Shown here: one piece after another, positions 1 through 64,000 of the stretch
How positions within the stretch are numbered: position 1 is the first letter of the stretch
How the letters are laid out: each line of letters opens with the position of its first letter
From: Rhizophagus irregularis
Lineage: Eukaryota
Length of the DNA stretch: 64,000 bases
Assembly: GCF_026210795.1 (NCBI RefSeq)
Contig: NC_089433.1
Span: 3,286,001-3,350,000, forward strand
Direction: 5' to 3'
Notes under the pieces: model-generated
What the model saw: only the letters and a program-made list of their open reading frames with translations
Told to the model about the DNA's origin: nothing
Database searches by the model: none
Position numbers and translations under genes: made by a program

Positions 1-3000
1 AAATTTTTCTAGAAATTACAATAGCCATTAAATACTGTTAGGCCAATTTTAGGCCTTATTATTTTAACACAAGTTTTTATTTGTTCAAAATTTTATTAAC
101 TTAGTTTTAATTCTTTGTCTTCTTACATGAAGTGTACTACTAGTATGTTCAGTATGTTCTTGCCTAACTTTGGAAATTAAAACCAAATTGAAATTCGTTG
201 TAACGCAAATGTACGTATGGAAGGAACGATCAACATGAAGTTGATCCCCGAATTTATTGTTATATTTTTAATCACTCAACTGCCCGATTAGCTTTGTATT
301 TTTCAGACGAGATCTACTTTAAAAGGATAATGAACTTTACAAATTTGTCGTAATAACTGGATTCTATAGAGATAACATTTGTAGTAATACAAAATTGTAT
401 AGATTTGCGGACTGACTTTTAGCAAATGTATTTAATAAGTATCTCATGAACGAATAAAATGTTGTGTTCTTGTGTTATTCTCTCTTACGCGCAGTTTCTT
501 TAAAACAATAACTAAAATACAGAGATTTGGAATATTATCAACTTGATACGAATAGTAACGCATTATTAGGTTCATTTCCATATATATATATTCATGTATC
601 TTTTTAGGAGAAATGACACCTTAGATTCAATAATAGATAATGGTTTGATTGGTAATTTGGTACTATGTTAGTTCTGATATAAATTAATAGTATAGTACGT
701 TATCAAGAAAAAAAAAATATTTAAGCCAAACTTCCTTTTTTTTTTATTCATAAGATATATTGAGTTGTGCCCTCTTTCGATAATAATAAAGATAATCGCA
801 ATAAGTTCTATTTTAATAAGACTAAAAATATATATGTATTAATTATGTATATTGGGCTGACACATACATTCTTGGCGCTTATTTTTTGGTAATACAAATA
901 CGTATGGGGGATCTTTCGATTCATCACGTTAACATTTATAGAAATATTAGTTGCAATTAAAGAAAAATTAACCCCTTGCCAATCAGGAATTGACCACAGA
1001 AATGACCTAATGAAAATGCAATTTAATTAAATACGCATGAACTTATCTATATTATTATACTCCTATATTTTTTAAATTAAAATATTAAAATTAATTAATT
1101 TATCAATTTTAAAATAATAAAAAAAACCAAACAAAGAAAAAAAGAAAAACAATAATATGTTATCCTGATCATTTGGTCATTTCTATAAATTATAATTGGT
1201 AAATTATTTGAATTTTATTATAAAGTTATAATTTCAATATTATTCCTAATTTTTTTCTTAATGATATTTTATTGGTAGAAAATTTCTTCATAAAAAATTT
1301 AAATATTTAAAATATTCAGCCTCTCAGGGGAAGAAGGAATAAACGCGATTACAACAACGTTAACAACAACTAATAGCTGCAGCTGTAAATCATGGTATAA
1401 TCATAGTCGGGAATCATCCCATCCATATAAATGCTCTATAATATACTGTGTAAGAAAAGGGTGAGTTTAAGTGAAATAATTCAAATAATTCATATAATTA
1501 TTCGTATTCATAATAGAAATACTTATGACAAATTGCATGATTTTTTTTGAACAACCCATTCGCATTTACTTGGCAATGATTTGTTGGTATTTTACTGCGG
1601 AATTATGCCAAAATTCAAACAATACTAAAACTACCAGATCAAAACAATATCAACATAATAAAAAAAAAACGAACAATATTTCGAAAACTTATAATTATTT
1701 TATTGTTTGAATCACAAATATTATTCAAGAAAATCTTTCCAGAATAAATTGATTATATTATTTATTTATTATTATCATTAATTTACATATTTTTATTCCT
1801 AAAAAAAAATGCCACGTAAAAATGTGAAAATATTAATACATATAATATGATAGGATGCTAAGTAGATCAAAATTTACCATATAAGAGCACAATCATAGAT
1901 TTTTAACGGCAAATTATTTCTAAGTTTATTTTCCAAACCTAGTTAAAATACAATATATGTTTTTTTTTCAGGAGAAGTTGATTATGTTTCAAGTTACAGA
2001 AGAAATTTATTATGGGTACATTCGACAGGGTAAATTTACTCAATTAGGAAAAATTTAAAGCGATTTTCTATTTGCAGATATTTTACTTTAATTTTTCATT
2101 ATCCATTAAAAAATCGAAGTTTCTGTTTTTTTTGGAAAAATTTAGAACTTTTTTTTTCATTTTATAATCTAAATTATATCAGAAATGATTTTTTGACGCC
2201 TAAAGTTGCTGTCGTGTCACCTTTTATTTATTGTAGCGGGAAAATTCTTTACTAAATATTCAATTAATTGAATTATAGAATATCTGAATTGGATCGATCC
2301 TTAAAAACTATCTCAATGTGATACTCTTTATGGAAATCCGAACTTGCCGCGCCATATTAATCTAATCGGTCAATCTTAAGATTATTTGTTTTTTCCATAA
2401 AAAAAAAAACCTAATAGAAACTGTAAAAAATGGATAAGTAATACATAAAATTTTTTGTGAAATGATAACGAACATCATTAATAATAATAATCTCCTTTAT
2501 CTCCCCGAAATATGCATATCACCGAACATGTTAACTTAATAATATTTTTAATGGTTACAAAAAAACACGGGACCTTGATCAAAACTTAAATTAACAAGTT
2601 TGTTACATTTCCTATTTGTTTATTTGCATATAGACTTTATAGAAATGATCTTTGAAACACAACAAGGGGGGATTATTTTTACAAGTTAAAAAAGAACAAA
2701 TCAAATAACTAGAAAAATCAATTATTTTAATTTGGCAATTTTTATTATTACAGTTATAAATCCTTATGAAATTTGATTGATTCTCATTGATTCGGAAAAA
2801 TAACTTTCGGCTTTCTCATTGTTTGGTCGTTTGACCTATTCATTGAATAGAACTTTATTATGTGTGACGAGCAAAATAATTGATCTATTTAAATGTTACC
2901 TGTTTATTACACTAAGTAAGCGTTTATTACACTAAGTAAGCTAACTTTAGAAGTTCGTCCATAAAACATTTTATTATACGCGTCTATTCATGTATGCATA

Positions 3001-4142
3001 TAAAAGATGCAGGCGCAAAAAAAAATTTTTTCGTCTTTTCTGTGTAATCCATTTTTCTAACTATTGTTATGAAAGAACAATATTTTCGTACTTATTTTTT
3101 TTTCTTTTTTATTTTAATTAAAATTTTAATTTCAATAAAAGTTACACAATTTTTATTATAGATTGTCACAGAACAACTTCTCGCAAAGAATGGATATCCC
3201 GAACAAATTACTTTTTTTTATTTTAAGAATTGTATCATAAATTCAAATGAATGCAATTATTTTTTTATATGATTGAATAAATTAATTGACTTAAAAGATT
3301 AGAACTTATATTTTTTTTTTTTTTTTTTTTTTAAGCCGCCATTTTCCATATGTGTGTTCTTTTTACGTGGGTTGGTTGTATTTATTTAAAATTTTTAATT
3401 TTAAATATATTAAGGTTATGACGTTTTTTTTCAACATATTCAAACAAAGATTTTCTTTCTGGGTTTCATTGGGTTCATTAGGAAGCATAACCTTCTTCTT
3501 TTTTTTTTTTTTTGAGTTCTTATAAAGAAAGTTTCATTTTCTTTGTTTATTAACTGTTATCTATCAAAGTTTACTCAAGAAGGTTGTAGATTATGCATAT
3601 TGAAATTTTAAAGATTACGTTTAAAGAAAAAATTTAACTATTTTCATGAGAATTTTACGTAAATTTATTCTTTTTAAGAAAAAAAGGTTGTTGGCTTAGC
3701 TCGAGAAAGTCTTTATGAAATTATTTATAAATTTCAATATAACCAAAGTAAACGAAACGTTTGAACCGAATAGAAAAATCGAATATTATTATCTCTTGAT
3801 TCTCAAAAGGTAAAGATTTTCTTATTTAAAGTTCTAGTATTTTAAGATTCTGGTCATCTTTTTTTTTTTTCTTTTACATAAAAAACAAAGCCAAGCATGA
3901 AGCTAATACATATTTATATTTGATAATGATTATCGATCGCTCACGGATAAATTGAAAAAATTTGAAAAATCTCGTAATAATTGGAATAGCTGAAATGGTT
4001 ATTACTAACTGCGCATGCACTTCGTATCTCCCCGATTAAAAATGGTTTTTTCTTTGCCCTATTTGAAAAAAAAAAAAGTATAACCAATAATAGGGTAATA
4101 TATATATATATATGTATGTAATAAGAATAGATAAAATATATA

Positions 4143-4535
4143 CAGTCAACTCTTAATATAACGAAGTTGGCGTCCGGGTTGATCAGGCCTTCGTTATAGG
4201 AATATTCGTTAATATGATGGGAAAATCTGGTATAACCCGGAAAATTTTTGTATATTATGGTATATTGTCGTATAATAATTGTATCAAAACGCAAGTTACA
4301 CAAAATATCTTCGTTATATTGAAAAAAAATTCGTTATAAAAGAAAATTCGTTGTTAAAAGGGGCATTTTTCATATACGGTTTATAAAATTTACTTCGTTA
4401 AACGGTATACGGCATTTAATTAGTAAAATTCGGTATAATGAGATTTTTTTCATATGTTAAAATCTGTACCATACTGAAGATCCGTTATATTGTAAAATTC
4501 GTTATATCAAAATTCGTTATAAGAAGAGTTGACTG
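4143..4535. mobile_element. Tc1/mariner(pogo)-like non-autonomous element (MITE), ~393 bp
   Basis: 23-bp TIR CAGTCAACTCTTnnTATAACGAA (2 mismatches), TA on both flanks, many internal TTCGTTATA motifs. Confidence 0.85.
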
Positions 4536-4971
4536 TAAATTTATTATATAGTATATAGTATACATATATTTAGCTGCATGTCTATGCATACGAAGATTTT
4601 TTTTCTTCGACCTGTGATCCTTTTTTTGGTACAATTTTTTTTTTTTTTGATTCATATATAAATACTATGAAAATTTCTTTTGTAACTTTCTTATCCCTCC
4701 ACTACTTTCTTTGGGAAAGACATAAGACAAATTCGATCGCGCATTTCCTCTTTTGTGCGTAATTCCTATTTTATTCTCCTTAGATCCCTATATTTTCTCT
4801 TTTTTCCTTCTCTCCTTAAGTACTAATTTGTCTTCTTGTGACGTCTTGAATCGCAAAATTCAGACATTATTTTTTCATTATTTTTAAAATATTCATTCTT
4901 TTATCCAGTTTGTATTTTTATTTTATTTTATTTACTATTTCTCGTTTATTTCGTCTTTTTCATCCTAATAT

Positions 4972-7089
4972 ATGATTATGCAATGTATAACTTTTTATCG
5001 ATAATAAGAAATTTTTTTTTAATTCTAACGATAATATTATTGAATTTTTCCTTAGTAAAGACACAAAGTACAGATGTAAGAGAAAAAATGAATTTTATAA
5101 TAAAACCGATTTGAATGTTACAAATTTTAATCTCATGTTTTTTGTCTGATCAACAGAATGTCGGTATAAAGCCTGAAATGCTTGATGACCATTCTATTAT
5201 TAATATTACTGCTATCGTTTTAGGTCATGTCAATTTAATAGCTTGCGCTTTTGTTGTATGTATTAAATCATCGTTTATTTCCGAAATTATGAACGAAAAC
5301 TTAATATTGATTATTATTTTGATTTTGAATAGATTTATTCAGCATTTATGAAATGGCGCGCAAGTTCTTTATCAATATCAAGTCGAGTTCCTTTATATCT
5401 CAGCATTTCAGACATATGCCAATGTTAGTAAAACAAAAATTTTAATATTATAAAAAACCAATTAATTATATATTTATTTCCTTCTTTCATTTCTTATTTA
5501 TATAGATCCTATTTTCATACCGAATTTTTTTCATTCACTAATTTATCACGATATAATTCCCGAAATAACCTGTAAAGTACTCGCCTATCTATTATTCCTT
5601 CAAATAAATTTTAATATGGTCTTAATGAGTAGTATTGCATTCGTCACTTATTTGGTAAGTTTCTATACATAATTAATTTGTAATGACCCTGAGTAAAATT
5701 TATAACATTCGATCGTTTTATATTTAGAGAGTTGTAAAAAGCAAAGCAACAGATCTTGGAAAATATGATTGGTAAGTAAAAAATCCATATTACCGTATTT
5801 TGCGGTATATAAGCACCCCATTTTTGCACTTGATGCCGGCCAAGATCCTCATAATTTTGGCCAAAATCGCCATAATTCTGGCCAGGGGTGCTTACTTTCG
5901 GGGGGTGCTTACTTACCGCAAAATACGGTATTTTTTTTATATGACATATTTTACTTTAATTAAAAGGAAATTTTTTTTTTTAGGAAAATTTTTTCGTGGG
6001 TTATCATATTGTCATTAGTATTATCAATTCCATCAATACCTTCTTTAGGGGCATCAAAATTTTGGTGTTTGACCACTACAACAAATTCCACGAGTACATT
6101 AATAATTGGCGTATATGCAGTATTTACTATATCTTTCATCATAGCATGTTATTGTTATTTTAAAACATTACAAACAATATTTAATGTCGATCGAGAAGAA
6201 TTATCAGATTCTGCTGGTAGAATCGATAGACGAAATAGATTGGAAAGACAAGCTACAAGAAAAATCTTACTTTATGTTTTAATATTTATGAAATGGATTC
6301 CTTTATTACTATTTGGTATATGTATTATGCTTGAATATGAGGAAGCTTTGTGGGTAGATCTTTCTACAGTTATTGGTATGTATCGTTCACAAGAATATTT
6401 TTTTTATTTCGATATTAGGCCAAGTAAATAAAATTATTCGTTTCTCATAACCGGGCGGGTCATGTAAATGTTAAAAAAAGATATTTTATTTAGTCATGTG
6501 ATTTTAGTTTTGACCAATCATAATCATAAAAAAATAATTTTTTTTTCCACCCGGTGACCCGGGCAAAAATTTATTAAATCAACCAATCAACTTCTAGGAA
6601 TCGGCTAAATTTTTATTAAAAAATAATTTTTTTTCCGGGCGGCCGGGTCAAATTTAGCAATTTTTTTTCATGAGAAACGAATAATTTTATTTCTTTGGCC
6701 TTATCTAAATATTATCTAATTCTTTTGTTATTTTATTAGCATTTAACCTCGGAGGAATGTGCAATTGTGCTTTATATCTCATGAACGAATATTCACATAA
6801 TAAATTAGTTACATATAACTTAGAAATAGAGGAAGGCCAACAAGAAAGTAATAATCCACCTTCTCAATTCAATCAACCTTTCTTCCAGCATCAACGAGCG
6901 AATTCTAGTACAAATTCTGTAACTCTTGTAACATCCACTTCAACAAATGAAGATACCACTACTGATATAATAGATTTAAAACGATTTGATAGTAATGAAA
7001 GATATAAAATTGATGATGCTGGGAATAAAGGGGACAATAAAGTTTATGAAGTTGATATGAATGGTGGAGAAGAAATTTCGAATTTATAA
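4972..7089 (+). CDS. Multi-exon 7TM G-protein-coupled receptor-like protein (cAMP-receptor-like/Git3-like)
   Basis: Eight GT-AG exons splice in frame: MIMQLKTQSTDNVGIKPE..ITAIVLGHVNLIACAFVIY..SRVPLYLSISDICQYPIFIPNFF..TCKVLAYLLFLQINFNMVLMSSIAFVTYLRVVK..GKYDWKIFSWVIILSLVLSIP..KFWC..ATRKILLYVLIFMKWIP..AFNLGGMCNCALYLMNE, then a polar tail. Seven hydrophobic segments; TM3 Cys and ECL2 WC. Confidence 0.8.
5793..5928. mobile_element. Tc1/mariner-like MITE (136 bp) inside a GPCR intron
   Basis: TIR CCGTATTTTGCGGTAnnTAAGCACCC at both ends, flanked by TA/TA. Confidence 0.85.
6418..6700. mobile_element. PIF/Harbinger-like MITE (283 bp) inside the last GPCR intron
   Basis: ~31-bp TIR GGCCAAnnAAATAAAATTATTCGTTTCTCAT with a TTA target duplication on both sides. 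Confidence 0.8.
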
Positions 7090-7787
7090 AAAATTATAAG
7101 TGTTTTTTTTTATTAATTAATTAATTAATTTTTTATTATTATTATTTTTTTTTTTATTTGTTTTTGGGTTGAGAAATTTTTTTTAAGAGTAAAGAAAAAA
7201 AAATTCTTTTTTTTTCTTTTTTTTTTATTATTTTAAATCGTTTTACATTTTTTTTTTTAAATTTTATTATTATTAATTTTTTTTATAATATTTTTTTCCC
7301 CTTAAGGATTCCATTTTTGTACTTTATATGAAAATTAAGATTTGTAAAAGCAATATTATTAAATTACAGTATATAGCATTAGTAAATTATTGTATTTTAG
7401 TTTTTTTTGTATTTATTTTTTCATTCTTCTTTTTTTTTCTTTTCATAGTTAATTTTTTTCTTTTGTAAATTTTAATGATATTGTATGCGAATCTTTTTTA
7501 TTGTAATTTTATAAGTTAAAAAAAAAAGAAAGAAAAGGAAATTTTTTTGATACTTCTCAATACAAATAAAAAAAAAGCGTTCGGCGTAGTGGTTGAATTT
7601 TTGATAACAAGAAACAACAATTTTTTCAATTTGTAAATTTGTACTCATTACTATAATGAAGTTTCTTCTTTAAAAAAAATACAGTACTTTTCATATTAAT
7701 AGACAAAAAAAATACAATACAAATATAAGTATCTCTGGCAGCGATGAAAAATGACTAGGTTGATATTTGCTACGAGACTGGCAAAGG

Positions 7788-8390
7788 CGTCAATATTAAA
7801 TAGCTTGACTGAGCCGGCTAAGACGCGGCTTTGGCTACGTAGTGCACGTGACAAATATCATTCGTAATATTGAATAACAAAGTGTCTAATAATGGTTTAC
7901 ATTTCAAATTCGTTTTTAAGATTATAGATCATTATATCGAGATTCGAGAAATATTTGTTGATTAAATGACACGTGTTGGACAAATAAAGCGAGTTCGTTA
8001 ACCTTACATAAATTAGACAATTACATCAATGTTAAGGATTGTTTGATGGATAATTTCACTAATTGCTTCATTTACCTTATTTTTCTTATATCGTTAATTG
8101 TAGTCTCTATGCATATAATATCCGGCAATGAATGATATCAGGCGATAAGACGTGAACATGCCGAATATGAGCAAAATGGTTAGCATCATGATCCTATGCA
8201 TGAGGGCGTAATTATTCCGGATAATTCGGAGTTTAGGCGGCGTAATAGTGAAATCTATTACACCAAATTTTGTTTGTTCAAAGATTCAAAGATTAATATT
8301 ACACCAGTGTTACATCGGTGTAATGCCGAATTGGCCGTAATATTTCGGCATGGCTTGAACATTGTACTGTATATCATGTTCCTATAGGAT
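7788..8390. repeat. Dispersed repeat, inverted homolog of 32840-33608
   Basis: Long colinear reverse-complement matches, e.g. GCGAGTTCGTTAACCTTACATAAATTAGACAATTACATCAATGTTAAGG and CATCATGATCCTATGCATGAGGGCGTAATTATTCCGG. Confidence 0.85.
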
Positions 8391-9481
8391 ACCATACTTT
8401 ATTATAAAATTATACTGCAACGACAGCTTCTGCCACTCTGTCGCCACAAGAATTTCATCTCTCTCATAAAGTCATAAAATTTATAATTTAATAAAAGGTT
8501 TATTCTTTATTATGTAAGAATATGTCATTATAACACAGTTATTTATTAAATGTAAAATAATATAGTCATAAAATTTCGTCAGAACATTATAAAATAATTA
8601 TAATAATTAAAATGATAGTTTTTATTAAAAGAATTAAAAGAGATTAAAAGAATCTGAAAGGAACTGCTAAAGAAAAGGAACTGCTAATACTAAGTCAAAA
8701 AGTTGGGGTTTATATAATAATTTACATGTTGATCCTTTGATCAACGTAAATAATAATCAAAATCTTCTTATTTTGTACTTTTTAATTAATTTTTATAACA
8801 ATAAAGATAGATAAAAATAAATAAATAAATAAATTGATAGACAACGTTCTCTTTAAAAAAGAATAATCACATTCATTTTTTTTTTATTCCAAATTTGGGT
8901 GATTTGGATCTGTAAATGTTTTTTTATTTGTTCGAAAAAAAAATTAAAGGTTTGCCCAATAAACCGTTCATCAGATATTATAAAAATGCTGTGACCGAAA
9001 GGAATAATTTCTTGTTTCGTAAACGTTGAAAAATTTCAAAAATGACAAATTTAAGAGATGCAAAGGTATAAAGTATTTCATGGAATGATTTTATGATGAA
9101 ATTGTTGTATTTATCTACATCTATAGATGACGATCGTGCGTGGAATAAATTTATGAAATATAAAATAATAAGTTTATTATCCCGTATCATAATAACAATT
9201 AAAAACTTTATTAATGGCTAATTAATGGACTCTATCATATCATAGAATCATTCATCAATTTTCTTTGCAAAAAAGTATAAATACAATATATGCCATCTTC
9301 AGGTTTAAATCAGAAAGAAATTATACTTAACATTAAACTACTTATCATTAAGAATATTTTCTTCTTAGGTATAACGATATTCAATAAAATTGATAATATC
9401 TACTGTCATAAGTACTGTCATAAGAAAATTAGAAAAAATAATCAATTAATTACGACGCACTAGGCCATTACACTAGGGACG

Positions 9482-10345
9482 TCAATCCCTTTAAAAAATT
9501 TAAGAGTTAATTAGTATATGGGTCATTTGTCGAAATGACCCAATTGACACGTGAAGACAACTTCGTCAATAAAAATTCATTTAACAAAAAAAAATATTTT
9601 GATCCTTACTTCCAAGTGAAAAAATGATCACAACTTCGAATTCCACACCGAACTTGGTTACACCCTCCATTCTTAATAATTCTTACTCCACAAGAGGGAC
9701 ATGGTTGAGTTTTTTTATCAATATATTTTTGAGTTGCTTTGTCCACTTTGTTCTCATCGATTTTTGTATCAAATTCAGTACAAGTTAAACCCTGATGCCA
9801 AGGGATGTCATGATTATAACATGATTCTTTTCCACAAGCTTCACAAGTAATTTTAGGTTCACATTCTGAATAAATAATAAAAGAACATAAATCAATATAT
9901 GTTATATACAGTATATAATAAAATAAAAAATTTCGTTGTTACCTCCTTCAATAATATAAATTTGACCAAAATTACATCTGGGATTTTTACACCATCTAAA
10001 CTCTGGAATTTCTCTTAATTCTTGATATAACAATATTTTATCATATCTTTCAAATATTTTTTTATTAGCGATTTCTTTCATATCATTATATTGAATTTCT
10101 TGTTGACATTCATTAAATGGACAATTTATTTCAACTCTATAATCCAATTGAACTGTTATATACTTATTAACACATAATTTGCAAATATTTAATTCGTGAT
10201 TACAATTTGTTGTAATTTTACGAAATAAAGATTTTGGTTGTGATTTAAGACAGATAATACATTCAATTTTTTTTGTCGTGGTAAAAGAATTATTATTTGA
10301 AAAGTGAGAAAATCCGTTGAACTTGGGTAATTTAAGTAATCTCAT
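9482..10345 (-). CDS. RBR-type (RING1-IBR-RING2) E3 ligase-like protein, copy 1, with degenerate RING2
   Basis: Exons ~10345-9943 and 9865-9610, plus a possible tiny last exon near 9488-9482. CIIC..CNH..CKLC..CPFNEC; FRWCKNPRC..TCEAC..CYNHDIPWH; PCPSC..GGCNQVRC. The 3' end is uncertain. Confidence 0.75.
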
Positions 10346-11818
10346 CTTTTTTTTATTATTATTATTTAGATATTTGGATCTGTCAAAAAAAAAAAATTAT
10401 TTTTTTTTTCTTTTACATCAATTGAGTCAATCATATAATAAATACATGGGTAATTCAAGAAATGACCAATATTGGCTAATCTTAACTGACATTGCGAGAC
10501 AGCCGACACTAGTCTAAAAAGTTAAGGATGCTCATCATGCTAATTTGAAGAAATATAAAGTTTCATAACTTCATTTTCGTGCTGCTATGATAATGTTTAT
10601 ATAGGAAGTACTTATAGAAGAAATCAGAACGTTAATAAACATTTCAACTGAAAAATAACAACAATAATAAAGTTCCAAAGTTTCAAAATTTCTTGATATG
10701 CACAAACTATCGTAAAATAAAAGCTAAAACTAACATAAAATACACGTAACACAAAATTTAAATATTGCGAATTCATTGTAATGACTGTGATACGTCATAT
10801 GGAATTGAGAAAATGCTGATAGTATAATGACGTTAAATCATTTAACAAAAGAAGCCTTCTAATTTGTAATTACTCGTGACTTTGATATTCTATCTCAATG
10901 ATAGGTAATAGCTAAAAAAGTAATTCCTTTATCCTGAATTTTATGGTGGAGCGATTTTTGTTAATTTAGTAATTTAAAAACATTTAGATAAATTTCCAAT
11001 TTTTAAAATATTTATACTCTATCTTAGAATATTAAATTTTTAATTTCTTTTTTACGTAATAATTACGGATAGAAGGATTTATATCTAATACAAAAAATTC
11101 TGATGGTGAAAAAAGTGTCAAAAAAGATGTACGAATAGAAAATTACCCGACCAAAAGAAATTTTATAGTATAAGGTCGTAATATTATTATAAAATTTTAA
11201 CAAAGCCTCCTTGAGATGCTCTCAAAAAATGTTTTGTCGTATAATTATTCTTTTTTATAATAAAGCTATTTATGCGTTAAATTTTCTACAGCTTTACTGA
11301 CTATAATATAACGATAGAAATTAAATATAAAGCAAAATTTAATATACAGAAACAAAATAATATATAATAGATCTCATCAACTCATCGGCTTTACATACTT
11401 TACAGTTTAAGCGCTTCGCAATCCGATTTAGTTTGGTCTGACTTGTACTTTCAAGATAATGGCTCAATCCCGTTCAACTTGATTTTTTTAGCAACAGTTT
11501 GGTTTGACTTTAGCGCTTTAGCCTCAAGTCAGACCGAACTGACGTTAGCAATATTACTTAACGAACATTACTTGCATATCACGCGATACCAACATTTTGA
11601 AATAAAGAGAACCCAACTTGATAAATTTTGGATTTTATATATTTAAACTAAGTTAAAAAGAATGTCTGATTAGTGCAAATATAATCCAATAAACTGACAT
11701 TAAAGAACATTAATTTTGTATTAATTATGGTAAAAGGTAATCAATTCATTGTTATTTATGTTTTATGTTTGTGAAATATAAAAAATTCTCATTATCAAAA
11801 TTCAATTAATATTACGTA

Positions 11819-12628
11819 TTACGCATAATATTTACATGTAGTCTTATGAGAAGTATTTCCATGTTTCCTAATATCATTATAATCAGCAAAGCATCTATAC
11901 AAAATAACCAGTATCAAATGAGATTAATTAAAAACAAAATAGTAAAATGTTTAAAAGAAATACTTACAACCAACAAAATTCGTATTTACAAGTCCTAATT
12001 TTGCAAGCCATATGATCACACCCATCTTCCTTCATGATTCTTATTCCACATTTTGGACATGGTTTTGTTTCTTTTTCGAGTAAATCTTGAGTTGCTTTGT
12101 CATTACCTTGTCTGATAATAAGTTCGTAATTAGAACAAGTTGAATCCTCATGCCAAGGAATATCGTGAGTGTAACAAAATTTTTGTTTACAAGCTTGACA
12201 AGTCATTATAGGAGCATCATCTGTATAAAATTAAGATTTATTTAAATTTTTTTTTTTCCTTTCCTAATAAAAAGATAAAATTAAAAATTATCTTTACCTC
12301 CTCCAAAATGAATTTGACCAGAATTACATCCAGAATTTTTACACCATCTAAATTCTGGGATTTTGCTTAACGTTTGATGAAGCAATAAAGTATTATATCT
12401 TTCATATAATTTTTTATTAATCTTTCTTATATCATTAATTTGTATAATTTGATTACATTTATTAAATGGACAATTGATTTTTATATCACTTTGACTATCT
12501 AATTTAATTGTAATATGCTTATTAATGCATAATTTACAAATATTTGATCCATGATTACAATTCACAGTAATTTTAGTGAATAAAGTTTTTGGATGATATT
12601 CAAAACAAATTTGACATTCAATTTTCAT
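11819..12628 (-). CDS. RBR-type E3 ubiquitin ligase, copy 2
   Basis: Exons 12628-12298, 12220-11968, 11894-11819 splice in frame. RING1, IBR, and RING2 PCPKC..DGCDHMAC..C..EFCWLC..H...C. Confidence 0.88.
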
Positions 12629-12963
12629 TGTAAAGAATATCTATTATTTAGTTAGCAATTAGAGAAAGGGAGGAAAAAAACTACTTTATAGATTGGCATA
12701 CACAAAAAAAAAAAGATGGTTCGGTTGGTATGAGTCAATTATCATTATCCTTATCCTTTTATATACATAAAATGCCTAATTTATAAATTTGCTACGGGTG
12801 AGTTCGGGAAAAGTTTCATTTTGATTGTTAACGGTTTATTAAACATTGTACTATCACGTGTTTGGAAATTTATTGAAAATACTTTACACAAACATATAGA
12901 ACTGATTTATTTAAGTTTAATTTACAGTATTTAATAAATAATAATTAATTAATTATATACTTT

Positions 12964-13130
12964 GTTCAGTCGATTAGGAATATGCGGGATTTTAACCAAT
13001 ATTGAAATCGTTATTAGTAGCATTAATTCCTATAAGTCGCCGCAGTATTCCTAATGACCGAACTATAACTCAGTTATTGGATGGGGGATATCGTCGAGGA
13101 CCGATATCTCCTTCCCCCATCCAATAACTA
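12964..13130. repeat. Two adjacent short foldback (mini-MITE-like) hairpins
   Basis: GTTCAGTCGATTAGGAATATGCGG..CCGCAGTATTCCTAATGACCGAAC and AGTTATTGGATGGGG..CCCCATCCAATAACT. Confidence 0.6.
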
Positions 13131-13151
13131 TTTATTATATACTTTTACATT

Positions 13152-13958
13152 TTAAGCATAAAATTTGCACGTAGGTTCATGAGACGTATTTCCATGTTGT
13201 CTAATCTCTTCATAATCAGCAAAACACCTACAAAATTATGAGACCAATTAAAAACAAAATAGATACTAGTAAAATGTTTATGAGAATACTTACAACCAAC
13301 AAAATTCGTGTTCACAGGTCCTAATACTGCAAGTCATATGATCACACCCTTCGTCCTTAGTGATTCTTATTCCACATTTTGGACATGGTTTGGTTTCTTT
13401 CTCGAGTAAATCTTGAGTTTCTTCGTCATTACCTTGTTTATTTACCTCATAATTAGAACAAGATAAATCTTCATGCCAAGGAATATCATGAGTATAACAT
13501 GATTTTTGACCACAAGCTTGGCACGTCATTATAGGTGCATCATCTGAGTAAATTAAAAACAAAAAATTATTTCTTATAAATATTAATAATTAAGAATTTT
13601 TTTCTTCAATATACATACCTTCTTCAAAGTGAATTTGACCAGATTCACATTTGGGATTTTTACACCATCTAAATTCTGGCATTTTGCTCAATGTTTGACG
13701 AAGAATTAAAATATCAAATCTTTCAAATAACTCTTCGCTAATATTTTTTATATCATCATTATTAAATTTTCGATCACATCTATCAAATGGACAATTAATT
13801 CTTTCTATTTTACTGTCTAATTGAGATGCAATATGCTTGCTAACACATGATTTACAAATATTTAATTTATGATTGCAATTAGAGGTAATTTTAGGGAATG
13901 AAGATTTTGAACAAAATTCAAAACAAACTTGACACTCAATTTTCTTTATAATAGCCAT
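13152..13958 (-). CDS. RBR-type E3 ubiquitin ligase, copy 3
   Basis: Exons 13958-13619, 13543-13294, 13227-13152; same intron positions as copy 2; intact GCDHM catalytic motif. Confidence 0.88.
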
Positions 13959-15481
13959 TTTATTTGTTAATAATTCTGGGTGGGAAAAAAAAGTGCTCTA
14001 ATAGTTTTAATAGTTTTAAATAAATAAAATTTTATGAAATTAATTCCCTAATTTTTTTTTTTTTTTAAAAAAAATCCACATTATTTATAAGAGTCTCAAT
14101 CCCCTCTCAAAATATTAAATCAACAAATCTTAGTAACAATAACCATATCAAAATTATAAAAAAGTTTATTGAATCTAAATTTGTCGTTTAAGAATGAAAT
14201 CCGTAGTTTGTGTTTCTAATAAGGTTAATAATAATTAAATCTGGGAACAAAAACATTAATTCTGAATTTAGTAAATTTTGATTATTGAACAAATTATTAT
14301 GTGAATGTCATTTAATCATATTTGGCTAAAAAAAGATTTTTCTCGTTTCAGCCAACGATGACATACTAAATATGTAAAAAATTTGTGTTAATCATGTTAA
14401 TCATGTTAATCATGTTATTGTTAATATTCAGAATCAGGGGGAACAGAAAAAAAAAAAGTTATTTATAAATCATAAGTGTTATTATTCAATTGTTCAGCCG
14501 AATAGGGATTAAGAAAGAAATTGGCCTTCGAATGTACCAATAGTACGATACCGTCGATACCTTGTATATTACGAACTGTGATTATTTAAAAAAAAAATCA
14601 GGTGACTCAAATTGACAGAGGTCATACCTCTTCCGTACGAATTTGATTTTAACACACTTTTTTATATTATTTTAAGCCTCCAAAAGTGCTTCCAATAGTG
14701 CTTCCAATCTTCAAGAGCACATCACTGGTTTAACGTACTCCGTCCCCCTCTATTTTTTTAAAAAATCTAAACATGAAACAACATATAGTATGTTTAAATA
14801 CCCCCTAATTTAAATTGAATTTTCCCAAAATTTTCAAAGTTTTATAATGTATATTTCATTTAGTTTGTTTAAATGAAGACCCTCAAACTTTTCAGGAAAT
14901 CTGGACGTTAAACAAACGGAACGGCCTTATATTCAATTGAACATTATAGAATTTAATTACGCAAAAATGTAAATTTAATCGATTAAACGTATTTTTATTA
15001 CAAGCATTAACAAATAATATTTTTTTTCTGTGAGAAAGAGGTTAAACCATGAATTACGAATATTACTTTAAGATAATGTGTCAAAACAGTAGGTACAATT
15101 GTATATTACTGGGATATTAGATCTGAAATAAATGCGCAAGAAGCGCTAAAGTATCAATGTGTTAACCTAATGAGACAATAAACCAATCATATTGACTAAT
15201 TGTCAAAGAATTTAGTTCTGAATTGTAAAATAGAAATATAATACTATTCAATTGACCTTTGTAAATTTCAAATTACCTGTCGTGGATGACTAGTAAAGCG
15301 GCCCACATGACCTTTGGCGAAATATTTGCAGCAACCTTCTAATGGTCTAGTGTGTTTATCTAATCATCATCTGTTGTCACAACGAAAATCATGTGATTGT
15401 AAATCATCTGGAGTGTTAAGAAAACAATCCATCATTGATCAACGTAATTTTCTTCTCGGATTACGTATTTTGTACTTTTTG

Positions 15482-18400
15482 ATGATTTTTAGATTATTAA
15501 ATAGAAACAGACGTTTTGTTAATTCAATATCTTTCCCTTCTAACCTTGTAGCAACTTTAAACAGTTCATTTGTTTATAATTTATCGTAAGTATATAGATT
15601 TATTATTTATAATTTTTTTTTTCTCTCAACTTTTTTAATAAATTTTTTTTGTAAAATTTGAAATTAAAACTCCTTTAAATTTTAATATAATATTCTTCAT
15701 TTTATTATTTTTTAGGCAACATACTCCAGTTTTTGTTTTCTCAAACAGTTTTCGATTTCAAACAGTCTTCAACAATAAAGCAAGAACAATGGCAACATCA
15801 TCGTTTAATAACCTTCCACCAAATTTTACCATCTCATCAGATGGAAGTCATGCGGTATTATCAGTTCCCGTAGAAAAGTCTGATAATGATGAAAGATCTT
15901 ATAGACTTATTAGATTGAGTAATGAATTAGAAGCTTTACTTATTCACGACGCTAAAACTGATAAATCAAGTGCTGCTTTAGACGTTCATATTGGTAATTT
16001 ATGTGATCCGGTAAGAGATATTCAGAAATAAAAATTTTTCTAATAATGCTTCAAAATTTCTTGTTGAAAAAATTTCTTTTTTATAGGATGAATTATTAGG
16101 ACTTGCCCATTTTTGTGAACATTTGTTATTTATGGGAAGCGAAAAGTATCCAAAAGAAAATGAATACAGTGATTATTTATCAAAGCATAGTGGACATTCT
16201 AATGCTTACACTGCATCTGATTCCACAAATTATTATTTTGAAGTTGGACCTGAATATTTGGAAGGCGCTTTAGATAGATTCGCCCAATTTTTTATTGCGC
16301 CATTATTTGATCCTAGTTGTACTGACAGAGAAATTCGTGCAGTTGATTCTGGTATCTTTTTCATATCCGCTTCTTCATTTTCCTTTAGTTAGATAAAAAA
16401 TATTAACAAAACATTTCTCGACTTTAGAGAATAAGAAAAACCTACAATCAGATGATTGGAGATGTTATCAATTAGAAAAATCACTATCAAACCCCAATCA
16501 TCCTTATTGTCGTTTTGGTACAGGAAATTTAGTGACACTAAAAGAAAATCCAGAGAAACAAGGATTAAACATTAGAGATGAATTATTAAAATTTCATGAT
16601 AAATATTATTCCGCTAATATTATGAAATTAGTCGTACTTGGTAAAGAACCTTTAGATCAGCTTTCTCAATGGGTTATTGAGAAATTTTCTACTGTTAAAA
16701 ACAAAAGTATTCCGGTACCTACTTTTGAAGGTCATCCATTAACTAAAAACGAATTGATGGTAAGTATAAGGTCATAAAATAATTTTTTCTTCTTTTTTAA
16801 TTAATTTAAATAATTATATTTAAATTATAGAGGCAAGTTCTTGTTAAACCTGTGAGGGATATTCGTAGCTTAGAAATGACATTCCCATTTCCAGATCAAA
16901 GTTTACTATATCGCGTTCAGGTATGTAACAATGTTTTTTTTTTGCCACCAAGTAAAGAAATTTATTAATAATATATTGTAGCCTGGAAGATATTTATCTC
17001 ACTTAATTGGACATGAAGGAGTGGGTTCAATATTATCTTTACTGAAAAAGAAAGGTTGGGCAAATTATTTAAGTGCTGGTCCAAGCCATGGAGGAGTTGG
17101 CTTTGAATTTTTCAGAATTTCGATAGATCTTACTGAATCAGGTTTGGGTAAGGTATTTTTCTATTTATGAGGATTGATTTCTCGAGATAATGGTTTTTTT
17201 ACTAATTAATTTACTGGATTTTTATGTAGATAATCGTGAAAATGTAATTTTACATGTGTTTCAATATATTGAAATGTTGAAACAGATCGGAGTGCAAGAG
17301 TGGAGTTTTCGTGAAGTAAATTATATTTATTATGACTTCATTTAGTTTCTTCGAAATATTTTTAATCTGATCCTTAAATGCATTGACAGGTTGAAAAACT
17401 TAATGAAATTTCATTTAGGTTTAAAGAGAAATCATCACCATCACGATATGTTTCAAGGTTATCCAATACGATACAAACACCATATCCAAGAGAATGGGTT
17501 CTTAGTGGACCATATTTGATTAGAGAATATGATCCAAAATTAATTGAAGAATCTCTTGAATGGCTTCGCCCTGATAATTTCTTTCTTGAATTAGTTAGTC
17601 AAACTTTTACTGGATTAGATCAAAAAGAAAAATGGTATGGAACTGAATATAAAGTTGAACCTTTAAGTTATGGATTACTTCAGGTAGATTTAGATGTATA
17701 ATATATATTATAATATGTATAAAAAAAATTCATCTTTTTTATTTATTTATATAGGCTTTGAAGAATATTGAGTTAAACCCCGAATTAAAAATGACTTTAC
17801 CGAATGAATTTATTCCAACCAACTTTGAAACACACAAGACGGAAGTTGCAACGGTATGGTTACTTTAACGATAAATTTACGACATTATATTGATTAAGAA
17901 AATATTTTAATATTTCACCTTTATCAGCCTGCCAAGAGACCGAATTTAATCAATAATACTGTAACTAGCCGATTATGGCATAAAAAAGACGATACCTTTT
18001 GGGTACCAAAAGCTAACGTCTATTTTATATTGAAAAGGTTTTTCTTGTTTTTCTTAAATTTTTTTTTTCTTTTTGTCATATATCCTTTAAAATAGATGAT
18101 TTAATTCTAATCTCTTTCTCTCCTCGTAGCCCATTCTCTTACGTTACACCATTGAATAGTGTTAAGGCTCGATTATATGTAGATTTAATTAAGGATGCTT
18201 TAACAGAATATTCATATAATGCTGAAATTGCAGGGTTAAGTTATGATCTTTATACTCATTTTAATGGATTGTTATTAACAATCGATGGTTATAGTGACAA
18301 AATGCAAGTTTTATTAGAAAAAATATTGATTATAATGAAAAATTTTGAAGTGGATTCTGAAAGATTTTCATTAATCAAAGAATACCTTCAAAGAGATTAT

Positions 18401-19686
18401 AAAAATTCTTTATTAGATTCACCACATCAACATTCATCGTATTACTTTTTATATTTAACTCAAGAAAAAGTGTGGTCACATGAAGAAAAATTAGAAGTAT
18501 TAGATGATATTAAATTTGAAGATATAAAAATGTTTTATCCTGAATTGTTGAGTCAATTACATATAGAATCATTAATTCATGGTAATATATTAAAGGACGA
18601 TGCGATGAAAATGACTCAAAAAGTTGAAGAAATTCTTCAACCAAAAGCTCTTTTGCCATCACAATTAATTGGTTATAGATCTGCTATACTTCCATATGGG
18701 AAAAAATTCATTTATCAAAGAAATGTTTATGATACAGAAAATATTAATTCCGCTATTGATTATCATATTCAAGTTGATGGTTTAATGGAAGTAGAATCGA
18801 GGGCAAGATTAAGTTTATTGGCTCAAATCGCTGATGAGCCTTGTTTTAATCAATTAAGAACGAAGGAACAATTAGGTTAGTTGTCTTTTTTTTTTTCCTT
18901 ATAGAAAAGGATGATATTAATATTATTTGTTTGTTTATTTTAAGGTTATCTGGTCTTTAGCGGGATAAAAAAACAAGCATCAACTATGGGATTCAGAGTT
19001 ATTATACAAAGTGAAAAGGATACTGTTCATTTAGAAAATAGAGTTGAAGCTTTCTTAAATAGTTTACAGGTAATTACCTTTTTACTTTTTGTAAATTTTT
19101 TCTTTAAAATAAATTCGTCATTTTTTTTTTCTTTAAAATAAATTCATTTTTTTTTTAGAAAATAATCGAAGAGATGTCAGAGAAAGAATATCAAAACCAA
19201 GTTCAATCGTTAATTGTCAAGAGATTAGAAACCCCTAAGAATTTAGGTCAAGAAACTCAGAAATATTGGCAACATATTAGTTCCGGATATTATGAATTTG
19301 ATCGAGGTAACTCTCTTTGATTATTTTCCGGTGAATTATGTTTAATAATTTTTTTAAAAAATTGATTTCCCATTCTTCTCATTTCTTTAGATGATACAGA
19401 TGTAGAAGAAATACGTAAAATTACAAAACAAGATTTCTTGGAATTTTACAACAAATTTATTATTCCAAATTCATCAAATTTCAAAAAATTATCAGTACAT
19501 TTAAGATCACAAAAAAATTCACAATCAAAAACATCGGTAAATGATAAAGAAAATGAAACATTGGAATTAGAATTGAAAGAAGGAAATGAAATCATTGATG
19601 ATATAGTATTATGGAAAAGTCATATGAAATTGGGACCCGCACCTACCCCCGTTATAATGTTTAATGATTCAATTAGTAAATTATAG
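15482..19686 (+). CDS. Insulysin / Ste23-like M16A zinc metalloprotease (multi-exon)
   Basis: Inverted zincin [49 protein letters not shown]-terminal SKL. An upstream exon from ATG 15482 splices in frame to the Met at 15789. Confidence 0.93.
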
Positions 19687-21016
19687 AAGTGATATATCAT
19701 GTGAAAATTTTTAGATAAAAGAAAATTAATAAATATATTATATATATATATGTATTAATAATCAATAATCAATTTTAAATTCCAATAAATCACGTGATAA
19801 TTGGCGATATTAACACACTATTAACACGAAAATTTCATGCAATTTAAAGTGTAAAAAAGATCATACGATATATATTTTTTTTTTCACTGCACCATCGCCG
19901 CGACGCCGCCAACCCGCGGGAAAGTTGAAAATAAATATTTAGTGCTGAATTCGCCAAATTGGCGCACATAATGTGGCAAAATATTATGTGCGGCTTTACC
20001 GCATTAATGTAATTAATTAATAAGTAATATTATTAATATTGTTAAATATGGGTTCAAAATAATTTGTAGATATATAACAGGTTTCTTTTTTTAAGAAAAA
20101 TCGGAAAATTGAATTAACGAATTTTATTTGGTAAATTAAAAATATAAAAAAAATATTATTTTTCTTAATTTTAGAATTGTTTTTTTTTTGTTTTTTTTTT
20201 GACATGTGGGGTATTATGCGGAAATGCATTAAAAAAATATTTTTTGTGTTGCGCCAAATACTCAAAATGTGCGAAATGTGTGCGGCCGCACGTGCCGTAC
20301 ATTGAAATTCAACACTAGACCTGCAAGGCTGCACCCCGATAATACTTCAATGTAATTTAGTTCACAATGATATTCATGCATTGTAGTTTAGATTTTTTTG
20401 ATCATTCTATAATGATTCTATAATGATAATAATGATATAACAATCAATTTTATGCGGATTTAGTTGAATGAACCTTTTTATTTTATTTTATTTTTTTTTT
20501 GTTCTTCGGGTATATTAGAATAAATATAGTAAGTCATACAAGTAATAAAAAAAAAAAAAAAAATTTTATTACAATGACAATGAAAAAAGGACCAATCAAA
20601 AAAATTTTATATAATTATTTTTGTAGATTAAATAAAGATTAATAATTTTGATTATTTTTACTAATATTAGAAATATCCCTGACCATATAATTAAAGTATT
20701 TTACCCTTTGATAATTTTTTTTTTTTTTTTACCCCAATATATTACGTAAAAAAAAAAAAAAAAAAAATTTTTTTTTTAACCGAAAATAAATTTTTCGAAC
20801 CGGGAATTTCGATAATTATGGGACGTTCCCTACATTTTTTACTGGGTACCCGACTTTATTAAGAAAATGATAATCTCACCTGAAACTAATTTCATTAAGA
20901 TTTTTTTTTTTTTTTTTAAAAAAAGAAAATTAAACTCAAGCATTGCAGGTTTCGGTTTATTTATAATACAAATATTTATATGGCGTCTTCATTATGTATT
21001 GGATTAACTTCTTTTT

Positions 21017-21315
21017 TTACCTTTTTACCCTTTTACCCTTTAAAAAAATAAAAATAAAAAATAAAATAAAAAATAAAAAGGAAAAGAAATAAAATAAGAT
21101 AAAAAAAAAGGAAAAACGAATAGAATAGAAAAAACGAATAGAATAAAATAAAAAAGGAAAACCGAATAGAATAAAATAAAAAATAAAAAAAAATAAAAAA
21201 GAAAAAAAGAAAAAAAGGAAAAGAGAATAAAAAAATAGAATGAAGGAATAAAATAAATAAAAAAGGAAACAAGAATAAAACAAAATAAAATAAAATAAAA
21301 TAAAATAAAAAAGTA
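21017..21315. repeat. Purine-rich low-complexity (AAAAT/AAAAG) tract
   Basis: Almost only A, with scattered G/T; generates spurious Phe-rich ORFs on the minus strand. Confidence 0.8.
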
Positions 21316-24300
21316 TTTGGTAATAATATTATTAAAAAACATTTAATGAAAAAACATATTTATTTAAATGGAATCCTGCATCTTTTTTTTATTATATAAT
21401 ACATTTCGTAAACAAGAAAAACAATCCCCCCAAAAAAAAATTTTATGTATATATAATCATGACCATATATAATTAACTATTCGGAATTTTAGAATATATA
21501 ATGAAAGTTGGTTACACTTCTTTCTTTTATAATTTATTCGTTTCTTTCATAATATTGTTTTTTTATAAAATTTTTCATCCTTTAAAATCTTGTGATGATC
21601 TCCTCGGATTTTTTGATGGGTATTATATTATGATATTCATTTTGATTTCTGTAAAAAAGTTACCCGTGTGCATCAAAAAAGTCCCTGTCATTTTTCTTTT
21701 AAGACTAGTTTAAAAAAAAAAAAATTTATTTCAAAAAGTTTTTCAATAAAAACAAAATTAGTAAGATTAGAAAAAAATGAACTCTTTAAGAGGAAACAGT
21801 TCAATGAAATCTTACTTTGAACACGGCGTAAAAGAGTTTCATTGTCAAAAAAACAAAAACAAAAAAAAAAAAATATTTGGCTCGCTGACAATGTTTCATA
21901 AAAAAAAAAAAATTTCTTTATTGTCGGAGAGATCCCGGTTTAAAAAAACTTTAAAATATATATATATTTTTTTTTCATTGTACAAAAATATTTGTCATAA
22001 GATTATACGTGGGTTGAAGATTATAATTTTTTTTTCTTTATTTAAATAATTTGATTTTCAACATCAATTAAAAATAGTGAAATTAAAAAAAAAAAAAGAT
22101 TAAATAATTAATAAATTTTAATTTAACCTAAGAGATTAGGTTTTTCAACTTTATTACAAAGTTACGCTTTGTTTGGGAAATTGATCTAACCTTCTTAGGA
22201 CTTATAAAAAGTCTGTGCATTTTTCGATCATCACAACCTTTTTTTCGAAATAATTATTTAGGGAAGATTTTCCTTAAATAATAAAATCAATTTTTTTGGA
22301 TTCGATGTGAAAAAGAGAGAGAGTAAAAAAATAAAAATATAAATCGATAAATCGACATCGATATTACAAATTTACAAATTCTAATCGGAGATCGGAAATC
22401 GGGGATAAGTTTCAGTTAAATATCAATAAAATAATGCATTGTTCTTCATAGCTACACTAAACTACACTAAGAAAAGGTCATTTAACACGTGAAAAGAAAA
22501 TAATTCTTCATCATAGTATGAACAGTAAAGGTATGGTGTTAAATTAGTTTGAACTATATTAACCATATTAACCATGTTAACCAAATATGACTAAAACAAC
22601 TTTTTTGATTACAAAATAATATGCAACACACAATCGTATATTTAAATTTTTGATTTGTTAATCAAATAAATCCCGATAGAATCGATAGAATACAATAGAA
22701 CTTTCTATAGACAATTTAGATTAATAAAAATTCGATTATCTTTAAAAAATTTGCCCATTTTTTTTTTATACAATGAAAAAAAAAAATAAATTATTCCTCA
22801 TATTTTTGATTTATAATATTTTTACCCATTCTGCTCATTCAAGTTAGTTTGATCATGATTAGGTGACTGTAAGTAGCCATGTAACTGTGGTCAAATCTTC
22901 TCTTATTAACCATTTTAAAAATTAAATTACAATTATCGCCGTTTTCAATGGTATAGGCGTGTAGCCGTTTAGCCCCGGTATAATAAATATTACTGGTCGA
23001 TTGCTGGATTAATTGCTGGAAACAACGGATATCAACCCATCAACCGGACCAACGGGATAATATTTGTTAATTATATATATAGTAACATGGTGTTCATATA
23101 TTTGTGGTAATATCATATATATATATATATATATATGTTTATGGTATCAAAATTATAATATGCAATTAGATTTTAATAATAACTTTTTTTTTACGCGTAC
23201 CGCGCCACAAAAATTAAAAATTAACCGCGCCACAAAAGAAAAAAATAATAAAATAAAAAAAAGTGCAAAAAGTGCGGAATAATATGGAATTTTTTACATC
23301 GTGGTAATACCGTAATACAAAACATACCTCTTACTTTTTTTAATTTCATTTTGCATTTGTTTATTAAAAAAAAAAAACCTGTCAAATCTAAAAATTTATC
23401 TGAGATTAAATAATTTATGGGGTTTTGATTGAAACTAGGTCAAAATAAAATATAGTACATTCAATAACATTTCAGTTAAAATTCAAGTAATTGAAAAAAA
23501 AAAAATTGTATCCAATAAATTTCGAAGATTGATTATTTGTTTGATAAAATAATGGTCTTGTTTTGTAACCGGATTTTTTTTGGGTAGGACATGATTAAAA
23601 AAAAAAACAATTTAAAATAAATTAAGGAATTCTTTTAAGGATTTACTCGTGAATTTTACTGAATTAAGTGGAAAATGCAATAAACCTATATTAGGACAAA
23701 CATTATAAATCCAATTTTCGGATTCTGATACTGAAACAAGTAAAGAAAAGCCTCCAAGTACAGCATATCACTTATTTGGAACTAAGGCTTTTATTTATCT
23801 GCAAGTTCTGCAAGTTCAAAAGAATGCACACCTCCTAATATAACAATTGATTTTATCAGTCCTTCTAAATTAAAAATTATGCTATGCAAGTAAATAAATA
23901 AATATTAAGGATTTTTTTTTTTTCTTAAAAAAAAAAAAATTTTTTCTTTATTGATGCGAATTTTTAATATTAAAAAAAAATACCCTGGTTTTTTTGTTGC
24001 ATAATCTCCATTATTATTATTATTATTTTCGCGGTTCATGGTATTTCTTTTTTTTGTTGGTCCTTTAACTTTTTTTTTGGGATCGTCGAAACTAATACAA
24101 AAAAAAAAAAAAAAAAAATTTCGGAATTTTTTTTGGGTACGAAAAATTTTAAATTATGTAATAATAAAAATCTAAAATTAAAAGGCGAATTTTTCAGTTT
24201 TGGATTTTTTTTCTTCTTTTTTCTTTTTTAAATAAAAAAGTTTTATGGAAAAATGGATTCTTATTTTTAAAAAAAAAATTTTTTTTTTTCACATAAAAAA

Positions 24301-24769
24301 AACAAATAAATATAAAATAAATGATTGAATGTATTTTAATTCAAAATAGTTTAGAATATTTTTTTTTTTTTTTTTCTGGTTCTTTAAAAAAATAAACCAA
24401 ATTTTTTTTTTATACACTTTTCTTTTATTTCAATTTATTATATATATATTATATATATAATCTATTATTATTATTTTTTTATTATTAATTAAAAATAATT
24501 TCTTTTTTCTAAATTGGGATTACTGGAAAAATACAGTAAAAAAAAAAAACATTCCTGCATTATAAAAAATTATTTAAGTACAAAAAAAATGTTTTATTTT
24601 TCATTTTTTTTCTTTCCAATTTCGCGTGGTTATATCTTATTTCATCGGAATTTTTTTCATTCCCTCCCCACCTCCATTCCCCTCCTCTAGCCTTTTACCT
24701 TTTATAAATAAAAAAAGGTTCCTTGATATTTTTATTAAAGTCCTTAATTAAAAATAAAAAGAAATCATT

Positions 24770-25865
24770 ATGGAACATTCTGATGTAATCACGAACCACC
24801 AAAATTCAACATCGAAAGACTATAGTTACTTAAATTTACAAAGTGGTTTGTTTCGTTATATATGGACGACAGATTATTCTGCACCTTGCACTGAAATCCT
24901 TCAAAAAGATGGTGCTAAAGTTCTCGATGTTGGGTAAGACTAATACAAATAAATATGTAGAGTATATATATTCTCTCACTTCATTCTTTCTTATTCATTA
25001 AAAAACGTTTAATTTATAAATCTTTTATATTGAATTCAAAAAGATGTGGTACCGGCGTATGGGTAATAGATATGTCGAAAAACTATCCTTTATCTCACTT
25101 TATCGGAATCGACGATTTACTCATATTCCCTCAAGATCCTGAAGATTTAACCCCAAACTCCACATTTCTTCAATGCAGCTTGACTGGTCCTTTACCTTTC
25201 GAAGATAATTACTTTGATTATGTACATTGTAGAAACGCTCTTATGGATTTTAGTGTTACTGAATGGAAAGAAAAAATCATTCCGGAAATTATCAGAGTGA
25301 CAAAACCCAATGGCTTCGTTGAACATTGCGAAGTGGATGAGCATTACGTAAATGAAGGTCAAATTATGAGAGAAATTACGAATTCAAGTTAGTAATTTTT
25401 TATTTTATTATAAATATTATAAAGTAAATTTCAAACATTGTTGATTTATTTTATTATTAGTTACGAATTATAACACTTCTCGCAAAATTGATGGAATGAT
25501 CGGTGAAAAATTGGATGAGATTTTGTTAGAAACTGGAGAGTTATATAATATACATCATCAACAAAAATATAGCCCTATTGGAGGTGGATGGGGAGGTGAA
25601 TTCGGAAAACTGGTAAATTTTCCTTAAAAAAAAATCAATTTTTTTTTTGTAAATCACTTATTACTACTAATCATTTCTTCTTTTTTTTTTTTAGGCAATT
25701 GATATCTTTGCCGGAAAATGTCGTATCATGAGAACAGAGCTTGCTGAAGAAATGAATATTACGCCTCAAGAATTTGATGAGAAAATCCAAGCCTGTCTTA
25801 AAGAGGCAGAAACTACGAGAACCTATTTAAAATCTCATCGTGTATATGCCCAGAAACTAGCTTGA
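24770..25865 (+). CDS. Class I SAM-dependent methyltransferase (LaeA/Methyltransf_25-like), 4 exons
   Basis: Motif I KVLDVG|CGTGVW split by an intron; FIGID; LPFEDNYFDYVHCR; IIRVTKPNGFVE; PIGGGWGGEFG; ends VYAQKLA*. Confidence 0.88.
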
Positions 25866-27212
25866 ATCTCTATTTTTTTTTATATATTCTTTTTTTTTTC
25901 GAATAATAAAATAAAAATTCCAACTTTCTTTTCGTAGGAAAAAAAAATAATGAAATTATTATTATTATTTTTTTTTTCCTTTTATCGATTTTTTTTATTA
26001 AAGAAAAAAATATATATTTCGATTCGATCTATTTAGATTTTAAACATTTTTTTCTTTAATTGACGTAAATTTTTTTTTTTTCACCAAACACTTTTTAAGA
26101 AATTTACACAATATATAAGATATAAAAAAAAAATTATATGAACAATTTTATGGGAAATTTATCAATTCAACAAAAAAAATTTCGAGGGAGATAAAATGGA
26201 AATAATTACTTAATTATGATAAAAAAAAACACGTGTTTAAGAAAAATAAATGGTTTCTTGGATTAAAAACAATCACGGCTTTAAGACCCTTAAAAAAAAA
26301 ACAAAAAAAAAAAAATAATATTTAATTCACGTAATTATTTATCAATACAAAATTAATTGATCCATATCATGTATTGTAAGTGTCGTTTAACAAAAAGAAT
26401 AAAAGGTAAATAAAACTCGCTTATTTTTTCGAATTATTATAATAATTGTGAAGACAAAATTATAATAATTTGATATTACACGTTTTTAATATCCAATTCG
26501 ATATATGTATACTGTAAATTATATAATATATATATGTTCCATCTAATGATTTATCCGATATCTGATAATCATTTTATTAGATTTTACTATAGCGATCAGG
26601 TATACAAAAGATTCGCTTATGCGCTTATGCGGCTATTAATTTGTGGCTAGTTAAGTTCATAGCTTTTCTGTTTAGGTTATCCATTATTCATTATTGTGGC
26701 TAGTAATTGTAATTTCAAGTTATTTTATCGGATCGATAATTCGATATACTTGTTGTGTATATTTACAAATAACAAATTACAATAAATATACAAGCAATTA
26801 ACAAATAAACAAATAATTTTTAATTAGTGTCACTTTCATTATATATAAATTATAAAATATTTAAAATATGTAAAATATGATAATGAATTTTTTCATCTTT
26901 ATTTATTTAATATCTAATAATATTCTTTTAGCTATAAGATCATTAATGCGTAATACTGTAATGGATTATAATATAGTCCTACCATTCTTAACAAACGATA
27001 ATAATAATAATAATAATAATAAAATAAAAAGAAATTCTTATTTCTCATCTTTCTCATCTCTCGCGTTAATCCAAAACAACCAACTTTCTCTAAGCTTCCC
27101 TTATAATACATTCAATTGAAATTATCTAAATACGAGGATAAATATAAAAAAAATAATTTTCTTTCTTTTATTTAAATAACTATAAAATTTTTTTTTTTTA
27201 GATAAAATATAT

Positions 27213-28941
27213 CTATGTTTCACAATCTTTTTTTTGATCAACTTCTTTTTCCCCTATATTTAATGTAACGGAATCTCCGTTAATCGTCTTTCCAACTACA
27301 TTCACATTCTTACCTTCATCTTCCACCACACCATTTACACCATCTTTTATTTTTTCAATATTTTCATGATATCCATTCTGCCCATTTACACTCCTAAATG
27401 TCATATCTACTAACATACTATTATTTTCACTCTTTTCATTACTGTTTCCATTGACCATTTCAGCATAAATATCTAAATGTCCATTCACCGTATTATTTTG
27501 AATTTCATTCATTCCATTCGTATTTACTAATACGGTATTTGAGTCTACGTTCAAATTATTACCTGACATGTCATTCGGAATCTCTGCTTCCGCGAGATCG
27601 CCACCCAGACTTGCCATGAAGGAATCAAAATCCAAATTCATCCCATTACCTGATATTTTACTTGATTCTAATGAATCATACGTTCCAAATAATTCATCCA
27701 AATCCATGTTATCCATGTTATCCATATTTTCCATATTTTCCATATTTGCATCATTACCTTGCATGTTTACGTCCATTGTATTGAAATTCGGTAACATGTT
27801 ATCTAAATCGAAATTAATATCAATGTCCGATTGTCCAAATAACATTTTTGAATATTCTTCAACTGTTAAGGCATTACTGCCATCAACTTCGCTTGTTGTA
27901 TTAGCATTTAACAAACCATTTCCTGTTAAATAATTGGTAGTATTTGCTGATGATCCTTCAACGGTCGTAACTGGAAAATCATTCATATTAAATAATGATA
28001 TCAAGTCTTTCTCGGCAGCAGTAGTTGTAGCAGTGTCGTCAACGCCAGCATCAACATCAGCATCAGCACCTGAAGCTGTGATCGAAAATTTATTTTTTAT
28101 CGTATCGGTCGATAATCCATTGAATTGTGATGAATTTGGTTGTGATATATTTTTATTTGGTTGATCAACTTTTAACGTGACTCCTAAAGTCTTCAAGGTA
28201 ATAGTATTATTATTGTCCGAATTTGAAATGGTCTCTTCAGGAATAACCTTATTAAATGGGTTGAGAGGTTCTTCATTATTTGATAGAGTCAATGATTGTG
28301 TGATTGATCCTGCATTAATAGATTTTGGGTTCGTTGATAAGTTATTAGATTCAGTTGGTGACATCTCAATGTTCACATTTGGGAAAGATTCTGAATTAGG
28401 CAAATTAGAAATTTCTTTTTCTGATTGAGTTGATAATACTCCATTTGATTTAGTTTTTGATAATCTGATCGGATTTAGTAAAGATCCTTCGGTGCTTGAT
28501 GAATTATGAGATTTGCTTTTTGATTTTACAGATTTTGTCAAATTTAAGGTAGGTTTTGATGGTGTTTTTAAACTAAGAAATTTTTCGTCCAGCAGGCTCG
28601 ATGATGATGATGACGAAGGTGATGATGGTGATGATGGTGATAACGATGATGACGATGATGATGGTTCAGCAAAGCTATTAGTATTTACCAAAGAATCAAC
28701 TTTTATAATGTAGGGCGAAACATCATCAACATCGAACGGAAAAGGACACTAAAAAAGAATAAAAAATAATTTTAAATAATTTTTTTTTTAGAAAAAAAAT
28801 AATAAATTATAAGAAAAAAAAATGAAGACAATATACTTTTTTCTTCGCACATATCAGCATCTTCTCGGATAAACTAATATAACAATATTGAAGTTGTGTT
28901 GAACAATAAGGACAAGGATTTCTCTCGGTTTCAATTGACAT
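27213..28941 (-). CDS. Hypothetical protein: N-terminal Cys4 motif followed by a long Ser/Asn/Asp-rich disordered region
   Basis: Exon 1 MSIETERNPCPYCSTQLQYCYISLSEKMLICAKKK, intron, then CPFPFDVDD.. in frame with the 492-aa ORF. Confidence 0.75.
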
Positions 28942-31284
28942 GTTAAAAAAAAATTTTTTTTTACTCTAAAAAAAATAATACAAGCTTTGTGTGATTCCCG
29001 TTCCTAAAATAATAAATAAATAAATAAATAAATATATTAGCAATCTAATATTGAGTTATTATTATTTTTTTTTTGTCTTATTTACCAGAAGAGAATGAAA
29101 ATGATTTGAAAATAAACTAATTAATTAATTTTTTTTTTAAAAAAAAAATAATAATCGAACCTTTTGAGATTTGTATTTGATACTATTTTTTTGTATTAAT
29201 TAAAAAAAAAAAAAAATGTACAATGTGGTTAATATATGAAATTAAGAAATAAATGATATATCATGACAAATTCGTGGTGTAAGAACTTGACGCAAAATAA
29301 AAGGTTTTAAGACCTTTCATTCTGCAATCATGATCAGATTTGCCATAATATATTTTAAAAAAATAAAAAAAATACTCCCCCAAAATAAAATCCTGTAACA
29401 AGTTTTAAAAATGTTACACTCACTCATTCACTAACTTACTCACTAATTCAAAGAAAAAAATTTCTTACGAGATTTGTGTGATTAATTATAATTCATCAAT
29501 CAAAAAAATATACGTATATGTATATAATATATATATATAATATTTTTTATGACGTTTTTTAATTCGATAAAATGAATTAAGAAAATATTTTCATTAATAT
29601 ATAATTCAAAAAATTCTTTCTCTACCTGTTCCAAAGGAACTAAATTCAAAGAAACTAAATAACTATTTGAGGGTAAAAAATTACCAAATATTTGAAATCA
29701 ATTTTTTTTTTATAACCCAATTTTAAAGGAGTTATAGAAAAATTACTAACCTCTTTGGTAAAAAGTTTTAAAACACTTTCTTAAAAATTCTTTAACGGAC
29801 GGGAAAATTCGAAAGTATTTAAAAAAAATTTTTTTTTTTTTTCCTTGAAATTGTAATTGTGACATAAAAAAAGGATATACTCCTCCAATCATTTTGATTG
29901 GACAGTATTGTCATTATGCATCAAATGGGTAAAATAATAATGCGGACAATAAGGAAAAAGTTTATCACACAAGTAAACATATTATGGGATTTGCCGCAGT
30001 AACAAAAGCTCTGAAACAGGGAAATTTAATAACCTGTTTAAATACCGTTGTACAATATTTCATAATTGTTTTGTTTAATAAAGATACTGTACGTATTATC
30101 TTAAAATAAACAAACCCTTTTTACGAGCGAATCCGTGCGATAAATTTTTTTTTTGAAATCTTTCCAATTTTCAACTAACTCCTTTTAAACTACGTGAAAA
30201 CCATCACCGAGAGCGGATAAGGATTATCTCTGATCTTGTATGTTATTGTTTCCATAAACATTCTGTATTTATCCAGACTATTAGGACTAGTGTATTGCGT
30301 CAATCAGCATGACCATGCGTGACCAACATGGCTAAAAGCATTAAAAAGACATGCCTATCTCTCGTATGATGATAAATAATTTGCATGCGATCAAGTCAAT
30401 GGTTTATCCTCTTTATTGTTGATTATTAAATATTCTAATACCAATATTCGTCTAATTGGTAATAGATTATAATGACCCGAGATAGTCACTTGAAAGTATA
30501 TTAGCATTATCCATAGTACTGTATAGTACATGATTTTTCTTGAATTCTAATAATTCTAATTCTGTCCTACTTCAGCTTCGATAACTTTTTTATATAGCTA
30601 AGTAGAACTCTCATACAGTACAAACTACACCAAGGACTAATTAGCTTCAATGATTTTACTTCCTAATTGGTATCATGTGATTTGATAGATTTTTTTGGAG
30701 AGCTTCAAGTTGAAATTAGGATATTCATATTCGAATATAGAATTTGAGATTCGAATCTGTCAGATTCGAACGTACTATGAGATATGATGTGAATTTGCAA
30801 AGCTGTCGTCTATAACACACCAGATTACAATGCGTTAATTTTTCATTAATTTTATAATTGTGTGTTATTGCACGGGCGTGATTGTTAATGGTATGTGCAC
30901 TTCGTGCCACATCGTTCCACTTATCAAGCACGATACCCGTGCAATAACTATTAATATAAGGAAACATTACTCATACACTATAATATTGAATAAATTTACT
31001 AGTTATATCAGAATGCAGGTTCTAGTCAACATTGAATCGGTCTTCCTATACAATATTATCATAGTCAGTTAGGATCAAGTTTCTCCAATTTAGCAAATAT
31101 GGATATTCATAATATGATATGTAATAATTGTGTCTGATTGATATGAAAAATTTTGAATATACTTTCCACACTTAGCCTTAAACGCGTAAAACACGACGTG
31201 TTAATATTCTCTGAACTGTGTGACTCAATAATTATACAAGATGAATAAAGTTTGTATCAATTTTCGGAAAAAAAAGTACATATA

Positions 31285-31876
31285 CAGTATACCCTATATT
31301 TTTCCTTTTGTCTCAATTTTTTTCATACGTTTTTTTTCATACGTTTTTTTCATACGTTTTCATACGTTTAATTTATTTTCTCGTACGTTTAAAATCTTAT
31401 TTTTGGTACGTTTACATCCATTTATATGTCAGCATCTGTATAAAAATGGCAAATTAAGGTACTATTTATTTATTAAATGCCGTGAAGGGGGCTTTTAGCG
31501 TCTAGTCGATTAATGTATGACTTAGATACCGATTTTGGTCCCTGTTGAGGTCTACTGTTCTTTAGGAGAAACAGTTATGTATTTTCCTCAACATCAATTT
31601 TTTTTGACATCTTTTTCATGCAATTGATTTGTTCTCATTGAGAACTTTTTGGATTCAGAGTACTTTGTGGCCACAGTTTTACTGTGAACGTCCTACTACT
31701 CTGTTTCCAGAATTTCCAGACCCTATAAAAAAAAATTCTGGAAAAAACTCTGATAAATGATCATTTTCTAGTTTTATTCCAAAGAAACTGACACGTGATC
31801 ATTTTTCTGAAAAATTTTTTATAGGGAGATTGTATAGCAAATTCTCTGTGCGTAAGGTACTATACAGGGTATACAG
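31285..31876. mobile_element. Possible Tc1/mariner-like MITE containing a nested ~106-bp CCCTATA-TIR element (31721-31826)
   Basis: Outer TA-CAGTATACCCT..AGGGTATACAG-TA (imperfect). Inner CCCTATAAAAAA..TTTTTTATAGGG flanked by AGA/AGA. Confidence 0.5.
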
Positions 31877-32425
31877 TACATAATAACTAGGTCAATGGGC
31901 ATATGCTTAGAAATAGGTGTATGGTATTTAACTTTTTTCTGGAAGACGCTCATAATATATTCCAGATTAAAGCATAAATGTTCTGATATCATGTTTTCAC
32001 TCAACCATTCATGTTGAGGTTTAGTACTCATATTTCTTCTTAGATTACTACAAAAAAAAAGTAAAAGAAACGTTAAAACGTTCTTAATAAAGAAAAAAAT
32101 AAATGTTGATATTACATATATGCTATTGGAAATGATAATTTTCAAGAAAATTATTTATCATAAAGGAGAAATTGATGAAGTAAATTATCCTCCTTCATTT
32201 TCTTCCTTTCCCCTACTATTCCCTTACTCTTTCCCTTTACCTAAGAAAAAATGTTAGCTGGATTTATATGCAAGTTCTTTAGAAATAGGGTTAGATTAGG
32301 GTTAGGATTAGGTTAAGGGAATTAGGTGTTAGGTTTTTCTTCAATTCCACTCAGTAGTATTGTTATGGGATATGGACAGAATCATTGGATTGTCCTAGAC
32401 TGGACTATCCGGTTCATGTCCGGTA

Positions 32426-34144
32426 TTGTATTTACGTCTGTTTTTGTATGGTACATGTCGAAAATTAGCAAAATTTACCAGGTTTAGATTTTTTAACCAT
32501 GTACTGTATACTTATAACTGAATCCTTAAATGCCAAATGACTAGATCAGCCGTCTTAGCCGGCTGAAGTCATGATAAATGTTCAGCATATTTGGATATAA
32601 TTATATTCGACGAGAACCCGCATCACTGATAAAATCCTTTTAAAGCGAAGAAATGAATAAATTTACAGTAAAAAGAGTGATATAAATAATGATAAAATTT
32701 CTTCAAAGAATAGGATCTTGACATCTCAAATTACAAAAAATTAATCACTTCTCTCCTGATAATGCCAGAAATAAAACATCAGAAGAAACAACCATTAAAA
32801 TTAAAAGTTATTATGTATAATTTTTAAAATAAAGTACAAATCCGATAGGAACATGATATACGTGGGAGTGAATGTTCAAAGCCATGCCGAAATATTACAG
32901 CCAATTCAGCATTACACCGGTGTAACACTGGTAATATGAATCTTTAAACAAACAAAAATTTGGTGTAATAGATTTTACCATTGCGCCGCCTAAACTCTGA
33001 ATTATCCGGAATAATTACGCCCTCATGCATAGGATCATGATGCTAAACATTTTGCTCATATTCGGCATGTTACGTCTTATCGCCAGATATTCATCGCCGG
33101 ATATTATATGCATGACTACAGAATACGGATTACAGTTTTACTTTATATTTACATTAATGATATAAGAAAAATGAGGTAAATGAAGCAATTAGTGAAATTA
33201 TCCATCAAACAATCCTTAACATTGATGTAATTGTCTAATTTATGTAAGGTTAACGAACTCGCTTTATTTGCCCAACACGTGTCATTTAATCAATCAGATA
33301 TCTCTCGAATCTCGTGAATGGCAAATCAAATTCTTTAAATTCTTCGCTATCATAATCTTAAACGAATTTTGAAATGTAAACCAGATTACCAGAGGGCTTG
33401 TAAGCTTGTTATATCGAGAGCTGGTTCTAACCATTATTTTTTTATGTTTCAGAAAAAACCAAGTCGTAGTACTGGTTATAACCATTACTATTAGACACTT
33501 TGTTATTGAATAATATTTGTCACGTGACTCTACGTAGCCAATTATTCAACATGGACTCCCCCATAATATTAACCTTAGCCGGCTAAGCCAAGCTATTTAA
33601 TATTGACGTTTCCACCCATTATTTGTCATCACTTACTAATATTGTATCAATTTTTTACAGGGGATACCTAAGATTGTTGATTTTTTGGCTGGCATTACGA
33701 CGTTAAGAATTAATCAAATGAGTGACAAATAGGATTTCACACTGAGAATACGAAGTAAAATGATGAGTGATACGTTTGTATTTACGTCTGTATTTTGTAT
33801 GGTACATGTCAAAAATTTATCAAGTTTAGATTTTTAACCATGTACTGTATACTTATAACTGAATCCTTAAATGCCAAATGACTAGATCAGCCGCCTCAGC
33901 CGGCTGAAGTCATGATAAATGTTCAGCATATTTGGATATAATTATATTCGACAAGAACCCCGCATCACTGATAAAAACCCTTTTAAAGCGAATGAAATAA
34001 ATAAATTTACAGTAATAGTAAAGAGTGTATAAATAATGATAAAATTTCTTCAAGGAATAGGATCTTGACACCTGAAATTAATCATCTGATAATGCCATTT
34101 TAGGAAATAAATAAACAACCATTAAAATTAAAAGAAGTTATGTA
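32426..34144. repeat. ~380-bp direct repeats (32426-32818 and 33776-34144) enclosing the inverted copy of the 7788-8390 repeat
   Basis: Both copies run TTGTATTTACGTCTG..CTTATAACTGAATCCTTAAATGCCAAATGACTAGATCAGCC..AACAACCATTAAAATTAAAAG. Confidence 0.85.
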
Positions 34145-35135
34145 TTGTAGTGCCATAATTCCAGAATTAATTTTAATTTAAATAATAGAGTATTTCGGAA
34201 TTATAGGGATCATCTATATTTTGTGTAACATTAATAGTCCGAAGTAATTTGGATCGGAAATGAAGATCATCCTAATAGTAATAATGATGTAATAAGTTAC
34301 AATTAATTTATTACCTTTTTTTAGGTGCATTTTAGAATTTTATAATATTGTTACTCATAAATATTAACTCACAACATGATTAAATAAAATAGATAATTAT
34401 TAAAAGCTCCTTCAAAAACACAATCTTTGACCGCTTAATTACAAATACTGTGCGCGAACTAACTTTCATAAGTAAAAACCGTCACACTTATCATCACCGG
34501 TTTACTAAATAAATTTCGATCTTAAAATTACCTATTGCAATTTATATTAATTTAGTAAAACGTTGTAAATTATAAAAATAATTTTATTTTTTCAAATTTC
34601 TTTCATTAATTTGTAATCTAAAAGAGGAATAGATTTAATGCAACAGACATAAAGTCAACTTCTTTGATAAATTTCGCTAATAATAAATATTCATTGGGAT
34701 CTTTCAAAAATCTTAGATGCCTAATGAAGGTATAATAGAAAAAAAAATAATCATTAGAAATTTTACCTATAGAATTATAGTCTACAATGTTATTATTTTT
34801 ATAGCTTTGACCAAGATAAATCAAGATAATAGTTTAAATCAGGAATTTAAATAAATTTGAAGCTATTTGCTCAATTACAAACTGATTTTATTTTTTGTAA
34901 AAATAAATTTTACATGTACTCTATAATCAAGTGTTGAACAAATATATAAAATAAGAATAAATAATATAATACTATACTATAGGTTATTTTCAATCTAGCT
35001 AGGTTTAATATAACTTATCATGCTATCATGTTCGTTCCGTCGTATCATCTTTGATTTATAATCTGTATAAAGAATTGGTTTTGGATTAATAAAATAAAAT
35101 TATAAAAATTATAAAATATATAAAATTTATAAAAC

Positions 35136-38100
35136 TTACTTTGTAAAATCAATAATTTCTACTGTGTTATTGTCAACATTATCATATTTTGGGATACTCT
35201 TTGTAAATGGATTAAGTAATCGTGATGTATAAATAGCTTGTGGATGAGTGACTAATCGTTTATTTTCATCCAATGATGTAAGATGTAATTTTCTGTATTC
35301 TTCTGCTTCTTCGATCTGTTTTTCAATTTCATAATGTTGTCGTTCCTTTTTAATTTCTGAAAAAACTCCTGAATCACAGCTGTCAACAAATAATTCAATT
35401 GATTCATAAATTTCAATTGCATTTGGTCTATTATCTGGGTTAGAATTCCAACACTGCTTCATCAAATCAATATAACATTTTGGTGCTTCCGACATATTAA
35501 CTTCAGGTCTATTTCCATTACAAATATTTAATACTAAAAACTCATCATGTGCACAATCAGCAAAAGGTTGTTTTCCAGTTGCTACAAAATACATGATCAT
35601 ACCAAAACTATATACATCCGCTTTTTGAGTATAAAGCTGCCCTTTTAACACTTCAGGAGCTACATAAGGTATAACTCCATAAATATTACTTTGATTGATA
35701 TTACTAACATCTCCACATAATCCCATATCTGAAATACGTATATCTGTATTTTCGCTTAATAATATATTTCCTGTATGAAAATCACGGTGGACCATCTTCT
35801 TTTGATGAAGTTCTTTAAGACCCATACTAATACTAAAGAGTATATACAATTTTTCTAACCATTTAAAATTGTTATAATTTTTGTTCATCCAATAATTGAA
35901 ATCTCCACCTTTTGCATAATCAAGAACTAAAATGTATTCCTTTGTATCTGGATTTTGAGATATTCCAAATATTTTAAGTATATTATTATCATCATAATCT
36001 TCAATTGAATATAATCTAGCCTATTAAAATATGAAAGAATATTAATATGTTAAAAAATATATAATTAGTTTTGAATTTACAGAAAAGTCACATACCTCAT
36101 TGAGAAATTCGCTTGTGATATTTTGCGAGTTATGTAAACATTTTAATGCAACTTCCTTATTCGGGTGTTGGTCTCTTATATAATAATATAACACATTTCC
36201 ATCGTATGACTTTTGTTTAGGATAAGAAAATGGACCACGAGCCCATGTTGCTGAATATACTTTAGCAAAACCACCTTTACCTATCTCTTTAATATCATCA
36301 AACTGGTCATATGGTATCCATTCAACTATAATATCATAATAATTATTAATTTCTAATTGTCTCTCCTGAATTAAACTATCAATTTTTTCATTTCCACTGG
36401 TCCAATTTGTAAAATTTTTTTCTAGAGTATTTAATTGACATGGTTTACAATATTTAATATAAGTAAATTTTGTACCGCATTTATTACAATGAAGTCCATC
36501 CAGAATTGACATAATATAATTTTTTGTATAAGGATTTTGAGATATTCCATATAAATGTTCATTAGAAGTAGCCTTAACCATTAATATCTCATTTAGAAAT
36601 CCATTAATATTTTGTGAATTATATAATCTTAAATTGACTTTTGTACTCTGTTTTCTTGAGTATTCACGTTTCTTTCTGTCATATTTTAACGGACCATCCT
36701 TCCATATTGCTGAATATATTGTAAAAAATTCATCTTTTCCTAACTCTTTAATATCATCGAACCGAACATATGGTATCCATTCAACTATTATATCATAACG
36801 AGAATTAGTACTTAATTGATTTTTCTGAATTAAATTATCAATTTTTTCATTACCACTGGTCCAATTTGTAAAATTATTTTCTAAATCATTAATTTGACAT
36901 GATCTGCACCATTTACTATAATCTGTAAATTTTTTACCGCATTTATTACAATAGACATTTGGAAGAACTAAAATGTAATCTTTCGTATCTGAATTTTGTG
37001 ATATCCCATATACTTTAAGTTCATTTTTATTAACCTATTAAAATAAAGAAAATTTGTTATTTTATTTTAATTATTTAAATTAAATAAAACATCAATACCT
37101 ACGACTGATCGGTCAACCCGGTCGGTCAAACGGTCATCTGCTAGAAGATCAATATATCGTGATCCATAGAATTTTAAATTGACTCTTTTATTCCGTTTTC
37201 TTGAATATTCAAATTCATCTCTGTCATATTTTAATGGACCATCCTTCCATATTGCTGAATATATTGTAGAATATTTATCTTTTCCTACCTCTTTAATATC
37301 ATCGAGCTGATCATATGATATCCATTCAATTAAAATATCATTAGTACGAATTATTTTTTGTCTCTTCTAAATTAAACTATCAATTTTTTCATTTCCACTG
37401 GTCCAATTTGTTAATTTTTTTTTAAAATCATTTGTTTGACATGATCTACAGTTATACTTATTAACTATTTTACCGCATCTATTACAACACCATTCATCCT
37501 CTACTATATTCATATAATTTTTTGTATATGGATTTTGAGATACTCCTGTATAAATTAGAATTTTATCAATATTTTGTGGGTTAAATGATATTAAATTGAT
37601 TTTTGTATCCTGGCTTCTTGAATATTTACGTTCCTTTTTGTCATATTCTAATGGACCATCCTTCCATATTGCTGAATATGTTGTAGATAATTTATCTTTT
37701 CCTAACTCTTTAACATCATAGAGCTTATCATATGGTACCCATTCAACTATATCAACTATGAATCTTTAATTGTTTCTCCTGAATTAAACTATCAATTTTT
37801 TCATTTCCACTGGTCCAATTTATGAAATCTTTTCTAAAATTATTTGTTTGACAAAGGCCACACCATGCATTATAATCATATGTAAATATTCTAGAACATT
37901 TAATACAATAGACATTTTGAAGGACTAAAATGTAATCTTTTGTATCTGAATTTTGGGATATCCCATATATTTTAAGTTCATTATTATTAACCTATTAAAA
38001 TAAAGAAAATTTATTATTTTATTTTAATTATTTAAATTAAATAAAAAACTAATACCTCATTAAAAAATTCATTAGTAGTATTTTGTAAGTTATATAATTT

Positions 38101-38457
38101 TAAATTGACTTCTGTACTCTGATTTCTTGAATATTCACGTTTATTTATGTCATATTGCATTGGACCATCCTTCCATATTGCATAATTTATTGTAGAAACT
38201 TTCCCGAAATCACCTCTTACTACTAACTCTTTAATATCATCGAGCTGATCATATGATATCCATTCAATTATAATATCATCATATTTATTAATTTCTAATT
38301 GCTTTTCCTGAATTAAACTATCGATTTTTTCATTTCCACTAGTCCAATTTGTGAAATTTTTTTTTAAATTATTTTTTTGACATAATTTGCACCATCCCCA
38401 TTTATCATAATTATAATTATGTCTTCCACATCTTTTACATTCATTAACATTTGACAT
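35136..38457 (-). pseudogene. Tyrosine-kinase-like (TKL) kinase gene A with tandem N-terminal modules; kinase domain intact, 5' part disrupted
   Basis: IGKGGFAKVY, VALK, VHRDFHTGNIL, ISDMGLC, YVAPE, ADVYSFG. Five CxxC..CxxC..WTSGNEKID..EW modules. Frameshift/stop near 37755 and foreign sequence near 37100-37165. The 3' part could still be expressed. Confidence 0.75.
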
Positions 38458-40549
38458 TATAAAATTTTCAACGTTTGCAAAAATAAAAACTCAAAGTTCC
38501 TTCTGGCTGTATTTTATGTCATTGTACAGCGATCGTCATGTCATGCATTTGTGTGACACTAAGGGAACGAATTAAATTTCAGTTTGTCGTTTTAAAACAA
38601 ATAGGCTCGGCATAAATTTAACCGAAGTCAATCATTTTTGTGACGATTAAAGACATCGGCTCTTTATTTAACCGGAACTTATCGATTTTTCGATTTTTAG
38701 AATACGTGCATACAATTCTTTAATCAATTAATAAAGATAGCCCTCGTGATCGTCCGATGGATCAACAATACCGACTGTCTTTTAGGACCGTGTCTTCAAA
38801 AGACCGATCAACGTCAATATGTTACATTAATTGATTTACCTCTTTTTTTATTCTTTTTTTAGGAATTAGTAGGAACAGGGCAGACTTTCTTAACACAAGA
38901 AATGTTTACTAGGGTAAAAAAAAAAAATAATTTATAAGACGGACTGATGGTCTTACTGCGCCATAATAATCTGAACCGTGGTCCGATCCTATGAAGACCA
39001 GGACCGGACCGTTGACCGTCCTTATTTATAAGGGGTGCTTTTGAATTTCTGGCGTACGATTACCTGGGGATTAAGACATGTGAGATTTGCTGATGAATCG
39101 GTCTTTTTGGGTTATAATTTAGATGTCTTTGACTTACTCAATAACTAGAAATAAAGTGTGACTGTTGTGGCGGTCATGCACATAGTTTAGTTATAGCACA
39201 ATCCTTTCCTATGTACTTGTTGTTGTTTTCTTATGGAAGTAAGATTTTCCTTACGGGTCCAATGCAATAACTTTAATAGATTTTGTTTGATCGGATATTG
39301 ATTTTCTCTTTCTTTTGTTTTATGTAACGTAAATAGTACTATAGCAGTTGTATTGAAAGTTTTCGTGAATTTATTAAACGTTTTCAATATTTTATAAAAG
39401 ACGTAGAATAAATTTAGTTTAAATTTTTAGATAGGTACATTGTTATATAAATTTGTATTGTCATAGGTGTAAATTTCGCAGGGTGTTTGACAAATAAATA
39501 ATAAAATAAAAAAAATGACGCTAATTAAAAATTTTGTACTACATAAATTATGATGAATAAAGCAAAAATATACTACGTTGAACGAAAAGATTTAATTAGT
39601 GAGAGTGAAAAGAGGCTACAAAGTAGTCCTAACTCCTCCTAAGGATAAAGCCGAGACCACGTGATTTACGTAAAATTTTCCAAATCAAAAGTTAATAATA
39701 CATTTATCTAATTAGTTTAGTTTTGTTTTTAGTTTTAGAAAACTGATTTTTTAGGGGTTTTTTTTTTTGTTATTATTATTGTGAGATAAGATATATTTAA
39801 AATTTTTATTTTTACTCGCGTATTTGTTGAATTAATTTATTGACTTTATGTCGATATTGGGTAGACATTGATTAATTTGATTTATTTCGATACTAATAAA
39901 GTGAATAATGATATATAATATACATAATTTAAAGTTACAAAATGCTTATATTGTATTCAGCTTTTAATATTGTTTGATATTTTAGTACTGGATAATAAGC
40001 GAAAAAATTAAAGTATGAATATTCGTTTGTATTCTATCAAAATTTTTTATTTTTATGATTTAATAACTTAAATTTTATGCTAAGAAGTTATAATATTTTG
40101 TATTTTATATAAAGCAAAAAATAAATTATAAAAGTGAATAGTCAAAAGTTATATTGTTTTATTATTATAATCGCAACTATTTTAGGAACTACTAGTTAAA
40201 TATGATAGCATAATTTTTTGCTTAATAAATTAAACTATGATATTAGTAAAATATCAATTTTATAGGCTAAATACAATATCAAGTACTTCGTAACTTTAAA
40301 TTTATTATATATTATGTATTTATTATTTTTCTTTTTTTTTTTGTATAAAACAGAAAATATTTACATGTTCGTGTAATGACGAGATATTTTATTTTAGTAA
40401 CGCATTTCTTTTATTAATTAGTAAGTTAAATTTCCATTACAAAATTAAATAAAAATACTAAAAAGTAATATTTCTATTCTATTTAACTATACTAATTTAA
40501 TTTTTTGTATCGTGAGTCAAGTTTGATTAGCCATAACAATAATAACATT

Positions 40550-42250
40550 ACTTACTCTTTCTTTCTTCATTAAAATTGATAAATTTTTTTTGTTTGTTTT
40601 TTACATAAACTTTCGTTTTCCTCCTTTTAACAACTTCAACATTTATACTATTTTCCGAAATAATCCTTTCCTTATATTGTTAAAACACCTGTCCCATAAC
40701 TCTGTTATAACACTTTTGTCTTAAACTTATTATTAAATAAGCCTCTAACTAATTCCCAAGCTTTGAGTTTCCACGCATTACTTTAATAAAATCTATATTA
40801 ACGGTCTTAATATTTGACATTTCGTTATTTGGTTTGAACTTATAAATTATCTTAAGTTCCATAATCGATTGTTCAATCATCTCTATTATTGTTGCTGCGC
40901 TCCCAAATATATTGCATCGAGGACACATTCCAGAATTATTAAATCATATTAGTGTTTCTATTAAATAAAACACTATTACGTAGGCAGATCTTTCAAAACA
41001 TTGTTAATCTTAAACGCCCTTTAGTTGCTGTCCTCCATACTTGTACCAATCTATTTCTTATGTATTATAATAAAAACATCATCTTTTTTAACATTTCATT
41101 TATATTTTGCGTTCGTTTTTAGTTTGCCTAGTATCTCCTATAATCAAAAAGAATTTCCAGTACAAGGAAAATTCTTCAGTCAAAATATTGGTATTATTAA
41201 TTTTAGCAACAAATCCTTTCAATTGATTAATATTTAAGTTTTTTATTTGACCTTCCATTTCTTTTCTTATATTCATACATATCTCAATATCTCATGATTT
41301 TTTCTGTCATGTAGATTCTAATGTCAATACTCTGTAACCATTTTTAAATAAAACTCAATTCCACAAAATGTATATTATCTAACTTTTTTCTACCATTAGC
41401 TATATTACTAAAATTAAAAAGAATATTATTTATTACATCTCCCGCATTAATATATAAAGTAATCTTCGATCTAATTATTAATATTGCTATTATAATGATC
41501 ACTATTAATACCGCTCTATTAATATTAGAATACTCTGTATTAATTACCATATCTAACTTTAGCTTCATTTTTTATCAAAATATTTATTCAAAATTGCCCA
41601 TAAAGCAACATATTAATTTCTTCTCTCGCCATTACTAAACAACTTTTTTATTTTTCATCGTTATAATCATAATTCATTTTGTTTATCTTTGATAACATCT
41701 TTGAAGATACTTTTTTAAAAAATTCTATCATCTTTTCTTCTCCAATAATATAATTATCCATCACCACAATTTTACCATTGTAACTAATATCTTATTTTAT
41801 AAAATTCATTTTTTTCGTTAATTCATTCTTAACCAAAATATTACTATAAAGTTTCATAAGATTTAAAACTCACTCCATTTTCTGTATCTCTTCTTAATTT
41901 TACTGTATTTCACGACTCTCTTTATTTCCAACATTCTTTTCTTAATCATTCCTTACTTTTTTTAATATTCTTATTACAACTTTCACACTTAATACTTAAA
42001 TCAGGCGAATTTTCATTATCTATATTTAAAGGTACTATTAAATGAATTTCAATTCTTCTATAATTTTTACTTTTCGATTTATTTTTCTTATCCATGCAAA
42101 AAACTGCATTCCACATAATTAACTCGTTCCTATTTCTTCATCATTTATCAACATTCTACTCTTTCTCTTTTCCTTTTATCTACAGATTCCATCTTTAACA
42201 ACGCGTTCCTACTTACGTTACTTTACTTTTTAAAATTTTGTACCACTTTG
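40550..42250 (-). mobile_element. Highly degraded non-LTR (LINE-like) retrotransposon 3' remnant
   Basis: Broken frames give an RNase H-like segment (NINRAVLIVIIIIAILI..ITLYIN) and C-terminal DSN.RAFKINNVLKDLPT..GMCPRC..IWE. Boundaries are approximate. Confidence 0.5.
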
Positions 42251-42309
42251 GAATAACAATGCACTATAATTATTGCACAATATACGTTGAATGCATCTGA
42301 TTATAATTT

Positions 42310-42995
42310 ATATGATAAAAATGTGAAAAATGTGAAAAATATATATATCTTAGATTGTTTAAACCATGCTAAAAAAAATGATCTAGAAAATAATTTGGAC
42401 CAGTGGAAATGTAAAAATCGATATTTGAATTCAGGTAATGCAATTAGAAAATAACAACTATGGTATTATAGCTGAATGGGATATTATATAATCAGTTCAA
42501 TAACGTTTATTATACACTTGGGCGGCTATTTCGGCCACATGACAAAAAAGTGATCTGCAATTCGTAATCCACTCCTTTGAGGAGTTTTGACCACTTGTAA
42601 AAATTTCAACAGACTTTCAGCAATCTGTATTTAATATACTTTATGGCTGAGAATTCAAAGATCTGGCCGAAATTATTGCAGATTTGTCCGAGACTTTCTT
42701 AAGTCTGCTAAAAATCAAATTATCCGAGATTTATTATCAGATCAGCAAGTAAGCATTGCTTTGAAACTGTAATGTGGGTTATGTTGCTAAAATTAAAAAA
42801 AAATTTCGGACACATGTATTGTAACATTAAAGAGTCAAGAAAGGATGAATTTACTATAAAATATTCAGTAATATGGAAGGATGGTTTATTAATTTATAAT
42901 TTTGATGAGTATGCAAGAAAATGAAGAAAATGAATTAAAAAAGTCAACTCAATAATATATAAATCAAAATATTATTAATAAAATTCTAAATGAGG
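42310..42995 (+). pseudogene. Decayed single module of the TKL kinase family in the opposite orientation, interrupted by a ~300-bp insertion
   Basis: WTSGNVKID..IQVMQLE..IIAEW, insert ~42510-42815, then IKESRKDEF..YSVIWKDG and the same AATGAG|GT exon end. Confidence 0.7.
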
Positions 42996-43662
42996 TAACT
43001 AAGATTGCATTTCAATTTTATTAAGTGTAACAAAAGTAAACAACAATACAAAAATTATTGATTCAAAAATTACAAGATAAAAAGAAAAACTAGAAAACCT
43101 ATATACTAATACATTAACCCAACCTTGCATATTAACGCCATTTTTTCAATTAATTTTTATTTTTATTATAGTATAAGCACAGTTGTTGACAAAAAACGCT
43201 ATATGAATCTAAAAAAATCCCTCAGGATTATAAGAGAGATTCGCGTTATGCTCGCACACTACCCAAAACTAGTAGAAATACTTGATCATTTTCAAAAATC
43301 TTGATTCGACTACAAGATTTTCTATGGAAATCGTTTCTTGTTTTTTTATTGTACACATGCTGGATTGCTGCAAAATTGGAAAATATTATATGTCTTATGA
43401 CAATGATGACAATGTGGCAGGAACAGAAGTGATAGAAGGAATGTGAAAAAATATTAGTGTTCACTATAGTTGCCACTGATTTACCAAGCCTAAAACTTGT
43501 TATACTCAAACAAAGTTCCACACACAAAATTTTTTTATAATTAATTATTCTGGTTATATTGAATTTTTATACTAATAACAAACTTAACAGCCAAGTTATA
43601 TTATTTTATTTATCTTGAAAAGTAGTTGCATATCATATAGAGTCACGAGGTGTTGAACCAAC

Positions 43663-44764
43663 TAGTGCTTCGATCCGTATCCGGATCGATCCAGATATTT
43701 TTTTTTTCGGATATCCGGATTTTGCGGTTTTCATCCGAATTATACTAATCCGGATGAAAAATATCCGGTTTGAACCAGAATCTGGATGAATCTTTATTTA
43801 TTTTTTTAGCATAGCACCGTAACTTTATATAATAAGATTTATAGAAATAAGTATATATATTTTTTCATTAAAGTGCGACTATAGACACATTTTAAATACT
43901 GAAAAGTAAAAACACTGAAAACACTTGCACATGTTGATCAACTGAAGTTTAAAATGCAATAATTTACTAAATGAAGAATCATTTTTCACATTCAAACGTT
44001 CAAAAGAAAAAACTTTTTATTATTTTTTTTACAATGAAATAATAATTATTATTTTTAAATGAAAAATTATTCTGATCAAATTACAAAAAATTGAGATATT
44101 AATAAAATTTATATAATTATGACAATTTTTTTTAAAAATTAAAATCTTAGTGTTATATAATTTGATTCAAATGATTCTTTAATTTTTGAAAGAAAGAAAC
44201 AAATCCTTTTTAACATTTTAAAAATTGCCTTACTACTAACCCACCAACACATCTATCTATAGTAATCTTTAGCTGTATATAAAAATATCTTGTTTACTAT
44301 CCAAAATTTCATAATTAATTTACGAAAGAAATGTTAAACAATAGTCTGAGACAATGCTGAAATAATATGAAATTGTTTTAAAAAAAAGTATTGAATAAAA
44401 TTGGAATTATGAAAATTTCGCGGTCTCAGATTTATTTATTTATTTATTTTATTTATTTTATTATTTCGCGGTCTTAGATAATTTTGGCCAAATTTGTAAT
44501 TCTGGCCGAAAATACCGAAAAAATAGTTTAGCCACCGGGCAAAAATTTTTTGAAATTTAATGTTACACAAATTTGTAATTCCGGCCGGCGTTATGAATTC
44601 TGGCCAGAATTATTGCCGATCAGTTGTAAATCCCAATCCGAATTTCAGTTTCTATCCGGATTTTTTGACCCGGATAAAGAATCCGGATCAATCTGGATAA
44701 AATCCGGATTTATTTTTTGTGTAATCCGGATGACGGGTTTCATCCGGGTCGAAGCAGAAGCACA
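43663..44764. mobile_element. hAT-like non-autonomous element
   Basis: TGCTTCGA(T/C)CCG inverted ends with clustered ATCCGG subterminal repeats at both sides; no clean TSD seen. Confidence 0.55.
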
Positions 44765-47700
44765 ACCATTTTATCACGTGTATTTTGCATGATCATTTTC
44801 AATTTTATTATAAAGCACCGTTATTAAAATTCTACTCCGAATTTTGCCATTAATTCTAAATGGTAGTTTAATTATTAAAATCTATCTATTATGGTTAACT
44901 TCTAGCGTAATCTATGCATTTTGTTTGATGCAAATGTCTTGGCAAACTAAATCTTATATAATATTATCTGTTATCCAAAACTTTCAAATTAATAAATGAT
45001 AATTTGATATATCTTCATCTAAAATTAAATATAAAGTAAAATGAGGAACTTTAATAATGTATCACCTATTTAAATTTGGATCAAATATATATTTATTAAG
45101 TTTAAAATAGAATTTTATAGGTACAGTATTTCAAAAATATATGGACCAATAAATGAAAATAATAAACCATTATTTTAAATTTTTTTTTTTTTAAAATAAT
45201 ATTAATAAGTTAATCGTGATCTTTCTCCTTTTATATTTTATACAACATCATGTAACAACATAATTATAAAGTTAAAAAGGATAATTCACTAAAGCTCCTT
45301 TAAAAATACCACTTTTAAAATTGTATTCTAAATAAATCAGAACTTAATTTTGTTAAGAAAATATAATAGTAGATATATATCATTAAAATTATTATTTGTA
45401 TTATAGGTGCGATTGAAACTTTAATTACAAAATACAATATATGACTAGTAACTGTCATATCGTAAGTCTTAACACAGTAAATATTTTCAGCCCATTTTTT
45501 TAAAAAAATAATTGAATAATATTAATTATCAGATTTAAATAATAATATCCTATATATCCTATAAGAAAATTTTTATCCGAATATTTCCATTCTTTATCCG
45601 TGGCTTTCGTAAAAAATTCCGTGAAAATGATACATTTAAGGTGTGAAAGATGAAAATTTCCATGATTTAAGGTTACATTCACTGGGTTTTTTTGCTAAAA
45701 TATCGTAGATGATAATGTTTTTTACAAAAAATGTACGTACTGTATGTACACGATGTCAAATTTAGCTAGCAAAAAAAATGACCATTTCAAATTTGTGTAT
45801 TTTTGTTACTTTTGGAGGAGTTAATTTAATTTTAAGGTTCAACAGTAAAGAGGTGTAACTGTTAGATAATACAATAGCCGAACTAAAGGAGTAGGTCGGC
45901 AACATTGTTCGTAGTTGGGAAGAATAACGAACAATGGCGTGGTATGACAGGAGTGACATCTATTCGATGGGCATAAATGTAGGTTATACAGGTTTTGCCG
46001 GTGTAAGTTCTGCATCTTATACTAACAAAATCGGTAATAAACACCATTTGAAACAAAAAAAAAAAGGTTACATTCACGAGAAAAACATGGAAGGAACAAC
46101 ATTTTTTACAGGAATATAATCATCAGATATTTATTCACGACATTATAGATTTACGGCATTAAAATATACATAGAACATAAAATATTTTATTACTAAATTT
46201 AATAATGAATACAAATTCCTTATTATCAGCTACTATTCAAAGAAGAAGAGAAGTCTTTGCGAGAAAAAAAAGAAAAAGAAATTAAACCGAACAAAAATTT
46301 TTGTCATAGTTTAATTAAGGTAGCAATTTATCCGAAATAACAACATTTTAAATAATAAATTTGAAGCTACTACTTGCTCAATTACAAACTGATTTTATTT
46401 TGTAAAATAAATTTTACATGTATTCTATAATCAAGTGTTGAACAAATATATAAAATAAGAATAAATAATATAATACTACTATAGGTTATTTTCAATCTAG
46501 CTAGGTTTAATAGCTAAAAATACAATTTATTTGTTCATATTATATTTGATTTATAATCTGTATAAAAATTGATTTTGGATTAAATAAAATAAAATTATAA
46601 AAATTATAAAATATATAAAATTTATAAAACTTACTGTGTAAAATCAATAATTTCTACTGTGTTATTGTCAACATTATCATATTTTGGGATGTTTTTTGTA
46701 AATGGATTGAGTAATCGTGATGTATAAATAGCTTGTGAATGAGTAGCTAATCGTTTATTTTCATCAAATGATGTGAGATGTGATTTTCTGTATTCTTCTG
46801 CTTCTTTGAATTGGTTTTCAATTTCATAATGTTGCTGCTCCATTTTAATTCCTATATAGTTTTCAAAGTCATCTACATGATTATAGCAGCCACAAAATAA
46901 TTTAATTGATTCAAAAATTTCAGTTGTTTTTGGTCTATTATCTGGATTAGAATTCCAACACTGCTTCATCAAATAAATATAACATTTTGGTGCTTCTGGC
47001 ATATTAACTTCAGGTCACTACAAATATTTAATACTAAAAAACTCATCATGTGCACAATCGGCGAAGGGTTGTTTTCCAGTTGCTACAAAATACATGATCA
47101 TACCAAAGCTGTATACATCTGCTGCTTGAGTATAAAGTTCCCCCTTTAACACTTCGGGAGCTATATAAGGTATAACTCCATAAATATTATTTTGATCGGT
47201 ATTACTAACATCTCCACATAATCCCATATCTGAAATATGTATAGTATTATCATTAATTCTATCCGGGTTAGCAATAATATTGAATAGTATATTTCCTGTA
47301 TGAAAATCACGGTGAACCATCTTCTTTTGATGAATTTCTTCAAGACCCATACTAATATTAAAAGTATAGTCAATTTTTCTGACCATTTAAGATTGCTATA
47401 ATTTTTGACCATCCAATAATTAAAATTTCCACCTATTGCATAATCAAGAACTATAATGTATTCCTTCGTATCTGGATTTCGAGATATTCCACATATTTTA
47501 AGTATTTTATTTTCATAATAATTATAACGATTTATAATTTAGTCTATTAAAATATGAAAGAATATGATTTTATTAAAAAATATATACAGTAATTAGGATT
47601 GAATTTACTGAAAAGTCACATACCTCATTGAGAAATTCACTTGTGATATTTTGCGAGTTATATAAACATTTTAATGCAACTTTTTTATCCTTATTTCTTG

Positions 47701-48625
47701 TATCTATTCGTGTAGCTCTATTATAAAATAATGGACCATCAACCCATATTGCTGAATATACTTTAGCAAAACCACTTTTGCCTATCTCTTTGATATTATT
47801 AAACTGGTTGTATGGTATCCATTCAAATATTATATCATCATAAGAATTAATTTTTGATTGTGTTACCGAATGATGACGGTAATTAAGAGACGAATGGCGA
47901 ATGACTTATACCGTATATCTACACGGATACCAACGAAATTCTTACTCAATACTACCTATCCAAAGGTATTTCCAGTATTGTTCGTTAAGAATCGTCAAGG
48001 TAAACAACTATAAAATACGATAAATGGTAATACGCGATAATGTATAAGATAAATCTTATATAGAATAATGTAAAATAACCAAACGTAACAATTTTATTTC
48101 TTAAAAGACACTTTCGGTCTACAATAAAACGAATAAAGGTGATAGGGGAATTTTCTCAAGAACAACTATATAGGTCACTGTTCTATTATGGAGTTGGTAG
48201 AGGCGTATTTATATCTTACTGCCATCTTTTTTTTTCTAATAATCAAAGGCGAAATCTAATCTATAGATGTCTAATCGTTAATGTTTCATCACAATATCAC
48301 AATAGCGATAATTTTTATTGTAAGCCACTTTTAAATAGAACACAATTGATAATTTTGGACAATTAATACTATTGAACTAATTCTCACACAATTATCTTCT
48401 AATAAATTCTAATAAAATTGTATACATATAAACAATACAAATAAAGAAAATAAATAATATAACTAATAATAAATAAATAAATTGAATAAATTAAATAAAT
48501 ATAAAAACGATATATAAGTAAATTTATCATATAAAATCAATATCTTTAATATAGTTAACTGATATACACAAATCTGCAACTATACATCGGCGTAAATCGT
48601 CTCGTAACATCGGAAATCGACGTGT

Positions 48626-49232
48626 TGTAACGCCTAAGCCCGTGATAAATCACGTTGCCACCTTAGGTATTAACAAAATATCTCTTTATTAATAATATAA
48701 ATAAATACAATAATATGCTTGGTTTAATAACATTAAATAACTAATAAATAATTCATTATCGAAATTCGTCCAAGAATAATGTCCTTCTCAAAAGGTGATC
48801 TTCACGCCCTTTTATATTTGTTTTCGTGTAACCAAAAATTCATAATTTCGGTTCATGGATTTAAATTATCAAAGTATTTCCATTATTTCAAAGTATTTCC
48901 ATCATCTTAATTCTGTATCCATTTGATCATCGTGACCTCCTGAATTATGATTTATAATACTAACGTAATGATCAGCAAATTAGTCACCTGACACCTCAGA
49001 TCACTTGACTTCATTTAATTTAGTATCTTTCGGATCTTTATTTATCCTTAAATGTGACTGATAGTTTAATGTCATCTCGGACCAATTATCCTTGAATCAC
49101 CTGATCAATAGTTTAACGACTTTTCGGTCTAACTAAAAAAAATAAAAATAAACTAAAATTTTATATACTAAGATTAAATATAATACTGCGCCTCACAATT
49201 AATAAATTTACTATGTATACTACGGCATTACA
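48626..49232 (-). repeat. 3' LTR
   Basis: 607 bp; no differences seen by eye against 59155-59761. Confidence 0.95.
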
Positions 49233-49242
49233 ACTATCCCCC
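49233..49242 (-). other. Short polypurine tract
   Basis: GGGGGATAGT immediately before the 3' LTR on the element strand. Confidence 0.6.
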
Positions 49243-49337
49243 GCATGAAAATTTAATGCCCTCATTAAATTTATTCTAAGAATCGAACTCGTGTCTCGAA
49301 GTGGTAGGTGCGAATTATACCACTAAATCAAGCATGC
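49243..49337 (-). ncRNA. tRNA(Gly)-like sequence in the retrotransposon 3' UTR (degenerate)
   Basis: GCATGCT TG ATTTAGTGGTATAAT TCGCAC CT ACC AC TTCGAGAC ACGAG TTCGATT CTTAG: A-box/D-loop, Gly-type ACC anticodon position, B-box/T-loop. Stems are imperfect. Confidence 0.6.
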
Positions 49338-49554
49338 GTCATTACTTGACTTAGCTGCGTCCTGCGGCTGTTCCCGTGGTTTGTCATGTGTTCTTCTGAA
49401 TTTCACGGTTTTCTTGTACCGGATTTCACTTAGGTCTTTCTTTGGAATTTTCATTAATTCTCCCTATTTTTCCAAAATTATTTTTATGTCATGTGATTTT
49501 ATTTCACATGATTATAAATTATCTTTATTTTTCTAAGTCTATTGATGATGGTTA

Positions 49555-51336
49555 TCATTTACTCATCGGTGTATGGTAAGTCTTTAATAGTTCTCCATTT
49601 ACAGGTGTTTTCTTGATTACACCCTTAATATCTTTAATTTTGTAGGCTCCGTTTGGTAGTATTTCATGAATGTAAAATGGTCCCAACCATTTTGATTCCA
49701 ATTTTCCAGATAATTGTTGTGCTTTGGCCTTATCATAAAGTAATATTTTATCTCCAATTCCAAAGGTATGTTCTTTAATTATTTTTCTGTCATGATACTC
49801 TTTTTGTTTTATTTGAGATTTTAATATTTGTTCTTTGGCTTCATATCGGATTTTTGGTAATTCTTCTAATAATCCAACTATTCTATCACTTAGGTTGATT
49901 CCTTTGATATCTTCATCCATTATTGTCCGTACATTTCTTCCATATGTTAGATAAAATGGTCGAATTTTTGTTGAACTATGCTTTTTATTTCGGTAAGCAA
50001 ATAATATGGGTGCTATCCTTTGATCCCAATCATCTTTGGTTGATAATTTTGCTAATGCTTGACCTAATGTTCGGTTGAATCTTTCAACAAGTCCGTTTGT
50101 CTCTGGATGATAACTTGTAGAAAAATTCCATTTAATTTTGAATTTTTCCATTAATTCCTTAATCATTTCATTATTGAAATGACTTCCTCTATCACTCAAT
50201 ATTTTCATAGGACATCCATGTCTACAAATGATGTCTTCATAAATAAATTTTGATACTTCTTTGGCAGTTGCTTCTTTTACTGCTTTGGCTTCTGGCCATT
50301 TTGTAAAATAATCCATTGCTACTATGATGTATTTATTACCATTTGTTGTTGTGTTCAATGGTCCAACAAAGTCAATCCCGATTTGATACCATGGTTCTAC
50401 TACTTTAATTGGGTGTAATTCATTTTTCCCTTGTGGTTTTCCTCTTCTTTGACATTCATCACATGTCCTTACATATCTTTCAACATCATTCAGCATATTT
50501 TCCCAATAATATTTATCTTTCAAATTATCATAAGTACTTTTGATTCCCATATGTGCCAATAATTCATGACTGTGAGCTAAATATAGTGCTCCCATCTTTT
50601 CAAAATCTTCTATTATTCTGATGTTTTTACCATTTTTCTCAATATGCTTTTTACCATCAGTTACTCTGATGTTATCCTTAATCTCAACATTTTTAACCTC
50701 TATTGGTGGTTTATCTCCATCTAATTCTATTACTTTATTATATACTCTTTCCCAATCTGTGTCATTATTTGATATTTTAATATTAGCATATTTTTCTCCT
50801 TCGTAAATATCTTGACATTCTTTAAATGATTTCACCATCTCCATATATCTTTCTTCATCTAATAATGGGTATGATGTTTTATGTCCTTGATCCTTTTTCG
50901 AATATTCTCTACCTTTGTAATTTTCCCAACATTTTTCATTTTCTAAAAATATCACTATTGATTCATCAATTATCCTTTTGTTCCTAAATACTTCCTTTTC
51001 TAATAGGTGGTTCTCATATCTTGTTATGTATCCTCTGTCGAATGATGGTGTTTGTTGATAAAAGTACTCACTATAGGGACTTTTATCTAATATTAACCAA
51101 TCCTCATTATCATGTTCTTCCATTCTCCTGTTGATTTGTTTGACAACTTCCTTCCTGAATTCCCATTCTATACCTTTCTTTGGTATTTTATACTTATCAT
51201 TGTCCTCTCTTCTCCTTTTAAAGGTGTTAAACCTCACACTTTGTCCTACTTTTTCAAATTCTTTTATAAGTTTATTTACAATGAATGTTTTTCCAGTACC
51301 ATCAACTCCACATATGATTATTATTTTAGGTCCCAT
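49555..51336 (-). CDS. dNMP/thymidylate-kinase-like P-loop domain fused to Gypsy integrase
   Basis: aa 1-205: IIIICGVDGTGKT, ILDKSPYSEYFYQ, IVIFLE. Then HHCC zinc finger (AHSHELLAHMG..CDEC), DDE core (GIDFVGPL, SDRGSHF, NGLVERFNRTL) and GPF motif. Confidence 0.9.
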   Translation of the reverse strand: MGPKIIIICGVDGTGKTFIVNKLIKEFEKVGQSVRFNTFKRRREDNDKYKIPKKGIEWEFRKEVVKQINRRMEEHDNEDWLILDKSPYSEYFYQQTPSFDRGYITRYENHLLEKEVFRNKRIIDESIVIFLENEKCWENYKGREYSKKDQGHKTSYPLLDEERYMEMVKSFKECQDIYEGEKYANIKISNNDTDWERVYNKVIELDGDKPPIEVKNVEIKDNIRVTDGKKHIEKNGKNIRIIEDFEKMGALYLAHSHELLAHMGIKSTYDNLKDKYYWENMLNDVERYVRTCDECQRRGKPQGKNELHPIKVVEPWYQIGIDFVGPLNTTTNGNKYIIVAMDYFTKWPEAKAVKEATAKEVSKFIYEDIICRHGCPMKILSDRGSHFNNEMIKELMEKFKIKWNFSTSYHPETNGLVERFNRTLGQALAKLSTKDDWDQRIAPILFAYRNKKHSSTKIRPFYLTYGRNVRTIMDEDIKGINLSDRIVGLLEELPKIRYEAKEQILKSQIKQKEYHDRKIIKEHTFGIGDKILLYDKAKAQQLSGKLESKWLGPFYIHEILPNGAYKIKDIKGVIKKTPVNGELLKTYHTPMSK

Positions 51337-51602
51337 TTTTACATAATTCTGATAATTTTAGCCTGTTTATTTTACTTAATATCACCTCTATTTGTAATAT
51401 TTCCTCTTGGGTTTCCAAAATTAGTGGTCTTTCCTTACTATCCTCAAAATTTTCGGCTTTGTATTTATAGTTATAATTTATCCTGTTTAATTCCTTTGTT
51501 ATACCTTCTAAATTTTCGATTATATCCTTTATTTTTATGATTTGTATTTCTTACCACTTGTTCCATTTTTATTTTTGAAAAGTAACTCTTTTACCCATCT
51601 AT

Positions 51603-53082
51603 TTATATTATTCTTGATAAGGCATCTGCGTTTTTATTTTCTTTTCCTGGTCTATGGGTTATTTCAAAATCATACTGTTCCAATTCCATGACCCATCTTG
51701 ATCTCTTTCCTTTTGGTACTTTTGCAGTCATTAATCCCTTCAAAGCTGCATGGTCTGTTACTACCTCAAATTTTCTATTGATCAAGTATTTATGGAAGTG
51801 TTGTATTCCCCATACAATTGCATAACATTCTTGTTCGGTTATTGGCCATCTTTGTTCTGTCCTGTTTAAACTTTTACTGGCATATTCTATTACGTATTCT
51901 TGACCTTTATCATCTTTTTGAGCTAATACTGCCCCTAATCCTATTCCTGAAGCATCTGTAATTAATATAAATTTCCTTAACCAATCTGGTTGTCTTAACA
52001 CCGGTTCTTCGGTTAATTTCCTTTTTAATATTTCTAATGCTTCATGTTGTTTGATGCCCCATTCAAACTTTTCATCTTTTCTCAATAAAGATGTTATTGG
52101 TTTTACTATTTTTGAAAAATCTTTAATAAATTTTCTATAATACGTACATAACCCCAATATTGACCTTACACCTTTTATATTTATAGGTGCTGTTAATTTT
52201 TGTATCTTTTCAACCTTTCCTGGACTTGGTTTTAATCCATTTTTACCAACTACATGTCCTAAAAATTCTATTTCTGTTTTTCCAAATATACATTTCTTTA
52301 ATTTTAGTATTAAACTGGCTTCCTTTAATTTTTCTAACACTAACTTTATGTGTTTTAGGTGGTCTTCAAAATTTTCCGAATATATCATTATATCATCAAT
52401 GTATACTATCACAAATTCATTTAGGTACTCCTTTAATACTTTATCCATTAACCTTTGAAAACTTGCAAGCGCATTTGTTAACCCAAATGGCATGACATTA
52501 TATTCATATAATCCTGCTGAGCATATGAATGCTGTTTTCTCAATATCTTCCTCAGCCATTTCTATCTGATTAAACCCTGATGCTAAATCTAGACTGGTAA
52601 ACCATTTTCCTGAACTTATCCTTTCTAATTGTTCATCAATCCTTGGTAATGGATATGCATCTGTTATTGTAACTTTATTTAATTTTCTATAGTCGATGCA
52701 AAATCTATAATTTCCCGACTTTTTCCCTACTAAAGTCACTGGTGAAGACCATGGACTTCTAGATTCTCTAATTTTTCCCATTTTTAACATTTCTTCAACC
52801 TCTTTTCTGATGAATTTACCTTTTTCATCATTTTCTTTGTACCTCTTTTGGGCTATTAGTTCAGTACCCCCTTTTAATCTGATTTCATGTTTTACTAGGT
52901 TTGTCCTATTATATTTTTCACCATCGTACTCAAATATATCCTTATATTTTTCTACTAATACCTTTAATTTACCTTTTTGTTCATTGGTTATGTCCCCTAC
53001 TTTAAATTTTTCAGTAAATTTTTCATGGTCACTTTTGTGCTTCTTTATCGTCTCTTCAGTATCATTCTGACCAAGACTTATA
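51603..53082 (-). CDS. Reverse transcriptase + RNase H (pol segment)
   Basis: SPWSSP, RFCIDYRKLN, LDLASGFNQI, MPFGL, YIDDI, ITDASG, VVTDH, ADALSR. The frame stays open upstream of ATG 52790 to ~53082. Confidence 0.95.
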
Positions 53083-54162
53083 CTTTAAAATTTTCATCTT
53101 CCTGACCTTCATGGTCATCTTCATATATGTTATACAATTCATCCTGGTATAATTCTTCTAATATTTCCTCTTCATCAAATGTTTCTTCAAACCCTTTAAT
53201 GGTCCTTTGTGTGTATTTTACTGGTATATCCATAGTTTCATCATTCATTCTAATTATTATTGTTTTATCTGTGTAATCTATATTTGCTTTGAATATATCT
53301 AATACTCCATTTCCTAACACAATTTCGTTTTTTCCTGAATCAATTACTTCAACCTTAATGGGTATTTCCTTATCCCCAAATTGTATGTATATTGTCGTGG
53401 TACCCCTAGATGTAAACATGGGTATCGAAACTCCTAAGAGCATTTCCGAATGTTTCGGGTTTCGGTATATACGAATCGAAACTCAACCCATAACCTAAAC
53501 TTCTACCGAAACTCGAAACAACTTCCGATATTCCGAAACCTATCCCGATATCCCGAAACCAGCATTACCCAATTAAATTGCTTAAACAACTGTGCCATAC
53601 GTCATATTGATGAAATCACGTGCTCAATAATCATCAAGAAATTCATAATACCCGACGCTATGTGAGGATTGAGGAATATAATGGAGTGAACAAATTCTAC
53701 CCTAATAGTTATATAGTTAATTTGGATTTAATGTTAGGAATAATTTAATAGTGAACAAACTATTAGAAATTGAACTTGATACCTTTATTTAAGATTTACT
53801 GTAAGGAAAACTAATAAAAATTTTGGGCATATTTCGGTTTCGGGTTGGGATTCGGGAATCGGAAAAATATATGCATTTCCGAAACTCTATTTCGTATATA
53901 CCGAAACCGATAGAGTTTCGGGAAGTTTCGGTTTCGTTACCCATGTTTACCTAGATGTTAATTTATCCTCATTTATCATCACGCATCTTACTGTACTTGG
54001 TTCCTCAATTTTTAGGTCCATTTCATCCATTATCTGACTAGTTATTACATTTACTGCTGCTCCTGTATCAAACATTACGTCCTTTAATTCTTGGTTTATT
54101 ATTAATTTACCCCTTAATGCAGTTAAGTGTTCTGCTTCAATGTTATTCATTGATTCTTGTAG
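53078..54162 (-). pseudogene. Aspartic protease, interrupted by a hAT MITE
   Basis: VMFDTGAAVNVI..KLTSR|GTTTI..IVLGNGVL is restored in frame by removing the MITE and one TSD copy. Confidence 0.9.
53413..53949. mobile_element. hAT-like MITE (537 bp)
   Basis: TIR TAAACATGGGTAnCGAAAC, 8-bp TSD CCTAGATG, CCGAAA subterminal repeats. Confidence 0.9.
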
Positions 54163-57100
54163 TCAATCTGTTTGTGGATACCTTCTCATTCCTTCATAAT
54201 ATATTTTTCTTTGCTCCGGACTCGTGTTTATAATTTGTGCAAAGGTTGTATTTGCTCTGGTATTTTTCAGATCCTCCACTACGTTATATCCTGGTATATT
54301 TCTCAGAAATGCACTTGTCCTATGGATACCTTCAACACGTTCATTTTTACATTGTTTTGCATAGTGACCTCTTTGTCCACAATTTCCGCATGTATTATTA
54401 TTTCTTCTTACTTCTTGTGCCTTCCTCAGACTTTCATCAGTGAATCCTCTTTTTGGTAATGCTGCTGCCCTTTCCTCTTGGCTTGCATATTTATTATTCC
54501 TTCTTCGTATTTGTTCTTGGTCAATTTCCATATCTATATCTCGATTACTTGACCTATTTTTTATGTTACTTCTCGTCTGTCTTTCACCGGTATAAAAATC
54601 TTGATCAACATGATTAAATGTTACATCATTATCTTGATAATACGGGTCGTCATAACTATATCCTTGATCATAATTATCCTGATAATCCTGACTATCATAA
54701 TCATATTGGTCATATTGGTCATTATAATTATCATATTCCACTACATTGAATCTTCGATTATTGTTTTGGTGGTTTGGTGGTCTGTTATAGTTATTTGGTC
54801 TTCCATTATAGTTATTTGATCTTCTATTATAATTTTGATTATTTGGTCTTCCATAGTTTCTTTGACCATTATTTACCCTACATTCATTTGCATAATGTCC
54901 TGGTTGTTTACAATTGTAACATGCTCGAGGTGGTGGTCCTTGTCTATTATTATTGTTTGGTGGTCTCTTTTGCCCTCCAAGTTGATTTACTAGTTTTACC
55001 TCTAATTTTTTAAACATGTCGGCAAGGTCATCCTCATAATTTTTCTCCAATGGTTTTTCAAATATATTCTTTGGCTTGTCATCTTGTATATCGATTCCTT
55101 TTCTTTGGGTACTAACTGATATACCACGTGTCTTTCTTATTAATTCATTAGTAGCTTCCTCCTCTCTTCTTGCTGTATTCACTGCATCATTTAAATTTGC
55201 TGGGTTTTGTCTTCTGACTTGATATCCCAATGTTGGTGTTAATCCTTCGATATAATTATCCACTTGTAATTCATCATCTAATGCATGGCCTCTGGTAGCT
55301 ATCCTTAATATTTGTCTAAACCTTATCGTATATGCCTCAACATTTTCATTTACTCCTTGTGTTATTTTCCTTAATTCTAACATTTTCCTTTTTCTAACAT
55401 CCTCTCTGGTAAATCTTTGTTTAACTCTATGTTTCAAATCATTATCATCATCATTGTCTGCCCAATTTACTAAATGTCCATTATTTGCTTCCTTCTTTTC
55501 ATTATACCATTGTGCTGCTGCACCTTTCAAACAGGTAGCTGCCATTGCTGCTTGTCTAGCTCCATTTACTCCTGCTGCTTTTCCTATGGCAGTAAATGCT
55601 GTTTCAAATTGTCTTACCCAATCATTAACATCTTCTTCTTCTTTTCCATAAAAGTGTGGCAAACTAATTATTCCTCCAGCTGCGTTTCCTGCATCCTCAA
55701 TTGCATTTGCTAATGGGTTGGCTGCGATTAATCCAGCCCAATTACCTCCTATATCATGTCCTGTTGTTGCTAGTAAAGCCGCTCTAACATCTTCCCTTAC
55801 TTCAGCTCTTGTTGCTCCCATAATTATTGGTACTATTGGTGGGATTGGTGGTATCGGTGGTGTTAAAGGTGTTTCAAATAAATTTTCTATATTATAATCA
55901 GATATTTCACTTTTATCCTCAGAATTTGATTCTGAACTTTCACTTGAGTCAAAACCGGGTCTATTTATAATGTTTTCTTCATAAGGTTCTTCAAAATTTT
56001 CATTGCTATCAGTATCATTTGGATTTAAAATTTCTCCATTTTTTTCAGATCCATCTGATTCTTTTTCAGATCCATCAGATTTTTCGTTATCAGATTCATT
56101 TCCACTGTTTTCACTATCCTCAATTCCAGCTTGCTGTTTTAGAAATTTATCTAATATTCGCCTTAAATTTTTCTCCATTTCATTTTTATTTCCTTGGAAT
56201 ATTTCAATAAATTCTTGATCCAATATTTCTCCATCAGTATATCCCATACTGATTAACCTCAATAACTCTCCATTAGTTATTTCTATTTTATTATCATCAC
56301 ATATTTGTTTTAATCTTTTGACCCTGATATCAATTTCATTCTCGTCATTCTCACAATCCCTACACTTGGTTTTTCCTTCGTCAAATTTATTGTTCATCCA
56401 TCTTATTCCACATTCATTACAAAATGTGGTATTTCCATTTATCCATTCATATAATTTTGTCCTTAATTCTTTGTCATTCGTATCCATTTCCTGGAAATAT
56501 TTTTCCATAAATTCCGTTGTTAATATCATACTATTGCTTATCCTGAATTTTCTTATTCTCTCTATTTCTGACACATTTAATTCGTATCCTAGTTTTTCTA
56601 AGTCATCCTTTAATTTTAATAATTCTTTTTGTTCACAATTTTTACATTGCCCAATGTCTGTTATCATATCAGGTAACTTTCTATTCCTACAATTTCCACA
56701 TATTAATGTTTCTTTTGTTAACCATTCATTTATTTCATCTTTTAATTTTTCATCACTTAGTCTCATTAATTCGAAAAATGTACCTAAAAAGTCTTCTGTT
56801 AATATCAATTCTATTCTTATCCTTAGGTCCCACATTCTTTGTATATCCTTGTCAGTGAACCTTCCACCCATTTCTTCAATTTTTCTTTTTAATGATTCCA
56901 CTGTCCATTCGACATCATCCTCTATTTTTACTTCATAATGTATACTACCATCACTGTCCTCTAGTTCATAACTTTCAGGACTATCACTTTCTGGGTCCTC
57001 AGGTTCCCTTGTAAATTGTTTGGTGTCAATAAATCTTTGTCTTACTTTCTGTATCAATCTCTTCCATGCATCCTTTCCTTCTTGAGTGTCTGCCTCACAT

Positions 57101-57750
57101 CTATTCTGATGTTCTATCTGGAGTAACAATTCAATTACCTTTTCTCCCCTCACCAGATCTTCTGTTTCTTCATATAATAAATCCCTGAATAACTTTATTG
57201 CTAACTTCTTAACATGTATTGCTTTCATTTCATTTTCCAATATCGTGTTGTACCAATCCCAAAACTTTTGAAATCTATTTTCAACATCCCAATCTTCTAA
57301 AATGTATCCATGTTCCATTATTTCTGGACATCCAATTAACCGATCAAATACTTCATTTTCTAAGTCTCCTTCAATACAATCCCTTACAATTACTACAATT
57401 ATTATCCTTAAACCTTTTTCTTTCATTTTTGGTTGTTGTCTGTACCTTATTGATTCAATTATTCTATCTACTATATTCCTACATTTTCCTTTATGTATTG
57501 TGTCTTCCCTTTCTCTATTGTCCATACTTAATAAATTCAATAATTCTTTATGTGTTACATTATTGTACATTAGTATTGTATCCTCAAATTTAAATAAAGC
57601 ATCCCAAAATTTCTTGAATGCTGTTGATACTTCTCTTTCTATTGGATTACATATTTCACATGCTAAGCATTCCTCTGGTTCTATCACTCCTAGGTCATGT
57701 TCTTGTTTATGGTTTATATATCCAGCGTTCCAAACATGGTACCATTCCAT
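54163..57750 (-). CDS. Gag with a long N-terminal extension (1195 aa)
   Basis: Capsid-like FYGKEEEDVNDWVRQFE..LKGAAAQWY..QGVNENVEAYTIRF; two CCHC knuckles, CYNCKQPGHYANEC and CGNCGQRGHYAKQC. Confidence 0.92.
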   Translation of the reverse strand: MEWYHVWNAGYINHKQEHDLGVIEPEECLACEICNPIEREVSTAFKKFWDALFKFEDTILMYNNVTHKELLNLLSMDNREREDTIHKGKCRNIVDRIIESIRYRQQPKMKEKGLRIIIVVIVRDCIEGDLENEVFDRLIGCPEIMEHGYILEDWDVENRFQKFWDWYNTILENEMKAIHVKKLAIKLFRDLLYEETEDLVRGEKVIELLLQIEHQNRCEADTQEGKDAWKRLIQKVRQRFIDTKQFTREPEDPESDSPESYELEDSDGSIHYEVKIEDDVEWTVESLKRKIEEMGGRFTDKDIQRMWDLRIRIELILTEDFLGTFFELMRLSDEKLKDEINEWLTKETLICGNCRNRKLPDMITDIGQCKNCEQKELLKLKDDLEKLGYELNVSEIERIRKFRISNSMILTTEFMEKYFQEMDTNDKELRTKLYEWINGNTTFCNECGIRWMNNKFDEGKTKCRDCENDENEIDIRVKRLKQICDDNKIEITNGELLRLISMGYTDGEILDQEFIEIFQGNKNEMEKNLRRILDKFLKQQAGIEDSENSGNESDNEKSDGSEKESDGSEKNGEILNPNDTDSNENFEEPYEENIINRPGFDSSESSESNSEDKSEISDYNIENLFETPLTPPIPPIPPIVPIIMGATRAEVREDVRAALLATTGHDIGGNWAGLIAANPLANAIEDAGNAAGGIISLPHFYGKEEEDVNDWVRQFETAFTAIGKAAGVNGARQAAMAATCLKGAAAQWYNEKKEANNGHLVNWADNDDDNDLKHRVKQRFTREDVRKRKMLELRKITQGVNENVEAYTIRFRQILRIATRGHALDDELQVDNYIEGLTPTLGYQVRRQNPANLNDAVNTARREEEATNELIRKTRGISVSTQRKGIDIQDDKPKNIFEKPLEKNYEDDLADMFKKLEVKLVNQLGGQKRPPNNNNRQGPPPRACYNCKQPGHYANECRVNNGQRNYGRPNNQNYNRRSNNYNGRPNNYNRPPNHQNNNRRFNVVEYDNYNDQYDQYDYDSQDYQDNYDQGYSYDDPYYQDNDVTFNHVDQDFYTGERQTRSNIKNRSSNRDIDMEIDQEQIRRRNNKYASQEERAAALPKRGFTDESLRKAQEVRRNNNTCGNCGQRGHYAKQCKNERVEGIHRTSAFLRNIPGYNVVEDLKNTRANTTFAQIINTSPEQRKIYYEGMRRYPQTD

Positions 57751-58273
57751 TTTTAATAAAATTCTCTAAAAATTTTCACATCTTTTACTTTTTATCCTTC
57801 TTTTATATTTTATTTGACCTATACTGGGCTTGCCTTTACCTCATTTGTTCATTACTGAGTATGGTAGTTTACAGGTTTGTACAAATAAATTTATATTCCA
57901 TAAAATTTTCCAACCTAAGGTTGAAGTGTGAATCCATATTTGATTTGTCCGATTATTTGTTGTATTTCCAAGACTGATGTATCTTTCCTCGGTGTCAACA
58001 ATTCATTTAATAAGTGGGAGATTCAAATCTCCCTCTTTCATATGCTCCTACTACGCCTCTAATTCTATTATATCCTAAAATTTACTGTGCTTTGATAATC
58101 TTTAATTAATAATCTCGACACCTGTATTGACATTTTATATAATTTTACTACGCTACAAAATCTCTTATCATCTATATCCTTATTAATTTTTAATAACTTT
58201 CCTTGAATATATTTGTCCAGCAAACATTATTTTAATTTTTGTTAACGTTAATCATGATTTTTCTTGGGTACCC

Positions 58274-58565
58274 TCACACAGAATTGTTTTTGGAAGTTCA
58301 CACAGAACTATTCTCAATTGATCACACAGAATACCTCAATTGAGTTCACACAGAAAAAGCTCACACAGAACTATTCTCAATTGATCACACAGAAAACCTC
58401 AATTGAGTTCACACAGAATTATTCTCAATTGATCACACAGAAAACCTCAATTGAGTTCACACAGAATTATTCTCAATTGATCACACAGAAAACCTCAATT
58501 GAGTTCACACAGAATTATTCTCAATTGATCACACAGAAAACCTCAATTGAGTTCACACAGAATTA
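58274..58565. repeat. 48-bp tandem repeat (two related ~24-bp halves) in the retrotransposon 5' leader
   Basis: AATTATTCTCAATTGATCACACAGAAAACCTCAATTGAGTTCACACAG, about 5 copies plus partial ones. Confidence 0.92.
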
Positions 58566-59134
58566 CCCTACCATCGTATTTATAGTGTCGGTTTTTGGGT
58601 ACACTTTTTATCCTTAACTTAACCTCAATTATTTATAAAAATTATTTTTAATCCTTAATTCATGGAACTTATTTACAATATTCTATTAAAACCCCTTCTA
58701 ACTTGATTAGCCTCGCATTTCCCTTGATAATCAATTACTACCATACATATTTGGTTCATATGTATGAAAATTATTATAATAATAATTTTTCATTGACTTA
58801 TCAGCCGGTGGTCAAGTTAGATCAAAAATTTAATTTTTAACATTATCTCTTTATACATTTATGGTCATACTCACCCAAATTAATGCCTTTTACCTTGGTA
58901 ACCATTATTTTCACGTATCCTTTAAAATATTTAACTTTATTTTATTAAAATTTAACGTTAATACGCCTTAAATTCTTTTTTAACCAAGACTTAGAACTTT
59001 TAATTTTATAATTCCTTAACTTCGTCGATCCTTTATTTGTAACTTCTAATGATCACGTGGGGGTGATCATTTTCTTTTCTCAGAGATCCTGTACTTATAA
59101 CCTGTAGTGATCATGTGAGGATGATCACTTTCCT

Positions 59135-59152
59135 TTCTCGGAGCATGCACCA
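59135..59152 (-). promoter_or_regulatory. Primer-binding site (probably tRNA-Gly)
   Basis: TGGTGCATGCTCCGAGAA two bases inside the 5' LTR, complementary to a tRNA 3' end TTCTCGGAGCATGCACCA. Confidence 0.85.
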
Positions 59153-59154
59153 CT

Positions 59155-59761
59155 TGTAACGCCTAAGCCCGTGATAAATCACGTTGCCACCTTAGGTATT
59201 AACAAAATATCTCTTTATTAATAATATAAATAAATACAATAATATGCTTGGTTTAATAACATTAAATAACTAATAAATAATTCATTATCGAAATTCGTCC
59301 AAGAATAATGTCCTTCTCAAAAGGTGATCTTCACGCCCTTTTATATTTGTTTTCGTGTAACCAAAAATTCATAATTTCGGTTCATGGATTTAAATTATCA
59401 AAGTATTTCCATTATTTCAAAGTATTTCCATCATCTTAATTCTGTATCCATTTGATCATCGTGACCTCCTGAATTATGATTTATAATACTAACGTAATGA
59501 TCAGCAAATTAGTCACCTGACACCTCAGATCACTTGACTTCATTTAATTTAGTATCTTTCGGATCTTTATTTATCCTTAAATGTGACTGATAGTTTAATG
59601 TCATCTCGGACCAATTATCCTTGAATCACCTGATCAATAGTTTAACGACTTTTCGGTCTAACTAAAAAAAATAAAAATAAACTAAAATTTTATATACTAA
59701 GATTAAATATAATACTGCGCCTCACAATTAATAAATTTACTATGTATACTACGGCATTACA
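59155..59761 (-). repeat. 5' LTR
   Basis: 607-bp copy of 48626-49232. Confidence 0.95.
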
Positions 59762-60112
59762 GTGTACACAAATGTACCGAAATTTCATCGGATCATCATA
59801 CAATATCGGAAATCACATGCACAAAAATTCGTGTAACAATTGCATTTCCTGGATTAAATTGACAATTTTTTCATTTCCACTAGTCCAGTTTGTAAAATTA
59901 TTTTCAAATAAATCATTAATTTTACATGGTTTGCACCATTTATAATCATTATCTAGAATTTTACCGCATTTATTACAATAATTTCTATACGAAAATAATA
60001 TAATATAATTTTTTGTATAAAGATTTTGAGATATTATTAACCTAATAAAATAAAGAAAATTTATTATTTTATTAAAAGGGTATTTAAATTAAATAAAAAA
60101 TTAATACCTCAT

Positions 60113-60299
60113 ACCCTATAAAAACGAAATGAGTTAAATTTGTTTAATATTTGTGCTCATGTGTAATAAATGTCTAAAAAAGCACCATTTTGTTTAATTT
60201 TTGTTTTTTATTAATAAGACATAAATCGGACAAAATGGTGCTTTTTTGGACGTTTTTTACACATGAACACAAATTTAACACATTTCATTTTTATAGGGG
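60113..60299. mobile_element. ~187-bp TIR MITE inserted at the end of a kinase exon
   Basis: CCCTATAAAAAnGAAATG inverted ends with a CAT duplication; removal restores the AATGAG|GT junction seen in paralogs. Confidence 0.75.
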
Positions 60300-61267
60300 C
60301 ATTTAGAAATCCATTAATAGTATTTTGTGAGTTATATGATTTTAAATTGACTGTTCTCTTGAATATTCACGTTTATTTCTGTCATATTGTAATGGTCCAT
60401 CCTTCCATATTGCTGAATATATTGTAGAAAATTCATCTTTTCTTAACTCCTTAATGTCATCGAACTTATCATATGATATCCATTCAATTATAATATCATC
60501 ATATTTATTAATTCCTAATTGCTTTTCCTGAATTAAACTATCAATTTTTTCATTACCACTGGTCCAATTTATAAATTTTTTTTAGAGTATATTCTTTACC
60601 ACATTTATTACAATAAAATCTATACGAAAATAACATAATATAATTTTTTGAGTAAGGATTTTGAGATATTCCATATAAATGATTTCTTTCAAAATATACC
60701 TTAGCCTAATATAATAAAAAATTTGTTATTATTCGTAAAATATTTGAGTTAAATAAAGAAATTTATACCTCATTTAAAAATTCATTGTTAATATTTTGTG
60801 AGCTATATAATTTTAAATTGACTTTTTTACTTTGTTTTCTTGAATATCCACGTTTATTAATTATTACTATCATATCGTAATGGACCATCCTTCCATATTG
60901 CTGAATATATTGTAGCAAATTCATCTTTTTCTAACTCTTTAATATCATCAAATTTATCATATGATATCCATTCAATTATAAAATCATGACAATTATTAAT
61001 TTCTAATTGCTTTCTCTGAATTAAACTATCAATTTTTTCATTTCCACTGGTCCAATTTGTAAAATTTTTTTCTAGAGTATTTAATTGACATGATTTACAC
61101 CATTTAAAACAAATATCTGTAAATTTTTTACCGCATTTAATACAATAAAATCCATCCGGAAATAATATAATATAATTTTTTGTATAAGGATCTTGAGATA
61201 TTCCATACAAATGATTTCTTTTAACCTATTATAATAAGAAAATTTGTTATTATGCGTAAAATAATTA

Positions 61268-61590
61268 ATACTAGAAGGTATTTTAAAATAACAATAAAAA
61301 AAAAAGATTTTAAAGACACAATTAAATTATTTTAATTTATTAATTTTTTACTAGTTTATCGTCACAAAATTTAAATTCTACGATTCGAAATTATTCAACC
61401 ACTTCAGATTCTAATTATATCTCGGCAGAATTAGAGCTTGATATAGATACTAAAAGGTATTTAATGTAACAATAAAAAAATGGTTTGAAAAGACACAACT
61501 AATTATTAAATTCATTGGTTTTTTTTATTTAGTTTATCGACACAGAATTTAAGTTCTGTAGGTCAAAATTTTTCAACTTCTTCAAAAAGA
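61268..61590. repeat. Diverged ~180-bp tandem duplication
   Basis: ATACTAnAAGGTATTT..AACAATAAAAAAA..AAAGACACAA..TAGTTTATCGnCACAnAATTTAA occurs twice. Confidence 0.6.
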
Positions 61591-62567
61591 AAAAATGAAG
61601 TATTTTTAAACATCAATACTTACTATGACAATAGTGGTAAATATTTATCTGGCTCGATGTTATTTTAATTATTTGTTCTTTTGTTTTAATGCTTACGTTA
61701 ACGTTTAATTTTTATTTTAATCAAATTTTAAATATTTAAATTAGGAAAACGCATTAAAACTAGTCACTAGTTTCAATTATCTATAAAACTATAGAAATTA
61801 AATATTCCGTTATCTTGCAGATACAGAGTATGTGGAAATTTTAATAATTTTTTATGAAATTTTTTCAAGGAAATTTTATTTACAATTTTTTTTTCATTCT
61901 ATATAGAGATTACAATTAATTTCGCACTTATGATAATTACTTATTTTCATATTTAAAGTAGTGTTGCTTTTAGGGTGTATACTACCACGTGTATATTATA
62001 AATGAAGTTATGAATTATGATTATCCGGAGCGGAACGACTAGGATTTTAGACCCGGTGACATTAGGTCACGTTCTCACAGTTTAATTGGTTCCGCTACTA
62101 TAAGTATACGGCCATCCTTAACCTGATCCACCGGTCCAGATGCTTATTCTGGACCAGTCAACTTTTGATTGGCTAATCAGCCCTTTTATTACATAACTCC
62201 GGCATAATTTATTTTATCTCTTCCTATCTTTCACTCTTTCTCTATTCTTTTTTGTGGTATGTTAGTACTTAGTATTTCATATTTCATTTCAGTTTGTATA
62301 TTTTAATTTTAATTGTATTTATTGTAGTTTTATGATAATACTAAATGTTTTTTATTTTCTTTTTGAAGAGTTTTATGATATATTGATATTATTCTGGAAA
62401 TCAAGTGTTTTTTTTTTAAGTTTTGGGGTTAAGCAAAGTTGTTCAAAAAAGGTTGTAAATTACACATTTATAACAAAACTTTTAAAGCTAATATAATACT
62501 ATTACTTTGTACTTTTGTTTTGATATTAACGTTAAAATAATTTTAATAATAAAATTACAGTAAAAAA

Positions 62568-63270
62568 TAGGGTTGGATCGGTCCGGTCCAGTCCGGTCCG
62601 GTCCCAAAAAGACCGGTCTTTCAACCTGGACCGGACCGGACTGGGACCGGACCGATTTAAATTTAAAGAAATGATTTTTAGACCTCTAAATTATGCTAAA
62701 ACATTAAAGAACGTTGTGAAACGTTTTTTAATATGTAATTTAACAAATAAAAAACGTTTCGCAACGTTTTTTAATTATTTTAATAGAAAACGTTGCGAAA
62801 ACGTTTTTTATTAATAAGTTCATAAAAAAAAACGTTTTTCGCAAACGTTTTTAATTATTTTAACAAACAACGTTGCGAAAACGTTTTTATTAAGTAATTT
62901 ACGTTTTGCAACGTTTTTTATTAAGCAATTTAATAAAAAAAAACGTTTTCATACGTTTTTTTAATTATTTTATTAATAGGAAACGTTGCAAAAACGTTTT
63001 TTATTAATAATTTCACGAAAAAAAAGTTTCGCACGTTTTTTTTAATAAAAAACATTGCGAAAACGTTAAAAACTGAACTGACAATCGGTTTTGGCAAAAA
63101 CCGTGCCCTAGAAGTAGATGAGCACAAAAATTGGCTCATTTTTATTGGATATTAATAATATGGGATCGGTCCCCGGTCCGGACCGGTCCTCAGATCTCGG
63201 ACCGAAGACCGTGAAGACCGGTCCCAAGACCGACGCAGGACCGGTCTTTGCTAGGACCGATCCAACCCTA
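62568..63270. mobile_element. hAT-like MITE (703 bp)
   Basis: 17-bp perfect TIR TAGGGTTGGATCGGTCC, 8-bp TSD GTAAAAAA, GGACC subterminal repeats and internal AAACGTT repeats. Confidence 0.92.
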
Positions 63271-63973
63271 GTAAAAAATAATGTAAAGACCTTTTTTATA
63301 AAGTTATATATGCAATTTTACTTATTTATTAATAAAGTTTAATAAAATGCATACCAAAATACAAATTTCAAATAACATATTACTTTAAAACGGTAGTATT
63401 AAATGCTTTAAAAAAAGGCATTTCGTAACTTTTTTTTTAAAAAAAACGCGAATTGTTTTTTTTTTTAAGACAAATGTTACACAAAACAATCTCATCCAAT
63501 TAGATTTCCTGGTCCAGGATAAGCATCTGGACCGTGGCCCAGGATAAGGATGCTCTAAGTATACATTATGGATCACATGAATTTTTATCACGTGGTTTAT
63601 CGCATAGTATTTTTATTTTATTTTATTTTAACAAGTGAATTTATATTTGGTTTTATTTATTTATTTATTTATTTTTTAGCTATTTTATAATAAAAGAAAT
63701 TTTTTAATTAAATTTATGATAAGGCAAGAAAATCAAATCGTAAATTCTCATGACTTGCATGCGTTAATTTAATTTTCCAAAATTCAAAATATATAAAACA
63801 AGAATGAATAATTAATGTAGTAATGCTATAGGTTATTTTCAAATTAAAGACTTGTCACACTAAAAATAAATTTGATTCTTTTATTCATTGGTATCATCTT
63901 TGATTGATAATCTGCATAAAGAATTAAGATTCAGATTAAATATTATAATGATCAAATATAATAAATTTATGAC

Positions 63974-64000
63974 TTACTTTGTAAAATCAATAACTTCTAT
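63974..64000 (-). CDS. C-terminus of a third tandem TKL kinase (continues beyond the window)
   Basis: IEVIDFTK* matches the ends VEIIDFTK*/VEIIDFTQ* of kinases A and B; the 3' flank is also homologous. Confidence 0.7.
   Translation of the reverse strand: MEVIDFTK

Follow-up and report, generated by a model that had tools for sequence, protein, structure and literature searches.

The Ty3/Gypsy retrotransposons of a fungal clade include members that carry, in sense orientation, a conserved core of the primer tRNA that is predicted from their own PBS. The core is exemplified by an element of Rhizophagus irregularis within the window (the whole 64,000-nt stretch of contig NC_089433.1 that was analyzed, positions 3,286,001 to 3,350,000), where it forms part of a longer and decayed copy of a Gly-like tRNA in the 3' UTR (Table 1).

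The host of this copy is an 11.1-kb element on the minus strand, flanked by LTRs that have TG...CA ends, show 0 differences from one another, and are bordered on their outer sides by a 4-bp TSD (ACAC). The element is an intact, young LTR retrotransposon and is Ty3/Gypsy by all features tested (LTRs, TSD, PBS, PPT and the gag-RT-RNase H-integrase order). It shares with Ty3/Gypsy (Metaviridae) the LTRs, PBS, PPT, gag, RT-RNase H followed by integrase, and TSD, but differs by the addition of the primer-tRNA copy and of a kinase-like domain before the integrase. Along its full length, the kinase-integrase ORF shares 97% identity with the R. irregularis protein P0001. Despite the identical LTRs, separate ORFs encode the gag, protease-like, RT and integrase regions (51357-51603, 53078-53084 and 53482-54163); this split may be natural, and the integrases of relatives are also annotated as stand-alone proteins. 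The long 5' leader includes an array of ~48-bp tandem repeats (58247-58597).

Table 1. Features of the element and its primer-tRNA copy (window positions; all on the minus strand).
Feature	Position	Strand	Basis or remark
3' LTR, 607 bp	48626..49232	-	identical to 5' LTR; without sense core copy
Polypurine tract (PPT)	49233..49242	-	sequence; clade comparison
Pre-PPT hairpin, 10-bp stem, AGGG loop	49249..49272	-	present across the family; separate from the tRNA copy
Degraded sense copy of the Gly-like primer tRNA, covering ~nt 1-62	49276..49337	-	sequence; PBS fit
B-box consensus (T loop)	49280..49288	-	sequence
Core conserved in relatives: nt 43-59 of the tRNA, with variable loop, 5' strand of the T stem and T loop	49282..49297	-	relatives
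Perfect A-box consensus	49320..49330	-	pattern scan; among 11 copies only in the window copy
Upstream arm that repeats nt 4-16 of the copy imperfectly in inverted orientation	49343..49355	-	predicted pairing, probabilities 0.52-1.0
ORF: P-loop (thymidylate-kinase-like) domain, then integrase	49555..51357	-	domain and protein searches
ORF: RT and RNase H	51603..53084	-	domain search
Gag ORF (capsid, zinc knuckles)	54163..57765	-	domain search
PBS, 18 nt, 2 nt behind 5' LTR	59135..59152	-	recurs in relatives
5' LTR, 607 bp	59155..59761	-	LTR comparison

The PBS predicts a tRNA that starts with GCATGCT, has a CCGAG T-stem strand and reads TT-C at nt 59-61. At the spacing of a tRNA, the window copy agrees with this prediction at 7/7 positions of the acceptor start, 4/5 of the T stem (the mismatch is at nt 49) and 3/3 of nt 59-61. 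A preliminary description of this DNA had noted a 3' UTR fragment that resembles the PBS-implied primer tRNA; its letters, places and 7/7 and 4/5 matches are confirmed, and the agreement at nt 59-61 is added. The expectation by chance, given the composition, is 3.8e-8 in the element and 4e-7 in the window, as computed for a post-hoc pattern and with the perfect A box not counted. Retained in the copy are the acceptor 5' strand, the D arm, a damaged anticodon arm, the variable loop and the T arm; the acceptor 3' strand and discriminator are absent, and similarity ends at about nt 62. When joined by script to the PBS complement, the fragment yields a cloverleaf at an ARAGORN threshold of 94, but not 96. 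Among 127,842 control joints on both strands, 14 gave any call at a threshold of 90, and only two of these (49283/49282) ended in the PBS-derived CCA. The PBS is considered a real primer site because it recurs, exactly or nearly, in 8/80 related loci of the best 80 of 517 (L003, L004, L005, L010, L015, L021, L036 and L054). The feature is real, non-chance and tied to the element's own primer, and by its sequence the fragment is derived from the PBS-predicted tRNA.

The native fragment is not a tRNA gene. ARAGORN finds 0 tRNA genes in the window, and its threshold has to be lowered to 70% for any call in the fragment region. Rfam gives no tRNA match at E<=10 in the 1.5 kb or the 121 nt around the fragment, and a custom covariance model of 10 viral-contig tRNAs, run with filters off, does not match it; thus, neither source provides a covariance-model score. 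The pairing probabilities of the D and T stems are <=0.01, which disagrees with the earlier suggestion of a tRNA mimic closed by CATGC. Of the proposal that a primer-tRNA gene was captured, the derivation from the PBS-predicted tRNA stands, while the gene status is contradicted by ARAGORN, Rfam and the custom model alike. Elsewhere in the window, a GC-rich repetitive stretch (63180-63260, minus strand) scores 15 bits with the custom model and draws weak ARAGORN calls; it is probably a repeat and not a tRNA.

The anticodon loop of the window copy reads ACC (C35-C36 present). Eukaryotes are not known to have a tRNA-Gly-ACC. Compared by eye to human Gly-GCC as displayed in PMC8001983, the first 31 nt of the copy are identical to the 5' half at 24/31 positions and the PBS-inferred 3' end of the tRNA at 18/22. 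Based on the 24/31 match and the ACC loop, the source is likely a tRNA-Gly(GCC), with a G-to-A change in the copy. A host tRNA that fits the PBS was sought in viral contigs (0 matches; a further search gave 12 matches, none a tRNA) and in prokaryote genomes (4 matches, none a tRNA), and was not found in the supplementary material covered from two AM-fungal small-RNA papers. Because of this, nt 43-48 of the primer are represented by the element copies, and its m1A58 status by two yeasts.

The relatives were obtained by one metagenome scan and are the best 80 of 517 confirmed loci. With search patterns seeded on the window sequence, the core is found in 9/81 sequences (the window plus these 80 loci) as 11 copies, i.e., 8/80 loci keep it (L003, L004, L010, L013, L015, L021, L022 and L036), so that the conservation among element copies proposed earlier as a check is observed for nt 43-59. 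In a leave-one-element-out matrix, the core scores 24-34 in the 9 carriers versus <=10.2 in the other 72 sequences, and near-matches number 9 compared to 0 in 20 local shuffles. Each of the 11 copies is in sense orientation, with no antisense score >18.1 among the 81 sequences. The extent of the copies varies: L003 also keeps tRNA nt 2-12, with the middle deleted, the other relatives keep the core only, and the 3' acceptor strand is in no copy of the window or the relatives. ARAGORN finds 0 tRNA genes in the best 80 of 517 loci and noise only when relaxed with introns allowed; the custom tRNA model leaves the copies unmatched in the 21 of the 80 loci that were searched. A complete tRNA, for which a comparison of family members had been suggested earlier, is found in 0/80. 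An 18-mer form of the core is regarded as a real T-arm sequence, since the closing stem strand follows in 14/14 exact viral-contig matches (13 perfect) and, for 9/14, ARAGORN at its standard or a relaxed threshold calls an overlapping tRNA. The viral contigs were also searched for relatives of the integrase, and none was found.

The core occupies two types of site: (i) U5, 99-176 nt before the PBS, in L003, L004, L021, L010 and L036, and likewise inside the LTR in L013; and (ii) 58-128 nt before the 3' LTR in the window, L015 and L022, the latter two loci having two core copies each, in tandem. The sequence flanking the core is shared by L003, L004 and L013. All carriers belong to one 35-row clade (SH-aLRT 100 in a quick tree), in which 7/8 members with a visible PBS carry the core. 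The exception, L005, has the same PBS and a whole LTR yet no copy, only a 3-nt PBS extension. A copy is also absent from L017, L019 and L062 of the clade, in which 950-2015 nt are seen after the integrase and the PBS is not seen; most other loci are too short for presence of the core to be judged. In a second PBS class, 0/6 loci carry the core or a T-arm copy matching the tRNA that their own PBS predicts. Counted by families, the contrast between PBS classes is 6/7 versus 0/5 (Fisher p 0.015), a contrast that is confounded with descent because all carriers share one clade.

The PBS itself varies among carriers. In L015 (4956-4973), it has three changes in the acceptor part and the same T-stem part, possibly due to a second isodecoder, and in L003 it has a 2-nt insertion. 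The locus L054, of another clade, has the same PBS and bears primer nt 45-59 in antisense orientation 27 nt behind it (L054 2974-2992), a layout that looks like a split/bipartite PBS or a primer over-extension sequence.

The core is under apparent constraint. Among 10 copies (L021 was dropped as a twin of L004), 74/80 letters are kept at nt 44-52, on the 5' side of the B box, and 84/90 at the B box (nt 53-61). Conservation falls beyond nt 59-62, with the PBS edge at nt 59. The 16-nt core is ~92% conserved among carriers whose integrases are 56-65% identical and whose flanking sequences barely align. By these counts, the conserved segment is wider than the B box on the 5' side.

The explanation that we favor, with somewhat less than even confidence, is that the fragment reproduces the primer tRNA in the same strand sense, with most of the PBS-binding end missing, and that its core, as minus-strand DNA, base-pairs with the primer next to the PBS to provide a stop for plus-strand synthesis. 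A sense copy is unable to pair with the primer as RNA; thus, pairing could occur only through minus-strand DNA. The minus-strand copy of the core would bind primer nt 43-59, adjacent to the PBS-bound end, and the resulting RNA:DNA hybrid on the primer would either obstruct RT or become a target for RNase H cleavage. Plus-strand strong-stop DNA would then end near nt 58-59 and the primer would be removed. The U5 and pre-3' LTR sites would, by the standard cycle, both be copied into minus-strand DNA before plus-strand strong-stop synthesis reaches the tRNA. The core:tRNA duplexes are predicted at -23 to -30 kcal/mol (RNA parameters, with a proxy for the tRNA). The hybrid would substitute for the m1A58 stop, which is absent from tRNA-Gly in yeasts. 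As described in PMC13191261, m1A58 halts retroviral plus-strand synthesis at 18 nt, and an unmodified primer tRNA is copied to its 5' end. In the mim-tRNAseq tables of PMC8062790, the position-58 rows include no Gly tRNA for Saccharomyces cerevisiae and no Gly-GCC for Schizosaccharomyces pombe, with values of 0.91-0.97 at this position for fly and human Gly-GCC. The S. cerevisiae rows for this position likewise include no Ala, Asp, Glu or His tRNA; a review gives 33/55 yeast isodecoders as modified at m1A58 (PMC10275265).

Several observations support pairing between the core and the primer: the core sits only in U5 or before the 3' LTR and is always sense; the antisense copy of L054 targets the same tRNA segment by a second arrangement; 7/8 PBS-visible clade members carry the core versus 0/6 of the second class; and yeast tRNA-Gly is without an m1A58 signal, although this applies to two yeasts and may not hold for Glomeromycota. 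Pairing is weakened by L005, which has the same PBS and lacks a copy, by the similarly copy-free L017, L019 and L062, and by the T-loop CpG (56-57), which is intact in 10/10 copies compared to loss of the CpG at 50-51 in 2, a pattern that suits protein recognition. In addition, an exact stop is perhaps not needed, since in Ty3 the first plus strand to run into the tRNA is described as unproductive, and what is transferred comes from a later round free of the tRNA (PMC5371799). The copy was probably acquired when RT, during minus-strand synthesis, switched onto the free 5' part of a primer tRNA, as this would explain why the copy is sense, begins at nt 1 and stops at the PBS edge. The window copy would then be a fresher and longer capture, with selection on the core only. 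It is possible, though on the unlikely side, that in a Glomeromycota Gypsy clade primed by an m1A58-less tRNA-Gly a self-encoded guide replaced the host modification. This guide, a sense copy of primer nt 43-59, would be turned into an antisense DNA oligo by reverse transcription and would direct primer trimming by the RNase H that the element encodes. It would act only at the DNA-intermediate stage, and would move between U5 and the pre-PPT site or be refreshed by recapture from the primer.

An unlikely alternative, which is nonetheless to be taken seriously, is that the core is a B box used in DNA, i.e., a TFIIIC site that forms a boundary or insulator by the LTR, with the window copy being a full type-2 Pol III promoter from which a short RNA would run through the PPT into U3. 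TFIIIC sites with a B box only exist. The perfect A and B boxes of the window copy lie 42 nt apart and are followed by a first T5 run 140 nt downstream; the full B-box consensus is kept in 6/10 copies; and the invariant T-loop CpG, the tandem duplications of L015 and L022, and the stop of conservation near nt 61-62, where the B box ends, all agree with this possibility. By contrast, the A box is in 1/11 copies (background 51/2857 90-nt windows), so that the type-2 layout of the Pol III promoter suggested earlier fits the window copy only, and B-box positions are broken in 4/10 copies (T55 changed in 2/10, C61 in 2/10). Moreover, nt 44-52, which are not known to act in promoters, are as conserved as the B box. 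The uniform sense orientation and the antisense counterpart behind the PBS of L054 also argue against a TFIIIC site. Pairing along the whole segment fits better than a promoter because nt 44-52 are conserved like the B box and the A box is mostly gone. A precedent for tRNA-derived promoters in LTRs is reported for Helenus (PMC10886601).

The same RT switching that is proposed for capture could, in a reading we consider quite unlikely, account for the copies as a neutral by-product, with RT moving occasionally from the PBS edge onto the free part of the primer to leave functionless sense copies that reach variably far in the 5' direction and then decay. Compatible with this are the common 3' edge (nt 59-62), the differing 5' extents (nt 1 in the window, nt 2-12 plus core in L003, core in others), the inverted arm directly upstream of the window copy, which resembles an RT fold-back scar, and the several clade members without a copy. 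However, neutral decay is at odds with a ~92% conserved core at such integrase divergence, with the 6 loci of the other PBS class that have no such copy, and with the shared flanks of L003, L004 and L013, which point to inheritance and not to fresh capture. An insertion of a tRNA-Gly pseudogene or tRNA-headed SINE into the 3' UTR, with the primer match coincidental, is very improbable. SINE families are reported in R. irregularis (PMC11075540), and the copy begins exactly at nt 1 and has A and B boxes, but a target-site duplication or tail is not evident at the copy, a second copy is absent from elsewhere in the 64-kb window, and the matched tRNA is the one that the PBS predicts, with recurrence of the match in 8 related loci (best 80 of 517). 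Scarcely credible is a remnant of a complete, element-encoded tRNA that once served as a self-supplied primer, an idea raised in the preliminary description. It would fit that the copy is nearly full-length, comes from the right tRNA and has promoter boxes, and loss of the 3' end could be due to the pairing that a complete sense copy would undergo with the PBS of its own element. Yet the 3' acceptor strand needed for priming is in no copy, a complete tRNA is in 0/80 relatives (best 80 of 517), and the anticodon arm is damaged.

Of the known systems, the Helenus TRIMs (Kojima 2024) are described as non-autonomous elements of 311-1263 bp that keep A and B boxes in the LTR and whose tRNA-like part, by the author's check, is not complementary to the PBS (PMC10886601). 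Similarly to Helenus, the window element is an LTR element with tRNA-derived sequence that does not fold as a functional tRNA, and in the relatives L003, L004, L010, L013, L021 and L036 the copy is inside the LTR. Unlike Helenus as so described, the window element is an 11.1-kb autonomous Gypsy with gag, RT and integrase, its copy is internal and absent from its own LTR, and the copied tRNA is the PBS-predicted one. As to the boxes, the window copy has both A and B, and the A box is in 1/11 copies of the group. Membership in Helenus/TRIMp3 is ruled out by size, autonomy and the internal copy.

The bipartite 5'-3' PBS of Ty3 and the extended PBS of Ty1 resemble the present case in having a second element sequence that is related to the primer T arm and lies at a distance from the PBS or close to the 3' end; these extensions are, however, antisense in RNA and pair at initiation, whereas the window copy is sense and could pair only as minus-strand DNA (PMC5371799). 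A bipartite or extended PBS is ruled out for the core by the sense orientation of 11/11 copies, and the antisense layout is met only by L054. In HIV-1, a tRNA-Lys3-like sequence of U3-R (motif 9) can base-pair as RNA with the tRNA and promotes minus-strand transfer. This motif and the window copy are both primer-tRNA-like and near the genome 3' end, but their polarity is opposite. The primer over-extension sequence of lentiviruses and spumaviruses likewise concerns plus-strand synthesis past primer nt 58; as described, it lies directly behind the PBS, is antisense to the tRNA and accepts over-run (PMC13191261), while the core is remote, of opposite polarity, and would prevent over-run.

A sense primer copy in an autonomous element was not found in the literature searched, a scope that excludes most subscription journals and Repbase reports; such a copy is not described in the portions covered of PMC6317226, PMC6088434, PMC7912444 and PMC11075540, or of the supplements of PMC6399891 and PMC7082362. 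The primer-tRNA contacts found described for LTR elements are all antisense in RNA. A conserved sense copy, if a true cis-element, would be of a different kind, acting in the DNA intermediate, and would explain how elements primed by m1A58-less tRNAs end plus-strand strong-stop DNA. If it is a B box, an autonomous Gypsy would have its own TFIIIC site; if neutral, the copies would be a record of RT switching onto its own primer. The copy also illustrates a SINE-independent route by which tRNA sequence can enter LTR elements, a point of relevance to how Helenus-type elements arose.

The hairpin between the copy and the PPT is a separate feature. Of the 35 clade members surveyed, 8 are without a visible PPT, and 21/27 of the remainder have a stem of at least 5 bp around a GG-containing loop. 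The stems differ in sequence among members, and the loops are of the GGA or AGGA type; thus conserved, the hairpin is likely a cis-element in its own right. Its presence across the clade, with or without the tRNA copy, rules out a tRNA part or terminator and detaches it from the feature with which it had originally been grouped. The CATGC:GCATG closing pair proposed with it has a predicted probability of 0.91-0.97 in 114 nt and 0.00 in a 460-nt context, i.e., the helix is seen solely in the excised fragment. In context, nt 4-16 of the copy are instead predicted to pair in RNA with the upstream arm, covering the A box. Pairing of the copy with the element's own PBS was also rejected, being predicted as weak (-10.5 versus -34.8 kcal/mol for the primer end).

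Some of these related elements encode additional domains. Fused to the N-terminus of the window integrase is a P-loop domain (50700-51357, minus strand) that resembles thymidylate kinase. Models of dTMP kinase match this domain at E 6e-5, below cut-off, and PF02223 is above its cut-off in the relative P0003; most other relatives are ~395-aa integrases without the P-loop domain. By these matches, the domain resembles a nucleotide-metabolism cargo in a Gypsy element. In L077 (1945-2889, plus strand), the integrase is directly followed by an ORF of 314 aa, which encodes a NUDIX domain (E 1.4e-10) and may represent a second nucleotide-pool enzyme among these related elements. L055 (5455-5874, plus strand) has a 139-aa ORF of no Pfam family between integrase and PPT; similar DNA is in L018, L024, L057, L061, L067 and L073, and the loci with this type of ORF are mostly of the second PBS class.
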